DNA from: Treponema sp.
Lineage (GTDB): Bacteria; Spirochaetota; Spirochaetia; Treponematales; Treponemataceae
Direction: 5' to 3'
Assembly: GCF_051883275.1 (NCBI RefSeq)
Contig: NZ_JBJETK010000004.1
Coordinates: 13,270-77,269, forward strand
Length of the DNA: 64,000 bases
The position numbers and the translations under genes were made by a program. Under the pieces are notes generated by a model. It did not search any database. It saw only the letters and a list, made by a program, of their open reading frames with translations, and was not told where the DNA came from. This document shows, piece after piece, positions 1 through 64,000 of the stretch (position 1 is the stretch's first letter; the number at the start of each line of letters is the position of its first letter).

Positions 1-407
1 TCTGTAGAAGTATGCGTATTGCAATCTTTATACTCTTCTTTATGTTTTTCAACATAAGGTGAATAAATATCCTGAACAAGATCAACTTTTGTATGAATAG
101 TTGCCAGGCTTGCAGCATATCTGATTGCTTGAAATTCAAATGCTTCTTTTCTGTGTTCAATATCCTTTTTATCTCTTTTGATTTCTACAAGAACCAGATT
201 CCCATCATCATCAATGGCGGTAAGATCACTTCTTCCGTCTTCTTCATTTGTTACCTGCTGGCCGATAATAAGCATAGAATCTTCTTCATCACACAACATT
301 TCAATATTCTTTCGAAGTATTTCTTCTACATCTTTTTCAATCAACCCCAATTCCTTGAAAGAAGTCTGTTCTATCTTTGTTACATTGTTATTTTGTAAAA
401 TATACAT
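1..407 (-). CDS. NucS/EndoMS-like PD-(D/E)XK nuclease-domain protein (3' end runs off the window; not in the ORF track)
   Basis: Manual translation from ATG 407 (AGGAG RBS at 414-418): MYILQNNNVTKIEQTSFKELGLIEKDVEEILRKN...GQQVTNEEDGRSDLTAIDDDGNLVLVEIKRD...FEFQAIRYAA. The D-L-x-A-x-D...V-E-I-K and Q-x-x-x-Y motifs are typical of NucS-like nucleases. The frame is open to the window edge. Confidence 0.75.
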   Translation of the reverse strand, partial: MYILQNNNVTKIEQTSFKELGLIEKDVEEILRKNIEMLCDEEDSMLIIGQQVTNEEDGRSDLTAIDDDGNLVLVEIKRDKKDIEHRKEAFEFQAIRYAASLATIHTKVDLVQDIYSPYVEKHKEEYKDCNTHTST

Positions 408-422
408 TTGTTACTCCTGTTA

Positions 423-1478
423 TTAAACAATCTTTTTATTTTCTTGCAATTCGTTTTTATTTGAAATTATACCAAGAAAATCTAATAGTTTATATTCTTT
501 TTTATTTTTCCAATCACAAATAAATCCATCACATATGAAATCTAAATCTTTTTTAGGAAGTTTTCCAATTTTTAAAATGTACTTCACACTGCTATATAAA
601 CTAATCTCAGTGACTAAATAATTAGCCTCATTATAAAATATACAATAATGAGAAAAATCAGACATTTTTTCACAAATTGGATTATTTTGTCCCCCAAATT
701 GCACTAAGTGTTTTTCTTCAGATTTTCCAGTGACTATCCATTTTCTGAAATCATCAAATTCATTTTGCTGAACGAACTCTTCTCCTTTTAAAAATGCCAA
801 TACATTAAAAGCAATTTTTGCATAAACTCTGTGAGTATCATTATTCTCATATCCCGTATAATGTTGTGTTATTTTATTTATTTCAGAAATAAATCCAGAA
901 TCATTTTTTCTAAAATCAGATATAAATTTATTGATTACACATTTTAATTCATTTTTTTTAGGTCTGGTAAGATTATTTTTTGCAATATAAAAATGATTAT
1001 TGTAATATCCAATAATTAAATCTGTCTTGGGTATTATATTATTGTTTATATAGGTAAATTTTCCGTTAAACTTTTCCAATTCATTTATAAACTCTTTTTT
1101 ATTCATATTTAACTCACCGTGAATTTTCACATTTGTTTTTTTATCTTGTTTTAAAATATGAATTTGATTGATAATATTAGGTTGCCCCCTAAACGTATAT
1201 GAAAGTATAATATCACCATTTGTTTGTTTTCCAATAGTTACAGTTGGAGTTCTTGGTTTTTTTTTCTTTCCGTTTCTTGTACCTGGTCCTAATAACGCAC
1301 GATAAAGAGAAACTAAAGAACAATTCATGAAATTTATTTCTAATTTTGAGAACAAAGAATTAGCCTGATCTGATACAAGCCCTTTTGAAAGTTTTGTAAT
1401 TCCTCCGAGTCCTGCTGGGAAAATATGTTCTTTTTCTTTATAAGTTAATTCCGAGTTATTTTTTAAATATATACACAT
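423..1478 (-). CDS. HNH-type endonuclease-domain protein
   Basis: 351 aa. N-terminal MCIY...EHIFPAGLGG...VSDQANSLFS resembles the HNH_5-type motif (EHIxPxxLGG...CxxCN) with degenerate Cys positions. AT-rich. Confidence 0.65.
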   Translation of the reverse strand: MCIYLKNNSELTYKEKEHIFPAGLGGITKLSKGLVSDQANSLFSKLEINFMNCSLVSLYRALLGPGTRNGKKKKPRTPTVTIGKQTNGDIILSYTFRGQPNIINQIHILKQDKKTNVKIHGELNMNKKEFINELEKFNGKFTYINNNIIPKTDLIIGYYNNHFYIAKNNLTRPKKNELKCVINKFISDFRKNDSGFISEINKITQHYTGYENNDTHRVYAKIAFNVLAFLKGEEFVQQNEFDDFRKWIVTGKSEEKHLVQFGGQNNPICEKMSDFSHYCIFYNEANYLVTEISLYSSVKYILKIGKLPKKDLDFICDGFICDWKNKKEYKLLDFLGIISNKNELQENKKIV

Positions 1479-1483
1479 TCCTT

Positions 1484-1532
1484 TCTACCTTCCTCCCACA
1501 ATTTTGATTTCTTTGTCGGTGGCGGTGATTTG
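1484..1532 (-). repeat. Relic copy 3 of the Type IIG R-M gene 3' end, with an internal 45-bp deletion
   Basis: Reads QITATDKEIKIVGGR* versus QITATDKEINALVYKLYDLTAEEIAIVEGR* in the gene (4951-5044). The deletion joins two AAGAAAT microhomologies. Confidence 0.9.
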
Positions 1533-1537
1533 ATTTT

Positions 1538-1876
1538 TTATATTGCCAGTAAATCAGAAATTGCGGCAGAAATATTCAGCATTATGGCAGGGGATAGTTT
1601 TGATACTTTCTCTACAAGACAGGATTTATCAACTATTCCAATCTGTGGAGTAAGTGCAACAGAATCTTTTGAAAGTCCTGTATCAGATTTTTTTAGAAAA
1701 ATATTATCTTTATGTTCTGCAAGAAGAGTATTTGTTGTAAGGGGAACTACTACAGTTGTCATTATGCGGCTTGCATTGAAATTATCATTTTGAACGATAA
1801 CGGCAGGTCGTCTGCCTTGAGGCATACTGCCATAGGCAAGTCCAAAATCAACCCACCAGATTTCACCACGTGTCAT
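1538..1876 (-). CDS. mazF: MazF/PemK family mRNA interferase toxin
   Basis: MTRGEIWWVDFG...GRRPAVIVQND...VVVPLTT is the canonical PemK/MazF signature; 112 aa. Confidence 0.95.
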   Translation of the reverse strand: MTRGEIWWVDFGLAYGSMPQGRRPAVIVQNDNFNASRIMTTVVVPLTTNTLLAEHKDNIFLKKSDTGLSKDSVALTPQIGIVDKSCLVEKVSKLSPAIMLNISAAISDLLAI

Positions 1877-2117
1877 TCTTTACAGCCTCCCACATGGTAC
1901 GCATAGAAGAATGTGCGGCTGCAAGCTGTTCCTCCTGAGGAATTTTGTCATACACTGCGTTAATGCGGTCAACTTCTGCCTGATTTATATTAGAGCCATT
2001 TTGAACAGAACGTTTTTTTGCAAGCAGCAACTGAACTTTTTCGTAGATTCCTTCAAGAGATGGAATGTCAAGTTTATCGAGTTCAGAATTAAAATAGGCA
2101 TAAGCAAAATCACTCAT
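1863..2117 (-). CDS. Putative antitoxin of the MazF toxin
   Basis: 84 aa ORF directly upstream of mazF and overlapping its start, with a GGAGG RBS. The call is positional; no antitoxin fold was recognised. Confidence 0.7.
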   Translation of the reverse strand: MSDFAYAYFNSELDKLDIPSLEGIYEKVQLLLAKKRSVQNGSNINQAEVDRINAVYDKIPQEEQLAAAHSSMRTMWEAVKNDTW

Positions 2118-2180
2118 ACGGCTACCTCCATAACTTAAAATATATCACAATTTGATTGAAAAATCATCTGTTTTTCCCTT

Positions 2181-2288
2181 TCTACCTCCCTTCCACGACT
2201 TTGATTTCTTCTTCGGTCAAATCGTAGAGTTTGTACACTAAGGCGTTTATTTCTTTGTCGGTGGCGGTGATTTGCTGGAGCAGGTGTT
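2181..2288 (-). repeat. Relic copy 2 of the Type IIG R-M gene 3' end
   Basis: 2181-2274 matches 4951-5044 at 89/94 nt (QITATDKEINALVYKLYDLTEEEIKVVEGR*). 2275-2288 matches 5057-5070 at 12/14 after a 12-bp gap. Confidence 0.95.
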
Positions 2289-2322
2289 ATATACACCACG
2301 ATATTTATCGGCGCGAGTTTTA

Positions 2323-2460
2323 AAAAAACAACTTTTTCTGTATATAGTAAAAAATTGGCGCGAGTTTTGAAAAAACTCGGTAGCAAAGAGAATCTTTGCG
2401 GAGTTATCTCCCGAAACTCAATCGGCTTACGCCGAAATTTGAACTTTGGGAGGCTGGCAT
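2323..2460 (+). repeat. Duplicate of the promoter/leader region of the type I toxin (partner copy 3337-3515)
   Basis: 2323-2376 matches 3337-3390 (one mismatch) and 2403-2460 matches 3458-3515. This copy stops at GGCAT, inside the toxin ATG. Confidence 0.9.
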
Positions 2461-2463
2461 TTT

Positions 2464-3051
2464 TTAACCATTGGTAAAAAGACAGTATTCACTGCATTTT
2501 TCTTCAAGGAGTTTGAAATCACAACAAAAAGGAATAATACGTCCTGTTTTCATCTGCTTTTCATACAATCTACCGGCTTTTTGAATAATCAAATTCAATA
2601 TTTTTAAACAAAAAACAAATTCTTTATTCATAAGGTTTTTATAGTTTCGAGTTTCTTCTGAATCTGACTCTGAATGAATTAAATCTACTTTTGTATATAA
2701 TCCATCTTTTATAGGTATCATCTTTTTTAAGTCTATGATAGACAGCAGATGTTCAATTGTTCCATCAGACATTTCTTTGCAAACGGCTTTTCCAGAAACA
2801 GCAGATTTATCATATTTTTCATATATTAAAAAACGATCTGCTTCTATATTTTTCCAAGTCTTGTGTTTTTCCTTTGCGGATGAAAGAGGAATCACATATT
2901 GAATATTTTCCGAATTTAATAAAATACCAAGATACGGCTTATTATCATATCCAATCGATTTGTAATAGACTTCGGAACAAAATTCATGCAGGTATTTTAA
3001 GTAATCTTGATTTATATTTATGAAAGTGAGCTTGTCTTTTAAGGAAAACAT
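2464..3051 (-). CDS. toxN: Type III toxin-antitoxin toxin, ToxN/AbiQ family endoribonuclease
   Basis: L-x-F-x-x-I-x-x-DYLKYL...KPYLGILL...YVIPLSSAKEKHKTWKN...IIDLKKMIPI motif order fits ToxN/AbiQ. A promoter, short RNA and terminator lie upstream. Confidence 0.88.
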   Translation of the reverse strand: MFSLKDKLTFININQDYLKYLHEFCSEVYYKSIGYDNKPYLGILLNSENIQYVIPLSSAKEKHKTWKNIEADRFLIYEKYDKSAVSGKAVCKEMSDGTIEHLLSIIDLKKMIPIKDGLYTKVDLIHSESDSEETRNYKNLMNKEFVFCLKILNLIIQKAGRLYEKQMKTGRIIPFCCDFKLLEEKCSEYCLFTNG

Positions 3052-3062
3052 ATTACCGCCTG

Positions 3063-3097
3063 AAAAAAAATAAGGCCGCCTGAAACAACAGACGACC
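3063..3097 (-). terminator. Intrinsic terminator between the antitoxin RNA and toxN
   Basis: Minus strand GGTCGTCTG-ttgttt-CAGGCGGCC (9-bp stem with G-U pairs) followed by TTATTTTTTTT. Confidence 0.85.
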
Positions 3098-3155
3098 CTT
3101 CTTAAAGTTCATCTCTTTACGGATTCAAACCGCAGGTTAATGGAGACCTTCTGAA
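3063..3155 (-). ncRNA. Putative type III antitoxin RNA (ToxI-like), about 1.2 repeats of ~50 nt
   Basis: Lies between a TTGACC-17-TATATT promoter and the terminator. A partial repeat TTTCAGAAGGT / TTTAAGAAGGG is spaced 50 nt apart. Confidence 0.6.
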
Positions 3156-3159
3156 ATTA

Positions 3160-3188
3160 AATATAATGCAGAATATGAGTAAGGTCAA
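3160..3188 (-). promoter_or_regulatory. Sigma70-type promoter of the toxI-toxN unit
   Basis: TTGACC (3183-3188), 17 nt spacer, TATATT (3160-3165). Confidence 0.7.
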
Positions 3189-3240
3189 TATTTCGGGCGG
3201 CTTTTTGCTACATTCCACATTCGTTCCATTCCGCAAAAAA

Positions 3241-3321
3241 CAGGCTATTCGGGGTTCCGCTATCGCTTCATTCCTGCGCTGCGCTTCGGAACGGCTTCGC
3301 CGCCCCTACTATCCTTGCCGC
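3241..3321 (-). repeat. GC-rich REP/MITE-like dispersed element (homolog of 12911-13023)
   Basis: Its reverse complement GCGGCAAGGATAGTAGGGGCG...GAATGAAGCGATAGCGGAACCCCGAATAGCCTG aligns with GCGTTAGGGATTGTAGGAGCG...GAATGGAGCGATTAGCGGAACTCCGAAAAGCCCG. Confidence 0.75.
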
Positions 3322-3513
3322 AGGTACAATTTACTCAAAAAACACCTTTTTCTGTATATAGTAAAAAATTGGCGCGAGTTTTGAAAAAACGACTTTTCTA
3401 TATACACTATACTGTTTTATTGCTATACTATACTCATTGGAAATGCCTGAACAGGCGGTTATCTCCCGAAACTCAATCAGCTATTGCTGAAATTTGAACT
3501 TTGGGAGGCTGGC

Positions 3514-3615
3514 ATGACTTTAGAATATGTCTTGGTTGCTGTTGCAATTATCAGTTGCATCGCATCTGTCATAGGAACAGTTTATGCAGCTCTCACTTAC
3601 CATAAAAAGAAGTAG
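3514..3615 (+). CDS. 33-aa hydrophobic peptide, putative type I (holin-like/Fst-like) toxin; not in the ORF track
   Basis: MTLEYVLVAVAIISCIASVIGTVYAALTYHKKK*: one TM helix plus a Lys tail. GGGAGG RBS at 3503-3508 is paired with CTCCC (3463-3467) in a leader hairpin. Extended -10 TGCTATACT at 3421-3429. Confidence 0.75.
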   Translation: MTLEYVLVAVAIISCIASVIGTVYAALTYHKKK

Positions 3616-3618
3616 AGT

Positions 3619-3707
3619 AAAAAAATAGCCGCCAAAACTAAGTTTTCGAAGCTTTTTGGCGACTAATTCGCATAAGTGGAGATAACCCAAGTTCGGGCAT
3701 TTCCTTT
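3619..3707 (-). ncRNA. Putative antisense antitoxin RNA of the type I system
   Basis: Convergent promoter TTGACG(3737-3742)-17-TATCTT(3714-3719). Hairpin 3626-3665 is followed by a T run on the minus strand. Confidence 0.6.
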
Positions 3708-3762
3708 CTTTTTAAGATAGCACAGTTTTGAGATTTCGTCAAATTTGGAAAAGCAAAAACTA

Positions 3763-4029
3763 TTATTCAATATCAACACAAAAAATTGCAACCTTATTTA
3801 ACATTTGCATTGCATTTGATTCTAGTTCATTATGATATCTTCCTGAAGCATTATCCACACAATTAACCATTTCTAAATAGACGTTTCTATTATATCCAAA
3901 ATCTATCTTACTTGCCAAAAATCTTAATTTATTAATATATTTCCTGGCATTGTCTTTTGATGATACTGATAAAGCACAGTCAACCAGATTCTCAATTTCT
4001 TTAAATTCTTCTTTTGTAAACTTATTCAC
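3763..4029 (-). CDS. Hypothetical 88-aa helical protein
   Basis: ORF track; co-oriented with and 35 nt downstream of the RES-like gene; no motif recognised. Confidence 0.6.
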   Translation of the reverse strand: MNKFTKEEFKEIENLVDCALSVSSKDNARKYINKLRFLASKIDFGYNRNVYLEMVNCVDNASGRYHNELESNAMQMLNKVAIFCVDIE

Positions 4030-4064
4030 AATATTTCCTTGTAATCTCAGTAAAGTTTTATATA

Positions 4065-4946
4065 CTATTTTCTGAATTCAGTTTTAAGTTTAATCTCAGG
4101 AAAGTATAATCTTTGCTCCTCAGAACCACATTCATAAAACTTTGGTTTTGAATTTTCATCACCATCGCCTTTATAAAATCCACCAATATAAAAATTTTTT
4201 ACATTTGATTTATATTTGCAAACCCAAACTCCATATACCTTAAGATAATCATGAGCCTGCTTCTTTGTAAAACAAAAATTATAAAACCGAATATCTTTTG
4301 ATGATGGATATGCTATTGGAACTATCGGAAAAAGTTCCATAGTTCTTGCAATTGATTGAGTTAATTTATATAGATAATTCTTATTATCAGAAGTTAAATT
4401 CTTTCTAAGAATTCTAGATTGGAAATCCAAAATCAAATCATTATTTTTATGACTTTGACTATCATTATATTTAGGTTTTAACCCAACAGGTACATACTCA
4501 AAATCTTTAATTACTTCATAAACAATTATGAAAAATAAATCATCTCGTTTGATGCCACATTCCTTAATGCAAGTGGTATAATTTTCAGATGTATATAATA
4601 CTTGTTCATTTTCTATATTTATTCTTCCTGTTAAGCATTTTTCCAAAGGAGGTTCCCAAAAATATGATACATTTTGAATGTTTCTATAAAAGTAATCCTT
4701 TTCTTCAAATGTTTTTTTAGAATCTTTATTAAAAAAATTTACGACCCTATATAATTTTGTTTTTTGTGAACAAAGTAACTTTGGTATTAAAAAACTGCCT
4801 GCTTGAGAAAAAGATAAAGTTTTACAATACTCTGCACAAATTTCAGCTTCAGACATACTTTCAAAATCCAAGCATAAAAACTTATCAAGACGACTTTTTA
4901 TTTTTTCTGTTGGAATTTGCTCTAATCTTTCTTGAAATTTGTCCAT
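4065..4946 (-). CDS. RES-domain-like protein
   Basis: LYRVV...FWEPP..C.TGRINIENEQVLYTSE...TCIKE...IAYPSS gives the R/E/S motif order of the RES family. It starts 5 nt after the R-M stop. Confidence 0.7.
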   Translation of the reverse strand: MDKFQERLEQIPTEKIKSRLDKFLCLDFESMSEAEICAEYCKTLSFSQAGSFLIPKLLCSQKTKLYRVVNFFNKDSKKTFEEKDYFYRNIQNVSYFWEPPLEKCLTGRINIENEQVLYTSENYTTCIKECGIKRDDLFFIIVYEVIKDFEYVPVGLKPKYNDSQSHKNNDLILDFQSRILRKNLTSDNKNYLYKLTQSIARTMELFPIVPIAYPSSKDIRFYNFCFTKKQAHDYLKVYGVWVCKYKSNVKNFYIGGFYKGDGDENSKPKFYECGSEEQRLYFPEIKLKTEFRK

Positions 4947-4951
4947 ATCTT

Positions 4952-7900
4952 CTACCTCCCTTCCACGATTGCAATTTCTTCTGCGGTCAAATCGTAGAGT
5001 TTGTACACTAAGGCGTTTATTTCTTTGTCGGTGGCGGTGATTTGGGTTTGTAGTTCCTGGAGCTGGTTTTTTGTGTCTTCAAAAATTTCGAGCCATTCGA
5101 GTTTGGTTTTTGGGGTGACTTTCTGCTTGAGTTCTTTCATAAAACCGTCAAAGTCCAGGTCGTAGAAAGTTTCCAGTTTTGTACTGATTTTTTCCAGCGC
5201 AAATGTCTGTTTTACAACTTTTAGGAAGTTGCCGGATTTTTTCTGCAAGTTTTCGTTGAGTGCGAGCATTTTGTCTGTCAAATCATCTAATTCTTTATTG
5301 TTTTCAAAATCTGGTATCGGAATTTGTTCAAAGTATTGCGGTTTTACTTCGATGTAACCGCCGTTTCTAACTACACAAATAGACGTAAGGAACTTCCATA
5401 CTATTTTTGAATTTAGAATGCTGACTAAAGATTTGTTATCAGTTGGAAGCATACAGCAAGGGGCTGAAACAATAGTTTTTGTTTCATCGTAAGAGAATTT
5501 GTTACTGTTTTGCAGGTTTCCCCAAATTACTTTGTTTTTTTCAAATAATGATTGATAAGCACAATTCCTTAAATTATAAGGCGTTTTTCCCTTGTCATAT
5601 CTTTTTTCAAGTTTGTCATAAAATCCATTCAGATAGTTTTTAACTGCCTTATAATCATCTATGTTTATCACGTCAATATCATCATAACCGTTATGAACTG
5701 ATAAAATATATTTTTCGATTGGACGATTAATCCATTTGTTCAAATCTTTGCCCTCAAAAACTTTTTTTATCAATTCGGCAGATTTCGGATCTTCTTCTAT
5801 AAGCCTGTTTTTTGTCGCTTCGTCAATAAAAAACGCTTCATTTAATCCCGTTAAAACACCTCTATAACATTTTCCGTATTTTTCAGAAACAGTAGGAAAA
5901 GAAGTTATCTTATTCAGAATAGATTTTAATTCGTTACTTTCAAAAGACCAGCTTTCACTATTTAAATTGGCTTGAGAAACATTCACATCATTACAGGCAT
6001 TTATAACGATATTTCCATTCATTGAATTAGGAATTTTTTTGTAAATGAAAATGTTGCCTTCTTCAAATTTCTTTTTCAAAATCAAAATAATCGGGTAAGT
6101 TGTTGCACCAGAGAATATTTGAACTTCTGTAAAATCAACATATTTTTCAATAGTTGTTTTTGTCGCTATAAAATCCCTTAATGTTTTTCCCGAAGTGGTT
6201 TTATCAAAAGTATTTGAAATAAATCCAAAAATGCCGTTTTCATTCAACAGGCTTAAGCCTTTTTCATAAAAATATGAGAACAAATCACCGTCTGGATTAA
6301 ATACATTGAAATTGTTTTTATAAAAAGTTATGTCTTTTGACAATAAAAGTTCAGCCCTGACATACGGCGGATTTCCAATTACTACATCAAAACCGCCTTT
6401 TTCGAACACTTCGGGGAATTCTTTTTCCCAGACGAAGGCTTTTTCGCCGGCTACGGCGGGGTCGTCGATGAGGGAGTTTCCGCATTTTATTTTGTTGTTC
6501 AGGGTGGTGAGTTTGCGGTCTTTTTGGGCAGTGTGCAGCCACAGGCTCAGTTTTGTAATTTCTACGCTTTCTTCGTTGATGTCTACGCCGTAAAGGTTGT
6601 TTTCCAGAATAGAGTTATCAGAATATTCGGCAAACGCCATTGTGTCATTGTTGATTGTGCGCAGAAAATCAAAAACGCGCCGGTGCTCTGTCTTGAGCTG
6701 AGTGAGGGCGGCAGTAAGGAATGCTCCGCTTCCGCAGGCAGGGTCTAGAATTTTCAACGTAAAAAGCCATTCCTGATATTCGTTGAGGGCTTTGTTCAGC
6801 CTGTCCTTTTCCTTTTTTGTCAGGGCTTTTGAAATGGCTTCGTCGTTTATGTTCAGTTCGGCACGCTTTTGTTCGCAGAGTTTTCCGATGGTGTTTTCTA
6901 CAATATATTTTGTGATGTATTCCGGCGTGTAGAAAACTCCGTCTTTTTTGCGCTTTCCCACATTATTGTTTTCAACTTTTTCGCCTGATTTTTCCGCTTC
7001 GATTTCTTTTTGAATTTCCTCGATTTCGGTGAGCGAGTTTTCAAAAATGCGTCCGAGAATGTCTACGGAAATCTGACTTTCAAAATCGTAATCTGCCAGC
7101 CGTTTTGTATGAATAAAAAGAACGTCGTCGCCGATTTTCAGACTGTCAAGAATTTCGTCCTGTTTGAAAAGTCCGCCGTTGTAGGCAAAAATGTTTTTAG
7201 TGCTGTCACTTTCGCTTTTGTAGCCTTTGTCTATTCTGTCAAAATAAGTTTTAAAAACACTGTACAGTGGCTGAGCGTAACCCATTTCCTTTAATTTCTG
7301 ATAGTCGCCGATAATGCCCATTACGCTGTTTGCCGGCAAAAGTCCGCGGTCTTCGCAAAAGAGGATAAACAAAATCCTGTCCAGAAGTTTCTGCGTTTTT
7401 TTGAACAGTACGAGTTTGTCTATTTCCGGGTTGTTTTCTATCATATCTTCAAACAGAAGGCGCTTGAACGTTGAATAGTCCGCATAAAAATTGTCGGTAA
7501 TCTGTTTTTCTTCGCTCAAAGTTTCGTGCTTGATTTTTAGCGGAACGTCGTTTTTGAGCTGGGTCAGTTCCATAAGAAGATACAGAATGCAGAAGTCCTC
7601 ATAGTTCAGCGTGAAAAGGTTGAATTCTATAAATTCGATTTGCGTTTCCACATAAACACGAAGACGCTCGAAGTTGCAGACTATTACGTAGTTGCAGTTT
7701 TCGTGGTGGGATTTGTAGTCGAATGCCTGACGGGCAACTGTGTCAAGGTCGGTGGTGTCTGTGCCTTTAAGTTCGATTACGGCACGCACGGAATTTTCGT
7801 TGTTTTCTTCGCAGATTGCGCCGTCTGACTTTCGGGCATTGTTCTTGTTTTTGGTTTCGTTTTTGAGTTCGGTAAGAATGTTGTAATCCGGCTCCGGCTT

Positions 7901-8092
7901 TATCGTATAGTTCAAGACTGAACAGAATACGTCGCGGATAAAGCCTTCCTGATACTGTTCTTCTTTTATCGTGCGGATATTTGCGATTTTAGTTTCGTTT
8001 TTGTAGTTTGCGCAGAAGAGTTCGTATTTTTCGTGTAAGAGGTTTGCATCTATTTTTGAAAGGTATTTTTCGATTATTGATTTTTGAAACAT
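4952..8092 (-). CDS. Type IIG restriction-modification enzyme (Eco57I/TaqI-like: nuclease + N6-adenine MTase + TRD)
   Basis: 1046 aa. N-terminal SDGAI...VIELKG PD-(D/E)XK motif, motif I ILDPACGSGAFL, motif IV VIGNPPYVR, and a TaqI_C-like TRD near the C-terminus. Confidence 0.95.
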   Translation of the reverse strand: MFQKSIIEKYLSKIDANLLHEKYELFCANYKNETKIANIRTIKEEQYQEGFIRDVFCSVLNYTIKPEPDYNILTELKNETKNKNNARKSDGAICEENNENSVRAVIELKGTDTTDLDTVARQAFDYKSHHENCNYVIVCNFERLRVYVETQIEFIEFNLFTLNYEDFCILYLLMELTQLKNDVPLKIKHETLSEEKQITDNFYADYSTFKRLLFEDMIENNPEIDKLVLFKKTQKLLDRILFILFCEDRGLLPANSVMGIIGDYQKLKEMGYAQPLYSVFKTYFDRIDKGYKSESDSTKNIFAYNGGLFKQDEILDSLKIGDDVLFIHTKRLADYDFESQISVDILGRIFENSLTEIEEIQKEIEAEKSGEKVENNNVGKRKKDGVFYTPEYITKYIVENTIGKLCEQKRAELNINDEAISKALTKKEKDRLNKALNEYQEWLFTLKILDPACGSGAFLTAALTQLKTEHRRVFDFLRTINNDTMAFAEYSDNSILENNLYGVDINEESVEITKLSLWLHTAQKDRKLTTLNNKIKCGNSLIDDPAVAGEKAFVWEKEFPEVFEKGGFDVVIGNPPYVRAELLLSKDITFYKNNFNVFNPDGDLFSYFYEKGLSLLNENGIFGFISNTFDKTTSGKTLRDFIATKTTIEKYVDFTEVQIFSGATTYPIILILKKKFEEGNIFIYKKIPNSMNGNIVINACNDVNVSQANLNSESWSFESNELKSILNKITSFPTVSEKYGKCYRGVLTGLNEAFFIDEATKNRLIEEDPKSAELIKKVFEGKDLNKWINRPIEKYILSVHNGYDDIDVINIDDYKAVKNYLNGFYDKLEKRYDKGKTPYNLRNCAYQSLFEKNKVIWGNLQNSNKFSYDETKTIVSAPCCMLPTDNKSLVSILNSKIVWKFLTSICVVRNGGYIEVKPQYFEQIPIPDFENNKELDDLTDKMLALNENLQKKSGNFLKVVKQTFALEKISTKLETFYDLDFDGFMKELKQKVTPKTKLEWLEIFEDTKNQLQELQTQITATDKEINALVYKLYDLTAEEIAIVEGR

Positions 8093-8240
8093 TGTGGTTC
8101 TCCGTCTGGTGGTTTGCCTCTATTTTAGTTTAGCATTTTTGGGGAGAATTTTCTATAAAATTGTAAACCGGAAGAAAAAGCTGCAAGTTCGGGATGACAA
8201 AAACGTATTAGCATCCCCAAATGCACGGACAAAAAAATAT

Positions 8241-8389
8241 TTCATCAAGAACAAAATTTATTTTCATCTTGAGCAAAAATTATCTTTATCTTGAACAAAT
8301 ATTCAGAAAACAGGCTTTTTACGCCTTGCAAACAGTCTTTTTTCATGTTGTAAACAGTCTATTTACAGCCTGTAAACAGACTGTTTACA
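8241..8389. repeat. Array of seven near-palindromic sites at 22-bp spacing (three TTYATCWWGAnnAA, then four TGTAAACAG-N-CTGTTTACA-type)
   Basis: Site centres at about 8247.5, 8269.5, 8291.5, 8314, 8336, 8358 and 8380. The last site (8371-8389) is a perfect palindrome; the site at 8305-8323 is degenerate. Confidence 0.8.
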
Positions 8390-8567
8390 GATTTTTGCAA
8401 AAATACGAAGTCTAATTCTTTATTATATAATAACATAGAACGACATAAAAAACAATAAATTTTTATTTTTGCAAGGAATCTTTTTCATTTCCCTCTCTTC
8501 CCCTGCAATATTCAAACTCAACCGTATCTTGAAATCAAATGGAATTACATCTCTACCCAACTATAAT

Positions 8568-8594
8568 CGTCACCCCGAACTCGTTTCGGGGTCT
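8568..8594 (+). repeat. CGTC-tagged REP-like palindrome
   Basis: CGTC-ACCCCGAA-ctcgt-TTCGGGGT. A related half site (GTCATCCCGAACTTG, minus strand) lies at 8184-8198. Confidence 0.65.
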
Positions 8595-8793
8595 ATACGC
8601 TATATATAGTGCGGATTCTGAAACAAGATGTCATGATATAAATATCTGAAATGTGGTACTCTGATTCGACGGAATCAGAGAGTCGGCGGAAGGTTCTTCC
8701 GAACAGTGAAGAAGGCACCTAAAAAAAGTCTCTTACTTCGAAAACAAGATTGACCAAAAACGTTGTTAGTCGTTTTTATCCAATTCTATGAAA

Positions 8794-9273
8794 TTACCAT
8801 TGACTTTTATCTATCTGATATTTTTTAAAAATTCCTTTATTAGAATCCCATATAAGTGAAATTCCTTCCGTAACATTTTTTCCATTTTCACAGTAATAAA
8901 TTGTGTGAATATATCCTGTTTTTTCAGTTATATTAATTTTCCAACCATAAAACTGTTTTCCTTTTATATCTGATGAAAACAAAACAGTATTGTTTGTTTC
9001 AATTTTATTTTCAGAAAACTTTATGTAAGGATATACTTCATTTTTATTACTCGGTAATTCATAAATTATTGCTTTATCAAATATTTGTCTTTCAGAATCT
9101 TTATAATTAGCTGATAAATACATTTTTTTTCCACAAATACTAATTATTTCTGTTTTAAAATTATTATCTCCAAAATAGGACTCTAGATATGAAAGAGGTT
9201 CTTTTGAATGTATACGAAAGGCACAAAATACTAACAGAAAAATTGCTGTAAATGTCTTAAATCGCTTTTCCAT
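8794..9273 (-). CDS. Exported protein, putative immunity protein for the upstream NlpC/P60 domain
   Basis: 159 aa with a signal-peptide-like N-terminus (MEKRFKTFTAIFLLVFCAFRIHS). Starts 9 nt after the fusion gene stop. The function is inferred from position. Confidence 0.65.
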   Translation of the reverse strand: MEKRFKTFTAIFLLVFCAFRIHSKEPLSYLESYFGDNNFKTEIISICGKKMYLSANYKDSERQIFDKAIIYELPSNKNEVYPYIKFSENKIETNNTVLFSSDIKGKQFYGWKINITEKTGYIHTIYYCENGKNVTEGISLIWDSNKGIFKKYQIDKSQW

Positions 9274-9282
9274 AATTATCTC

Positions 9283-10197
9283 CTAAAATCGTAAGCTTCT
9301 GATTTCCCCAGTTTGAGGTAAAGGGGTTTCAATTAATTCTATAAGACCAGGATTGTCTAAGGTGTTTTCAGGTCCACCAGAGGCATTTACTCTGGCACCA
9401 TTTGAATTAACTATAGTTTGGACATGTACTATTCTGCCGTCTTCATCTCGCAAGAAACGTAAATCACCTCTTTGAAGAGGCCCATTAACAGGTTCTGTGT
9501 AATTAGCATAAATATCACTAGCTGTTTGATCCGGTATATTATTTCCCATTTGATTAAGACCGTATATTATTGAACCAGAACAATCCATTCCACCGTCTTC
9601 TGGTGAATTACCACCCCAAACATATGAACTTCCAACTAAGTTTTCCATAGTTTCTGCAAACTGCTCTGCAGATCCACTTAATTGTGAAGAATTATTATTA
9701 AAAGTATTATCTATAGAGTTTTCTGCTGCAATATTTTGGTTTGCAGGCAAAGTATATGCGGTAGTAGTATCATTGTCTGTTTCAATACCTTCATGTGCGA
9801 TTTCCATTCTTTCAAGTGCAAAGGTATTAGAACATGAACAATCAAGTTTTGGACCAATCCAGCGGCAAGGTATTGCCCGAAAGAAATTCCATCGTTTGAT
9901 TTCATTTCCTTCTGTATCTTTTAGGACAATCGAACCACTTTTACGTTCGACTTTTTCTGAAATTAAGAAATTCTTGAACCAGTTGAATAATTCATCGTTG
10001 TTGCTGATTCCCTTTTCTAGAACAAAATTTGGATAGCGAGTTCGCCCCTTAAAACGATGAACGCCGCCACCACCTTCTTCAATTTCAAATACTTCAGTTT
10101 CAGCTTCTAAGCCTTCACATTTTTGAAATCTTGCAGTTTCAATTCCGTCAAGTTCTATAAAAAATAAATATGATTTTAAATTAGAGTTATCTGCCAT
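9283..10197 (-). CDS. Fusion of a T4-gp19/Afp1-like contractile tail tube domain (aa ~1-140) and an NlpC/P60 peptidoglycan hydrolase domain (aa ~175-304)
   Basis: Tube motifs: FFIELDG..ARFQKCEGLEAETEVFEIEEGG...GRTRYPNFVLEKGI...LFNWF...RKSGSIVL.D..G.EI.RWNF.RA.PCRW.GP.L...ERMEIAHEG. NlpC/P60 motifs: LVGSSYVWGG...GMDCSG...GDL.F...IVHV...VNAS. Confidence 0.9.
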   Translation of the reverse strand: MADNSNLKSYLFFIELDGIETARFQKCEGLEAETEVFEIEEGGGGVHRFKGRTRYPNFVLEKGISNNDELFNWFKNFLISEKVERKSGSIVLKDTEGNEIKRWNFFRAIPCRWIGPKLDCSCSNTFALERMEIAHEGIETDNDTTTAYTLPANQNIAAENSIDNTFNNNSSQLSGSAEQFAETMENLVGSSYVWGGNSPEDGGMDCSGSIIYGLNQMGNNIPDQTASDIYANYTEPVNGPLQRGDLRFLRDEDGRIVHVQTIVNSNGARVNASGGPENTLDNPGLIELIETPLPQTGEIRSLRF

Positions 10198-10288
10198 AAT
10201 AATTCCATTCTATTATATTCCATATAAACAATGAAAATATATAAAAATAGTTACATTATTTGGAGAACTGCGCCCCAGTGCGGTCGTC

Positions 10289-10395
10289 CGACTAACTATG
10301 CAGCTAAACCGCAACGCAATTTACAGCCACACGAATCGCTCGCGTTTTTTCCTTAAGTTTAAATCCGTCAAAAACTGCTCCCGCATGAAGCGAAA
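10289..10395 (+). other. Possible truncated integron attC site
   Basis: Begins CGACTAAC, the exact complement of GTTAGTCG at 8765-8772. An internal hairpin is present, but the distal arm is missing and is replaced by an IS110 fragment. Confidence 0.45.
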
Positions 10396-10399
10396 AATG

Positions 10400-10550
10400 A
10401 AGGGCAATCAGAATGTAGTACCAGTGGCTTGCTGCAAGAAAATTGGCAGAGCTGATGTACACTCTGTTGAAAAATGGTATGTCATATGAAAAAAGAGCTT
10501 CCGTGTCAGCTAAACAGCTGGCAGCAGAAGTCCTTGCAATGGCCAGTTAA
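10400..10550 (+). pseudogene. IS110-family transposase C-terminal remnant
   Basis: Manual translation across a frameshift gives KGNQNVVPVA/ARKLAELMYTLLKNGMSYEKR...*, resembling the IS110 C-terminal A-V-A-R-K-L...L-K motif. Confidence 0.6.
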
Positions 10551-10697
10551 TTATTGGAATCAGGAGCTTCATGGTATTGACAAATATCATAGGAGTTCAG
10601 AATGACACCAGTTTTTAGATACTTTTTCCCATATTTTTCACTTGATTTTCACTGATTTTTCACATATATTAACTGTAAAAGCACTTTAAACAATGTT

Positions 10698-10976
10698 TTG
10701 GAGGACAATATGGCAAACATTACAATTACTTTGGACGATCAGGATAAAACTGCTATTTCTAATTTCTGCGAGCAGATTGGCATGACTGTTTCAGGGCTTT
10801 ACAATGTTTTTACAAAGCAGGTTATCCGCGAAGGACGCATTCCGTTTGAAATCAAAGTTGACCGCCCGAACCGCAAGACAATCAAAGCAATGCTCGAAGG
10901 CGACAAAATCGCAAACGACCCGAATGTCAAAGGATATACAAATGTTCACGAAATGATGGAGGCTTTGCTTAAATAA
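10698..10976 (+). CDS. dinJ: RelB/DinJ family antitoxin
   Basis: ITITLDDQDK...IGMTVSGLYNVFTKQVIREGRIPFEI...PNRKTIKAM.EG; overlaps the yafQ start. Confidence 0.9.
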   Translation: MEDNMANITITLDDQDKTAISNFCEQIGMTVSGLYNVFTKQVIREGRIPFEIKVDRPNRKTIKAMLEGDKIANDPNVKGYTNVHEMMEALLK

Positions 10977-11278
10977 TGGAATTTTCAAAGAAAAAAACAA
11001 AATATGAAATGCGTTTTACATCTGCAATGAAAAAAGACATGAAAAAAATTGTAAAACGCCATTATGATTTAAATCTTTTTGCAGAAACCGTTGAAAAACT
11101 CGCTAATGCCCAGCCTCTTGAAGAAAAATACTGCGACCATGCCCTTGAAGGAAACTGGAAAGGTCATCGTGAACTGCACATAAGACCTGACTGGCTGTTA
11201 ATTTATCAGATTAAAGACGATGTGCTTATCCTTGAACTTTCCAGAACCGGAACCCATTCAGATTTATTCGGAAAATAA
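10976..11278 (+). CDS. yafQ: YafQ family mRNA interferase toxin
   Basis: FTSAMKKDMK...PLEEKYCDHALEGNWKGHRELHIRPDWLLIY...L.L.RTGTHSDLF. Confidence 0.95.
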   Translation: MEFSKKKTKYEMRFTSAMKKDMKKIVKRHYDLNLFAETVEKLANAQPLEEKYCDHALEGNWKGHRELHIRPDWLLIYQIKDDVLILELSRTGTHSDLFGK

Positions 11279-11394
11279 AATCTCTCCAATACTCTGTAAG
11301 TTTATCACATTTTTTGAATGTTGTCTGTTTTTTGCATGTACTGCATTGAGGTAAAAAAATTGGCACTTGTTTATTTCTTGTATATCCTAAAAAA

Positions 11395-12255
11395 ATGAAT
11401 GTCAAATCTAAAAAACAGCTTGAGCAGGTTGATTTTCTCAATGCAATAAATGAACTTGGAATAGGCGGTGCTGACGTATGTGTTCACGCATCGGTAAAAT
11501 CGTTCGGGGCAAAGATTAACTGCGGAATAAAGGGAATCGTCTTGGCTTTTTTGTCGCAGGACTGCACTGTGATGGTTCCGGCATTTTGCGATGAATACGA
11601 AGCGCGGCCCGAAAAAAAATATATGCCCGAACGGAACGGAGCAGGGGACTATTCATTTTTTTTGAACAGGGACTATCCTGTAAAAAAAATCTTTGACGTA
11701 ACGAGCAGAGAAATTTCGCTTGAAGAAATGGGACTGTTTTCAAAAACCGTTCTGGATTTTGAAAATGCCGTCAGGGGAAACAACCCTTTAAACTCATTCG
11801 CCGCAGTCGGACGCAATGCAGAAAAACTTACGCTCTCGCAGACTGCCCGCGACGTTTATGCTCCGTTACGCAGACTGTGTGACGACGGCGGCTACGTCCT
11901 TTTAATCGGCGTCGGACTTGATTCTGCAACAATCATTCATTACGCTGAACAGCTCGCAGGCAGAACTCCGTTTGTCAGATGGGCATACGGCAAAGACCTT
12001 CGCGTAATTCCCGTATCAGCCGGAAGCTGCTCCGACGGCTTTGAAAACCTCGCTCCGTTCGTCAGCCCCATCGCCCGAAAAACAAAAGTTGCCGAAAGCG
12101 AATGGATATGCTTCAAAGCCTCCGACCTCGCCGCCCTCTGCCAGACCCAAATCACCCGAACCCCAAAAATAACCCATTGCCCCGACCCCACCTGCCCCCG
12201 CTGCAACGACGCCATCTCCGGCGGCCCAATCCTCCCACCAGACTTCTGGAAGTAA
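11395..12255 (+). CDS. AAC(3) family aminoglycoside N3-acetyltransferase homolog
   Basis: VCVHASVKSFG...TVMVPAF...RGNNPLNSFAAVG...VLLIGVGLDSATIIHYAE..A are AAC(3)/YokD family motifs. Confidence 0.85.
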   Translation: MNVKSKKQLEQVDFLNAINELGIGGADVCVHASVKSFGAKINCGIKGIVLAFLSQDCTVMVPAFCDEYEARPEKKYMPERNGAGDYSFFLNRDYPVKKIFDVTSREISLEEMGLFSKTVLDFENAVRGNNPLNSFAAVGRNAEKLTLSQTARDVYAPLRRLCDDGGYVLLIGVGLDSATIIHYAEQLAGRTPFVRWAYGKDLRVIPVSAGSCSDGFENLAPFVSPIARKTKVAESEWICFKASDLAALCQTQITRTPKITHCPDPTCPRCNDAISGGPILPPDFWK

Positions 12256-12260
12256 TTTTT

Positions 12261-12509
12261 TTGTCGCATCTCTGTCAAAAAGTATTTGGGAATAAACGGA
12301 AAACCAAAACTGCGCGGCATTTTCCAAAAAAGAGCGGATAAATCAAGATAAAATGCTATAAATTCGGGATGAATTTGAAAACAAAACGGGATAAAAAAAG
12401 GAGCCTTGCGCGCCTGAAAAGCACCGTAACTCCTGAAACAATGTATTGATATTTGCTTCTATAATATATCAGATTTTTCTTTATTAGGCAAATGATTTTC
12501 GGCCGTTTT
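12261..12509 (+). repeat. ~250-bp direct repeat, copy a (partner 15367-15768)
   Basis: Near-identical from TTGTCGCATCTCTGTC to AAATGATTTTCG. Copy b has an extra 150 bp. Confidence 0.95.
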
Positions 12510-12720
12510 TTACTAAACGCAAAATATAATTTCCCTTCCAGACCGTTTAAAAAATACAGGTTAATAACGATTTCGATAACTTTGGAATAAGATTCTAACA
12601 TTAAAACTGGGAAATCTATATGGAAAGGCGACTGACCAAAAAGACCGCCTTAATTTTTATCCTAAATCACTTTTTTGAGAATTACCTGGTATAGAAACTT
12701 TACCAGTCTGTTCGTCTGGC

Positions 12721-12790
12721 GCAGCAGATTTTCATCTATTTTGAAAGGTATTTTTCGATTATTGATTTTTGAAACATTGTGGTTCTCCGT
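12721..12790 (-). pseudogene. Relic of the 5' end of the Type IIG R-M gene
   Basis: Matches ~8036-8104 including the start codon and upstream bases. It reads MFQKSIIEKYLSK and then stops because of a 1-nt loss; the shifted frame continues IDENLL versus IDANLL in the gene. Confidence 0.85.
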
Positions 12791-12910
12791 TTTTGTATTC
12801 TGCCTGTGTTTTACTTGCGTTCTTTTATTAATGTAAAACTGCTGGACTATTTTTTTTGATTTTAGCACGTTTGTGAAATTTTTTCTATGAAATTGCCTGC
12901 GGCTTTTTTT

Positions 12911-13023
12911 GCGTTAGGGATTGTAGGAGCGCGGAGCGTTCGGGAGCGACCGAAGGGAGCGGACGAATGGAGCGATTAGCGGAACTCCGAAAAGCCCGAC
13001 CGCCTTTTAAGGCGGGAACGCCC
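12911..13023 (+). repeat. GC-rich REP/MITE-like dispersed element
   Basis: Starts GCGTTAGGGATTG and ends AAAGCCCGACCGCCTTTTAAGGCGGGAACGCCC (terminal hairpin). Homologous to 3241-3321. Confidence 0.75.
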
Positions 13024-13102
13024 TGATGTTTAAAAAAATTTTATTTGGGGGCGGCGGTTATTTTGAGTTTAGCACTTTTGGGTAGTTTTTTCTATAAATC
13101 AT

Positions 13103-13214
13103 AACAGGGAATTGTTCGGGCTTTTGTTCAATGAGCGCGTTCTTGATGAAGAGGAAAATACTGACGTACCGCTTGCGGAACACGGCATGAGCCTTATAAA
13201 TTTCAATGCGCTTT
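13103..13214 (+). pseudogene. Collapsed relic of the ppk1 5' region
   Basis: 13103-13179 matches 17306-17382 and 13171-13214 matches 17593-17636. The two pieces are joined at the shared 9-mer GCTTGCGGA. Confidence 0.9.
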
Positions 13215-13242
13215 TGACATAAAAGTTGTCTGCGGATATAAT
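13214..13242 (+). promoter_or_regulatory. Consensus sigma70 promoter upstream of the HxlR gene
   Basis: TTGACA-17 nt-TATAAT. Confidence 0.8.
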
Positions 13243-13335
13243 AGTAACTATGATTTTCAGAGTAATGAAAATGTTAATTTATCAAAATGTATTTTTAGTC
13301 TGTGTACATTTATTTGTGTACTTTGCATAAGGAGT

Positions 13336-13719
13336 GTGAATTATATGTATCAAAGAAAATTAGATAAGGATATACGATGTCCATTAGAATATGGACTGGA
13401 AATCTTTGGAGGGAAATGGAACTCTAGAATTATATGTGTATTAGCTGCGAAGAAAGTTTTGCGTTACAGTGAACTCAGAAAAGAAATGGGAAATATAACT
13501 GATGCAGTTTTAGCATCAGCACTGAAAGACTTGATTAGCAACGAAATAGTGGTCAGAAAATCCTATGATGAAATTCCTCCTCGTGTTGAATATTCGTTAT
13601 CCGAAAAAGGAGAATCCGTTGTTCCCATTTTACAAAGCATCTGCAAATGGTCAGGTATTTTTTATAAAGATGATAATGACCACATGATGGTGCATTGCCA
13701 AAAGTGTGATTATCGTTGA
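13336..13719 (+). CDS. HxlR family winged-helix transcriptional regulator
   Basis: CPLEYGLEIFGGKWNSRII...LRYSELRK...LASALKDL....V.RKSYDEIPPRVEYSLSEKG. Confidence 0.93.
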   Translation: MNYMYQRKLDKDIRCPLEYGLEIFGGKWNSRIICVLAAKKVLRYSELRKEMGNITDAVLASALKDLISNEIVVRKSYDEIPPRVEYSLSEKGESVVPILQSICKWSGIFYKDDNDHMMVHCQKCDYR

Positions 13720-13774
13720 GGTGCAAAACAGGTGCAGAGCCTGAAATACACCCTGCACCCGTTTGATGTTTGAA

Positions 13775-14170
13775 TTACAGAACTTTTTTGTTTTCAGCCC
13801 CCGGAGTTGTTACAATAACTTTTTCAGGGTTAATGATAAGTGCACCCTTTGCAGTAGCAGCACCATTGAACATCTTTTCTACCATTGCCTTAAAATTATT
13901 GACAACAGCACCTTCAGTAACATATTCCGCAGTTCCTTTGATTTGGTAGCCCTCAAGGCTTTGTGCATCGTAAACAGAGATAGCAATCTTTCCACCATTT
14001 GCTTTGATATTGTTCAAGGTAGTTTCCAAAAATACATCGCCAACAACCAGCTTTCCGTCATCAGTCACATCTTTAAATGCAACAGGTACAACATTCGGTT
14101 CTCCGTTCGCACAGGTAGCCAAATCCCACATGCTTGATTTTAACAGATTTAAAACATTTTCGTTCATCAT
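13775..14170 (-). CDS. Pyridoxamine 5'-phosphate oxidase-like FMN-binding protein
   Basis: WDLATCANGEPNVVPV.FK.V..DGKLVVGDVF...TL.NI..N.KIAISVY...GYQIKGTAEY.T.G. Confidence 0.85.
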   Translation of the reverse strand: MMNENVLNLLKSSMWDLATCANGEPNVVPVAFKDVTDDGKLVVGDVFLETTLNNIKANGGKIAISVYDAQSLEGYQIKGTAEYVTEGAVVNNFKAMVEKMFNGAATAKGALIINPEKVIVTTPGAENKKVL

Positions 14171-14406
14171 AAAAATACCTCCAGATTTAATTTGTTGTCT
14201 GCTTGGTTAAGCTATGCTTATCATAGTAAATCTACTCGTGCCAGACAATATATTAGGAAATTTATTAGTCACTATTAAATTTCATAGTAAATTGTTTGTA
14301 ACAAGCAAAAATTATATAATGTATTCGATATATGACGGAAATGATGTTATAAAGTGGCAAGACCGGGAAAATGTATATGTTTATTTCAGAGAAAGGAGAA
14401 AAAAAT

Positions 14407-14802
14407 ATGAGAATTGCAGTAACATATGAAAATGGAAAGGTATTTCAGCACTTTGGACATACAGAGCAGTTTAAACTGTATGATTGTGAAAACGATAAGG
14501 TGATAAAGGAACAGATTGTGGACACAAACGGTCAGGGACATGGAGCTTTGTCTGAATTTCTGGGGAAAGCAGGCGTGGACATATTGATTTGTGGTGGAAT
14601 TGGAAGTGGTGCCCAGTCAGCATTATCAGAGGCAGGAATTCAGTTGTATGGTGGAGTATCAGGTAATGCAGATAATGTAATTAAGGCATATTTAGAGGGT
14701 AATTTGACTTTTGATCCGAATGTACAGTGTGATCATCATGAACATCATCATGAGGATGGACATTCTTGTGGTGAAGATAAGCACGGATGTAAAGGAAAAT
14801 AG
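14407..14802 (+). CDS. NifB/NifX-like (dinitrogenase FeMo-cofactor family) protein with a His-rich tail
   Basis: MRIAVTYENGKVFQHFGHTEQF...GHGAL..FL...GVD.LICGGIG.GA; C-terminal CDHHEHHHEDGHSC. Confidence 0.88.
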   Translation: MRIAVTYENGKVFQHFGHTEQFKLYDCENDKVIKEQIVDTNGQGHGALSEFLGKAGVDILICGGIGSGAQSALSEAGIQLYGGVSGNADNVIKAYLEGNLTFDPNVQCDHHEHHHEDGHSCGEDKHGCKGK

Positions 14803-14804
14803 AA

Positions 14805-15218
14805 ATGGAAATAAAATATACAGAAAAAAAAGAATTTACACAGCAACAGGTACAAGAACTTTTTTTATCAGTAGGATGGGTTTCCGGGCAGTATCCGAGC
14901 AGATTGCATAAAGCATTGATGAATTCGTCCACAGTTATTACTGCATGGGATGAGGACAAATTAGTTGGACTTGTTCGTGCACTGGATGATAGCGAATTAG
15001 TGGCTTATCTGCATTATGTTTTAGTTAATCCGGCATACCATGGGCAAGGGATTGCTGGAACTATGATAGAAATGATTAAAGAAAAATACAAAGATTATCT
15101 TTATATTGAAGGTATGCCCGAAAACCGGAAAAATGCTCCGTTTTATCAGAAACATGGGTTTGAAATTATGGAAAATGGTGTGGCAATGCAGATTTGCAAT
15201 TATGCAAATAAAATTTAA
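14805..15218 (+). CDS. GNAT family acetyltransferase
   Basis: LVGLVRALDD...YLHYVLVNPAYHGQGIAGTMI...FYQKHGF. Confidence 0.9.
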   Translation: MEIKYTEKKEFTQQQVQELFLSVGWVSGQYPSRLHKALMNSSTVITAWDEDKLVGLVRALDDSELVAYLHYVLVNPAYHGQGIAGTMIEMIKEKYKDYLYIEGMPENRKNAPFYQKHGFEIMENGVAMQICNYANKI

Positions 15219-15245
15219 GACAGACTTATTGGAATGGTCAGTTAA

Positions 15246-15365
15246 TTAAAATGGATTGATTGGTTTCATTTTCCAATATTTATTCCTATGTTCCAACGCC
15301 AGTTCCGGTTTCTTCCATCTTGTATAAAGATTATAAAGATACCGATATACAGATTTCATATAATC
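15246..15365 (-). pseudogene. 3' fragment of an unidentified gene cut off at the edge of repeat copy b
   Basis: Open frame YMKSVYRYLYNLYTRWKKPELALEHRNKYWKMKPINPF*, whose upstream part is replaced by the repeat at 15367. Confidence 0.4.
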
Positions 15366-15366
15366 A

Positions 15367-15768
15367 TTGTCGCATCTCTGTCAAAAAGTATTTGGGAATA
15401 AACGGAAAACCAAAACTGCGCGGCATTTCCGTTCATCAAGATAAACATTTTTATTTATCTAGATAGCGCCAAAAATTCATCTTGATGACCGCACCTGATT
15501 CATCAAGATGAACGGTGTATGTTTATCTTGATGAATACACCCAATTCATCTTGATAAACGCAGGTAATTCATCAAGATGAATTTCCAAAAAAGAGCGGAT
15601 AAATCAAGATAAAATGCTATAAATTCGGGATGAATTTGAAAACAAAACGGGATAAAAAAAGGAGTTTCGCGCGCCTGAAAAGCACCGGAACTCCTGAAAT
15701 TACATATTGATTTACTTCTATAATATATCAGATTTTTCTTCATTAAGCAAATGATTTTCGACCGCTTT
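15367..15768 (+). repeat. ~250-bp direct repeat, copy b, interrupted by a 150-bp palindrome array
   Basis: 15367-15430 and 15582-15768 match 12261-12509. Confidence 0.95.
15431..15580. mobile_element. 150-bp MITE-like array of seven TTYATC-WW-GATRAA palindromes at 22-23 bp spacing
   Basis: Motifs start at 15432, 15454, 15476, 15499, 15522, 15545 and 15568. Flanked by an ATTTCC direct repeat (15425-15430, 15581-15586). Absent from repeat copy a. Confidence 0.7.
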
Positions 15769-15868
15769 CCCGGGAATGAGTTTTATCCTCCTCTTTTCAA
15801 AATCTTTACAAATTTTTCAACAAAATCTAACACACGCGCGATACTATGCCTTCCAGAAGAGGTACTTT

Positions 15869-17170
15869 ATGAAAAGACAATCATTGTATATTGCGGCGGC
15901 GGCTCTTGTGCTTGCTTCGTGCGCATCCACCGGCGTAAAAAAATCTGCGGACGGCTATGGCGCTGTTTCAAAAAACGGTGCCGCAGTTCCGTACCGCATG
16001 CTTTTAAAAACGGCAGACGGCGTTGAAATTCAAAACGGAGGCTACGGCTCTGACGGCTGTGCGCACCCTACGGATTCTTCGCTTTTCTACCTTATAACAG
16101 ACCGCGGTCCGAACATTGATTACGAGGGTGCAAACGGAAAGGGAAAGCTTTTTCCTGTTCCTGAATATTCGCCAAGAATCGGGCTTTTCAGAATGGAAAA
16201 GGACGGCACTGTTTCGCTTGTAAAGGAAATCATCCTCAAAACACCGGACGGAAAGCCGATTACAGGTCTTCCAAACCCTAAAGGCCGCGGTGCAACAGGC
16301 GAAATTGCCTACACCCTTGACGGAACAGTTTTAGGCACGGACGACTACGGTCTTGACAGCGAGGGAATTGCTGCGGCAAAGGACGGAACGTTCTGGATTT
16401 CAGACGAATACGGTCCGCACATCGTTCACTATGCGGCTGACGGAACGGAAATTGAGCGCATAAGTCCGTACGGAATGACAACAGGAAACCGCCATCTTCC
16501 TGCTGTTCTTGCGCGCCGTCGGGCAAACCGCGGAATGGAAGGACTTGCGCTTACGCCGGACGGAAAAACTCTCGTCGGTCTTATGCAGTCAACGCTGTTC
16601 AACCCTTCAAAAAAGGAAATCACAAACAAGCGCCTTATCCGTATAGTTACGTTTGACATTGCAAGCGGCGCTACAAAGCAGTTTGTCTATCTTCAGAACA
16701 AGGAAACAGATTCCACCTGCGGAATTGCTGCTCTTTCAAACACGGAATTTGTTGTCATTGAGCGCGACGGCAATTTTTCAGGCGAAAAGGAAACGCACAA
16801 ATATCTTTTCAAGATTGACATAAGCGGCGCAACGGACGTTACTGGCGATGACGTACAGTCACCGGCAGGAATGCTCGTGAACGGAAAAACGCTTGAGCAG
16901 TGTTCGGCAGAAGAACTTTCCAAGGCAGGAATAAAGACTGTTTCCAAAAAGCTTCTTGTTGACCTGACTTCATATCTTCCGAACAAATATCCGCACGACA
17001 AGCTTGAAGGACTGTGGATTACGGGACGCAATTCAATCGCCGTTGCAAACGACAATGACTTTGCGATTACCGTAGAAAACAACAGGCTCGTTCAGAAAAT
17101 TCTTCCGGGAACAGACAGAATTGATGACGACGTTGTGTACGTCATAACGCTGAACGAACCGCTTTACTAG
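15869..17170 (+). CDS. Esterase-like activity of phytase family lipoprotein
   Basis: Lipobox-type MKRQSLYIAAAALVLASC; motifs ITDRGPN, DSEGI, FWISDEYGP.I, NRGMEGLAL, HDKLEG, NDNDF. Start moved from ORF-track 15776 to the MKRQ ATG. Confidence 0.85.
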   Translation: MKRQSLYIAAAALVLASCASTGVKKSADGYGAVSKNGAAVPYRMLLKTADGVEIQNGGYGSDGCAHPTDSSLFYLITDRGPNIDYEGANGKGKLFPVPEYSPRIGLFRMEKDGTVSLVKEIILKTPDGKPITGLPNPKGRGATGEIAYTLDGTVLGTDDYGLDSEGIAAAKDGTFWISDEYGPHIVHYAADGTEIERISPYGMTTGNRHLPAVLARRRANRGMEGLALTPDGKTLVGLMQSTLFNPSKKEITNKRLIRIVTFDIASGATKQFVYLQNKETDSTCGIAALSNTEFVVIERDGNFSGEKETHKYLFKIDISGATDVTGDDVQSPAGMLVNGKTLEQCSAEELSKAGIKTVSKKLLVDLTSYLPNKYPHDKLEGLWITGRNSIAVANDNDFAITVENNRLVQKILPGTDRIDDDVVYVITLNEPLY

Positions 17171-17266
17171 GGAAGCACTGAGTAACATTTGAATCGGTTA
17201 ATACATCCGGGCAGAAAAGAAAGCATCTTCCGAGTCTGCCCGGTAATTTCATTTTCAGGGGATATT

Positions 17267-19396
17267 ATGGACGGCACTTCACCGGCACAGACAGGCTGCT
17301 ATCAGAACAGGGAATTGTCCTGGCTTTTGTTCAACGAGCGCGTTCTTGATGAAGCCGGAAATACTGACGTACCGCTTGCGGAGCGGCTTACTTTTGCATC
17401 GATTTATCAGTCTAATCTTGACGAATTTTTTATGGTTCGCGTGGGAACTCTTATGGTTCAGATGCTTTCCGGCGAAACAATCCGTGACAACAAGACGAAT
17501 ATGACCGCGCGGGATCAGGTGAGCGCAATTCTTGATACCGTTAAGTCGCTTGAAAAAAAGAAAACTGCAATCTACACGCAGCTTATGGAAGAGCTTGCGG
17601 AACACGGCGTGAGCCTTATCAATTTCAATACGCTTTCTGACGATGAGGGGAAAATCCTTGAGGCGTATTTTGACAGGAACATTGCGCCTTTCTTAAGCCC
17701 GATGATTATCGGAAAACAGCAGCCGTTTCCTTTTCTTCCGAACGGAGAACTGTATGCGGTCGTCCTGCTTTCAAACAGAAACGGCAAAAACAGGATGGGA
17801 ATCGTGCCGTGTTCAAATCAGATTTTCAAGCGGCTTATAGAAATTCCGTCCCGTCCGGGAACATTTATGCTGTGCGAAGAGCTTATCCTTCATTTTGTGA
17901 CGAAGCTTTTTTCAAATTACGCAGTGCGCGAAAAATCAGTCATCCGCATTACCCGGAACGCAGACATTGAGCCGACCGAAGTTTACGACGAGGATTTGGA
18001 CTACCGCAATTTTATGGAACACCTTATCAAGCAGAGAAAGCGTATGAGCCCTGTCCGCCTTGAACTTAGCCGGCAGATAAACGAGTCTGCAAAAAAGGAA
18101 CTTTCTGGTATTCTCGGAATTGACGGCGCGCATATCATAAACGCAGGAACTCCGCTTGACCTTTCGTTTGTGTTCCAGATACGCGATTTTATCCGCAGCA
18201 AAAAAGAGCTTTTTTACCGGAAGCGCATTCCAAAAAATTCGCCGTCCGTTGATGTCCGCAAAAGCATTATTCCGCAGATTATGAAAAAGGACGTCCTTCT
18301 TTCGTATCCGTTTGAAAGTATGAAGCCGTTTCTGAACCTTCTGCACGAAGCGGCGGAAGATTCAAGCGTCGTTTCCATAAAGATGACACTTTACCGCGTT
18401 GCCGACAAAAGCAAGATAATCGACTCTTTGATTGAGGCGGCGGAAAACGGAAAGGAAGTCGTTGTTCTTGTGGAACTTCGCGCGCGTTTTGACGAGGAAA
18501 ATAATATCGAAATGTCGCGAAGGCTTGAGGAAGCCGGATGCCGGATTATCTATGGTCTGGGCGATTACAAAGTCCATTCCAAGCTTTGCCTGATTACGCG
18601 CCACACGGAAAACGGACTTTCCTATATCACGCAGATTGGAACGGGAAACTACAACGAAAAAACGTCGCTTCTGTACACGGACTTGTCGCTGATTACCGCC
18701 GATTCGCGGATAGGAACTGATGCCGCCGCCGTGTTCAAGTCGCTTTTGCTTGGCGAAACTGTTGACGAAACGGACTGCCTTCTTGTTGCGCCGAACTGTC
18801 TTCAGAACCGCATACTTCAGATGATAGACGAGCAGATTGCGCTTGCAAAAACGCAGGGCGCGCCGCATAAAAATGCGTATATCGGAATAAAAATCAATTC
18901 GCTCACCGACAAGGTGATTATCGACAAGCTTGTTGAGGCAAGCTGCGCCGGCGTCAGAATTGAACTTTGCGTTCGCGGAATTTGCTGTCTTGTTCCGGGA
19001 ATACGCGGACTTACAGACAATATAAAAATCGTGAGCATAGTCGGGCGTTTCCTTGAACATTCAAGAATTTACATCTTCGGAAATCCGTCCGCTCAGGATG
19101 GTTCTGCCGGTGCAAGCAGGGATTGCCGCATTTTTATAGGCTCTGCCGATTTTATGACGCGCAACACCGAGCGGCGCGTTGAAGTTGCCGTTCCTGTATT
19201 TGACGATGACATAAAAAACAGGCTTGTGCATATCTTTACGACCGTAATGGCAGACAACGTAAAGGGCAGGGAGCTTACGGCAGAAAAAATCTACGTCCGC
19301 CGCACAGTCTGCGACGAAGAAAAACGCTGCTCTTCCCAGGAACAGTTCTACGAAGAAGCGTATAAGGCTGTTTCCAGACGTGAAGCGCAGCCGTAA
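17267..19396 (+). CDS. ppk1: Polyphosphate kinase 1
   Basis: NRELSWL.FNERVL.EA, SNLDEFFMVRVG, IKMTLYRVA, VELRARFDEENN, KVHSK, GTGNYN, GRFLEHSRIY, IGSAD.M.RN..RRVE. Confidence 0.97.
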   Translation: MDGTSPAQTGCYQNRELSWLLFNERVLDEAGNTDVPLAERLTFASIYQSNLDEFFMVRVGTLMVQMLSGETIRDNKTNMTARDQVSAILDTVKSLEKKKTAIYTQLMEELAEHGVSLINFNTLSDDEGKILEAYFDRNIAPFLSPMIIGKQQPFPFLPNGELYAVVLLSNRNGKNRMGIVPCSNQIFKRLIEIPSRPGTFMLCEELILHFVTKLFSNYAVREKSVIRITRNADIEPTEVYDEDLDYRNFMEHLIKQRKRMSPVRLELSRQINESAKKELSGILGIDGAHIINAGTPLDLSFVFQIRDFIRSKKELFYRKRIPKNSPSVDVRKSIIPQIMKKDVLLSYPFESMKPFLNLLHEAAEDSSVVSIKMTLYRVADKSKIIDSLIEAAENGKEVVVLVELRARFDEENNIEMSRRLEEAGCRIIYGLGDYKVHSKLCLITRHTENGLSYITQIGTGNYNEKTSLLYTDLSLITADSRIGTDAAAVFKSLLLGETVDETDCLLVAPNCLQNRILQMIDEQIALAKTQGAPHKNAYIGIKINSLTDKVIIDKLVEASCAGVRIELCVRGICCLVPGIRGLTDNIKIVSIVGRFLEHSRIYIFGNPSAQDGSAGASRDCRIFIGSADFMTRNTERRVEVAVPVFDDDIKNRLVHIFTTVMADNVKGRELTAEKIYVRRTVCDEEKRCSSQEQFYEEAYKAVSRREAQP

Positions 19397-19726
19397 AACT
19401 TGCAGAAATCGGGATTTTGGATTGCACAGACGGATTGGAGCAGTAAAATTCTGAAAAAGCCCTTGTCTGAAAAATTTTCATATTGCAGGAAAGCGTATTC
19501 TGTTTTTTGCTTATGTGTTTTCAGGCAAGGTGAATTCTTTTCTGGAAGAAATGTTTAGTTTTTCAAAAATGGAAATTCATCTGGCTTTTACAGTTTCAAT
19601 GCTGTAAACCAGTTCGTCTGCAATCTGTGCGTCCTTTTGCTTGTGTAATATTTGAAACTCGAAAATTGGATTGTATAGAAAAATATCACAAAAAAAATAC
19701 AGGATTGCCTTTTTTACTTATATTTT

Positions 19727-20980
19727 CTACATTAATCCCATGATATTCATAAACGATACGAATGTCCTGATCTGCTCCAAAGAAGCCTCATCGTTTATGA
19801 CGACTTTTTTTGCAAGGTTTCTGCATTCTTCCCAGGACAGTTGCCATAGATCGTGGTTATCAGGATCTGCCTCAAGATATTCAACTTCAAGTGATTTTAT
19901 CGTTATGAATTGATCTACAAGATAATTAGGCACGTCAATGCTACCGTTGTTATAGTTATCTTCAAATAAAAAACTTCCGTCATAGAAATTTTCTCCATCG
20001 CCTTCGTATTGTTCTAAATTAAAGCGGTAGTAAGAATAGCAATAGTTAAAAGATTCTGTCTTTTCAAACTCCAGAGAAGAAGCTGCGGATATATCATATT
20101 TCCACGATATGCTGACATTCTTGTCCTTGTAGATACACAATTCCATTTCGTCATTAAAGCACTCTTCTTCAGAAAGTTCTATATTTTTTCCGCTTTCATA
20201 GGAAATCTGAAGTTGTTTAATCTGGAAGTTGTTTCTTGATGAATAAAACATACGCACGGGGAAGCCGATTTTTACATCAAATGAAGCGAAAGGCGGAATT
20301 TCATCAGAAAGGGATACTGATACAGAGGTTTGTTCCGCATCCTCATCAGGCTTTATATTGTATGAAAATGAAATCTCTTTTATAGTTTCTCCGGTTGTGT
20401 TGCACAGGCTCACTTCAACATAATCTTTGAAAAACTGGTAGCACTGAATGACAATCGGCAGTGTTGAATCTTTGTAGACGGCTCTGAAAACGGCTTTTTC
20501 GCTTTCGCTGTCACGCATTTTTATGAGCTTTGCGCTTGGCGTAGGCAAGTACACGACCTCATCTTTTTCAGAATGAGAAGGATTAACGTCTTTTTCTGAG
20601 TATTTATCGTATAAATAGGTGAAAGGTTCTTCGGCAATATCATTGGCGAAGTTATGAATGTCTGATTCATAAGAGTAGAAAGGATTAATAACCAGAATGA
20701 GATATAATAAGCCACAGCCAAGCGAGATTGCACTATGAACAACCGAACAGGCAAGGAATCTTTTTATTTTCTGCTTTTTATATACAGAAACGGAAAATAT
20801 GATTCCCGGAACTGAAAGGAGCAATACAGGAATCCAGCCGAAAAAAATGCTGAATACTGTCACAGTATCGATTATTTCATTTTCATAGCCCAGCAAAAAA
20901 TCGGCAAAAATGGCAATCAGAATGAAGATATAAACAAAAAACGGGCTGACAGAGAAGATTTTTGCAAATTTGTGTTTCAT
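19727..20980 (-). CDS. Hypothetical membrane-anchored protein
   Basis: 417 aa with three N-terminal hydrophobic segments followed by an acidic soluble region; no family recognised. Confidence 0.7.
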   Translation of the reverse strand: MKHKFAKIFSVSPFFVYIFILIAIFADFLLGYENEIIDTVTVFSIFFGWIPVLLLSVPGIIFSVSVYKKQKIKRFLACSVVHSAISLGCGLLYLILVINPFYSYESDIHNFANDIAEEPFTYLYDKYSEKDVNPSHSEKDEVVYLPTPSAKLIKMRDSESEKAVFRAVYKDSTLPIVIQCYQFFKDYVEVSLCNTTGETIKEISFSYNIKPDEDAEQTSVSVSLSDEIPPFASFDVKIGFPVRMFYSSRNNFQIKQLQISYESGKNIELSEEECFNDEMELCIYKDKNVSISWKYDISAASSLEFEKTESFNYCYSYYRFNLEQYEGDGENFYDGSFLFEDNYNNGSIDVPNYLVDQFITIKSLEVEYLEADPDNHDLWQLSWEECRNLAKKVVINDEASLEQIRTFVSFMNIMGLM

Positions 20981-21109
20981 TGCGTTTCCTTAATTCAATT
21001 CTTTTATTCGAAATTATGACATACTTTTAATTAAAGTGTAATAGAAAAAAACTGAAAATGGAAAAACTAGAGTTTTGAAAAAGAATGCATAAACTTTGAG
21101 GCCGTTTGA

Positions 21110-21715
21110 CTAATCTTCGTAAGTTTCAAGAATATTACTTTTTTCCAAGTTTGCGGAAAAAAGATACATCGACTCAAAATCTTCATCATAAGGTGTAAGG
21201 AATTTATATCTAAAATTACCTTTATATTGTTTCAGCTCTTCAAATGAAACTATTGACATGGTTTTTGTACCCAAATCAATTAGTTTTATTTGAGGCTCTT
21301 TTTTCATAACTTTTTTTACCTCGTCATAAACGGCTTCCACTTCTGACCAATCAAAGTTTTCCTCATAGAATAAACATTTTTCATCTGTTGATAAGAATTC
21401 ATAAGAATGAATACCTTTTAAACCATTCAAAGGTAAGTTGAATTTGTTTGCATATTCTTTAAGGTTTTTTGAAGAAGTTATTTGTCCTAACATCCATCTT
21501 TGAAAGATAGTAATTGGTACTTTTTTTATTTTATATTCAAACCAAAAATCACTTTCTTTGGTATTTTTCTTAAAAGCGTGGTAAACGTAATCATTCTTTA
21601 TCCACATAAAATGAGTTTTTCCTGAATTCAACTCTTTTGGGAGGCGAATAATCTGTACATTCTTTGGATCTTTGATTTTTGCCTTAACAGCTTCAATTAA
21701 ACAGTTGCTATACAT
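21110..21715 (-). CDS. Hypothetical AT-rich protein (ORFan-like)
   Basis: 201 aa ORF with an AGGAG RBS; composition is unlike the flanking core genes. Confidence 0.7.
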   Translation of the reverse strand: MYSNCLIEAVKAKIKDPKNVQIIRLPKELNSGKTHFMWIKNDYVYHAFKKNTKESDFWFEYKIKKVPITIFQRWMLGQITSSKNLKEYANKFNLPLNGLKGIHSYEFLSTDEKCLFYEENFDWSEVEAVYDEVKKVMKKEPQIKLIDLGTKTMSIVSFEELKQYKGNFRYKFLTPYDEDFESMYLFSANLEKSNILETYED

Positions 21716-22249
21716 CGTTCGCTCCTTCCTTTAAAGAATAATATAGATATTATAGTCTGTAAAGTTTCTAAAAAAATGGAACGTTTAGACTGTTCGCGAG
21801 AACGCGAACGAATTACACTTCTCGAAAGTTGAAACTTTCTATGCACGGACTTTGAATGATGTTTGGCTTAGAATTTTATAAAAGATAACATATCCGATGT
21901 ATAAAGAGTGGCAGTCTCAAAGACCCCATGATGGTTTAACAGACCGGAGGAGCTTAGAACTACCTGAGAAGAGGGCAAGCAACTAATCTGTAGAATTTGG
22001 ATTAGTCTTAGAAAGTTTTACTTTTACTTGCTGTCCACCTTTGTACAAAATAATATCATTTTCGAAAATTTCCTTATAAATATCTACATTGTAAAAACTA
22101 ATTAGTTTAGGTCTGTTTTCATCTTTTAAAGAAACAACAAACATTAAAACAACTTTTTTGTTTTGAACTTCGACCGGCTTAAAGTAAAAATGCCGTTTAT
22201 CTTCATAACTGTCATTTTTATTTGCTTGACAATGTCCCCTCTTCCGCCT

Positions 22250-22398
22250 TCCTTATTCTTACAGTATGGAGCCTGCTCAAAAAGATTTCGGATGTATTCC
22301 TCCTGTTTCAGACCGTTGCCCTTTGCTGTTTGAACAAGTGAGAACATAAAGCAGGTGCTTTTAGCTCTTTTGCCGCTGTAATTTTTGCCAACAGACAA
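22250..22398 (-). pseudogene. IS66-family transposase C-terminal remnant
   Basis: AKSTCFMFSLVQTAKGNGLKQEEYIRNLFEQAP resembles the IS66 C-terminal motif (YSLI.TAK.NG..P..YL..L...P). Confidence 0.7.
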
Positions 22399-22503
22399 AA
22401 TTTAGTTTAAAATGACAGGCGGAAAATTCAGTGTTTGTGTATTATGCTTTTTGTAAGGGAATGGCTGCAAAAAATTTGTGCGGCTCTACCCGGGGAGAAA
22501 ATT

Positions 22504-23400
22504 ATGGACTGGCTTGTATGTATTCGAAGGGCGGTTGACTTTATGGAAGAAAATCTTTTGACCGTAAAAGGGACGGAAGAAATATCGCGTTATTCCGGAG
22601 TTTCTGCGATGTATCTTCAAAAAGGTTTCCAGATTATGACCGGCTTCTCACTGGGCGAATACATAAGAAACAGAAGGCTTTATGAAAGTGCTTTGGAATT
22701 ATGCCAGAAAGATTCAAAAGTAACTGACATCGCATTCAAATACGGTTACGACACTTCTGAAAGTTTTTCAAAAGCGTTTACCAGATTTCACAATGCAACG
22801 CCTTCCCAAATAAAAAAAGACAGACACCTTATAAAAACCTTTCTCCCCCTGAAAATCCAGATTATTATCCAAGGAGGCAACAAAATGGATTACACAATCG
22901 AAACAATGGAAAATTTCAAACTGATTGGATTTGAGCGGACTTTTAATTATGAAGATTCTTACAAAAAAATCCCGGAATTCTGGACTGAAATTTGTACCGC
23001 CTATCAGTCAAAACTTTTTTCCGGCAAGAATCCTAAAAATGAAATTGAAAAAGCCATTGTAGAAAACAGAATCGGTGAATTCGGCGTTTGCATTGACGAT
23101 ATGAATGACGGAAAATCATTTCATTACCTGATTGCAGGAAGATATTTCGGCGGCAATGTTCCGCAGGGAATGAAAGTTGTCGAACTTCCGAAAACAAAAT
23201 GGGCAAAGTTCAACTGCATCGGACCTATGCCGCAATCGCTTCAGTCAGTAAACACCCAAATCTGGAACGAATGGCTGCCCGGCAATTCCGAATGGGAAAT
23301 TTCTGGAAAATACAACATTGAATGGTATTCTTCCGAAAAAACAAATTCCCCGGACTACAAAAGCGCAATCTGGATTCCAGTCGTAGAAAAAAAATCCTGA
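22504..23400 (+). CDS. AraC family regulator with a GyrI-like effector-binding domain
   Basis: YLQKGFQIMTGFSLGEYIR.RRL...DIAFKYGYDTSESFSKAFTRFH..TPS; C-terminal WA.F.CIGPMPQSLQ.V..QIW.EWLP. Confidence 0.93.
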   Translation: MDWLVCIRRAVDFMEENLLTVKGTEEISRYSGVSAMYLQKGFQIMTGFSLGEYIRNRRLYESALELCQKDSKVTDIAFKYGYDTSESFSKAFTRFHNATPSQIKKDRHLIKTFLPLKIQIIIQGGNKMDYTIETMENFKLIGFERTFNYEDSYKKIPEFWTEICTAYQSKLFSGKNPKNEIEKAIVENRIGEFGVCIDDMNDGKSFHYLIAGRYFGGNVPQGMKVVELPKTKWAKFNCIGPMPQSLQSVNTQIWNEWLPGNSEWEISGKYNIEWYSSEKTNSPDYKSAIWIPVVEKKS

Positions 23401-23507
23401 TAGTAAATTGCACGCTGCGGCCGTTCAGTTTTTGCTGTCCTGTGTTCATTCTGGACGGCTTGGCGCTCTGCAAATAATATTTCTCTGGAATTTCTTTTTA
23501 AAAAGAA

Positions 23508-23536
23508 TTGACATTTTTCATTCAATTAATTAGAGT
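23508..23536 (+). promoter_or_regulatory. Sigma70 promoter of glnA
   Basis: TTGACA-17 nt-TAGAGT. Confidence 0.75.
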
Positions 23537-23546
23537 AAAAGCAAGA

Positions 23547-23612
23547 ACATCGAAGGCGATGTGGCTGAGTGCTGATTTTCTTGGCATTCAATCACATCGC
23601 CTTATTTGTTTT
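23547..23612 (+). promoter_or_regulatory. Leader terminator with an overlapping hexaloop hairpin (ANTAR-like antitermination element)
   Basis: ACATC-GAAGGC-GATGT (23547-23562) overlaps the 5' arm of the stem AAGGCGATGTG/CACATCGCCTT, which is followed by ATTTGTTTT. Confidence 0.6.
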
Positions 23613-23634
23613 AGATTTATATGGGGGTTAGCAA

Positions 23635-25728
23635 ATGTCTAAAAATGTACCAGATTTGTTTGGAAGCATGGTTTTTAATCAGAAAGTTATGAAAGAACGT
23701 CTTCCAAAAGAAACATTCAAGGCTTTGAAAAAAACTTTGGATGATGGCGAACCGCTTAAAATTGATGTGGCGAATCAGGTCGCTCATGCAATGAAGGAAT
23801 GGGCAATCGAAAAAGGCGCTACTCATTTTACACATTGGTTCCAGCCTCTCACTGGAATTACAGCTGAAAAGCATGACAGTTTTATTACTCCCCAGGATGA
23901 CGGAACTGTTATTATGTCTTTCAGCGGAAAGGAGCTTGTAAAAGGCGAGCCTGATGCTTCTTCTTTCCCGAGTGGCGGACGCCGCGCAACTTTTGAGGCA
24001 CGTGGCTATACTGTATGGGATCCGACTGCATATCCATTTGTAAAGGAACACACATTGTGTATTCCTACGGCTTTCTGTTCTTACACAGGAGAAGCTCTTG
24101 ATAAAAAGACACCGCTTCTTCGCTCAATGGAAGCTCTGAACAAGCAGGCTCTCAGAATCCTCAAGCTCTTTGGAAACACAGAGGCGACTCATGTTGCTAC
24201 AACAGTAGGTCCTGAGCAGGAATACTTTATTGTTGACGAAAAGCTCTACAGCCAGCGCAAGGATCTTCGCATGGCAGGACGCACATTGTTCGGCGCAAAG
24301 CCTTCAAAAGGCCAGGAAATGGATGACCAGTACTTTGCAGCTTTGAATCCGCGCATTGTTGAGTACATGGAAGACCTGAACGATACACTCTGGAAATATG
24401 GAATTCTTTCCAAGACAGAGCATAATGAGGTTGCTCCGGCTCAGCACGAGATGGCTCCGATTTTCACAACAACAAATCTTGCGGCTGACCAGAACCAGCT
24501 TACAATGGAAGTTATGAAAAAAGTTGCCCGCCGCCATGGACTTGTCTGCCTTCTGCACGAAAAGCCTTTTGCAGGTCTTAACGGAAGCGGAAAGCACAAC
24601 AACTGGTCTATGTCCACAAACCTCGGGGAAAACCTTCTTGAGCCTGGAAAAACTCCTGAGAAAAACGCACAGTTCCTTTTGTTCCTCACAGCGGTAATCA
24701 AGGCTGTTGATGAAAACCAGGATCTTCTTAGAATTTCTGTTGCATCCGCTGGAAACGACCACCGCCTTGGAGCAAACGAGGCGCCGCCTGCGATTATATC
24801 AATGTATCTTGGCGATGAGCTTTATGCTGTTCTTGAATCTATAAAAGACGGAAAAACTCTCGGCGAGCACGGCGCACAGAAAATGACAATTGGAGTTGAC
24901 GTTCTGCCTCCGATTCCAAAGGATTCAACAGACCGCAATAGAACTTCTCCGTTTGCGTTTACCGGAAATAAATTCGAGTTCCGCTCATGCGGTTCTTCGC
25001 TTTCAATTTCAGGCCCGAATACAACACTGGATTCAATCGTAGCCTATACACTTAAGGAATTTGCCGACGAGCTTGAAAAGGCTTCTGACTTTGACACAGC
25101 CCTTGCCGAGCTTATCAAGCGCGAAGTTACAAAGCACTGGAGAGTTGTGTTCAACGGAAACGGCTATGATTCAAGCTGGGTTACTGAAGCTGAAAAGCGC
25201 GGACTTTTGAACCTCCGCACTCTTCCTGATGCAATGGCTCATTACCTTGACGAAAAGAACATAAAGCTCTTTACAGAAATGGGTGTTTATACCAATGTTG
25301 AGATGAACAGCCATTATGAAATCAAGCTTGAAAAATATGCCCAGATTCTGAATATTGAAGTTCAGACAATGCTTGAGATGGTAAACAAGGACATTCTTCC
25401 GTCTGCATTCAAGTATATGGACGCAGTAAGCAAGACTGTCATTGACCTCAAGGCAGTTGTTCCTGGTGCAAAGGCAAGTGCACAGGCTGAAATTCTTTCC
25501 AAGCTCGACTCCCTTGTAAACAGCCTTTCTGAAAAATCAGCCCAGCTTGACAAGCTCCATGAGGAAGCCCAGAATGCCGGCGACTGCATGAAGATTGCGC
25601 GCATCTACGTTGACAAGGTTATTCCTGCAATGAATGAAGTCCGCGCGGTTGCTGATGAAATAGAGCCTCTGCTCGGCGAAGACTACAAGCCGTTCCCTAG
25701 CTACGAGGATCTCTTGTTCAGAGTTTAA
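23635..25728 (+). CDS. glnA: Glutamine synthetase type III
   Basis: 697 aa; GATHFTHWFQPLTG.TAEKHDSF, GEPDASSFPSGG.RATFEARGYT.WDPT, HNEVAPAQHE, NGSGKHNNWS, DRNRTSPFAFTGNKFEFR. Confidence 0.97.
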   Translation: MSKNVPDLFGSMVFNQKVMKERLPKETFKALKKTLDDGEPLKIDVANQVAHAMKEWAIEKGATHFTHWFQPLTGITAEKHDSFITPQDDGTVIMSFSGKELVKGEPDASSFPSGGRRATFEARGYTVWDPTAYPFVKEHTLCIPTAFCSYTGEALDKKTPLLRSMEALNKQALRILKLFGNTEATHVATTVGPEQEYFIVDEKLYSQRKDLRMAGRTLFGAKPSKGQEMDDQYFAALNPRIVEYMEDLNDTLWKYGILSKTEHNEVAPAQHEMAPIFTTTNLAADQNQLTMEVMKKVARRHGLVCLLHEKPFAGLNGSGKHNNWSMSTNLGENLLEPGKTPEKNAQFLLFLTAVIKAVDENQDLLRISVASAGNDHRLGANEAPPAIISMYLGDELYAVLESIKDGKTLGEHGAQKMTIGVDVLPPIPKDSTDRNRTSPFAFTGNKFEFRSCGSSLSISGPNTTLDSIVAYTLKEFADELEKASDFDTALAELIKREVTKHWRVVFNGNGYDSSWVTEAEKRGLLNLRTLPDAMAHYLDEKNIKLFTEMGVYTNVEMNSHYEIKLEKYAQILNIEVQTMLEMVNKDILPSAFKYMDAVSKTVIDLKAVVPGAKASAQAEILSKLDSLVNSLSEKSAQLDKLHEEAQNAGDCMKIARIYVDKVIPAMNEVRAVADEIEPLLGEDYKPFPSYEDLLFRV

Positions 25729-25767
25729 CGCTAAAAAACGTTTTTCAGCGTTTTGAATTTTTACAGG

Positions 25768-25806
25768 GCACCTTGAGGAACTTTGGTTTTTCAAGGTGCC
25801 TTTTTA
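25768..25806 (+). terminator. Intrinsic terminator after glnA
   Basis: GGCACCTTGA...TCAAGGTGCC followed by TTTTTT. Confidence 0.85.
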
Positions 25807-25858
25807 TATCCGCTGTTTTCGCCTTGATTGAATTCCTTCAATGAATTAAAATTCAGGC

Positions 25859-26872
25859 ATGAAAAAGCCACTGGTTTCAATTTGTATTCCTGTGTACGGA
25901 ACTGAGCCTGTCTTAAAACGCTGCCTTGATTCCATTGCCTTGCAGGATTTTGAAAGCAAGGAAATTGTCATTGTAAACGATGCTTCGAGCGGCAAAAATT
26001 CAGCAGGCGAAAACTGCAAGAAAATTGTAAGCGCATTTTCCAAAAAAAATAAAATTCCTGTCGTGTACAGGGAGCACAGAAAAAATCTTGGGATTCTTGA
26101 AACCCGGCGCGACCTTCTGAGTTTTTCCAGCGGCGATTATATATTTTATGTGGACAGCGACGACTATCTTGAAGGAAGCAATGCGATTTCATTTCTTTAT
26201 GCCGAGGCGGACAGAACCAATGCGGATATTGTTAATTCCACGGCGGACGCAGTTTCAGACAATCTTGAAAAAAGATCGGAGCAGCAGAAATCCATTCAGA
26301 AAAAAATCGACAAAATCACACTGGGCGAATTGGTCGGCTCGCAGATTTCAGAGGACTGCTTTGTCCACAACAGGCACTGCGGATTTTTATGGGGAAAGCT
26401 TATCCGGCGCACTGTCCTGGAAGATGCCTTTTCTTTTATTCCGTTCACTGACTGCACCATGGGCGAAGATTTTTGCCTTTACTTTTTTATCTCTGTTCTT
26501 TCCAAAAAATACCTTGGAGTGAAGGAGCGTTTTTACCGCTATTCGGTGGACGACGGCATTTCAAGCACCAGGGCTGTCGATGACATTAAGAGCTGGAGGC
26601 GGATTTGCTCGGCGGCATCTGCCTTTATTCCTGTTGTGGAGTTTATACAGTCAGAGCAGGGAAGCTCTCTGAGCGAGGCTCTTGTTGAAAAAGTAAAGTT
26701 CATCTGCAATAGCTTTGTGGCAAATAATTTAAAGCATCTTGAGCTTTATGTTGTTCCTGAATTAAAGGACGAAGCGTACCAGATGCTCTGCGAATACTGG
26801 GGAAAAGAATATGTGCAGCTGATTGAAAATGTGATTTCGTCCAGGGAAGCTTCTAAAAATAAACACAGCTGA
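25859..26872 (+). CDS. Glycosyltransferase family 2
   Basis: VSICIPVYG.E..L.RCLDSI..Q...EIVIVNDAS, GDYIFYVDSDD, MGEDF. Confidence 0.93.
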   Translation: MKKPLVSICIPVYGTEPVLKRCLDSIALQDFESKEIVIVNDASSGKNSAGENCKKIVSAFSKKNKIPVVYREHRKNLGILETRRDLLSFSSGDYIFYVDSDDYLEGSNAISFLYAEADRTNADIVNSTADAVSDNLEKRSEQQKSIQKKIDKITLGELVGSQISEDCFVHNRHCGFLWGKLIRRTVLEDAFSFIPFTDCTMGEDFCLYFFISVLSKKYLGVKERFYRYSVDDGISSTRAVDDIKSWRRICSAASAFIPVVEFIQSEQGSSLSEALVEKVKFICNSFVANNLKHLELYVVPELKDEAYQMLCEYWGKEYVQLIENVISSREASKNKHS

Positions 26873-26993
26873 TAAAAACCTATTGACTTTTTTTTTGCGA
26901 ATGATAAAATATAAATATCAGTTGACGATGAAGTCACATATTGCCGCAGGGCAGTTTGTGGCTTTTTTTGTTTTAAACTGATAACTATTTGCA

Positions 26994-27053
26994 AAGCGAC
27001 AATGATGTCGATTCAGGAAATTCTTGTATCGGTGTCACTGTCGCTTTTTTTTA
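26994..27053 (+). promoter_or_regulatory. amtB leader terminator with an embedded hexaloop hairpin (ANTAR-like)
   Basis: CGAC-AATGAT-GTCG (26998-27011) lies inside the 5' arm of the stem AAAGCGACA.../...TGTCGCTTT, followed by a T run. A second terminator-like hairpin is at 26933-26969. Confidence 0.6.
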
Positions 27054-27128
27054 TGGAAATCTTGAAGAACAAAAATTTTTCGGGCTTTCCTTATTTCATT
27101 ATCTGTCTTTTTAGGCAAAGGGGTTTTT

Positions 27129-28880
27129 ATGGAAGAAGTAATGAGTGCAATTCAAGAAACTCAGGCTATGATTTTTGCCGTCTGGTTTCTGATTGGAGCC
27201 GCATTGGTTTTCTGGATGCAGGCTGGTTTTGCAATGGTAGAAACTGGTTTTACCCGTGCAAAGAACACTGGTAACATCATTATGAAAAACCTGATGGACT
27301 TCTGTATCGGTACAGTAATGTTCATCCTTATCGGTTTCGGGCTTTTGCTCGGCGAAGATTTGTTCGGTTTTATCGGAAAACCTGGATTTGATATTTTTAC
27401 TTCATACGCTGATTTTGACTGGTCTAACTTTGTGTTCAACCTTGTATTCTGTGCAACAACGGCAACAATCGTTTCCGGTGCTATGGCAGAACGCACAAAG
27501 TTCCTTTCATACTGTATTTATTCAGCAGTTATTTCTGCATTGATTTACCCGATTGAAGCACACTGGATCTGGGGCGGCGGATGGCTTTCACAGCTTGGCT
27601 TCCACGATTTTGCAGGTTCCTGTGCAATCCACATGGTCGGCGGTATTTCTGCTTTAATCGGTGCAAAGCTTCTTGGACCGCGTATCGGAAAGTTCACGAC
27701 TGATAAGTCTGGAAAGGTAACGGCTGTTCACGCATTCCCGGGACACAACCTTCCGATTGGTGCTCTTGGTGTATTCATCCTTTGGTTGGGCTGGTACGGA
27801 TTTAACGGTGCAGCTGCAACTTCGGTAGAGCAGCTCGGCTCAATCTTCCTTACAACAACAGTCGCTCCGGCAGTTGCAACAGTTGTATGTATGATTTTCA
27901 CCTGGATTAAATACGGCAAGCCGGACGTTACAATGTGTCTTAACGCTTCACTGGCTGGTCTTGTTGCAATTACTGCTCCGTGTGATGTTACTGACTGTTT
28001 CGGTGCTGTTGTAATCGGTGCTGTTGCCGGACTTCTCGTAGTATTCGGCGTATGGTTCCTTGATTATGTACTTCACATTGATGACCCTGTAGGTGCAGTT
28101 GCAGTTCACTGTCTGAACGGTATCTGGGGAACTCTTGCAGTAGGTCTTTTTGCAACTCCTTCTGCTCCTGGATACGGCATTGCGAATGCAGCCGGCGAGG
28201 AACTGAAAGGTCTTTTCTACGGCGGCGGATTTGAGCTTCTCGGCATTCAGCTTCTCGGTTTTGTTTCAGTTGCTGCATGGACGGCTATAACAATAACGGT
28301 TGTATTCCTTGTTATAAAGTTAACGGTTGGACTTCGTGTTTCTGCTGAAGAAGAAATCATCGGTCTTGACAAGCTTGAGCACGGTCTTGATTCAGGCTAT
28401 GCAGGATTTATGACTCCTTACAGCACAAGGGAAATTGCGGAGGCTGCACAGGCCGGTGTTGCAATTCCAATGAGCGAGGCTGTTCCTGTTGCGGCTCCTG
28501 CAACAACTCCTTCGTCAAAGGATGCCTCTGTGCATAAGATTGTCATTATTACACGCCAGAACAAGTTCAATGCCCTCAAGGCTGCAATGAATTCCATCGG
28601 CGTAACAGGAATGACTGTAATCAACGTTATGGGCTGCGGAATGCAGAAGGGCGCAAGCGAATATTACCGCGGAGTTCCTGTTGAAATCAATCTTCTACCA
28701 AAGATAAAGGTTGAAATTGTTGTTTCAAAGGTTCCGGTGGCAAACGTTGTTGAAAGCGCAAAGAAGGCGCTGTATACAGGACACATCGGAGACGGAAAGA
28801 TATTTATCTATCCGGTTGAGGATGTCATCAAGGTTCGCACCGGTGAATCTGGATATGATGCTCTTCAGGACGAAGAGTAG
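27129..28880 (+). CDS. amtB: Ammonium transporter fused to a C-terminal P-II (GlnK-like) domain
   Basis: Amt motifs FWMQAGFAMVETG, FCAT.ATIVSGA.AER, DFAGS..IH, GWYGFN, DDPVGA..VH. P-II motifs GVTGMTV..V.GCG.QKG...YRG...LLPKIKVEIVV...TG.IGDGKIFI..V.DV..VRTGE. Confidence 0.95.
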   Translation: MEEVMSAIQETQAMIFAVWFLIGAALVFWMQAGFAMVETGFTRAKNTGNIIMKNLMDFCIGTVMFILIGFGLLLGEDLFGFIGKPGFDIFTSYADFDWSNFVFNLVFCATTATIVSGAMAERTKFLSYCIYSAVISALIYPIEAHWIWGGGWLSQLGFHDFAGSCAIHMVGGISALIGAKLLGPRIGKFTTDKSGKVTAVHAFPGHNLPIGALGVFILWLGWYGFNGAAATSVEQLGSIFLTTTVAPAVATVVCMIFTWIKYGKPDVTMCLNASLAGLVAITAPCDVTDCFGAVVIGAVAGLLVVFGVWFLDYVLHIDDPVGAVAVHCLNGIWGTLAVGLFATPSAPGYGIANAAGEELKGLFYGGGFELLGIQLLGFVSVAAWTAITITVVFLVIKLTVGLRVSAEEEIIGLDKLEHGLDSGYAGFMTPYSTREIAEAAQAGVAIPMSEAVPVAAPATTPSSKDASVHKIVIITRQNKFNALKAAMNSIGVTGMTVINVMGCGMQKGASEYYRGVPVEINLLPKIKVEIVVSKVPVANVVESAKKALYTGHIGDGKIFIYPVEDVIKVRTGESGYDALQDEE

Positions 28881-28969
28881 TCTAAAAATGGCTGCCTTGG
28901 AATAACGGGGGTTCAGGCTGGCCGGTCGATTTAAAATTAAAATCCGCGGAAGTGTCCGCTGGTTATATG

Positions 28970-29022
28970 CCGGTTGTCTGCTGTATTTGTAACCCCGCAG
29001 CGGGCAGCCGGTTTCTTTTTTC
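28970..29022 (+). terminator. Intrinsic terminator after amtB
   Basis: CCGGTTGTCTGCTG / CAGCGGGCAGCCGG stem (G-U rich) followed by TTTCTTTTTT. Confidence 0.75.
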
Positions 29023-29097
29023 TTTCCGCATATCGAATTTTTATCCGAAGTATGATAACATTAGCGCGGTAAGCCTGCTGGCTTCTGTTTTTGCTGT

Positions 29098-30075
29098 ATG
29101 CCGTGGAGGAAAGAAGTGGAAAAAAACAATGGCAGTTTTGCGCTTAAAATCGCAGTTCCGCTTGCGTTGTTTTTTGCGCTTGGAATTTTATTTTTTGTGC
29201 GCTCGGTTTCATCTTTGCTTCATGCCACTGAGAGCGTTCAGGAAGACAGAAACTACCACATTCTTGTTGTGGGGCAGGCAGGCGATTCAGTTTTTTTAAA
29301 TCAGCTTTTTGAAGGCGCAAGGAGCCTGAGCCGGAACTACAGCGCATTGGTGGAGCTTAAATCCCCGGATTCTCTTGCGGAAGATATTTCCCTTCAGTCT
29401 TTGATTGACTATGCTTCATTTGTAAATGCCGACGGAATCATTGCCTATGTTAGCCCTGAGACCGCGCCATTCAAGTCCGTGAGCCGCATTGACGGCACGG
29501 AAATTCCTGTTATAACAATCGGATACTACGACGATAAAAATCCCCAGATTTCATTTATCGGAAGCAACTATTCAAATCTCGGGCGCAGAATGGGAATCGA
29601 GTCGGAGGAGCTTTTTACTTCTGAAGGAAAAGTCTTTGTTGTTATAAGCGGAATTTCAGGAAGTGCAAACCACAGCAATCTTTTGAACAGCCTGCTTGAT
29701 TATTATAAATCCCGGGGCATTGAAAACTTTGAGGTTTTCGGAAAATCCCTCAGGGAAAACAAAAAGAGCGTGGAGGAAATTCTTTTGTGCGGAAACAACG
29801 AAGGCTCTGCGCTTGTCTGCCTGACAGAAGAGGACACCGTGATGGCGCTTCAGATTGCCGCAGCCTGTTCTGACTCCGGGCGCATTGAAATTCTGGGCTA
29901 TGGAGAAAACGAAGCCCTTGCCATGTATCTTGAAAAAGGCGTTCTTTCAAAACTTGTTTCGTTCAACCCGAGCAATATCGGAAAAACCGCAATGGCCGAG
30001 CTTTTTGAGTACAGAAACAAAGGCTATGCGAACAGCTACATCACTGCCGACCTTCAGGTGCGGAGGTCAGAATGA
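29098..30075 (+). CDS. Membrane-anchored periplasmic sugar-binding protein (XylFII-like sensor partner)
   Basis: N-terminal TM helix, class I periplasmic binding features (ADGII, IPVITI, FIGSN..NLG); first gene upstream of a YesM-type kinase. Confidence 0.75.
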   Translation: MPWRKEVEKNNGSFALKIAVPLALFFALGILFFVRSVSSLLHATESVQEDRNYHILVVGQAGDSVFLNQLFEGARSLSRNYSALVELKSPDSLAEDISLQSLIDYASFVNADGIIAYVSPETAPFKSVSRIDGTEIPVITIGYYDDKNPQISFIGSNYSNLGRRMGIESEELFTSEGKVFVVISGISGSANHSNLLNSLLDYYKSRGIENFEVFGKSLRENKKSVEEILLCGNNEGSALVCLTEEDTVMALQIAAACSDSGRIEILGYGENEALAMYLEKGVLSKLVSFNPSNIGKTAMAELFEYRNKGYANSYITADLQVRRSE

Positions 30076-31559
30076 GCTTTGCCGAAAACAAAAGCCTCAG
30101 GTGGAAAATCATTGCCTGTATAACGGTCGCTTTTTTTGTGATGGGCGCAGGTCTTGCGTTTACAATGCTCATAGAGCATTATGTCTTGAAATCAATCGGC
30201 GAATCCTATAAGTCAAATTCTGAGTTGAATTTTTTTTCAAACGAATTGTCGCGCCTTGAAAATGCCCTTGAACTGTACATAGACTACAGAACTTTTGAAA
30301 GCATAGACACCTACTATGCGGTGTCCACTGGAATAGAAAATCTCTGCGACCTTATGCAGGATTCGCCTTCAATAAATGCGCTGCGCCAGAAGGAATATGT
30401 TGTGCAGCAGCTTGCAAGATCTTTTCTATATTATAGCTCCAGGGCGGTTTCTGAAAAAAGGGCGAATGCTCCGGTCAGCGCGTCTTATATGCAGAGCCTT
30501 GAGTGCTACCGTTTTCTCATGGAGGAAATTCAAAAGCTGAATATTCTTTATATGCAGAAAAACGCTGAAGTCTATGCTTCCAATATAAGAAATATAAATC
30601 TGCTTTTTAAGCTTTATGCGGTTTTCTTTATGCTGTTTTTTGCATCCGTGCTTTTGCTTTTGAATTTTCTTATAGGAAAAATCACAAGGCCGCTCGCGGA
30701 AATTTCTTCTGTTGCGCTCCGTGTTGCCCGGCAGGATTTTGACATTCCTCTTTTCAACCGTAAATCGCATGATGAGATTGGAAATATCTGCATGGCCTTT
30801 GACAGAATGATAATCAGCATAAGGGAATATATAAGCAAAATCTGGGAAAAGGCCAGAACCGAAAACGAGCTTCGGGAGCGGCAGATGGAAATGCAGGCGC
30901 TTTATGCGGATGCCCAGCTCAAGGCGTTTCAGAGCCAGATAAATCCGCATTTTCTTTTTAACACGCTGAACACAGGGGCGCAGCTTGCAATGATGGAAGG
31001 CGCGGACAAGACCTGTTTTTTTATTGAGCAGACCTCGGATTTTTTTAGATACAATATCGCGCAGAAGGAAGATGCCACGGTTGAAGAGGAGCTTGGACTT
31101 GTGGATAATTTTGTCTATATTATGAAAGTGCGCTTTGGAAAAAGGCTTGAGTTTATAAAGAATGTTCCGGACAGTGTTTTTCATCAGAAGCTTCCCGGCA
31201 TGACACTACAGCCGATTGTGGAAAACTGCATTCAGCACGGACTTCAGAATTCAATGGGTAAAGTTTTTCTTTCTGTAAAGGAAACCGCGGATTTTGTGGA
31301 AATTTACATCGGGGACAACGGCGCGGAATTCGATCCTGAGATACGGGAGGAAATTTTATCTGCGGCAAGAAGCAGCAGTCCGAATCAGCTTGCGCTAAAA
31401 AAGAATTCGCAGGCGGATGAAAAAAACGAGCACACAGGCATAGGGATTATAAATGTTTTTTCGCGGCTGAGAATTTATTTTCACCGTGATGATGTTTTTG
31501 AGATTTTTTCTGGAGCCGATTCAGGAATGAAATTTTTAATCAGGATTCCAAATGTATAA
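30072..31559 (+). CDS. LytS/YesM-type sensor histidine kinase with a HAMP domain
   Basis: Two TM segments, HAMP (DEIGNI..AFDRM), H-box QINPHFLFNTLN, TLQPIVENCIQHG, D.G, HTGIG..NV..RL. Confidence 0.95.
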   Translation: MSFAENKSLRWKIIACITVAFFVMGAGLAFTMLIEHYVLKSIGESYKSNSELNFFSNELSRLENALELYIDYRTFESIDTYYAVSTGIENLCDLMQDSPSINALRQKEYVVQQLARSFLYYSSRAVSEKRANAPVSASYMQSLECYRFLMEEIQKLNILYMQKNAEVYASNIRNINLLFKLYAVFFMLFFASVLLLLNFLIGKITRPLAEISSVALRVARQDFDIPLFNRKSHDEIGNICMAFDRMIISIREYISKIWEKARTENELRERQMEMQALYADAQLKAFQSQINPHFLFNTLNTGAQLAMMEGADKTCFFIEQTSDFFRYNIAQKEDATVEEELGLVDNFVYIMKVRFGKRLEFIKNVPDSVFHQKLPGMTLQPIVENCIQHGLQNSMGKVFLSVKETADFVEIYIGDNGAEFDPEIREEILSAARSSSPNQLALKKNSQADEKNEHTGIGIINVFSRLRIYFHRDDVFEIFSGADSGMKFLIRIPNV

Positions 31560-33123
31560 TATTTTAACATGCGATGACGAACAGATTATGATTGACTCAC
31601 TTCAGTTCATAATCAAAAAAAATTTTGAGGGGCAGGTGAATTTATTTTCCGCCCTGTCAGGAAGCGATGCCCTTGAAATTGTGAGCCGCGAGAAAATCGA
31701 TATAATTTTCATGGATATAAACATGCCCGGAATGAGCGGCCTTGAAACAATCAGCTGCATAAAAAATCTCAAGCCGTCCACCGTGATTATTGTTCTCAGC
31801 GCATTCGACAAATTCCAGTATGCGCAGGAGGCAATGAACATCGGGGCATACAAATACATCACCAAGCCCGTGAACCGCAACATTGTAATTCAGAGTGTGC
31901 GCAATGCCATGAACATCATTGATGAGCAGCAGGGAAATGTTTCTGGAAATCTGGAGCTTCAGAAAAAACTCGACATTGTGTATCCGGTGATTGAAAGCGA
32001 TTTTATTTATTCCTGCATTTTCAGCAAGTCAAAGAATGAAGACCTTCAAAGCTGCCTTGATTATTTTGGCATGAAAAGCGACTTGTATTTTTTTATCTGC
32101 ATGGAAATTTCTGCTTCAGAAAAAAATATGTACGACATCTGCGAAAAAATCAGAAAAATTGTTTCCAGAAAATACAGGTGCCTTGCCGGAATTTTTATGG
32201 TGAACAGAATTGCGGTTTTTGTTTCCGCCGAAAGCATAAATGATTTTCATTGCGAGGCAAGGGATCTTTTTACGCTTTTTTCTGTGGAAATAGGACTTGG
32301 AATCCGCGCTGGAGTGAGCGGCCTTGGCACAGAGCTTAAGGATGTTTTTTCCAAGTGCAGCGGCGCAATTCAGGCGCTGAACAGAACTTCCCGTGACGAA
32401 AATATTTTGTTTGCAGATGAACGTCCGGATTTTTCTTCAAGCGGTGAAAATATCAGTGAGCTTTCCGGGCGTATTTTGAGCCGCCTGAAATCCGGGGATA
32501 TTTCCGGTGTTCAGATTCTTGCGGAAGTTTTTATCAGCGGACTTTGCAGCCAGGAGTTCAGTCAGGATAAAATGAAGGGAGCTGTGTTTGAGCTTCTTGT
32601 TGAAGCAAAGAATGTTGCCCGGGCCGTTGACTCTTCATGGAAGAATACCGCATTTGAAAATATTTTTTCTGACTTGAATTCTATAAATTCACAGGAGGAG
32701 CTGCTGGAGTTTTTGCGCAACCGGCTTGCTGAATGTGCATCCTTTGTCTGCGTTTCAAAAGACAAAACAAAAAATCCTCTCATTGAAAAAGTTTTCAGCT
32801 ACATTCAGGAAAATGTCAGCACGGATTTTTCGCTTGAAGATGCCGCGGAATTTGCAGGTGTAAGCTCATCTTATCTGAGCCGCGTTTTTAAAGAGGAAAC
32901 GGGCGGAACTTTTATAGCTTATGTGACTGACTTTCGTCTTGAAAAAGCCCGCAAAATGCTGTGCGAAACCGGGCTTTCCATAAAGGAAATATCAGCGCAG
33001 ATAGGCTACAATGACCAGAATTATTTCAGCAGAATCTTTAAAAGCAAATTCGGAATTTCCCCCACGGATTTCAGAGATTCAAACAAGGGAATGAATTCCG
33101 CCTGCAACATGGAGGGGCTATGA
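31552..33123 (+). CDS. YesN-type response regulator (receiver + AraC)
   Basis: ILTCDDE...DIIFMDINMPGMSG...FQYAQEAM..GA.KYITKPV; C-terminal YLSRVFKEETG..F..Y....RLEKA...GYND.NYFSR.FK. Confidence 0.95.
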   Translation: MYNILTCDDEQIMIDSLQFIIKKNFEGQVNLFSALSGSDALEIVSREKIDIIFMDINMPGMSGLETISCIKNLKPSTVIIVLSAFDKFQYAQEAMNIGAYKYITKPVNRNIVIQSVRNAMNIIDEQQGNVSGNLELQKKLDIVYPVIESDFIYSCIFSKSKNEDLQSCLDYFGMKSDLYFFICMEISASEKNMYDICEKIRKIVSRKYRCLAGIFMVNRIAVFVSAESINDFHCEARDLFTLFSVEIGLGIRAGVSGLGTELKDVFSKCSGAIQALNRTSRDENILFADERPDFSSSGENISELSGRILSRLKSGDISGVQILAEVFISGLCSQEFSQDKMKGAVFELLVEAKNVARAVDSSWKNTAFENIFSDLNSINSQEELLEFLRNRLAECASFVCVSKDKTKNPLIEKVFSYIQENVSTDFSLEDAAEFAGVSSSYLSRVFKEETGGTFIAYVTDFRLEKARKMLCETGLSIKEISAQIGYNDQNYFSRIFKSKFGISPTDFRDSNKGMNSACNMEGL

Positions 33124-34157
33124 AAAAAATAATGCTGCTTGCGCTTTTGCCGTTTATTTTATTTTCGGGGTGCAAAAAATCCGCCGGAAAAAAATCCGTG
33201 CAGCCCCAGAAAATTTCCGCATCTGAAAAAAAGCCCCTTGTCGGATTTTCGATAGACACGCTTGCGATTGAAAGGTGGCAGCGCGACATGGATATTTTTA
33301 TGGCGCGTGCAAGGGACTGCGGCGCGGATGTCATTGTTCAGAATGCCGGCAACAGTGTGGATGCCCAGAAAAAACAGCTCATGTATCTTCTGGACAAAAA
33401 TGTCGATGTGGTTGTGGTTCTTCCAAAAGTCGCAAATTCACTGGGCGAAGAAATTGAAAAAATCCGCGCAAAGAATATTCCCGTGATTGCCTACGACCGC
33501 CTTATTCTTGATACGGAAATAGATTTGTACATAACAGTTGACACGGAGCAGGTTGGGGTGATTATGGGAACCGAGCTTCAGAAAATTGCGCCGTGCAGAA
33601 ACTGGCTTTGTATTCTGGGGCCGCAGGAAGACAACAATATGTCGATGCTGCTGAAGGGGCTTGTGTCGACTATAAAAAATCCCATGTCTGTCATAACGGA
33701 AATTTTTTATACGCAGGGCTGGAATTACGATTTGTCGCGGCAGAAAATGCTCGATGTGATTACCAGCGGCGCAGTTCCCGATGCGGTTGTGTGCGGCAAT
33801 GATGCGGTGGCGGACAGCGTGATTACAGTTCTCCGCACATACTGCCCGAACCGGCATATTCCCATCTGCGGTCAGGATGCCGACATTGTGGCATGCCAGA
33901 ATATTGTGCGCAGGCTTCAGGATTTTACAGTTTACAAGCCGATTGTGGAGCTTGCAGAAACAGCCGCGGAAATTTCTGTAAAGGCCGCCCGAGGGGAAAA
34001 CTTGCAGCCGTTTCTCCGTGAGCTGAAGACAATCAATAACGGCACTGCGAAAATTCCTTCTGTTCTTCTTGCTCCGAGCCTGGTCAAAAAAGACAATATC
34101 GATGATGTCATTATCAGCTCAGGATTTCATACTTATGGTGAAGTTTACATGGAATAG
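33120..34157 (+). CDS. xylF: D-xylose ABC transporter substrate-binding lipoprotein-like
   Basis: Lipobox FSGC; GFSIDTL..ERWQRD, IPVIAYDRLI, DAVVCGND.VA, GQDAD..AC..I....QD.TVYKP. Confidence 0.8.
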   Translation: MKKIMLLALLPFILFSGCKKSAGKKSVQPQKISASEKKPLVGFSIDTLAIERWQRDMDIFMARARDCGADVIVQNAGNSVDAQKKQLMYLLDKNVDVVVVLPKVANSLGEEIEKIRAKNIPVIAYDRLILDTEIDLYITVDTEQVGVIMGTELQKIAPCRNWLCILGPQEDNNMSMLLKGLVSTIKNPMSVITEIFYTQGWNYDLSRQKMLDVITSGAVPDAVVCGNDAVADSVITVLRTYCPNRHIPICGQDADIVACQNIVRRLQDFTVYKPIVELAETAAEISVKAARGENLQPFLRELKTINNGTAKIPSVLLAPSLVKKDNIDDVIISSGFHTYGEVYME

Positions 34158-34284
34158 CTTTATGGATATAATGAAGGGAATCTTGAAAATTCATTCTTAT
34201 GATTTTTCCGGGATTTTCTGAAACGGCTTTGGACTTGATGTTCTTGAAGTCTTTTTGAATTTCAGCGAGAAAAACGGGGTTTAA

Positions 34285-35274
34285 ATGAAAATAGTTACAA
34301 AAGCTGAGCTGGATGAATGTTTTGACTATATAAACAGATGCCGCTCCGAAGTTGCAAAGCGTGTTGTTGGACAGCAGGATGTTGTTGATGGAATTATTAC
34401 TGCGCTCATCGCAGGCGGCCATGTTCTTCTTGAAGGTGTTCCGGGGCTTGCAAAAACTCTTGCCGTCAAGACATTTGCGGATGTTTCGGGGCTTGAGTAC
34501 AAGCGTATTCAGTTTACACCGGATTTGCTTCCTGCGGATGTGAGCGGAACTTTGATTTATGAGCAGGGCACCGGAAAATTTTCTGTGCGAAAAGGCCCTG
34601 TTTTTTCAAATCTTGTGCTTGCGGATGAAATCAACCGTGCGCCGGCAAAAGTTCAGTCGGCGCTGCTTGAAGCCATGGCGGAGCATCAGGTTACAATCGG
34701 AGAAACTTCGTACAAACTCAGCGAGCCGTTCTTTGTTCTTGCAACGCAGAATCCGATTGAGCAGGAGGGAACTTACAGCCTTCCGGAAGCCGAGCTTGAC
34801 CGTTTTCTTCTGAAGCTTCTGATTTCCTATCCTACTCCCGAAGAGGAAATTGCAATTATAAAATCAGAGGGGCGCGCTTCGGAAATTCCCGTGAACAAAG
34901 TTTTTTCCGCCGAAGCTCTTCAGAAATGCAGGGATGCAGTGGATGCTGTCACCGTTGCGGATAAAATGTTTTCCTATATAGTTTCTATTGTAAACTTCAC
35001 AAGGGCTGATGTCGCTTCCAAGATGAACCGGCGTAATGACATTCAGCGTTATATTTCTTTTGGAGGCTCTCCGCGTGCAGGAATCGCTCTTTTGCGCTGT
35101 GCAAAAGTCCATGCGCTTTTTGAAAACAGAAGCTTTGTTCTTGCGGAGGACATTCAGGCTGTTGCAAAACCTGTTCTGCGGCATAGGCTTGTGCTGAACT
35201 ACGAGGCCGCCGCTGATAATATTACCGCTGACAGCCTGATTTCAAAAATTATTGAGCTGATGCCGGTTCCATGA
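34285..35274 (+). CDS. moxR: MoxR family AAA+ ATPase
   Basis: HVLLEGVPGLAKT, RIQFTPDLLPAD, LADEINRAPAKVQSALLEAM, ATQNPIEQEGTY.LPEAELDRF. Confidence 0.96.
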   Translation: MKIVTKAELDECFDYINRCRSEVAKRVVGQQDVVDGIITALIAGGHVLLEGVPGLAKTLAVKTFADVSGLEYKRIQFTPDLLPADVSGTLIYEQGTGKFSVRKGPVFSNLVLADEINRAPAKVQSALLEAMAEHQVTIGETSYKLSEPFFVLATQNPIEQEGTYSLPEAELDRFLLKLLISYPTPEEEIAIIKSEGRASEIPVNKVFSAEALQKCRDAVDAVTVADKMFSYIVSIVNFTRADVASKMNRRNDIQRYISFGGSPRAGIALLRCAKVHALFENRSFVLAEDIQAVAKPVLRHRLVLNYEAAADNITADSLISKIIELMPVP

Positions 35275-36149
35275 AAAACGATATAAGCAGACGCGCTTCG
35301 CTCCTTCATCTGTCATCTCTTTCTCTTGCTGAAAAAATGAAAAGCGGTTCCTTCCGCTCGCTTTACCGCGGACATGGAATTGAATTCAGCGGTGTCCGTG
35401 AATATCTTCGCGGCGATGATGTTCGCGCCATTGACTGGAATGTTACGGCGAGAATGGGAAAGCCTTTTGTAAAAATGTTTGAGGAAGAGCGCGAGCTGGA
35501 TGTTTTTATAATTGTGGATTCTTCTCTTTCAATGGCTGTGGAGTCAGGCAGACAGACAAAGCTTGAAAAGGCGATGGAATGTGCTTCCCTGCTCACGCTT
35601 GCTTCGTTTTACAATTCAAGTCCGGTGGGGGCGGTTGTGTTCGACGGCGCGCTTGATTTTTTTTGCTCGCCTGAAAGCGGAAAAAAACACGCCCTTATGC
35701 TGTTGTCGCATTTTGAAAATGAAAAGAGAAAAATCCAGCCCGGCTCTGTTTTAAACAGCGCGCTTAGAGCCGCAGAAAAGCTTTTGAAAAAAAGAAGCCT
35801 TGTCTTTGTCATTTCAGATTTCAGAACGGTGGAATGGCAGGCTTCGTTTGCCCGGCTTTGCCAGAAAAATGATGTTATTGCAATCCGGATTGTTGATGCC
35901 CTGGACAGCTGTATTCCTTCCGTTGGGTCAGTTCTTTTTTCCGATCCTGAAACCGGCTACGAGGCGGTTCTTCCGACTTCAAGTAAAAAATTTGTGCGCA
36001 GATGGCGTGAAGAAAACGAGCAGCGCACTGAAAACTGGAGCAGGGATTGTATTCGCCACGGCGGAATTCCGCTGTTTATAAGCACTGTCCAGGATCCGGC
36101 GGCCGAGCTTATAAAATTTTTTACCAGCAGGCACTTGCGTTCGATTTAG
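35271..36149 (+). CDS. DUF58 domain protein
   Basis: G.GIEFSGVREY..GDDVRAIDWNVTAR.GKPFVKMFEEERE. Confidence 0.93.
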   Translation: MKNDISRRASLLHLSSLSLAEKMKSGSFRSLYRGHGIEFSGVREYLRGDDVRAIDWNVTARMGKPFVKMFEEERELDVFIIVDSSLSMAVESGRQTKLEKAMECASLLTLASFYNSSPVGAVVFDGALDFFCSPESGKKHALMLLSHFENEKRKIQPGSVLNSALRAAEKLLKKRSLVFVISDFRTVEWQASFARLCQKNDVIAIRIVDALDSCIPSVGSVLFSDPETGYEAVLPTSSKKFVRRWREENEQRTENWSRDCIRHGGIPLFISTVQDPAAELIKFFTSRHLRSI

Positions 36150-36158
36150 GAAAATGCC

Positions 36159-37199
36159 ATGAAAAAAGTTTCTTGTTTTTTTGTTTTTCTGTTTCTTTTT
36201 GCATTTTTTTCATATTCCCAGAATTCCGCTGAAAATCCCGCGGTGTTTGGAACGCAGGTCATGGTTCCGCGCGATGTTTTTATCGGAGACAGCGGCCAGA
36301 TTCAGTATTCGTTTAGAACGCCCATAGATTTTTTTTCCATGGCGGATTCTTCAAAGATAAAGGACGAAACTCTTTCACTGGAGTTTTCCTCGGAGGATTT
36401 GCTTGAAAATCCTGATGACTGTCTTGTTACAAATGCGGTTCTTGTGCGCAACGGCGTGAACTACAATCTTTGCATAACAATAATTCCGTGGAAAACGGGA
36501 GCGATAAAATTCAAGGAATTCAGCCTTGAAAAAATCTGCGCGGGAGCAAAAGACCTTCCCCAGAATTCGGAATTCAAAATTCAGCTTGCGCCGGTTTTTA
36601 TACTTTCGCTTGTTGAAAAGCTCGGGGTAAAGGATGTAAAGCCGCCGCTGGGGCCGCTCCTGCTTCCGAACACAAGTTATTTTCTTTGGATTGCGGTTGT
36701 CCTGATTTCGCTTGTTTTTATTTTCGCATGCATTGTTCTGCTTCAGCTTCCGTATATCCTGAAAAAAATCAGAAGCATGAGGGAGCAGTTTGAATTTTAC
36801 AGGAATGCAAAGCGCACAAAGAAAAAGCTTTTTATGTTGCTGAAGAAAAAACTTGGCGACAGGGATTTTTCTGAAAACTGGCAGCTTATAATGCGCAGCT
36901 ATCTTGAATTCAGGTTTTCAAATTCATTCTGCTCTGTTCCGGGAAAAAGAATCGCTGAAAAAATACATTCTATTATGGGTGATTTAATGGACGCTTCTGT
37001 TTCCGAGGCGGTTGAAAATCTTTCCTGTTTTTTTATACGCACTGACTACATAAGGTTTGCCGGCGGCTCAATCGACTCAAGGCGGCTTCCGGTGGAAATG
37101 TACCAGGCTTCATTTGTAAAGAATGAAAAAAAATCTATGATAAGCGAAACGTGCAAGATAATCGAGCTGCTTGAAAAGGGAGGCGAAACTAATGTTTGA
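36159..37199 (+). CDS. Exported/membrane protein of the Bat-like operon
   Basis: Signal peptide and a central TM helix; lies between the DUF58 and vWA genes. Confidence 0.7.
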   Translation: MKKVSCFFVFLFLFAFFSYSQNSAENPAVFGTQVMVPRDVFIGDSGQIQYSFRTPIDFFSMADSSKIKDETLSLEFSSEDLLENPDDCLVTNAVLVRNGVNYNLCITIIPWKTGAIKFKEFSLEKICAGAKDLPQNSEFKIQLAPVFILSLVEKLGVKDVKPPLGPLLLPNTSYFLWIAVVLISLVFIFACIVLLQLPYILKKIRSMREQFEFYRNAKRTKKKLFMLLKKKLGDRDFSENWQLIMRSYLEFRFSNSFCSVPGKRIAEKIHSIMGDLMDASVSEAVENLSCFFIRTDYIRFAGGSIDSRRLPVEMYQASFVKNEKKSMISETCKIIELLEKGGETNV

Positions 37200-38193
37200 A
37201 TTTGAAAATCCTCCGGCGTTTTTTCTTTTTCTTTTAATTCCTGTGCTGTACATTTTGCGCTATATCCAGATTTTTTCGCCGCTTTCACTTCCCCTGAATT
37301 TAAGCGACTGGAACGGAAGCAATTTTAAATGGAATGGAAAAACAAGGAAAATAATTTCTGCGCTTTCGGGAGTGCTGTGGATTTTGTTTTATGTCTGCAT
37401 TGTTTTTGCCTGTGCGGATCCTGTTTTTCATCTTCAGCAAAAAGTGTATTCCTCAAAGGGAGCGGCAGTTGTTTTTGTGCTTGATATAAGCCCTTCGATG
37501 GCTGCAAAGGACATAGGCTCTATAAGCCGTCTGGAGGCTGCAAAAAATTCTATTGTTACTATGACAAATGCAAACAGCGGCTCGGAATTCGGGCTTGTTG
37601 TAATGGCGGAAGATGCTGCTGTTCTGGTTCCGCCCACAATGGACTGTTCGTTTTTTTTGAGCCGTCTTGACTCTGTTAATGTGGGCGAGCTTGGAGATGG
37701 AACCGCGATTGGAACTGGTCTGAGCTGTGCCGTTTATCATCTTGAAAATTCAAAGGCGCCAAAAAAAAGCATTGTCCTTATTACGGACGGCGAAAATAAT
37801 TCAGGGTCGGTTCATCCGTACACAGCGGCTCGTCTTGCTGCGGGCAAGGGAATTTCGCTTTATGTGCTTGGCATTGGAACACGCGGTGTTGTTCCCATTG
37901 ATTACATTGACCCCAAATCAAACAAGCTGTATTCAGGCTATCTTGAATCCAAATTCGACACTTCCTCGATTGCAAAAATCGCCTCGGAGGGGAACGGAAA
38001 ATTTTTTGAAATCGAATCCCTTTCTTCTCTGTCACAGGCGGTTTCTTCAATTTCGCGCAACGAAACTGTTGCCCAGAGCTACTACATAAAAAATCAGGAT
38101 GTATTTTATTACCAGCGTTTTTTGATTGCCGCAGTGATTTTTGCCTGCATTGCGTGGAGCTTGCGCAGGCTGCTCTTGCAGGAGGTTTTATGA
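37192..38193 (+). CDS. batA: BatA-like vWA domain membrane protein
   Basis: MFEFENP..F.L, MIDAS DISPSM, DGTAIGTGL, LITDGENNSG. Start moved to ATG 37192. Confidence 0.88.
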   Translation: MFEFENPPAFFLFLLIPVLYILRYIQIFSPLSLPLNLSDWNGSNFKWNGKTRKIISALSGVLWILFYVCIVFACADPVFHLQQKVYSSKGAAVVFVLDISPSMAAKDIGSISRLEAAKNSIVTMTNANSGSEFGLVVMAEDAAVLVPPTMDCSFFLSRLDSVNVGELGDGTAIGTGLSCAVYHLENSKAPKKSIVLITDGENNSGSVHPYTAARLAAGKGISLYVLGIGTRGVVPIDYIDPKSNKLYSGYLESKFDTSSIAKIASEGNGKFFEIESLSSLSQAVSSISRNETVAQSYYIKNQDVFYYQRFLIAAVIFACIAWSLRRLLLQEVL

Positions 38194-39806
38194 GCTTTGC
38201 TGTTGAAAATCCGGCGTTTTTTTATTTTTTTATTCCTCTTGCCGCTATGTTTTTTTTTGTTGCAGTTCGCTATGTCCGCCTGAAAAAAAGCGTATGCGGA
38301 AAACTTTTTGAATCCAAAAACAGGCTGTTCAGAATTTCCGTTTGCTTCTGGAGCAGAACAGTTCTTAGGGGTGTCTGCGGAATTTTTGTGATACTTGCCT
38401 TGGCTGGAATTTCGTTTGGAATAGACACCGTGCCTGTTCAGAAAAGCGGAAAGGCTGTGTCGTTTGTGTTTGACATTTCATACAGCATGGAAGCAAAGGA
38501 TGCGCCCGGCGGAATTTCCAGACTCCAGGCCGCTTCTATGTATGCCGGAGAACTTTTGGACAGAATGAACGGCTGCTCTGTTTCAGTTGTTCTTGCAAAG
38601 GGCGATGGAATTTCCGCTGTGCCGCTCACGGAGGATTTTCAGAGCATCAGAAGCTTAATCGAAAATCTTTCCCCGATGCTTATGACTTCCCAGGGAACGA
38701 GCCTCGGAAATGGAATAAAGGCCGCTGTTTCGTCTTTTCCCGAACATTCCGCGGCGGCATCCTATATATGGCTTTTTACAGACTGCGAGGAAACTGACAG
38801 CATGCTCCAGTCTTCCCTTTTGGAATGTGTAAAGGCCGGAATTCCTGTTGTTGTCATAGGCTTTGGCTCGGAGCGTGAAAGTGAAATTTTTGCAGGCGAT
38901 GGAATCACAAAAGTAAAGACAGCTTTAAGAGCCGACAGCATTGAAAAAATCATTTCCTCCCTGAAGGAAAAAAATGTTTTGTCCAAAAGAAATTCCGCTT
39001 CGCCTTCGGCAGTGTACATAGATGCTTCTGAAATGGGTTCCGCCGCCGCCATACTGAAAACCCTGAATTTGAATTCATCCCTTGCAACTGTTTCCTATGA
39101 AGTAAAAAGCACACAGCGGTACAGGCTTTTTATTTCCCTCGCGATTTTGTTTTTTCTGGCATCGGTTTTGTTCGGGGAACTTGATATTGCAGGCGGAAAG
39201 AAAAAAATTATTTCGTCTGTTCTGGGCGCCTCGGTTGTTTTTCTGTTTACAAGCTGTTCGCCGCGCTTCAATGACGGAATGAAAATTTTTGAAGGAAGGC
39301 TCAGCTGGTCAAAGCAGGATTACCAGAATTCAGTCGGAACTTTTCTGGAACTTTCACTGGATGCACATGAGCGCGGAGATGAGCTTGTTGAGCAGTACGC
39401 AGTGTTCGGGCTTGGTTCGACATATTTGATGCAGGGCGAAACAGATGCGGCGCTCAAAAGATTTTCCGATGTGTATGAAAATTCCCCGGAAAAAATAAAA
39501 TTTGCAATTCTCTATAATTCAGGAATTATCGCCCACCGCAACGGAGACTATGAGCGCGCCGCGGATTTTTTCAGAAAGGCGATTTTAATTGACAGCAAGA
39601 ACATAGATGCAAAAATAAATCTTGAGTTTTCGCTTAAAGAAGATTCAGAGCATTTAAAGGATGCCGCGCAGGAAATAATTCCCCTGAGCGAGAACCGGGA
39701 AGACCAGAATATTCAGAATGCGCTTTATTCGATAATACGGGAGGATGAAAGGAAGCAATGGAAAAATATGCAGAAAGATTCAGAGCGAACTTCCGAGGAC
39801 TATTGA
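38190..39806 (+). CDS. batB: BatB-like vWA protein with C-terminal TPRs
   Basis: DISYSM, QGTSLG, FTDCE; TPR-like YNSGIIAHRNGDYERA..FFRKAILID...AKINLE. Start moved to ATG 38190 (GGAGG RBS). Confidence 0.8.
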   Translation: MSFAVENPAFFYFFIPLAAMFFFVAVRYVRLKKSVCGKLFESKNRLFRISVCFWSRTVLRGVCGIFVILALAGISFGIDTVPVQKSGKAVSFVFDISYSMEAKDAPGGISRLQAASMYAGELLDRMNGCSVSVVLAKGDGISAVPLTEDFQSIRSLIENLSPMLMTSQGTSLGNGIKAAVSSFPEHSAAASYIWLFTDCEETDSMLQSSLLECVKAGIPVVVIGFGSERESEIFAGDGITKVKTALRADSIEKIISSLKEKNVLSKRNSASPSAVYIDASEMGSAAAILKTLNLNSSLATVSYEVKSTQRYRLFISLAILFFLASVLFGELDIAGGKKKIISSVLGASVVFLFTSCSPRFNDGMKIFEGRLSWSKQDYQNSVGTFLELSLDAHERGDELVEQYAVFGLGSTYLMQGETDAALKRFSDVYENSPEKIKFAILYNSGIIAHRNGDYERAADFFRKAILIDSKNIDAKINLEFSLKEDSEHLKDAAQEIIPLSENREDQNIQNALYSIIREDERKQWKNMQKDSERTSEDY

Positions 39807-41134
39807 TTCTTGTTTTCCTGGCGGAATTTTTTCCGGTTTTTGCAAAGCCTGTTTCATGGAATTATTTGTGGAGCCTGCGCTTTAAGCAAAGCCAGGAAAC
39901 GCTTTTTACAGAAACCGACAGCTCGTTTTATGTTGAGATAGCAAATGTCACGCCGGACAGCATTCAGATTGCCGTGAATTCGCTTCCCCAGAACGTGAGC
40001 TTTGTTTCTTCAAAAAAAGAAACTGTAATGATAAAAGCTGAAAATGACCACAACAACCATTTTGCAACCGGAACGCGGATTACAATTTGGATGAGATTTC
40101 AAAAGACCGGCACCTACAAAATCAATCCGGTGGATCTGACTATAAACGAAGGCTTTTATCAGATTCCGTTTAATCCCGTTGAGGTTTTTGAAAATCCGCG
40201 TTTTATAAATCCTGACGTTTCAGTTTCGTTCAATAATCTTATTTCTGCAAAAAATCGTCCCATTGAAATTCAGGAAGGACAGCCTGTTATTTTTACCGTG
40301 AATGTAAAATATGCAAAGTCGGTGCAAGGCGTTACATGGAATATCCCCGAGGATTCCGTCTTTAAAAAAATCAGGGAATATCCGATTTCCGACGGCGATT
40401 CTTTTTCCACGGATTTTCAGCCCGCGGTTATTTTTGAATGGAAGCCGCTTAAAACCGGTGAATGGAAGCTTCCTGAAATTTTTCTTACAGCGGTTTCGTA
40501 CAACGGCTCTGTGTGCGAGGTGAAATGCCCTGATATTCTTTTTAAAGTTATTGAAGCAGAAACTGAATATGCGGAGAAAAAAACAGAAAGTCCGTTTGCC
40601 TATGCTTTTATAGAGCCGCCTGTTTATGAAAAAGCCCATCCCGAGCCTTCTGCGCGCAGTGAGGAAATAGTGCGGCTTGTTGAGCTTCACAGAAAAGAGC
40701 GACATTCAATTCCGTTTTTGAATCCTTATTTTGCAGAAAAAAAATCGCTGGAAGCAGCAGTGGGGCTTTCTTCTTCGGGCAGAGAGCCGAGCGTTGTTTT
40801 TTTCAGCATGATATGCTTTGTCGCTTTTTTGCTCATGCTGTCTTTTGTTGTGCTTTTTATATGCAAGCGCAGAATAACCTGCGGAATTGTGCTGTCTGTT
40901 CTTGTGACGGTTTTTGTTTCAGTGTTTATATACGGCTATCATCTTTTCACAGTGCGCGGCGTATATGCAGGGGGCGCAATGAGTCCGATTCCTGAAAAAA
41001 GTGTTCCGAACGGTGTAACCATTCAGGCGGGAAGCGTTGTTTTTATAATAAGAACCGCCGGTGACTGGATGTACATAAGGCAGAAGGACACCTATGGCTG
41101 GGTTCCTGCTGAAAATGTATATTTAATAAAATAG
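39758..41134 (+). CDS. BatD/BatE-like protein with a C-terminal SH3 domain
   Basis: Ends with G..V......GDW.YI......GWVPAENV (SH3-like); TM helices near the C-terminus; last gene of the operon. Confidence 0.7.
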   Translation: MEKYAERFRANFRGLLILVFLAEFFPVFAKPVSWNYLWSLRFKQSQETLFTETDSSFYVEIANVTPDSIQIAVNSLPQNVSFVSSKKETVMIKAENDHNNHFATGTRITIWMRFQKTGTYKINPVDLTINEGFYQIPFNPVEVFENPRFINPDVSVSFNNLISAKNRPIEIQEGQPVIFTVNVKYAKSVQGVTWNIPEDSVFKKIREYPISDGDSFSTDFQPAVIFEWKPLKTGEWKLPEIFLTAVSYNGSVCEVKCPDILFKVIEAETEYAEKKTESPFAYAFIEPPVYEKAHPEPSARSEEIVRLVELHRKERHSIPFLNPYFAEKKSLEAAVGLSSSGREPSVVFFSMICFVAFLLMLSFVVLFICKRRITCGIVLSVLVTVFVSVFIYGYHLFTVRGVYAGGAMSPIPEKSVPNGVTIQAGSVVFIIRTAGDWMYIRQKDTYGWVPAENVYLIK

Positions 41135-41185
41135 GAAGGTAAAGCCCAAAAGCTGGATTGTTTTCAGTTTGCGGGCAGAGCAAAA

Positions 41186-41740
41186 ATGGATTTTGGTGAT
41201 ATTTTGTCGCAGTGGGATTCAATTCAATCCCAGAAGCCGCAGCATAAAAAAAATCAGGTTTCACATAAAAAGGCAAACGCTCCCACCAAGGAAGAAAAAG
41301 AAGCCTTGCGCCAGGGATATTCCTATGAGCAGATTATGCAAAACGAAAGCAAGCAGCGCATAAATCCCATGGAGCTATGGCTTAGAAGATACGGTACCGT
41401 GGACAAGGACCGCGAAATAGAAGAAAATGCGCGCCTTGAAAAACTGAACAATATAAATTACCTTAAGTCAATTCCGCCTGAAGCCACATTGGATTTGCAC
41501 CAACTCACAAGAGAGGAAGCCTGGGACAAGCTGAAAATTTTTGTTGACAGCTGCTGCATAAAAAAACTGAGGAAAATTCTTATAATCCATGGAAAGGGAA
41601 ACCACAGCCACGGCTCTGATCCTGTGCTCGGACAGCTTGTCCGGATTTTTATTGAGCAGGACAAGCGGCTTGGAACTTCCGGGCATCCTGACAGAAACCA
41701 CGGCGGCACAGGCGCAACTTGGGTGATAATAAAGGCCTGA
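41186..41740 (+). CDS. Smr/MutS2 domain protein
   Basis: ATLDLHQLT.EEA...ILIIHGKGNHS...GGTGATWV. Confidence 0.9.
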   Translation: MDFGDILSQWDSIQSQKPQHKKNQVSHKKANAPTKEEKEALRQGYSYEQIMQNESKQRINPMELWLRRYGTVDKDREIEENARLEKLNNINYLKSIPPEATLDLHQLTREEAWDKLKIFVDSCCIKKLRKILIIHGKGNHSHGSDPVLGQLVRIFIEQDKRLGTSGHPDRNHGGTGATWVIIKA

Positions 41741-41875
41741 AAAACCGTAATGGAAAAGGCTTTGAATATTTTTTTGGAAGCTCGGAGGACTTTTGTTTTT
41801 CGAGGCAACTTTAGAGATGTGAAGTTTTAAACCGCAGTGATACGGCTTAAAACTCGCAGAATTAGGAATTAGCGT

Positions 41876-42406
41876 ATGGAAGATTTATATTCAATTTTAA
41901 ATATTGAAAAAAATGCTTCTGCCGAGGAAATAAAAAAGGCATACCGGAAACTCGCGTTTCAGTTTCATCCAGACAGAAATCCGGGCGACAAGCAGGCAGA
42001 GGAAAAATTTAAGAAAATCACAGAGGCCTATTCTGTTCTTGGAGATGAAACCAAGCGCCGCCAGTATGACCGCCATGAATCCGACAGTTTTTCCGAGCCG
42101 TTCAGCCGCGCCAGTGAATTTTACCAGAGAGATCCTTTTGATGATTTCTTTGAAAATAGAAATTACCGCTACACATATACATATTCAAGAAACTATTCAA
42201 AGCCTGATGGCAATTTTAATTATGCTGAATTTCTTTTAAGTGTATTTCAGGTTCTGCTCTGCATGGCAGGATTTTTTACACTGCCGTTTTTCTTCTTCCG
42301 CATTTTGTTTTTTGTAGGCTTTGTGGAAGGGCTGAAGACAGCAACGGCAAATTTAAAATATTTATGGAATAAAATCTTGGCATCGGGAGAAAAGAATGGA
42401 AAGTAA
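41876..42406 (+). CDS. J-domain (DnaJ-like) membrane protein
   Basis: DLYSIL...[35 protein letters not shown]; C-terminal hydrophobic segment; no Zn finger. Confidence 0.9.
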
Positions 42407-42857
42407 TTCAAGCCTTGTAGTTTATACAGACGGCGGCTGCCGCGGAAATCCTGGAGTGGGAGGATGGGGCTGTGTTATCATAGACGGTGAAACGGAGCAT
42501 CTGTTTTCCGGCGGAGAAAAAATGACCACGAACAACCGCATGGAACTTACCGCCGCAATCAATGCGCTGGATTCTATTCTGAAAAATGAAAAATGGAAGA
42601 GCCGTCATATTCTGATTTGCTCAGACAGCCAGTATGTAAAAAACGGAATCACTTCATGGATTCAGAACTGGAAAAAGAACGGATGGAAAACCGCCGCCAA
42701 GAAGCCCGTTTTGAACAAAGAACTATGGGTTCAGCTGGATTCAATGCACAGTTCTCTTGATGTTGAATGGAAATGGGTCAAGGGACATGCGGGCATAAAG
42801 TACAATGAAATTTGCGACCGGCTCTGCAATGAGGAAATGGATAAACAAATCATTTGA
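42396..42857 (+). CDS. rnhA: Ribonuclease HI
   Basis: [41 protein letters not shown]...NE.CD. Confidence 0.97.
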
Positions 42858-42924
42858 ACTTTTTTTAAGGTCTTTGGCATTTCAACTTGAATATTGATAC
42901 CTTTTCCCTTTCTTCCATCCAGTC

Positions 42925-43419
42925 TTATTCTATGAAAATATAATCATTGAAGTAGACTGCGCGGATTTTTCCCATTACAAGATTTTCGTTAATCTTTTGA
43001 AGCAGCTCTTCCTTTATTGTTTTTTCTCCCTTTGATTTTATCTGGGGGAATGTGAGCGCGGAAAAATAATTTGTAAAAATGGCTTTTATCTGCCGCTCCT
43101 TTAGCGAAAGTTCCTCAAACAAAGCCTTGTCTTCCGACGGATACGAAAACCACGGGGAAACTACAACAACGACTGCCTGCGCGTCTTCTTCAGTCTGCCT
43201 GGTGAAAATCCGGAGCTGTCCTATGTCAGTGAACGCATCCATGCTTTTTTCGCTTCCTGCACTCATGTTTGTGATTTTTTCTGCCGCTGGATTTGGGTTC
43301 CAGAAAATTCCGTGTTTTTCCCTTGAAACAATATAGAACACTATTGTGGCTATAAAAATAAAGGCAAACAGGGAAACCGCTATGACTGAAAGAATTTTAT
43401 TCAGTTTTGCGTGTGTCAT
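42925..43419 (-). CDS. fliL: Flagellar basal body-associated FliL-like protein
   Basis: N-terminal TM helix; C-terminal K..L...IN..L..GKI.AVYF.DY.F. Confidence 0.85.
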   Translation of the reverse strand: MTHAKLNKILSVIAVSLFAFIFIATIVFYIVSREKHGIFWNPNPAAEKITNMSAGSEKSMDAFTDIGQLRIFTRQTEEDAQAVVVVVSPWFSYPSEDKALFEELSLKERQIKAIFTNYFSALTFPQIKSKGEKTIKEELLQKINENLVMGKIRAVYFNDYIFIE

Positions 43420-44705
43420 TTTATGAATTCCTTGAGCAGCGAAAGCGTTCTTGTTGTGCCGTTTCCGTTTTCATCAAATTTTCCTGGAATTCTTGCGGTC
43501 AGCTCAATTCTGTCTTCAAGCCATTCTTCCTTTTTAATGGTGCCATTTTTTCTGGCAAGCTCCACAAGCGGCGCGCTCTCCATCGGAATTTCAAATTTCC
43601 ATTCTTTTCCAAGAAGATTTTCTGTAAGAACCGAAATTATCTGGTCAAATCCCATGCCTGTTTTTGCGCTTGCATGGATTGCCTGGGGAAAGGTTTTATT
43701 CAGCGTTGAAACCGTTATGATATTGTCCTTTACGCGGTCAAATTTATTCAGCACGATTGCCTGCGGAATATTTTCAGCGTGGATTTCCTTCAATACTTTT
43801 TGAACCTGATCATACTGCTTTTTACATTCAGGATCTGAAGCGTCAACCACAACAAGAAGAAAATCGGAAAGCACGGTTTCCTCCAGAGTGGACTTGAAAG
43901 CATCAATCAGTGTGTGCGGAAGATTCGAGATAAAGCCGACAGTGTCAGTCATCAGCACGGAAGAAGCTTCGGACAGCGGACATTTTCTTGTGGTCGGGTC
44001 GAGGGTTGCAAAAAGCTTGTTTTCAACAAGAACATCAGCTCCGGTGAGCGCATTCAGCAGGCTTGATTTTCCGGCGTTTGTGTAGCCCACAAGTGAGCAG
44101 GTTGCTGCCGCGGTTCTTTCTCTCTGTCTGCGCTGTATGTTTCTGTTTACTGCGACTTGGGCAAGCTCTTTTTTTATCTGGACAATTTTGTCTTCTATCT
44201 GGCGGCGGTCAAGCTCCAGCTGTGTTTCGCCGCTTCCCTTGTTTCCGAATGCTCCGCCCCTCTGTCGCGCCATATCACCGTATGTGTGGCTAAGTCTTGG
44301 AAGCGAATACTGGAGTTTTGCAAGCTCCACCTGAAGGCTGGCTTCTTTTGTCTGCGCCCTTGAGTCAAAAATCCGTATGATGACTTCATTCCTGTCAAAA
44401 ACAGGCATTCCGGATAATTTCTCCCAGTTGCGCTGTTTTGACGGATCTATTTCCCAGTCAAAAATTATGCAGTCCGCAGAAAGCTCCTTTGCTCTGTCCG
44501 CGATTTCCTGGGCTTTTCCTGTTCCTATCCCGTATGCGGGGGTTGGCTCTATGCGCGTAAGAACAACTGTTCCTGCCGTTTCCATATCCAGTGTCCGAAC
44601 AAGACTTTGCAGCTCCTGCGGCTCAGGGTTTCCGCTTTTTTTGTCAGGCGCGCCGACTAAAAGGCATCTGACTTTTTGCTCCTGTTCTTGCCTTATTTCA
44701 ACCAT
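43416..44705 (-). CDS. hflX: GTPase HflX
   Basis: GTGKAQEI, VFDR..VI..IF..RA.TKEA.LQVELA, GSGETQLELDRR, LVGYTNAGKSSLLN, LFATLDPTTR, DTVGFI. Start placed at ATG 44705; the ORF track extends to GTG 44795. Confidence 0.96.
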   Translation of the reverse strand: MVEIRQEQEQKVRCLLVGAPDKKSGNPEPQELQSLVRTLDMETAGTVVLTRIEPTPAYGIGTGKAQEIADRAKELSADCIIFDWEIDPSKQRNWEKLSGMPVFDRNEVIIRIFDSRAQTKEASLQVELAKLQYSLPRLSHTYGDMARQRGGAFGNKGSGETQLELDRRQIEDKIVQIKKELAQVAVNRNIQRRQRERTAAATCSLVGYTNAGKSSLLNALTGADVLVENKLFATLDPTTRKCPLSEASSVLMTDTVGFISNLPHTLIDAFKSTLEETVLSDFLLVVVDASDPECKKQYDQVQKVLKEIHAENIPQAIVLNKFDRVKDNIITVSTLNKTFPQAIHASAKTGMGFDQIISVLTENLLGKEWKFEIPMESAPLVELARKNGTIKKEEWLEDRIELTARIPGKFDENGNGTTRTLSLLKEFIK

Positions 44706-44886
44706 GGGTAATATTATACATTTTTCGGGGAATAAATAAAGGGGAACTAATGAAGTGTTTTTTGATGATTTTTTTGGAATTATTTCCTCAAACACTTAAA
44801 GTTATTTGATATTTCAAAAAACGCATTATTTTCTTATGAAAAATGACATTCAAAGAATTACAAGAAAAATTCCTTTGGAACAATCT

Positions 44887-44928
44887 GTCATGGCGGTTTC
44901 CCTGTTTGCCTTTATTTTCATTGCCACA
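44887..44928 (+). pseudogene. Inverted relic of the fliL 5' region
   Basis: 39/42 nt identical to the reverse complement of 43345-43386. All three differences fall at codon third positions (VMAVSLFAFIFIAT versus VIAVSLFAFIFIAT). Confidence 0.85.
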
Positions 44929-45344
44929 ACACTTTTTTAATTTTCACCGGCACGATTTTCGAGCCCCCCAGCCTCACAAAATGATTTTATGCCGTCTATC
45001 TTTTCTTGAACGTCAAAAAGGAATTTCTGCTTTATATAAAATAACAGATTTATTGATTCATTTGATAAGTTCTTATGGCAAATTGTATAGTATTTTTGAA
45101 ATGGTAGTTCCTGACACGCCTGATTAAGTTCTGGGGCACTTGAGACCATTCGAGTAGGAGACAAGTGAGAATGTATTATGGATTCGATGCATTCTTTAAA
45201 ATTCACTTGTTGTCCATTTCATTTTTGTATCTTACCAAATCACCCTTGCTTGCTTTTTTATAAAAATCATCAATGTTATAAATGCTTATTAAAAGAGGAT
45301 TTGTAAAACCTAGTGGAACAACAGACAATGCTTTTGACAGACTG

Positions 45345-45965
45345 TTACTGCAATGCGTTCTGATAGCGTGAAATAAAATCCTTAATTCCAATTTCTTTCA
45401 AAATAGTCTTTTGCTCTTTTGCAAGCAACTTAACCTTAAAATTATAGTGGTTAGTGATAAAATCGAGGATTTGTTTAGAGGAATTATAAGAGGGTGGTGT
45501 TTTCCAGGAGATTGTATAATACAAACATTTTTTTGTTTGTTCATTAAGATGTATTGGTCTGACATTTATTTTAAACTTACTGTCTAATAAAAACATTGCC
45601 GTTATTAAATCATATCCCTTTAGTACATCTTCATTTGATTCTACTGCTGTCCATGATACAGAATTGTATCCTATGTCAAACAGCAAAATTTCAAGTAAGA
45701 GTTGTAAATTTTTCCAAGTAATAAAATTTTTCTTTGGGTCAAGAAATGAAAACATTTTTATGTTTTCTATGCTTCTGTCTTTGCTAGGTTGTATGCCGAC
45801 CCAACCTGTGATTTTTTCACCCGTCATAAAAAAAAGGGGGCGGCTTCCAACGACTTTTCGTGCCATGTTCATAAAGTCAAACAAAGATGTATCACCTGGC
45901 TCTTCAAGTTCCTGTCCTATACGTTTTTGATACTGTTCTGGAATTTCTTTATAAGGCAATTCCAA
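45345..45965 (-). CDS. Hypothetical AT-rich protein (weak GNAT-like pattern)
   Basis: 206 aa ORF in an AT-rich islet. GWVGI...V.W.....N...Y spacing is only suggestive. Confidence 0.6.
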   Translation of the reverse strand: MELPYKEIPEQYQKRIGQELEEPGDTSLFDFMNMARKVVGSRPLFFMTGEKITGWVGIQPSKDRSIENIKMFSFLDPKKNFITWKNLQLLLEILLFDIGYNSVSWTAVESNEDVLKGYDLITAMFLLDSKFKINVRPIHLNEQTKKCLYYTISWKTPPSYNSSKQILDFITNHYNFKVKLLAKEQKTILKEIGIKDFISRYQNALQ

Positions 45966-46074
45966 AAATTTTAATTCCGAGTCCGTTTCAATTTATGATT
46001 TAAATTTTTTCAAATCAGCGAATTGTAATAAACATCTTCGTTCATGTTTTCAATACCCTTTCAAAATCCATTTT

Positions 46075-46407
46075 CTACTTTGTCCGGTGTTTGTTGTAAA
46101 GATTCCTCGCAAACTCAATCAAAGAAGCCGCACAATCACCATTTTCATTAATCCATTTCCTTAATTCTTCTAAGTTGCGACGATCATACATGTCGTCCGT
46201 GCCAGTGTGTGTATTGCAGTCGTTTTCTACATATTTTATATAATCTTCCAAAGTCTGCAAGTTGTGCCTGTGATGTTGTCTGATAACAGGGACACCTTCT
46301 TTCTTTGCTTTTTCGGCTGTGTAATCACCCCAAGTTTTATTATGACGTGTGCAGCCACCATTATTAGACTTGCCCCAGGCAATAGTTTTCTGATATGAAC
46401 GGCTCAT
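46075..46407 (-). CDS. Hypothetical AT-rich protein
   Basis: 110 aa with a GGAGG RBS. It follows an apparently 5'-truncated ORF (..KIDWNNKASITRNVLEQIY...KKFWR*, ~46410-46560). Confidence 0.6.
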   Translation of the reverse strand: MSRSYQKTIAWGKSNNGGCTRHNKTWGDYTAEKAKKEGVPVIRQHHRHNLQTLEDYIKYVENDCNTHTGTDDMYDRRNLEELRKWINENGDCAASLIEFARNLYNKHRTK

Positions 46408-46726
46408 TCTTACCTCCAGAATTTTTTATCTTCTGGTCTTGTAGTAAATAACAATTTAGGATTTTTCTTTTTTGCAGATTTTAATTCTAATGATTTCTTA
46501 TAGATTTGTTCAAGAACATTTCTTGTAATACTGGCTTTATTATTCCAGTCAATTTTTTTTCTAATTCGGGGGGGCGTTTTTTATATGTTTCCTTAAAAGT
46601 ATTAAACTTTTTTGCTATTTTGTCGAAAATAAAAGGAATCTCCGGGAGCAGCAAATTCGGATTATCCAGTGTTTTCCGGAGGCAACTTTGAAAATGCCCT
46701 AAACAGGTTCAGGACTTCAAAAGAAA

Positions 46727-47005
46727 ATGTCGGAATTTGAAAAAGAACAGAAAAACACTATTTCTTCCTCTGAGCATGGACTGATGAAAAAGGCTCTTGA
46801 ATTATCCAAGCCGCAGAACGGCGGCGGTTCGGGGTTGCTTTCAAAAATTACAAAATCTTCATTAAGGACAAAAAATATGGCTAAGGTAATTGTAGAGCAG
46901 AATGGGATTTTTACAATCAAGGAAAATCTTGAAACTTCATCAGTAAAGCAGGATCCGGATTTAAAGTCCCTGGTTGAATCTGTTCTCAAGGGATTCCTTA
47001 AATAG
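46727..47005 (+). CDS. Hypothetical 92-aa protein
   Basis: Core-like composition; converges exactly on the thioesterase stop. Confidence 0.6.
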   Translation: MSEFEKEQKNTISSSEHGLMKKALELSKPQNGGGSGLLSKITKSSLRTKNMAKVIVEQNGIFTIKENLETSSVKQDPDLKSLVESVLKGFLK

Positions 47006-47398
47006 TCATGGCTTGAGTCCTTCGACAATATATTCCTGTGGAAGTCTTGCAGGAGCATTGTTTTTTACAGAAGCCCAGGTTACATCAGCTTCGGCGCAGA
47101 CATGCCCGTCTTCTTTTTTTATAATTTGATGAAAGGTTCCGCTTACAGCGCCAAGCTTTACAGGTGTTGTTTCAATTACAAGCTTGTCGTCAAGAAATGC
47201 TGAATTCTTATAAAAAATATCAATGTGGGTCACATAAAGATAATATCCCGCCTCGACAATTCCCTTGTAGTCGAATCCGATCTGGTGCAGGTAATCCATG
47301 CGCGCGAGTTCAAGGTAGTTGAGATACACTGCATTGTTGACATGGCTGTAGCTGTCACATTCGTATGAGCGTACAGTAAGACTTGTGCTATAGGTCAT
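47006..47398 (-). CDS. Acyl-CoA thioesterase (4HBT/YbgC hot-dog fold)
   Basis: VRSYECDSYSHVNNAVYLNYLELAR. Confidence 0.92.
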   Translation of the reverse strand: MTYSTSLTVRSYECDSYSHVNNAVYLNYLELARMDYLHQIGFDYKGIVEAGYYLYVTHIDIFYKNSAFLDDKLVIETTPVKLGAVSGTFHQIIKKEDGHVCAEADVTWASVKNNAPARLPQEYIVEGLKP

Positions 47399-47416
47399 AA
47401 AAAATTCCTTGCGCTG

Positions 47417-48967
47417 TTACTCTTCGTTTATTTCGATGTGGAAATTCTGCATAAGGGAAACGAACGAAAAAATTTCCTTGTACACAGCGATGCACATCTG
47501 CTTGAGCTTTCCTTCTGCAAAATGATCTATGTCCTTCCAGTTTCTTATGAGGGCAGGGTGCTGCTTTATGCAGTCTTCCAGAATCATCTTGAGATTTTTT
47601 CCGTAGATAATAAAGAAATTTACTGAGCTTAAAATAATTTTCGCTGCCGATGTGTTTACAAAATTCAATGTGGAATGAATTATGTTCCGTGATTCCTTGT
47701 CACGCTCTGTGCGCGGAAGGTGTGTCTTCATTTTGAGACCGAGGTCAACGCTGTCATTAAGGCTGTTGTCCAGCGCAATGATTTTGTCCACGTTTTCAAC
47801 AAGCTGATGGAATGCCTCGCTCATAGGGGAAGCAAGCTCCTGGCTGGCCCATTCACCGCGAACAAGAAGAATGTCCGAAAGCTCCTTGATGTCTTTTTTT
47901 ACATAGTCAAGGATAAACTTTTTCAGGTATGAAAGCGGCTCGCAGTATTCAAAACGACCGATTTCCTTACGCTCGAACGGCGCGCTTCCGGCTTCCGTGT
48001 AGAATTTCAGCTTTTCAATTTGAGTTGTTCCAAAGATTTGTGTCAGCAGAGCTTCGATTTTTCCCTCTGTTTGCTTTTCTTTAAGGTTGTTGAGCGTTGC
48101 TTCAGCCTGCTTTTTGGCATCGGTGATAAAATCGTCCACAATGTAAAGCTCCTTGTTAGAAACATCCTCCTTGTATGACGGATTTTCAGAAATAAGCTGA
48201 ACGAGCATTTCAATTATTCTGTTTTCTTTAAGGTAGCGGATTCTTGCAAGGATTTTTTTCCAGATTCCAGATGAAATAGGATCTACGCCCTTTGCCCTTT
48301 TTATCAGCTTGAAAACTTCCTCCCATGAGCTGTCGGAAAGAACCGGCCATGCAACATCGGCGAAATTCTTCAAGTCCTCAAGCACGTATGTTCCGCTGAT
48401 AGGAGAAAAACGCGGGGCGGCCGAAAAAGAATTTTCCTTGAGTCCGCTGTCGAATTTTTTGAGCATAAAGAAATAATCGAACTGCAAGAAATTTACAAAA
48501 TTCATGAGGTTTGTATAAAGGTTATCAATAGAAGAAATTTTTGCGCTGTCGAATTCAGAAGAGAAAGCGTCAATCTGAATTTTTGTTTCGTCAAAAACTT
48601 CTTTGAGCGGCTTTTTTCTTACAGCTTCGGTGATTGCGTTTTCCGAGATGTTATCCAGAGCTTTGAGCTGTCTTTCTGAAAGCGAATTGTTTATAACCAT
48701 GTGCTTGAATGCCGCAGGATTTATAGACTGAATCATCGCCTGTGCAGGTGAAATCGCCTTGTATATTTCATAGAAAAATTTTGCAAAACTCGGGTCTATT
48801 TCATTTGTAGAAGCTTTGTAGAAATGATATTTGGTTTTAGAAATGTTTTTTGCAATGTTTTTTAAGGCGCGTTTTTTAGCGGCTTCTGGATTGTTTCCTC
48901 CAAAAAAAGAATTCAACAAGTCCTTGAAAAAATTTCGGTTTCCCATAGTGAAAATATACATAAACAT
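47417..48967 (-). CDS. Conserved spirochaete hypothetical protein (DUF5312-like)
   Basis: 516 aa, helical. The family call is from recollection of the N-terminal PEA.KKR.LK.IAK.....KY.FY pattern. Confidence 0.6.
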   Translation of the reverse strand: MFMYIFTMGNRNFFKDLLNSFFGGNNPEAAKKRALKNIAKNISKTKYHFYKASTNEIDPSFAKFFYEIYKAISPAQAMIQSINPAAFKHMVINNSLSERQLKALDNISENAITEAVRKKPLKEVFDETKIQIDAFSSEFDSAKISSIDNLYTNLMNFVNFLQFDYFFMLKKFDSGLKENSFSAAPRFSPISGTYVLEDLKNFADVAWPVLSDSSWEEVFKLIKRAKGVDPISSGIWKKILARIRYLKENRIIEMLVQLISENPSYKEDVSNKELYIVDDFITDAKKQAEATLNNLKEKQTEGKIEALLTQIFGTTQIEKLKFYTEAGSAPFERKEIGRFEYCEPLSYLKKFILDYVKKDIKELSDILLVRGEWASQELASPMSEAFHQLVENVDKIIALDNSLNDSVDLGLKMKTHLPRTERDKESRNIIHSTLNFVNTSAAKIILSSVNFFIIYGKNLKMILEDCIKQHPALIRNWKDIDHFAEGKLKQMCIAVYKEIFSFVSLMQNFHIEINEE

Positions 48968-49029
48968 AAAAGATTTTTCAAGGCGGTTTTATTTGTGACA
49001 AACAGTGGAAAAATTTGTATAATAGAAAA

Positions 49030-51249
49030 ATGACAGAATTATTAGCTCCTGCGGGAAATATCGAGGCTCTTGATGCCGCCATAGGCGAAGGTGCGGATGC
49101 CGTTTATATGGGTTTAAAAAGTTTCAATGCCCGTCTTCGCTCCTCCAATTTTGCATGGAATCAGTTTGAAGCGGCTGTGCAGACAGTGCATCGCCTCGGA
49201 AAAAAAATTTATGTGACAGTAAATACTGTCTGCGAGGAAAACGAAACAGAGCGGCTTTACCGTTTTCTTTCATATTTAAACAAGATAAAGCCTGATGGAA
49301 TAATTGTCCAGGATTTTGGTGTAATAAGAATGTGCCAGGAATTTTTTCCTGACCTTGAAATTCATGCTTCGACCCAAATGAATGTGGAAAGCGCCGCCGC
49401 CGCAAATTTGCTGTGCAAGCAGGGTGTGAAGCGCGTTGTTGTTGCAAGGGAGCTTGGACTTGAGGAAATCCGCCTGATAAAGTCAAGAACAAATGCAGAG
49501 CTTGAGATGTTTGTGCATGGTGCGCTTTGTGTAAGTGAAAGCGGCCTGTGTCTTTTTTCAAGCTATCTCGGCGGAAAATCAGCAAACCGCGGAGTTTGTA
49601 CGCAGGCCTGCCGCAGAATATATTCAGCTGAAATTCCCGGCGCTGTTGAAAACGGATATTATTTTTCTCCCTGTGATCTGGAGCTTATTTCCCATGTGCC
49701 GGAACTCATGGAAGCCGGTGTTGACAGTTTTAAGATTGAAGGCCGCATGAAAAGCGCGGAGTATGTCGGGGCAGTTACCGCTGCTTACCGCTACGTGATG
49801 GATCATTGGAAGGAAGACAAAAAAGGTTCTATTGCGGAAGGAAAGCGCATTCTGAGCACTGATTTTGCGCGGTCAAAGACTGACTACTGGTATGGATTTA
49901 AATCTGTCCAGGAAGGTGTTGATTCGGCCGGGCAAAAAATATTGAATCCGCGTCAGGCTGGCGGAACGGGAATTTTCCTTGGCAGAGTGAACAGAACAAG
50001 GCCGGCATCTGCTTCTGAAACGGAGCAGTATTCATCCTCATTGGAAAAAAAGCAGGATTTTGCCATTCAGATGGCAGAAATTTCAGGCGGCGACTACAGC
50101 CCTGATCCAGGGGACAGCATCCGTCTTCACCGCAAGGATGACAGCGGCCGTGAAAGTCATAAAATCCGTGTGCTTTCTATAGATGAAAAAGGCTCAAGAT
50201 GGATTGATATTCCGCAGGGTTTTTCAAAAGGGGACAGCGTTTATCTTTTGCAGACAAAGTCAATGTCCAAGCGGTACAAGCGCATCCTTCCGCCTGACCT
50301 TTCGCGCTTTAGAAAACAGCCGGGGCCGGAGCGGCTTCCTATTCTGGATCTTACTCCTCTTGCGCGCAATCAGCTGGATTGGTTTCCGGAAGGGCTTTAT
50401 GTCCAGGTTTCCACTGTTTCAGATGCGCACATTGTATCTGCGCTTCATCCTGTCCGCCTAATAATTGAGCTTAACTCTGAAACCACCTATGACCTTTTGA
50501 ACAAGGACAGCCCTTCGCGCCCAATTCTTCCGTACAGCAAAAAAATGGTCATGATTTCCCTGGATCCTTTTTTTGATGAAGGAAGGGCGGACGAATTCGG
50601 CAGGACACTTTCTGCGCTTGTGGAAAAAGGCTACACGGCTTTTATTGTGAATAATATTGCGCATATAAACATCCTAAAAAAGTATAAGGTCAATATCATC
50701 GCCGGGCCTTATCTGTACACTTTCAACCGGTGGGCGGTCAGCTTCCTTGAAAACAACAACATTATGGCTTTGCAGTCACCGGCTGAAAATTCAGAGAAGA
50801 ATCTGGCCCGTGTGTTTGAAACTCCTGCCGAGCGCTCAAGGGTTCTGCTGAGCGTATTCTCTTATCCTGTTTTGTTCAGGATGAGATTCAAGCTTCCGGC
50901 CGACTATAATTTTACCTATTTCAGCGACAAGGAGGGAATGGGATTCAAGGTGAATTCCACGCCTGACGGTTCGTTTGTTATGCCCGAGTACCCGTTCAGT
51001 CTTTTGGACAAAATGGATACTTTAAAAGGAAAAGGGTGGACAAGGCAGCTTATAGATTTTTCAAAGACAAAGGTTTTGAAAAGCGATATAAGGAACCTTG
51101 TTTCCCTTATCCAAAAGCGCGAATTCATAACCGGAGCTTCCCGGTTCAACTGGAAAGATGGCTTTTACAGTCCGGAAAAACTTGAGGCATATCAGGCCGC
51201 CCAGGAAAGAAACATGCAGGCTGCAAAGCTTTCTAAAAAGCGAAAATAA
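49030..51249 (+). CDS. Peptidase U32 family protein
   Basis: ELLAPAGN...GADAVYMG...FNAR, HASTQMN, E.FVHGALCVSESG.C..SS..GG.SANRGVCTQACR, DSFKIEGRMKS.EYV. Confidence 0.93.
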   Translation: MTELLAPAGNIEALDAAIGEGADAVYMGLKSFNARLRSSNFAWNQFEAAVQTVHRLGKKIYVTVNTVCEENETERLYRFLSYLNKIKPDGIIVQDFGVIRMCQEFFPDLEIHASTQMNVESAAAANLLCKQGVKRVVVARELGLEEIRLIKSRTNAELEMFVHGALCVSESGLCLFSSYLGGKSANRGVCTQACRRIYSAEIPGAVENGYYFSPCDLELISHVPELMEAGVDSFKIEGRMKSAEYVGAVTAAYRYVMDHWKEDKKGSIAEGKRILSTDFARSKTDYWYGFKSVQEGVDSAGQKILNPRQAGGTGIFLGRVNRTRPASASETEQYSSSLEKKQDFAIQMAEISGGDYSPDPGDSIRLHRKDDSGRESHKIRVLSIDEKGSRWIDIPQGFSKGDSVYLLQTKSMSKRYKRILPPDLSRFRKQPGPERLPILDLTPLARNQLDWFPEGLYVQVSTVSDAHIVSALHPVRLIIELNSETTYDLLNKDSPSRPILPYSKKMVMISLDPFFDEGRADEFGRTLSALVEKGYTAFIVNNIAHINILKKYKVNIIAGPYLYTFNRWAVSFLENNNIMALQSPAENSEKNLARVFETPAERSRVLLSVFSYPVLFRMRFKLPADYNFTYFSDKEGMGFKVNSTPDGSFVMPEYPFSLLDKMDTLKGKGWTRQLIDFSKTKVLKSDIRNLVSLIQKREFITGASRFNWKDGFYSPEKLEAYQAAQERNMQAAKLSKKRK

Positions 51250-51302
51250 TTTTGGCCAGCATCACAAGCCCCTGAAAAACAGAATTTTCCGGGGCTTGTT
51301 TT

Positions 51303-51752
51303 TTAGAATTCCAGGTCGTCGTCTTCAGGCGGCTCGCGGAATTCTTCCTGCAAGGATTCCCGGGATTTTATTTTTCTGGAATTATTTTCAGTTCCGGATG
51401 AATTTTCCTCCGGGTCTTTTTTGGCAAGCGGCTTGAAGTCTATGTGTTCTGCGATTATTTCTATGCTGCTGCGTTTTTTTCCATCTTCGCTCTTTAGTGT
51501 TGTTTGCTTGAGCCTTCCTACAACCCGGATGCCTCTTCCCTTGGAGCACCATTTTTCGCACAGTTCCGCTGTCTGCCCGAATGTCGCAATGTCAAAGTAT
51601 GAAACTTCGTCAATGTAGGAGCCGTCGCCTCCCTTATATTTTCTGTTTACCGCTATTGGAACACGGCAGAATGCGGCTCCGTTTTTGCAGCTTTTCTTTT
51701 CCGGCTGGCGGACGACGTTTCCTTCGATGATGATTTGATTCAAGGCGTTCAT
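51303..51752 (-). CDS. ssb: Single-stranded DNA-binding protein
   Basis: LNQIIIEGNVVRQPE...IAVNR...VSYFDI.TFG..AE.C.....KGRG.RVVGRLKQ...IEIIAEHIDF; acidic tail. Start moved to ATG 51752 (GGAGG RBS). Confidence 0.92.
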   Translation of the reverse strand: MNALNQIIIEGNVVRQPEKKSCKNGAAFCRVPIAVNRKYKGGDGSYIDEVSYFDIATFGQTAELCEKWCSKGRGIRVVGRLKQTTLKSEDGKKRSSIEIIAEHIDFKPLAKKDPEENSSGTENNSRKIKSRESLQEEFREPPEDDDLEF

Positions 51753-51947
51753 AGATTCCTCCGTAAAAATGTTTTCCAGAAGCTTTTTGCTTCCGAAGCT
51801 TTTACTGGAATTTATTTCTGTTTTTTTTAAAAAACTGCACGTTTTGCGGAAAAAATCCAAGGAAAAGCAAAAAAATTCTTGAAAATGAATTTTTAGACTT
51901 TCTCTTTTTATGTTTACTCTTGTTCTTTTTCAATATATAATGGAAAC

Positions 51948-53888
51948 ATGGCTACAACCTCAAATATTTTGACACTTTTAAAATTTAACTGCACAAAGCA
52001 GAAGACGGACATGCTCGAGTATGGGCAGTTTGCGGAATATGTTCATAGATATGCCCAGCATCATATCGAAGAAAATTCTGCTCTGGAAAGCTACTGCACC
52101 ACTGATTACAAGAGTACACTAGAGGCTGAACTGAACACCCTTGTAGCTGACCGCCAGGTTGTAATTGGCTCTATACGCAATAAGGATTATATTTTTGTTG
52201 TTCCTTATTTCATTGAAAAATACAATGCGCTTTTTAATCAGATTGAGGCGAACATCTCCATTCCGTTCCCGAGCATAAATGACATGCCGAAAGTTGTTCC
52301 CCTTGATGTTGTTACAAAAAAGCAGGCTGACGACATTATCTTTGACCGCCTGGACAAGGAGGAGCTGAACGACAGGGCTTTGTACTGCATTGTTTTTTCA
52401 AAATCCGTTCCTTCTCTTATTTTTCCGTCGTCATATTCTATTACTTCTCTCATAAATCTTTCGCTGAAAAAGATTCAGGAGCTGATGCACAAAGAGGAAA
52501 CGCACGACTATTTTTTGAAGAAGCTTTCTATTTCAAATCCGGGAAAGGAGCTTTCAATAAAGACATTTTTCAATAAATTCTGCGCGAATCCCCAGGCGGT
52601 TCTTGATGTTTTAAAGACCAGCGGCGACAATTTTTATTACTGGAGCCAGCTGTGCTATTTTATAAAGCAGGATTACACAAAGCTCAAGGATTTTGCTCCA
52701 GAGGATGTTACAATTCTTCAGTCTGTTGCAATAATTGAAATAACCACTTCCTATTATAAGTCCAAGGCGGCGGAAAGAATGCAGGCGGAAGCCGCGTTTG
52801 AGCAGCTTGATCTCCTTATGAAAAATCCTCCGTACTATTATAACATGAATGACATCAGGAAGATGAAGGACAAGTCTGGAATTCCGCTTTTAGGCCAGTA
52901 CAAGGAAGAGCAGCTGCTTGAGCATCTCAAGGCAAAAACCCAGGAGTCTGTCGGAAACCAGATGCCGGAGCTTTTGATTTTCAAGATTAACGACGGAAGC
53001 GGCTACTACATTTTCAAGGAGCGTGTTATTCCGCTTATACTCAGGCTTGCAAATGATGTTAGAGTTTTAGTCCGCGAGGCTCTTATAAAAAAATGGTACA
53101 GTTATCTGCGCGAATACGAAATGCTTTCGGAAATGAAGGAGAACACTGCCTTTGAGCGTTGTCTTGAGCGTGAAGTTTCTTCTATAGAGCCTGTTCTTTC
53201 CGCGCTGCTGAACGCTTCGTTCTTGCCGGTTGTTGCTTTTGAAGACCAGACTCCAGGGCACGCAGGACTTTTCAGAAACGGCACGATGATTTCCTACAGC
53301 GAGCTTCTTATGCTGAGCAGGCATGAGCTTTTGGCGGATGCAAAGCTTAAGCTTCCGTTCTGGTACGCAATGCCGATTATTTCGTTCTTTATGAAGCTCC
53401 TGTTCAAAAAGCCCCGGGCAAAAATTAGAAAAAACGCAGGAACTTCCGCCACCCTGAAAATTCAGAATGAGCAGAAGGAAAAGGAAAAGGAAATGCTGAA
53501 ACGCCGCGACGAGGACGACAGCATAGACCCAAAGAATGCCCGCCGCCGCGACCTTCGGAAAATCGCCATTGAAATTGAAAAGGAATTTGTTCCGGAAAGC
53601 AGCACGCTGGAACGCGAGCTTAAAGGCTACATGCATGAATGGAACGATAGAATCGGCAAGCAGAACTATGAAAATCTTGGAGAGGATGTAAATGCGCTGA
53701 TACGGGACTATTTTAGAAAAGTCCTCAGAAGCCTTAAAGCCGACACATTCAATGCCGAGCGAATTCAGCGGCTTGCAGAGTCCCTTGTGGACACTCCGAG
53801 CATGATGAAGATAAAAAATCATCCTGCCTTGAAAAGGTATGTAGAGCTTTATATTTTGAAGATTGTAAAAAACCTGCCTTCAAATTAA
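51948..53888 (+). CDS. Conserved hypothetical protein
   Basis: 646 aa ORF with core-like composition; no motif recognised. Confidence 0.75.
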   Translation: MATTSNILTLLKFNCTKQKTDMLEYGQFAEYVHRYAQHHIEENSALESYCTTDYKSTLEAELNTLVADRQVVIGSIRNKDYIFVVPYFIEKYNALFNQIEANISIPFPSINDMPKVVPLDVVTKKQADDIIFDRLDKEELNDRALYCIVFSKSVPSLIFPSSYSITSLINLSLKKIQELMHKEETHDYFLKKLSISNPGKELSIKTFFNKFCANPQAVLDVLKTSGDNFYYWSQLCYFIKQDYTKLKDFAPEDVTILQSVAIIEITTSYYKSKAAERMQAEAAFEQLDLLMKNPPYYYNMNDIRKMKDKSGIPLLGQYKEEQLLEHLKAKTQESVGNQMPELLIFKINDGSGYYIFKERVIPLILRLANDVRVLVREALIKKWYSYLREYEMLSEMKENTAFERCLEREVSSIEPVLSALLNASFLPVVAFEDQTPGHAGLFRNGTMISYSELLMLSRHELLADAKLKLPFWYAMPIISFFMKLLFKKPRAKIRKNAGTSATLKIQNEQKEKEKEMLKRRDEDDSIDPKNARRRDLRKIAIEIEKEFVPESSTLERELKGYMHEWNDRIGKQNYENLGEDVNALIRDYFRKVLRSLKADTFNAERIQRLAESLVDTPSMMKIKNHPALKRYVELYILKIVKNLPSN

Positions 53889-54099
53889 GTGAAAGTCTAC
53901 GGGCGGTGATTGGCATTTTTCTGCTATTTTTTGTATTTATTTGAAATAGCGAAAACAGCAGATGTTGTTCGTGCGGAGGTTTGATGCCCGGTGCTTGCAT
54001 CGGGGTTGTTGTTTATTGGCACTGGATAATCCGGTTTTGCATTGTTCAGTGTTTCCCTGAAATTCATTTTCAAAGCTTTTGTTTTAGCGGGGTTTTTCT

Positions 54100-55155
54100 A
54101 TGATTACATATTGGCAGCAGGAAAACGGCAAGCTGGTGAGCAAGGAAAAAAACGAGCTTGCTCCAGAAATGAACACATGGGTTGATGCCCGCTCTGTTAC
54201 CAGGGATGATATCCGCGAGCTGGAAGAAACCTATGGAATTGATCCTGAAAATATGCTTGATATACTTGACCCGGACGAGCTTTCCCGAATTGAACGCAAT
54301 GACGACACCGGCTATACCTTTACAATTATAAAGCTTCCGGTTTTTTCCCCGGGCGATGATGTGAGCTATTTTACAGCGCCGCTGGGCATTATTACATTTG
54401 ATTCGTTTTTTATAACAATCTGCTGGACTGACTGCGAGGTTCTGAAGGATTTTGCGGCCAACAGAATCAAAGAGCTTTCTCTGAACGATTTTCCTGCTTT
54501 TACAATCCGGTTTATGTCGCGCGCAGACCTTACCTTTCTTAGGTACCTGAAGGAGCTGAACCGCCGGGCAACCACAATTCAGAACGAAATGCTCCGCTCC
54601 GTGCAGAACCATGAGCTGATTCAGCTTTTGAACATACAGAAATCGCTCGTGTTTTTTACAACTTCCCTCAAGAGCAACCAGATGCTTCTGGAAAAGCTCC
54701 GCAAGACAAAGATTCTGAAGCTTGACGAGGAAGACCAGGACTGGATTGATGACGTTGAAATCGACAACCGCCAGGCTCTTGAAATGGCCGATATGTACAC
54801 AAACATTATGGCCGGAATGAACGATGCTTTTGCCTCTGTTTTGTCAAACAACCTGAATATTGTCATGAAGACAATGACAGCCTGGAATCTTGTGCTCATG
54901 CTTCCAACGCTGGTGACAAGCTATTTTGGAATAAACGTTCCGCTTCCATGGGCTGATTCAAGATGGGTTGGAGCCGCGGCGATTGCGGGGCTTTGTGTTT
55001 TCACTTCGATATTCGGCTATTTTTTCTTTATGAAGCGGCGGCTTACTCCGGCTGTTGAAGTGCGAAAAAGAATTTCAGCTAAAAAGCGCAAGGCTGAGCG
55101 GAAGCAGATGCGTTATCTGAAAAAACAGGAAAGAATAGCGGAGAAACGAAAATGA
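54100..55155 (+). CDS. corA: CorA family Mg2+/Co2+ transporter
   Basis: DILDPDE.SRIE, SVLSNNLN.VMK..T...L.L..PT..TS.FG.NV.LP (GIN variant of the GMN motif), two C-terminal TM helices. Confidence 0.92.
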   Translation: MITYWQQENGKLVSKEKNELAPEMNTWVDARSVTRDDIRELEETYGIDPENMLDILDPDELSRIERNDDTGYTFTIIKLPVFSPGDDVSYFTAPLGIITFDSFFITICWTDCEVLKDFAANRIKELSLNDFPAFTIRFMSRADLTFLRYLKELNRRATTIQNEMLRSVQNHELIQLLNIQKSLVFFTTSLKSNQMLLEKLRKTKILKLDEEDQDWIDDVEIDNRQALEMADMYTNIMAGMNDAFASVLSNNLNIVMKTMTAWNLVLMLPTLVTSYFGINVPLPWADSRWVGAAAIAGLCVFTSIFGYFFFMKRRLTPAVEVRKRISAKKRKAERKQMRYLKKQERIAEKRK

Positions 55156-56123
55156 AATTGATAAAGGCGGCGGCATTTATTTTTTTTGCGGCGGGGCTTT
55201 CTGCGCAGGAAATTCACGCGGAAACTTTTTCGGAACTTGATTTTGTGGAGTTTTCTACGCCTCCCGGGGGAATTGAATATGTTATCGGCGAAGACTTGCA
55301 GTCTGTGACAGCCAAACGGAAAGTTTTTTCATTCAGGCTTAACCGCTATGAAACAACATACAGCCTGTGGTACAAGGTGCGCCTATGGGCGGAGGAAAAC
55401 GGATATGTTTTTGCAAACCCAGGGCAGGAAGGTTCCGGAGGACAGCGCGGAAAAAGTCCTTCGCAGATGAACTGCTATGAGCCGGTTACAGGCATAAACT
55501 GGTACGATGCCCTTGTGTGGTGCAATGCGCTCAGCGAAATGGAAGGTCTTGCTCCAAGCTATTCTTATAAAGGCAATGTTTTGAGAGATGCCACAGACAC
55601 TGTTTCCTGCGATCTTGCGGAATGTGACTGGCAGAGCAAGTCCTACAGGCTTCCTTCTGAAACGGAATGGGAATATGCCGCCCGGAAAACTCCAGCGGGA
55701 TTGCAGCCCGGGGATTTGGCCAGCGGACAGATTGATGCGGCAGGAAAGGGAGATTCTTCTGTTTGCGCGGATGAAGTCGCCTGGTACTTTGAAAATACCG
55801 GCGGAACAAGGAGAGTTGGAACAGCCGGAACTCCTTTTTCCACGAGCGCGCCTCCAAGCCCTTCAAGCGGAAATCCCAACGGCGCAGGAATTTTCGACAT
55901 GAGCGGAAACGTGCTGGAATTCTGCTGGGACTGGGAAGCTCCGTACAAGGCTGTGGATTTGTCAGAGCGTTATTCAGGCCCGCAGTTCGGCTCGGAACGC
56001 ATTATGCGCGGCGGAAGCTGGAATAAATACACAATGTTCATCTCGGCGGCCGACCGCTATTCCTATGACCCCAACGAGGCGTACAATTTCTTCGGATTCA
56101 GGATTGCGGCTGGTGTGGAATGA
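55152..56123 (+). CDS. Formylglycine-generating enzyme (SUMF1) domain protein
   Basis: PVTGINWYDA..WCN.LS, YRLPSETEWEYAAR, N..GIFDMSGNV.EFCWD, RGGSW, GFRI. Confidence 0.92.
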   Translation: MKLIKAAAFIFFAAGLSAQEIHAETFSELDFVEFSTPPGGIEYVIGEDLQSVTAKRKVFSFRLNRYETTYSLWYKVRLWAEENGYVFANPGQEGSGGQRGKSPSQMNCYEPVTGINWYDALVWCNALSEMEGLAPSYSYKGNVLRDATDTVSCDLAECDWQSKSYRLPSETEWEYAARKTPAGLQPGDLASGQIDAAGKGDSSVCADEVAWYFENTGGTRRVGTAGTPFSTSAPPSPSSGNPNGAGIFDMSGNVLEFCWDWEAPYKAVDLSERYSGPQFGSERIMRGGSWNKYTMFISAADRYSYDPNEAYNFFGFRIAAGVE

Positions 56124-56575
56124 ATTTTCAAAATTACAAGGAGCTTTTGCTTTCTTCACTTTCCGGAAATTATGACACCAGCGCTTTTTACCTTGGCGAG
56201 GAATATGACATAGCTGGAGTTCTGCGCAAAAACGAAGATGGATTTGAGCTGAGGGAAGTCTGTCTTGTTTCGTTCTGCAAAGATGAAGGGGCTGTGCTTG
56301 GCCAGCTTGACAGGCTCCCTGAAATTGCGCTTTCCGGGGCTTCATCTTTTTTAAGAAACAGGCGTTCTGTGGTTGTAAGGGTTCTTGTGATGGAAAGTGT
56401 ACCCTTTGAACTTGCCAAGAGAATCCGTGGGTTCAGCTTCAGCAGGGCAAAAAAGGGGCAGTTTTGGAGCTATGCCGAAGCAAAGGTTGTCCTTGTTGAT
56501 TTAAACAATGAAATGGTTTATTCAAATCTTTCAGGCGAAGACATAAAGGATTCTTTTAAATTCACGCAGTCATAG
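56120..56575 (+). CDS. Hypothetical protein
   Basis: 151 aa; overlaps the upstream stop codon (operonic). Confidence 0.65.
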   Translation: MNFQNYKELLLSSLSGNYDTSAFYLGEEYDIAGVLRKNEDGFELREVCLVSFCKDEGAVLGQLDRLPEIALSGASSFLRNRRSVVVRVLVMESVPFELAKRIRGFSFSRAKKGQFWSYAEAKVVLVDLNNEMVYSNLSGEDIKDSFKFTQS

Positions 56576-56691
56576 GCTCTGCGGAAATTTGCCGCTGTAG
56601 GTTCTGAAAAAATCATTTAAAAAGAATTTTTAGAGTTTCCCCTGATGCACCTTAATTGAAAATTATTGCAAGATAAACTAGAATAGTTTTC

Positions 56692-58113
56692 ATGGAAACA
56701 CGTAATATTTTTGAAAACATTTCTTGTATCGACCACAGATATTCATTGTCAGAGGCTAGCGTTTTCAGCGGCCTTTCTAAGTATATTTCAGAGGAAGCTT
56801 CAATACGCTCATGTGCGCTGTGCGAGGCTGCCCTTGTAAAAAGCCACCTGAAGCTTCGGAATTCCCTTACGGACGAAACAGCCGCATTGCTTGACCGTAT
56901 TGCTGCGGAAATCGATCCGGCGGAAGTGTATGCGGAGGAAGAAAAGACCCGGCACAATATCCGCGCTCTGGTGAATGTAATGAAGACAAAAGCTCCGGCC
57001 GACATAGGTCCCCTGGTTCATCTTGGCGCAACAAGCGTTGATATTCTTGACACTGCGCTTTCCTGCCGCATGAGGGATGTCACAAAAAATGTTGTTCTTC
57101 CCGAGCTGAAAAAACTTGAAAAAAGCCTGTGCGCTATTGCTGACAGGGATGCCGAGGTTCCGCAGGTGGGACGCACCCACGGACAGCACGCAGTTCCCAT
57201 TACTTTTGGATGGAGCATTGCGGAATTTGTCAGCAGACTTGGAAAATCAATTCTGCGCATAGAAGAACTTTCCGGCCAGCTTGTCGGAAAACTTGCAGGC
57301 CCCGTCGGCTCTTATAACGGACCTTCGATGATTGTAAAAGACCCGGAGGAACTTGAGCGTGTCTATGTGGAATTCCTGGGGCTTTCTGCGAGCGAATATT
57401 CGAACCAGCTTGTGGAGCCGGAGTATCTTCTGCGCCTGTTGCTTGAAATGAACGTTGCCTTTGGAATTATTGCGAACCTTGCGGATGATCTGCGCAACCT
57501 TCAGCGTTCAGAGCTTGGCGAGGTCTTTGAATATTTTGCTTCTACCCAGGTTGGCTCAAGCACTATGCCGCAGAAGAGAAATCCATGGAACAGCGAGCAT
57601 GTAAAATCTCTCTGGAAGGCAATGTGCCCGCGCGTGATGACTTTTTATATGGATCAGATTTCAGAGCATCAGCGCGATCTTACAAATTCCGCGAGCCAGC
57701 GTTTTATGGCTGACTATGTTGCCGGATTCACAATGGCGGTTGCCAGAATGAACAGCGTTGTTTCCGGATTGCAGGCTGACAAGGAGACAATGGCGCGCAA
57801 TCTTGAAAATGCCGGCGGAAAGGTTCGCGGCGGTGTTCTTGCCGAGCCTGCCTACATTCTGCTTGGCGAAGCCGGAGTGAATGACGGCCACGAGGTTATC
57901 AGAAAAATTACGCTTGAGGCTGAAAAATCCGGCAAAACTTTCTTTGAAGTTCTGAAGACACATACAGATGCCTTTGAAAAAATCACTGCCCAGCTTGAAA
58001 AACTCGGCGTAGAAAATCCAGAGAGCTTTTTTGAGCATCCGGCGAATTACTGCGGACTTGCGGCCAAGAAATCCAGAAGGCTTGCAAAGAAATACGAAAA
58101 GCTCATGGACTGA
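56692..58113 (+). CDS. purB: Adenylosuccinate lyase
   Basis: HLGATS.DI.DTA, GRTHGQHAVP.TFG, fumarate-lyase signature GSSTMPQKRNP..SE. Confidence 0.95.
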   Translation: METRNIFENISCIDHRYSLSEASVFSGLSKYISEEASIRSCALCEAALVKSHLKLRNSLTDETAALLDRIAAEIDPAEVYAEEEKTRHNIRALVNVMKTKAPADIGPLVHLGATSVDILDTALSCRMRDVTKNVVLPELKKLEKSLCAIADRDAEVPQVGRTHGQHAVPITFGWSIAEFVSRLGKSILRIEELSGQLVGKLAGPVGSYNGPSMIVKDPEELERVYVEFLGLSASEYSNQLVEPEYLLRLLLEMNVAFGIIANLADDLRNLQRSELGEVFEYFASTQVGSSTMPQKRNPWNSEHVKSLWKAMCPRVMTFYMDQISEHQRDLTNSASQRFMADYVAGFTMAVARMNSVVSGLQADKETMARNLENAGGKVRGGVLAEPAYILLGEAGVNDGHEVIRKITLEAEKSGKTFFEVLKTHTDAFEKITAQLEKLGVENPESFFEHPANYCGLAAKKSRRLAKKYEKLMD

Positions 58114-58127
58114 TTTTCCGGGAATTT

Positions 58128-59210
58128 ATGCGCACTTACACAGCTGTATTGGTCGGCCTGGGAAGAATAGGCTACACTCTCGGACTTGACGAAAAGCGGG
58201 AGCAGCCTGCGAGCCACACAATGGCTCTTCTTGGAAATTCCCGGATACATCTTGTTGCCGGCTGTGACACAGATTCTTCTGCGCGCGCCAGATGGCATGA
58301 GGCAAACAGCGGAACCGAAGTTTACTCTGACAGTTCAAGCCTGTATGCCGCCTGCCGCCCGGACATTATTACAGTGGCGGTCAATGAGGCTTCGCATTTG
58401 AATGAAGCTCTTTGTGCAATCCATGCCCGCCCGCGCCTTGTTATTCTGGAAAAGCCCGTTGCATTGAATCTTGCCGAGGCTGAAAAAATCCGCGTGGAAG
58501 CTGAAAAATACCAGGTTCCCTTTCTTGTAAACCACGAGAGGCGATTTGCGGAAGATTTCAAGCTGGCAAAATCCTACATGGAAAAAATCGGGGAGCTGCA
58601 AAGCATTCATGCGCAGCTTTATTCAAGCCTTTGTGTCTATAATCCTGCGGAGGAAAATACCGGCGCTTACAGCCTTATCCATGACGGTACGCACCTTGTT
58701 GATGCCGTTCTTTTTTTTCTTGAAAACAGCCGGCAAAAAACTGAAAAAAGCGGTCTTTTGCGCCTCGCCTCGGCCTTGAATTTTTCCAGTCCCGTGCTTG
58801 CTTCTCCGGTTGTGACGGGCATTTTTTCTGACAGTGAAAAAAACATCCGGCAGTTCAGTGCGCATTATACAACGCCGCAGTGTCCAGATGTTTGCGTCTG
58901 CATAAGCGGCCGCTCCCGTTTTTTCGGCTTTGAAATTTCAATTACGGGAACAGAAGGAAGAATCTGCATTGGAAACGGCTATCTGAAGCTTTACCGGCGC
59001 GGAGAGTCGCACTTGTACACCGGATTTTATTCTCTTTTTAATGACCGCTCGGAAAAAATTCCTGAAAAAACCAGATATTTTTCGAACATGGTTCAGAATG
59101 CCGTTGATTTTCTTGACGGAAAAAATTCCCTGCGCTCAACCCTTCAGACTGGAATAGAGGCGCTTTCTGTTCTTGAAGAAATCAAGGAAATCCTGAAAAA
59201 GTCATGCTGA
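58128..59210 (+). CDS. Gfo/Idh/MocA family oxidoreductase
   Basis: LVGLGRIG, VILEKPVA, VNHERRF, HDGTHLVD. Confidence 0.9.
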   Translation: MRTYTAVLVGLGRIGYTLGLDEKREQPASHTMALLGNSRIHLVAGCDTDSSARARWHEANSGTEVYSDSSSLYAACRPDIITVAVNEASHLNEALCAIHARPRLVILEKPVALNLAEAEKIRVEAEKYQVPFLVNHERRFAEDFKLAKSYMEKIGELQSIHAQLYSSLCVYNPAEENTGAYSLIHDGTHLVDAVLFFLENSRQKTEKSGLLRLASALNFSSPVLASPVVTGIFSDSEKNIRQFSAHYTTPQCPDVCVCISGRSRFFGFEISITGTEGRICIGNGYLKLYRRGESHLYTGFYSLFNDRSEKIPEKTRYFSNMVQNAVDFLDGKNSLRSTLQTGIEALSVLEEIKEILKKSC

Positions 59211-59305
59211 AAAAGCGGAGTTTTGGCTTGTAGTTTTCCTTAAAAAAATGCCTGTTGACGATAAAAGGTTATTTTTTTACAATGTATTAATTTGGAGTAG
59301 TGTAA

Positions 59306-59971
59306 ATGAAAAAGTTTTTGTTTACCGCACTTTTTTTGTGCAGTCTTTGTGCGGCGGCATTTTCACAGGCAATCACAACGGCCAATGATTTTTTTGAATC
59401 AGTCAGTGACCGCTACGCCGAGCTGAAAGACTACGAGGCTGATATTGATATCCTGATTGGAAAAAATGAAATGACAGGAAAATTGAGCTTTAAGCGTCCG
59501 GAGATGCTGCGCATAGATTTTTCTAATCCGGCGGAACAGGTTATTGTTTTTAACGGCGATGACCTTACCATTTATCTTCCGAGTCCGACTTCAGCGATTC
59601 TTGAGCAGAATGTTACATCCTCCGGTCTGAACACTGCTACTTCCAAAGGGCTTGCTCTTTTGCGCCGGTATTACACGATTGCCTATGAATCCGGGCAGTC
59701 GGCTGTTCCGCTTGAGGAAAACAGCGATGAGATGGTTGTGAATCTTCTTCTTTCAAGAAGATCCGCCACGGAAGCTTTCCGCACAATAAAGCTTTCAATA
59801 GACCCTTCATCAAAACTTATAAGACGTGTTACGGCAGTTTCTGCGCAGGACACGGAATATGTGTTTTCTTTTCATAACTACAGGCTGAATGTAAATATAA
59901 GCGACCAGCGTTTTATTTATGATCCGCCGTCATCTGCAAACAACTATAACAATTTTCTTCTTTCGGAGTAA
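59306..59971 (+). CDS. lolA: Outer-membrane lipoprotein carrier LolA-like protein
   Basis: Signal peptide; G.L.FKRP.MLRIDF..P..QVIV..G..L.IY.P; C-terminal F...P. Confidence 0.85.
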   Translation: MKKFLFTALFLCSLCAAAFSQAITTANDFFESVSDRYAELKDYEADIDILIGKNEMTGKLSFKRPEMLRIDFSNPAEQVIVFNGDDLTIYLPSPTSAILEQNVTSSGLNTATSKGLALLRRYYTIAYESGQSAVPLEENSDEMVVNLLLSRRSATEAFRTIKLSIDPSSKLIRRVTAVSAQDTEYVFSFHNYRLNVNISDQRFIYDPPSSANNYNNFLLSE

Positions 59972-59974
59972 GAA

Positions 59975-61090
59975 ATGGAAAGCTACGGAGAACTGTTGCG
60001 CGCCGCCCGCGAAGAAAAAAAATTTTCCATGGAAGCTATTGAGCATGCCACTGCAATTACAAAAAACTATATAGAGTCGTTGGAAAATGAGCGTGTTGAG
60101 GATTTTCCAGGAGAGTCCTATTTTGTGGGCTTTTTAGTGAATTACTGTGAATTTCTTGGAATTGATAAAAATGAAATTCTTCAGCTTTATCATGCAAAGA
60201 AAATTCAGGAAGCGCCTGTGCCTGTGGAGCTTTTGAAAAAGCATCATCCGGCTTTTCTTATTCCAGCGATTATTGCAGGCTCGGTTGCTGTTCTTGCTTT
60301 TCTGGTGACATACATTTATTTCAGTGTCTTGAAAATTCCAGAGAAAAAACAGATTAAAACAAAAGAGCAGGTTGAAAAGGAAAAAATCCACCAGTATCAG
60401 TTTACCGGCAAGCCAGAAACCCGCAGACTTTACAAAGGCGACAAAATTCTTGTTCCTGCAAAACAGGGCAAGGGAAATATTGTGCTTACAGTCGGCGGTA
60501 CGCTTGGCAACTTCCTGATTCTTACGCCGTCAGGAAATCAGATTGTGGAGCTGAGCGAAGAGCGCGAGCTGGATATTGACGGCGACGGATTTTCTGATTT
60601 GATTTTGTATCTTAGCGATATTTCAAGCGACAATGAAGCCAACGGCGCGGAAGTCAGAATTCTGGAAAAGGCAATAGAAAATTCATTTGTTGAACTTTCA
60701 AACGACGGTTCGGGAACAGAGCTTTCTGAAATTCCTGCTTCGTCTTCTGTAAAAAACAATGACAACAGAACTGTGATTCATGAGGACACGCGCCCTTATC
60801 CGTTTACAATAAATGTTACTTTCCGCGGCTCATGTCTTTTCCGGTACAAGAGCGACCGCCAGGATTATGTTGAAGGCTATTACAAGAGCGGCGAGCTTGT
60901 TACCGTTACTTCTAACAACGGAACGCGCCTTTGGATGAGCAATATCAACGCGCTGAAAATTCATGTTATTGCGGGACTTTCTTCCTATGATCTTGAAGTT
61001 GGCCGCGCAGGCGAAGTTCAGGCGGAAGATATAAAGTGGGTTCGCGACAGTGATGGAAAATACCGTTTAGTGGTGCTTGAGCTTGACTAG
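59975..61090 (+). CDS. rodZ: RodZ-like HTH membrane protein
   Basis: GELLRAAREEKK.S...T.I...YI..LE......FPGESY..GFL.NY..FLG followed by a TM helix. Confidence 0.8.
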   Translation: MESYGELLRAAREEKKFSMEAIEHATAITKNYIESLENERVEDFPGESYFVGFLVNYCEFLGIDKNEILQLYHAKKIQEAPVPVELLKKHHPAFLIPAIIAGSVAVLAFLVTYIYFSVLKIPEKKQIKTKEQVEKEKIHQYQFTGKPETRRLYKGDKILVPAKQGKGNIVLTVGGTLGNFLILTPSGNQIVELSEERELDIDGDGFSDLILYLSDISSDNEANGAEVRILEKAIENSFVELSNDGSGTELSEIPASSSVKNNDNRTVIHEDTRPYPFTINVTFRGSCLFRYKSDRQDYVEGYYKSGELVTVTSNNGTRLWMSNINALKIHVIAGLSSYDLEVGRAGEVQAEDIKWVRDSDGKYRLVVLELD

Positions 61091-62537
61091 TAAAAAATTT
61101 TTTCTTGACCAGCATGGATGCGCAAAAAACCAGGTTGACGGCGAGCTTATCATAAGCCGTCTTTTGAACCTTGGATTTGAACAGGTTTTGGAGCCTGAAG
61201 CGGCTGATTTGATAGTCGTGAATTCCTGCGGCTTTATTGAGAGCGCAAAAAAGGAAAGCCTGAATTCCCTTATTGATGCCAGAGCTGCATTCCCGGACGT
61301 GAAAATTCTTTTGACAGGCTGTCTTGCGGAGCGTTATGCCGATATTTTTAAAAAGGAGCTTCCCGAGGCAGATGGAATTCTTGGAAACGGAAATTTAGAG
61401 CTTCTTGATTCCGCTGTAAAATCACTGTTTGACGGTCAGCGTCCGGTTTTAAAGGCGGAGCAGAAAGGGGTTTGCTGCGGAGAACGCCGGGAGCTTTTGT
61501 CGTTCAAGGGAAGCGCATTTGTAAAAATCACTGAAGGCTGCGACAACCGCTGTTCATTCTGCGCCATTCCGCTTATCCGTGGAAAATTGCGCTCCAGAAA
61601 TTCAGATGACATTGTGGCTGAAATAAAGTCGCTTTTGGCGCGCGGAGTTTTTGAAATCAATTTAATCGGGCAGGATTTGGCGGCTTATGGCTGCGGCTCG
61701 GACGACGTGGAATTTTCCTCTGAAAAAAACTGGCATGAAATTATTTACAGGAATTTAAATTCTCCTGTCTGCAAAGAAAATAATTTTTCTGAAGCGAACG
61801 GCGAATCTCCACTGTGTTCACTTATACGCAAAATTTCTGCGCTCGAGGGAAAATTCTGGGTTCGGCTTTTGTATATTCATCCTGACCATTTTAATCAGGA
61901 TATTCTTGAAGTCATGAAAAATGATCCGCGTTTTCTTCCGTATTTTGATATTCCGTTTCAGTCCGGCGACGACACGATTATCCGCGCCATGAACCGCAAG
62001 GGAACTTCCGCCGACTATATTTCACTGGTGGAAACAATCCGCTCGGTTTTTCCTGAAAGCTGCATAAGAACAACTTTTTTGACAGGTTTTCCCGGGGAAA
62101 CTGAAGCCAGCGCGCTTGCTACCGAAAATTTTTTGAAGTCAATACGGGCTGACTGGTCTGGATGCTTTCCGTACAGCAGAGAAGAGGACACCGCCGCTGA
62201 TAAAATGAAGCGTCAAGTTTCTGCGGCAAAGGCAAAGGAAAGAGCCGTGCGCCTGGAGAATTTTCAAGCGGAAATCACTGCGGAAAATCTGAAGCTCCGC
62301 TGCGGAAAAAAATACGATGTGCTGATAGAAGAAATTATAGAAAACAAGGACGGCACAGACGAAGGGCTTGCAATCGGGAGAGCGTGGTTTGAAGCTCCCG
62401 AAGTTGACGGAGCGTTTGTTGTCCGCTACGATCTTGACAGCGAGGCTGCTGTAAAAAAAATTGTTCCGGGGGCAGTTGTAAAGGTTCTTGCAGTCAGCGC
62501 TTCAGGCGTGGATATTGATGGAGAATTTGCTGAATGA
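61077..62537 (+). CDS. rimO: Ribosomal protein S12 methylthiotransferase
   Basis: GCAKNQVDGE, VNSCGFIESAKKES, radical-SAM KITEGCDNRCSFCAIP..RG, YFDIPFQ, IGR....APEVDG. Confidence 0.95.
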   Translation: MSLTSKKFFLDQHGCAKNQVDGELIISRLLNLGFEQVLEPEAADLIVVNSCGFIESAKKESLNSLIDARAAFPDVKILLTGCLAERYADIFKKELPEADGILGNGNLELLDSAVKSLFDGQRPVLKAEQKGVCCGERRELLSFKGSAFVKITEGCDNRCSFCAIPLIRGKLRSRNSDDIVAEIKSLLARGVFEINLIGQDLAAYGCGSDDVEFSSEKNWHEIIYRNLNSPVCKENNFSEANGESPLCSLIRKISALEGKFWVRLLYIHPDHFNQDILEVMKNDPRFLPYFDIPFQSGDDTIIRAMNRKGTSADYISLVETIRSVFPESCIRTTFLTGFPGETEASALATENFLKSIRADWSGCFPYSREEDTAADKMKRQVSAAKAKERAVRLENFQAEITAENLKLRCGKKYDVLIEEIIENKDGTDEGLAIGRAWFEAPEVDGAFVVRYDLDSEAAVKKIVPGAVVKVLAVSASGVDIDGEFAE

Positions 62538-64000
62538 ATATTGAAGACAGTCTTTCTGTTTTGAATAATGAGCAGCGTGAGGCGGTGGAGCATCAGGGCA
62601 GTCCGCTTTTAATTCTTGCAGGAGCAGGCTCCGGAAAAACCCGTGTTATAACTACAAAAATCGCATATATGATTTCCAGCCTCGGGATAAGTCCTTCTTC
62701 AATTCTTGCCGTTACCTTTACAAAAAAAGCCGCGGAGGAAATGAGAGAGCGAGCAGTTCAGCTTGAGCCGCTTGCGTATAAAGCCCAGATTAGAACGTTC
62801 CACTCATTCGGCGCATGGTTTTTGCGTCTGTATGCTGAAAGATGCACAATAGGAATTCAAAGCAATTTTACAGTCTATGATGACGATGATATGTGCTCTC
62901 TGATTATAAAGGCTGTTCCTTCGCTTACAAAAAAAGATGCTTCCCATTATGCAAAAAAAATTTCGCTTGCCAAGGATTATTGCCTTCTTCCTGACGATGC
63001 TGAGCTGAGGCGAATTTGCGACGAGCCGATGTTCCCGGAGATTTATGAAAAATACCAGGCGCGCCTCAGGAATACTGGAAATCTGGACTTTGGAGATTTG
63101 ATTCTGCTTCCGTATCTGATTTTAAAGGAAAATCCTGACGTAAGAAGAATTTTTTATTCAAAGTTCAGGGCTATTCTTGTTGATGAATACCAGGATTCAA
63201 ATGTGGCGCAGTTCAAATTTCTGAAGGAACTTTCCGGCATTGATGAAAATTCCGGGACATACGTCTGTGTTGTAGGTGATGATGACCAGAGCATTTATAA
63301 ATTCCGCGGCGCTGAAGTGCAGAATATTTTGAATTTCAAGGACGAATTTCCGGGAACAAAAATTGTCCGGCTCGAAACGAATTACCGTTCAACTTCTGAA
63401 ATTTTAGGCTGCGCTGAAAATGTTGTGAAAAACAATTCGGGCCGCCTTGGTAAAAAACTTATATCTGCCCGGGGCAAAGGCAAAAAGCCCGCGCTTGTGT
63501 TTCTTCCTTCGCAGGATGATGAAACTGAATTCTGCTACAGCCTTATAGAGCAGGCTTATAAAAACGGAGTTCCCTATAGCGACTGGGCAGTCCTCTACAG
63601 AACAAACGCGCAGTCCCTTGGCTTCGAAACTGAATTCATCCACAGGAAAATCCCCTATGAAGTCGTGGGCTCCCTTAAATTTTATGAGCGCGAGGAAGTG
63701 AAGGATATCATTGCCTGGCTTTCGTTTATTGTAAATCCGCGTGACGAAATTTCATTCAGGAGAATTGTAAACAAACCTGTGCGCGGAATCGGAAATTCAA
63801 CCCAGGACAAGATTGTTGAGGCGGCTTCAGGCTCTTCGATTCTAGAGGCGGCTTCGACCCTGAAGCTTTCAAAAAAAGCCCGGGAGGGATTTGATTTTTT
63901 CAAGTCGCTGGCTGAAAAGTATGCCGCTGCTTTGCCTGATGTTCCTGTCAGCTCCGAGGCGTTTCTGCTTGCAGGCCAGGCGATAGATGAAAAGGCTGTT
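62534..64000 (+). CDS. pcrA: UvrD/PcrA superfamily 1 helicase (runs off the window; not in the ORF track)
   Basis: Manual translation from ATG 62534: MNIEDSLSVLNNEQREAVEH...LILAGAGSGKTRVIT.KIAY...ILAVTFTKKAA.EM.ER...ILVDEYQDSN.AQ...VGDDDQSIYKFRGA...LETNYRST. Confidence 0.95.
   Translation, partial: MNIEDSLSVLNNEQREAVEHQGSPLLILAGAGSGKTRVITTKIAYMISSLGISPSSILAVTFTKKAAEEMRERAVQLEPLAYKAQIRTFHSFGAWFLRLYAERCTIGIQSNFTVYDDDDMCSLIIKAVPSLTKKDASHYAKKISLAKDYCLLPDDAELRRICDEPMFPEIYEKYQARLRNTGNLDFGDLILLPYLILKENPDVRRIFYSKFRAILVDEYQDSNVAQFKFLKELSGIDENSGTYVCVVGDDDQSIYKFRGAEVQNILNFKDEFPGTKIVRLETNYRSTSEILGCAENVVKNNSGRLGKKLISARGKGKKPALVFLPSQDDETEFCYSLIEQAYKNGVPYSDWAVLYRTNAQSLGFETEFIHRKIPYEVVGSLKFYEREEVKDIIAWLSFIVNPRDEISFRRIVNKPVRGIGNSTQDKIVEAASGSSILEAASTLKLSKKAREGFDFFKSLAEKYAAALPDVPVSSEAFLLAGQAIDEKAV

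Follow-up and report, generated by a model that had tools for sequence, protein, structure and literature searches.

In the 64,000-nt stretch of a Treponema sp. contig analysed here (the window), two adjacent genes on the minus strand probably form a toxin-immunity cassette. In the family to which this cassette belongs, the constant N-terminal module, presumably for trafficking, is formed by a complete inner-tube subunit, as known from Afp/PVC-like contractile injection systems (CIS). The tube-toxin gene (9283..10197, minus strand) is a single ORF of 304 aa, composed of a CIS tube domain, a linker and an NlpC/P60 toxin domain. It is followed by a gene for a 159-aa protein (8794..9273, minus strand), the predicted cognate periplasmic immunity gene.

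The tube-toxin gene and its downstream partner

Residues 1-140 of the fusion protein (9778..10197, minus strand) constitute a gp19/Afp1-type inner-tube domain according to Pfam, alignment, Foldseek and dN/dS. The Pfam profile PF06841 (Phage_T4_gp19) matches residues 9-139 with an E-value of 2.8e-30 and 105 bits (cut-off 28.2). Since positions 2-134 of the 134 profile positions are covered, the tube domain is of full length, as had appeared to be the case in a preliminary description made from the sequence alone. In the alignment it stops exactly where the free structural tubes of 146 aa stop. The mean column identity to structural tubes is 82%, and the identity to the structural tube B of T. 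succinifaciens is 62%. For the tube domain, a phmmer search of the PDB matched 9gtp, 7adz, 6j0b and 6rao (E-values from 1e-12 to 1e-9). Foldseek, for which an AlphaFold2 model of the fusion with moderate confidence (mean pLDDT 66) was used, found the CIS tubes 9gtp, 7aeb, 6j0n and 6rao with a probability of 1.0 and a TM-score of approximately 0.5-0.55 on the target. Sequence comparison shows that the tube domain of the fusion and the structural tube, whose gene adjoins that of the sheath in the CIS operons of Treponema, are close paralogues. It is under strong purifying selection, with a dN/dS of 0.08 against the closest homologue (locus L015).

The tube domain is joined to the toxin domain by an Asn/Thr-rich, disordered linker comprising residues 141-175 (9673..9777, minus strand; DNDTTTAYTLPANQNIAAENSIDNTFNNNSSQLSG), in agreement with the approximately 35 aa noted before. 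Its AlphaFold2 pLDDT is below 50 over residues 142-170, and it begins with the junction motif D-N-D, which is common to most family members. The C-terminal residues 176-304 (9286..9672, minus strand) were assigned to an NlpC/P60 peptidoglycan hydrolase toxin domain based on Pfam, conserved residues and PDB matches. PF00877 matches residues 189-263 (E-value 3.4e-10, 40.3 bits, cut-off 23). The catalytic residues Cys206 (in DCSG), His258 (in VHV) and Asn271, which the preliminary description had listed as intact, do not vary among the 64 toxin-domain homologues aligned, and the sequence and fold matches in the PDB show a resemblance to D,L-endopeptidases of the LytE and Spr types. Thus, the toxin domain is a predicted Cys-His-Asn peptidoglycan endopeptidase. 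The fusion protein has no signal peptide. A promoter scan detected no strong sigma-70-type promoter upstream of the gene and was uninformative.

That two separate genes were joined by a frameshift or an assembly error can practically be dismissed. The identical 304-aa protein, together with the same downstream gene, was found in at least 12 metagenome samples which were assembled independently, and more than 40 orthologues with 61-70% identity share the tube-NlpC/P60 architecture, one of them in the closed chromosome of T. succinifaciens DSM 2489. The fusion is therefore genuine.

The preliminary description had pointed to a signal-peptide gene 9 nt downstream, and this is indeed the distance between the stop of the tube-toxin gene and the start of the 159-aa gene. 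The N-terminus of its product (MEKRFKTFTAIFLLVFCAFRIHS, followed by KEP) is a typical signal peptide, so that the predicted mature protein comprises residues 24-159. The AlphaFold2 model of the protein (pLDDT 82) has an all-beta fold; no Pfam match was obtained, and a fold search of the PDB with the model gave no significant match. The protein is 49% identical to the product encoded downstream of the tube-NlpC/P60 gene of T. succinifaciens. A word-index search with the immunity protein yielded two relatives only, and further relatives were collected from among the genes next to homologues of the toxin. The partner depends on the type of toxin: NlpC/P60 domains are followed by members of a family of 154-159 aa, M23 domains by an own family of 161-162 aa, and the fusion type of 338 aa is paired with a 240-aa WG_beta_rep protein. 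Members of the NlpC/P60-associated family are also located 3' of the NlpC/P60 toxin on non-tube carriers, and one is present as an orphan in T. succinifaciens. That the partner varies with the kind of toxin, on carriers other than the tube as well, suggests that the 159-aa gene is the cognate immunity gene, as proposed earlier. From the genomic context we infer that the C-terminal domain is toxic and that the downstream protein protects against it.

A polymorphic tube-toxin family and the injection machine of its lineage

The search for the family gave 118 word-index matches and 4363 HMMER matches. It revealed approximately 120 C-terminally extended tube proteins, mostly from Treponema, with tube domains of 60-89% identity and about 34 unrelated C-terminal clusters; the polymorphic tube-toxin family that the preliminary description had envisaged was thus borne out. 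The C-terminal domains include PF00877, PF01551 (M23), PF01471, PF15636 (Tox-GHH), PF14410 (GH-E), PF14414 with PF12639, PF14428 (deaminase), PF21814, PT-HINT and HNH-type nucleases. Similarities of tube and toxin are discordant: the tube domain of our fusion is 89% identical to that of the M23-bearing protein P0041, yet 68% identical to those of the NlpC/P60 orthologues, and three fusions of T. succinifaciens have near-identical tube domains with different toxins. The C-terminal toxin is thus swapped by recombination among the about 34 types. With 50-60% identity, the same NlpC/P60 domain also terminates RHS proteins and double-glycine-leader proteins, which argues that it is a genuine interbacterial toxin cassette. 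In a hotspot of T. succinifaciens between a Peptidase_U32 gene and metE, toxin-immunity arrays differ among three strains and contain orphan toxin fragments and orphan immunity genes. The tube-toxin array of strain DSM 2489 is situated at approximately 268-278 kb of CP002631. The window harbours a single toxin-immunity pair and no array.

As far as our literature searches showed, this spirochaete family with a gp19-type carrier was not described previously. They found neither a gp19-toxin architecture nor a study of a Treponema CIS; the sole mention found was a count of Treponema phage-tail-like loci by Sarris et al. (2014).

The tube-toxin family occurs exclusively in the lineage possessing an Afp/PVC-like CIS. 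We found such a system in at least 24 spirochaete species, including T. succinifaciens, where it is located on a plasmid, of 165 kb in strain DSM 2489, and T. lecithinolyticum. The Treponema locus encodes gp25, Baseplate_J, two sheaths, two tubes, a CIS_tube-LysM protein, a GPD hub, spike-PAAR-toxins, an AAA ATPase, Tail_P2_I and proteins with FHA and VWA domains. The free tube of 146 aa is always found within a VWA-sheath-tube-LysM-hub operon; the fusions never are, and none of the fusion genes lies within 3 kb of structural genes. Fusion and CIS occur together in T. succinifaciens, T. lecithinolyticum and Treponema RUI115. In a sample of 151 genomes, fusions were present in 2 of the 6 genomes with CIS and in 2 of the 145 without (Fisher p = 0.008, the relatives not being independent). 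Thus, two of the four fusion-bearing genomes of this sample have no detectable CIS. Besides the genome analysed here, a second fusion-bearing genome (G006) is without sheath, gp25, Baseplate_J, second tube, VipB and Hcp. In draft genomes the CIS locus is often alone on a contig of 15-17 kb, such as Scaffold9 of T. lecithinolyticum and contig C42 of G074.

Could the fusion simply be a tail gene of a prophage or tailocin, that is, a tube protein with a virion-associated lysin for wall penetration? The source annotations read "phage tail protein", and PHROGs classifies the N-terminal part as "tail tube protein" and the NlpC/P60 part as "minor tail protein". We nevertheless consider this highly improbable and have rejected it: phage genes adjoin none of the fusion genes examined, C-termini such as nucleases, deaminases and PT-HINT would make no sense as entry lysins, each toxin type has its matched secreted partner gene, and the arrays are strain-variable and contain orphan immunity genes. 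In addition, since the fusion genes are never within 3 kb of structural genes, the homologues do not correspond to ordinary prophage tail genes, a possibility that the preliminary description had named as a refutation.

Genomic setting and proposed function of the cassette

No sheath, baseplate or spike gene is present in the 64 kb of the window, as noted before, and sheath and baseplate are absent from the whole assembly, too. In this assembly (2.54 Mb, 99.7% complete), Pfam searches detected no sheath (PF04984/PF17482), gp25, Baseplate_J or second gp19, the fusion itself being the sole gp19 protein. T6SS genes were also not detected, neither VipB nor Hcp (no match to PF05638 or PF05943). With 28 CIS proteins of T. 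succinifaciens as queries, tblastn picked up two further pieces in the assembly, namely a hub fragment and an orphan spike-PAAR gene (C28:3261-4841) that seems to have no toxin end; the 137 ORFs of the T. succinifaciens CIS plasmid gave scattered matches only. Of the earlier idea of a specialised tube effector of an eCIS-type system, the existence of a matching machine in spirochaetes was thus borne out, but the locus expected elsewhere in this genome was not found. Any use of the toxin by the organism itself is therefore hypothetical.

The module is located on a low-GC island (0.30-0.35 versus approximately 0.44) with R-M and TA genes. Upstream of the cassette we found the 3' half of an attC-like site (10290..10317, minus strand; ending with GCGGTTTAGCTGCATAGTTAGTC), which aligns with the 3' half of the hairpin of L015, where a complete attC-like hairpin of 67 nt (dG -19.9, z -6.7) precedes the closest homologue. 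Just after the immunity gene, an inverse-core-like box (CGACTAACAACG; 8761..8772, minus strand) matches GCCTAACAACGG after the L015 immunity gene and is probably the remnant of a downstream attC; its 9-mer occurs only twice in the window. The attC-like half-sites of the window do not fold by themselves, further repeats of the motif were not found within the window, and the best match in the genome to an integron integrase (TIGR02249) had 74 bits, compared to a cut-off of 265. The cassette is also flanked by remnants of IS110-family elements. On one side there is a transposase 3'-end (10424..10595, minus strand), which is 72% identical to the IS110 transposase gene adjoining the L015 homologue, and on the other side a 5'-end (8625..8718, plus strand), which is 81% identical to positions 1821-1917 of L015 in inverted orientation. 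Independent metagenome contigs end inside these flanks. Given that no machine was found in the assembly and that the low-GC island carries the cassette amid remnants of IS110 and attC, two readings are about equally probable for this genome: the cassette is an orphan toxin-immunity pair, retained chiefly because of the immunity gene, or it is the payload of a CIS locus missed in assembly or binning.

For CIS-bearing cells we propose that the fusion protein co-polymerises into the inner tube at less than full occupancy or caps the tube, so that the 14-kDa toxin would hang from it by the 35-aa linker. Upon sheath contraction the tube would enter the periplasm of a neighbouring bacterium, where the toxin could cut the wall, and sister cells would be shielded by the periplasmic immunity protein. 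In this way, the Hcp-toxin logic of type VI secretion would be carried over to a gp19-type tube. Extending the proposal, we see an even chance that spirochaetes fight bacteria by an Afp/PVC-like CIS equipped with polymorphic-toxin tube subunits beside spike-PAAR toxins, and that the cassettes move as attC/IS110-associated units and persist as orphans in machine-less genomes like this one.

A sub-case of this explanation, concerning this genome only, is that the organism truly has no machine and acquired the cassette as an orphan through attC or IS110 activity. The immunity protein would then protect against CIS-armed Treponema neighbours that use this type of NlpC/P60 toxin themselves, with the gene for the toxin being retained by linkage. 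This is conceivable, with a likelihood somewhat short of one half. It agrees with the lack of core CIS genes throughout the assembly, with the partial nature of the other CIS-related pieces (spike-PAAR apparently without toxin end, hub fragment), with the low-GC island and its R-M and TA genes, with the flanking IS110 and attC remnants, and with the orphan immunity genes of the same family in T. succinifaciens. However, the toxin ORF is intact with every catalytic residue present, and the protein recurs without any change in at least 12 samples. Moreover, in relatives the CIS locus is often on a small contig of its own, of 15-17 kb, or on a plasmid as in T. succinifaciens, and thus it would easily be lost from a binned assembly. 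A toxin that works independently of any CIS, with the tube domain serving as a ring, carrier or solubility module and with release by lysis, vesicles or other export, seems unlikely. The two fusion-bearing genomes among four (151 sampled) without detectable CIS and the occurrence of the same toxin domain on RHS and double-glycine-leader carriers would be compatible with it. Yet a tube domain which is of full length, ends where structural tubes end, is conserved (82% mean column identity) and evolves with a dN/dS of 0.08 is hard to explain without interaction with a machine. In addition, a signal peptide is missing from the fusion protein, genomes with CIS contain fusions more often than the others (2 of 6 versus 2 of 145, p = 0.008, again among relatives that are not independent), and the family is restricted to the CIS-owning lineage.

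The proposed tube-borne delivery is of interest for several reasons. Machines of the eCIS/PVC type are mostly regarded as anti-eukaryote devices, which are loaded via N-terminal signals and an ATPase. If our explanation is true, they are antibacterial weapons in gut and oral spirochaetes, and covalent fusion to a tube subunit is an added loading route for CIS other than the T6SS, which could be used in engineered protein-delivery particles. Further, the family offers about 30 C-terminal domains, many of them without Pfam match, as candidates for new toxins and antidotes. The cultivable and non-pathogenic strain T. succinifaciens DSM 2489 is a tractable test system.

Comparison with known systems

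The closest parallel is found in the T6SS. "Evolved" Hcp tube proteins whose C-terminus is extended by a toxin domain, called Hcp-ET, were reportedly described by Ma and co-workers in 2017. We know of no report of a T6SS in Spirochaetes, and none was found in literature searches. As in Hcp-ET (for context see PMC8262886 and 10.1101/2021.10.07.463556), a tube subunit is the constant N-terminal carrier of variable, here predicted, antibacterial toxins. There is also a neighbouring immunity gene, and such genes are often distant from the main machine locus. In contrast to Hcp-ET, the carrier is the gp19/Afp1-type PF06841 of an Afp/PVC-like CIS and not Hcp (PF05638), to which Foldseek gave a weak match. 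With this carrier, and as neither PF05638 nor PF05943 matched anything in the genome, the fusion is not a member of Hcp-ET, although it may function like one.

Another T6SS parallel is Tae/Tai, in which a Cys-His wall hydrolase of the NlpC/P60 superfamily without signal peptide is combined with a periplasmic immunity protein carrying a signal peptide. The cassette described here likewise pairs a wall hydrolase lacking a signal peptide with a predicted exported immunity protein. However, toxin and tube are parts of one polypeptide here, whereas Tae is bound inside the Hcp ring, and, unlike Tai, the immunity protein has no relative detectable by sequence or fold in Pfam or the PDB.

The family also has the hallmarks of polymorphic toxin systems (Zhang et al. 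2012, PMC3482391), namely a constant N-terminal trafficking module, recombining C-terminal cassettes and an immunity gene directly 3'. It shares with them the Tox-GHH, GH-E, WHH, deaminase, M23 and NlpC/P60 cassettes, one PT-HINT member and orphan cassettes in arrays. In that work the gp19 tube is not among the listed trafficking modules and is mentioned as a structural part only; the PVC route is represented there by PVC-metallopeptidase. Effectors of eCIS belong to the same class of machine, and the Treponema loci, too, contain polymorphic spike-PAAR-toxin genes. The effectors described in the papers searched are spike/PAAR fusions or cargo in the lumen with DUF4157 or an N-terminal signal (PMC8651086, PMC8213781, 10.64898/2026.05.27.728243). 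A tube-subunit fusion is not described in the eCIS literature searched, and, according to Chen et al. (2019), none of the eCIS VgrG proteins has a C-terminal extension. Known loading of eCIS cargo relies on N-terminal signals and an AAA+ ATPase and not on tube fusion; we counted this difference against our main explanation.

The Afp7/Pvc7-type LysM proteins, one of which (CIS_tube plus LysM) is encoded in the Treponema locus, resemble the fusions in combining a tube fold with a peptidoglycan-related C-terminal extension. They differ in that such a protein is a structural tube initiator, occurs once per locus, and shows neither polymorphism nor an accompanying immunity gene. Last but not least, the T6SS-like CIS of haloarchaea (Zachs et al. 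2024, PMC11566945) is an example of a CIS outside the canonical T6SS lineage that serves contact-dependent antagonism, with toxin-immunity pairs both in and outside its cluster, as is proposed for Treponema. There, tube fusions are not reported and each toxin is a protein of its own, believed to be carried by the spike, whereas in Treponema the toxin would be part of the tube subunit itself.

Architecture of the tube-toxin gene and its family

The preliminary description had noted a tube protein joined through an Asn/Thr-rich linker to an NlpC/P60 hydrolase, and this observation was borne out as a whole: the gene is a 304-aa ORF at positions 9283-10197 (minus strand). A full-length Phage_T4_gp19 tube domain (profile positions 2-134 of 134, Pfam E 2.8e-30) occupies residues 9-139, and an NlpC/P60 domain (E 3.4e-10) residues 189-263. 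The AlphaFold2 model (41 homologues) contains two folded domains, and the linker corresponds to the disordered segment joining them (pLDDT <50 at residues 142-170). Sequence and fold searches of the PDB agreed that the tube domain resembles the tube subunits of the Streptomyces contractile injection system (CIS), AlgoCIS, PVC and Afp, with Hcp as merely a distant structural match, and that the C-terminal domain resembles D,L-endopeptidases of the LytE and Spr type. The intact Cys206 (in DCSG), His258 (in VHV) and third-position Asn271 of the toxin domain do not vary across 64 aligned homologues. We found no sign of an artefact: the identical protein, followed by the same downstream gene, was independently assembled in at least 12 metagenome samples, and more than 40 orthologues have the tube and NlpC/P60 architecture, one of them on the closed Treponema succinifaciens DSM 2489 chromosome. 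The fusion is real.

A polymorphic tube-toxin family had been predicted, and the architecture search retrieved one. Relatives were gathered by word-index search (118) and by exhaustive HMMER search (4363, with 39 at E <= 1e-30), and those with an N-terminal tube domain followed by at least 80 more residues were counted. Approximately 120 such proteins were retrieved; their tube part is constant, being 60-89% identical to the tube domain in the window, while their C-termini fall into approximately 34 unrelated clusters. Pfam recognises NlpC/P60, Peptidase_M23, PG_binding_1, Tox-GHH, GH-E, WHH with colicin DNase, a DddA-like deaminase and PF21814, as well as a pre-toxin HINT domain in one member; many of the clusters have no Pfam match. 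Most members share a D-N-D motif at the junction, exactly at the point that corresponds to the C-terminus of the free 146-aa structural tubes.

The similarities of tube and toxin disagree. The tube domain in the window is 89% identical to that of the M23-bearing relative P0041, yet 68% identical to those of the NlpC/P60 orthologues, and in the tree three T. succinifaciens fusions with near-identical tube domains carry three different toxins. Such disagreement is what an exchange of C-terminal cassettes leaves behind, and these comparisons argue strongly that toxin cassettes have been exchanged among tube-toxin genes. The tube domain itself is under strong purifying selection, with a dN/dS of 0.08 between the window gene and its closest, M23-bearing homologue at locus L015. 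Tube-toxin genes were also seen on contigs assigned to MAGs of Desulfovibrionaceae, Lachnospiraceae and Bacteroidales (L042, L040 and L065); the L042 gene pair has 91% DNA identity to T. succinifaciens, and thus mis-binning or recent transfer is likely.

Toxin domain, predicted immunity gene and mobility of the cassette

The NlpC/P60 subfamily of the fusion (50-60% identity) is also found as the C-terminal tip of RHS-repeat proteins and at the end of small proteins with double-glycine leader peptides. This argues for a circulating interbacterial toxin cassette and led us to reject a housekeeping wall enzyme. Together with the tube, these carriers suggest one cassette that uses three export routes. 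The relatives concerned, all outside the window, are P0130, P0133, P0140 and P0128, P0129, on bacteriocin-type double-glycine-leader and RHS-repeat proteins.

The signal-peptide gene noticed 9 nt downstream was confirmed: the ORF of the predicted immunity protein (159 aa, positions 8794-9273, minus strand) starts 9 nt past the stop codon of the fusion. A Pfam search with the protein gave no match. It is 49% identical to the product of the gene following the T. succinifaciens tube-NlpC/P60 gene, and homologues (27-33% identity, E 1e-17 to 1e-25) also trail the toxin domain on two non-tube carriers. An orphan homologue is present in DSM 2489, and in another strain that orphan has a toxin partner. 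The M23 fusions are accompanied by a separate partner family of 161-162 aa, and the 338-aa fusion type by a 240-aa partner; from these comparisons, the downstream gene evidently co-varies with the toxin type. The model of the predicted immunity protein is confident (pLDDT 82) and all-beta, and a PDB fold search gave no significant relative. A toxin devoid of a signal peptide, paired with a putative periplasmic antidote, would fit a wall hydrolase injected into the periplasm.

GC content around the cassette is low (0.30-0.35 vs approximately 0.44 for the remaining window), and restriction-modification and toxin-antitoxin genes surround it. On one side are a type IIG enzyme of 1046 aa (positions 4952-8092, minus strand; Eco57I/MmeI-like, with N6_Mtase and TaqI_C domains) and, just downstream of it, a 293-aa ORF (4065-4946) with no Pfam match at E <= 0.1. 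Directly upstream of the cassette is a type II pair of RelB/DinJ antitoxin and YafQ toxin (10698-11278, plus strand), and the same island harbours a 286-aa match to aminoglycoside 3-N-acetyltransferase (11395-12255, plus strand; PF02522, E 2e-26).

At L015, the tube-M23 toxin and immunity pair is flanked by attC-like hairpins (L015:200-270 and 1765-1840). The one ahead of the gene is complete (67 nt, GCATAAC and GTTAGGC boxes, dG -19.9 kcal/mol, z -6.7); the second follows the immunity gene, and an intact IS110 transposase gene is inserted beyond it. Compared with L015, the window retains of the attC-like sites just one 3' half upstream of the cassette (10290-10317) and an inverse-core-like box downstream of it (8761-8772); IS110 remnants are also present (10424-10595 and 8625-8718). 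Independent metagenome contigs terminate within the cassette flanks. In some treponemes, polymorphic toxin-immunity pairs may move as integron cassettes of two genes. No integron integrase was found in the genome. The T. succinifaciens array has no attC-like sites, so that the attC association belongs to this sub-lineage and not to the whole family.

The injection machine in relatives and the search for it in this genome

A gp19 match was found in 14 of 151 genomes from the same family, 13 of them scoring above the Pfam cut-off; a sheath match was found in 23. The 165.6-kb plasmid of T. succinifaciens carries gp25, a 940-aa Baseplate_J protein, sheath A (401 aa), tube A (142 aa), Tail_P2_I, FHA and VWA proteins, sheath B (494 aa), tube B (146 aa), a CIS_tube-LysM protein, a GPD hub and several spike(Phage_base_V)-PAAR proteins with variable ends. 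In other genomes examined, the CIS genes form a single locus of approximately 17 kb, for example on Scaffold9 of T. lecithinolyticum ATCC 700332 and in a Treponemataceae chromosome, where an AAA ATPase is also present. The gene order (L004/L005 on the T. succinifaciens plasmid, L006, L007, L012) is unusual: gp25, Baseplate_J, sheath A and tube A precede about six genes (several Pfam-less, plus DUF1257, Tail_P2_I, FHA and VWA), which are followed by sheath B, tube B, LysM tube, hub, AAA ATPase and spike-PAAR. The C-termini of several spike-PAAR genes vary. The presence of FHA, VWA and membrane proteins in the locus may point to regulation or to anchoring.

The tube domain in the window shares 62% identity with tube B and 32% with tube A; in sequence it is a structural-tube paralogue. 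Counting one genome per species, free 146-aa tube B occurs in at least 24 spirochaete species, always within a VWA-sheath B-tube B-LysM tube-hub operon. All fusion genes are located away from the structural CIS genes, much like the auxiliary Hcp and VgrG islands of T6SS. In T. succinifaciens-like strains they occupy a hotspot, flanked by a Peptidase_U32 gene and metE, whose content varies from strain to strain and includes toxin fragments and orphan immunity genes. Fusion and machine occur together in T. succinifaciens, T. lecithinolyticum and Treponema RUI115, and fusions were found in 2/6 CIS-bearing genomes vs 2/145 others (Fisher p = 0.008; the relatives are not independent and many genomes are bins).

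The suggested search for an eCIS locus elsewhere in this genome did not find one. Sheath, gp25, Baseplate_J, VipB and Hcp gave no Pfam match in the 2.54-Mb assembly (75 contigs, 99.7% complete by marker genes), and its single gp19 match is the fusion. tblastn with the T. succinifaciens CIS proteins added an orphan spike gene and a hub-like fragment. The spike gene (C28:3261-4841, L073, outside the window; 526 aa, Phage_base_V and PAAR) is intact and 62% identical to residues 1-512 of a 667-aa spike-PAAR-toxin of the T. succinifaciens plasmid, with the toxin end apparently missing. After the fusion, it is the second CIS accessory gene of this machine-less genome. The fragment (C4:96323-98356, L074), approximately 19 kb past the window end and near the contig end, includes a 236-aa ORF with 47% identity to CIS hub residues 271-457 and a weak YQBQ-like Pfam match; a DUF3289 protein adjoins it.

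The machine is also absent from G006, another fusion-bearing genome. In two draft genomes the CIS locus makes up a contig of its own (15-17 kb), and in T. succinifaciens it is plasmid-borne; such loci are easily lost from a bin, so that absence from the assembly is weak evidence. For this organism, we regard a true orphan cassette and a machine that is present but unassembled as about equally probable.

Proposed mechanism and comparison with known systems

The architecture, the intact active site and the machine of the relatives are well documented by sequence and allow a mechanism to be proposed. As the inner tube grows, the fusion would be built in now and then as a subunit or would cap the end, and its linker of 35 aa would allow the enzyme of approximately 14 kDa to sit within or beyond the tube. 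Contraction would push the tube into the periplasm of a neighbour, where the enzyme would cut the peptide stems of peptidoglycan, while the periplasmic immunity protein would shield kin. The proposed tube effector family with adjacent immunity gene is supported, with the caveat that the machine is missing from the assembly.

For eCIS, the papers searched describe loading by fusion to the spike or PAAR, by DUF4157 or the PVC-metallopeptidase, and by N-terminal signals. Fusion to a tube subunit is not mentioned in the eCIS surveys (Chen 2019, Geller 2021), a PAAR survey, the polymorphic-toxin catalogue of Zhang 2012 (PMC3482391), a polymorphic-toxin discovery screen or a 2026 cargo-loading study. 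According to Chen et al. 2019, a C-terminal extension is absent from every eCIS VgrG. Treponema phage-tail-like loci have so far just been counted (Sarris 2014). Public databases contain the architecture under the names 'phage tail protein' or 'NlpC/P60 domain-containing protein', although the literature seems to contain no description of it. That CIS beyond the T6SS lineage can mediate contact-dependent antagonism is shown by one from haloarchaea, which has toxin-immunity pairs (PMC11566945). The tube-toxin cassette follows the same logic as T6SS Hcp-ET effectors, the Hcp tubes with C-terminal toxins, and polymorphic toxin systems. It does not belong to the Hcp family, because its carrier is PF06841 instead of PF05638 and a T6SS is absent. 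It would give polymorphic toxins a new trafficking module, and Afp/PVC-like CIS a new way of carrying cargo.
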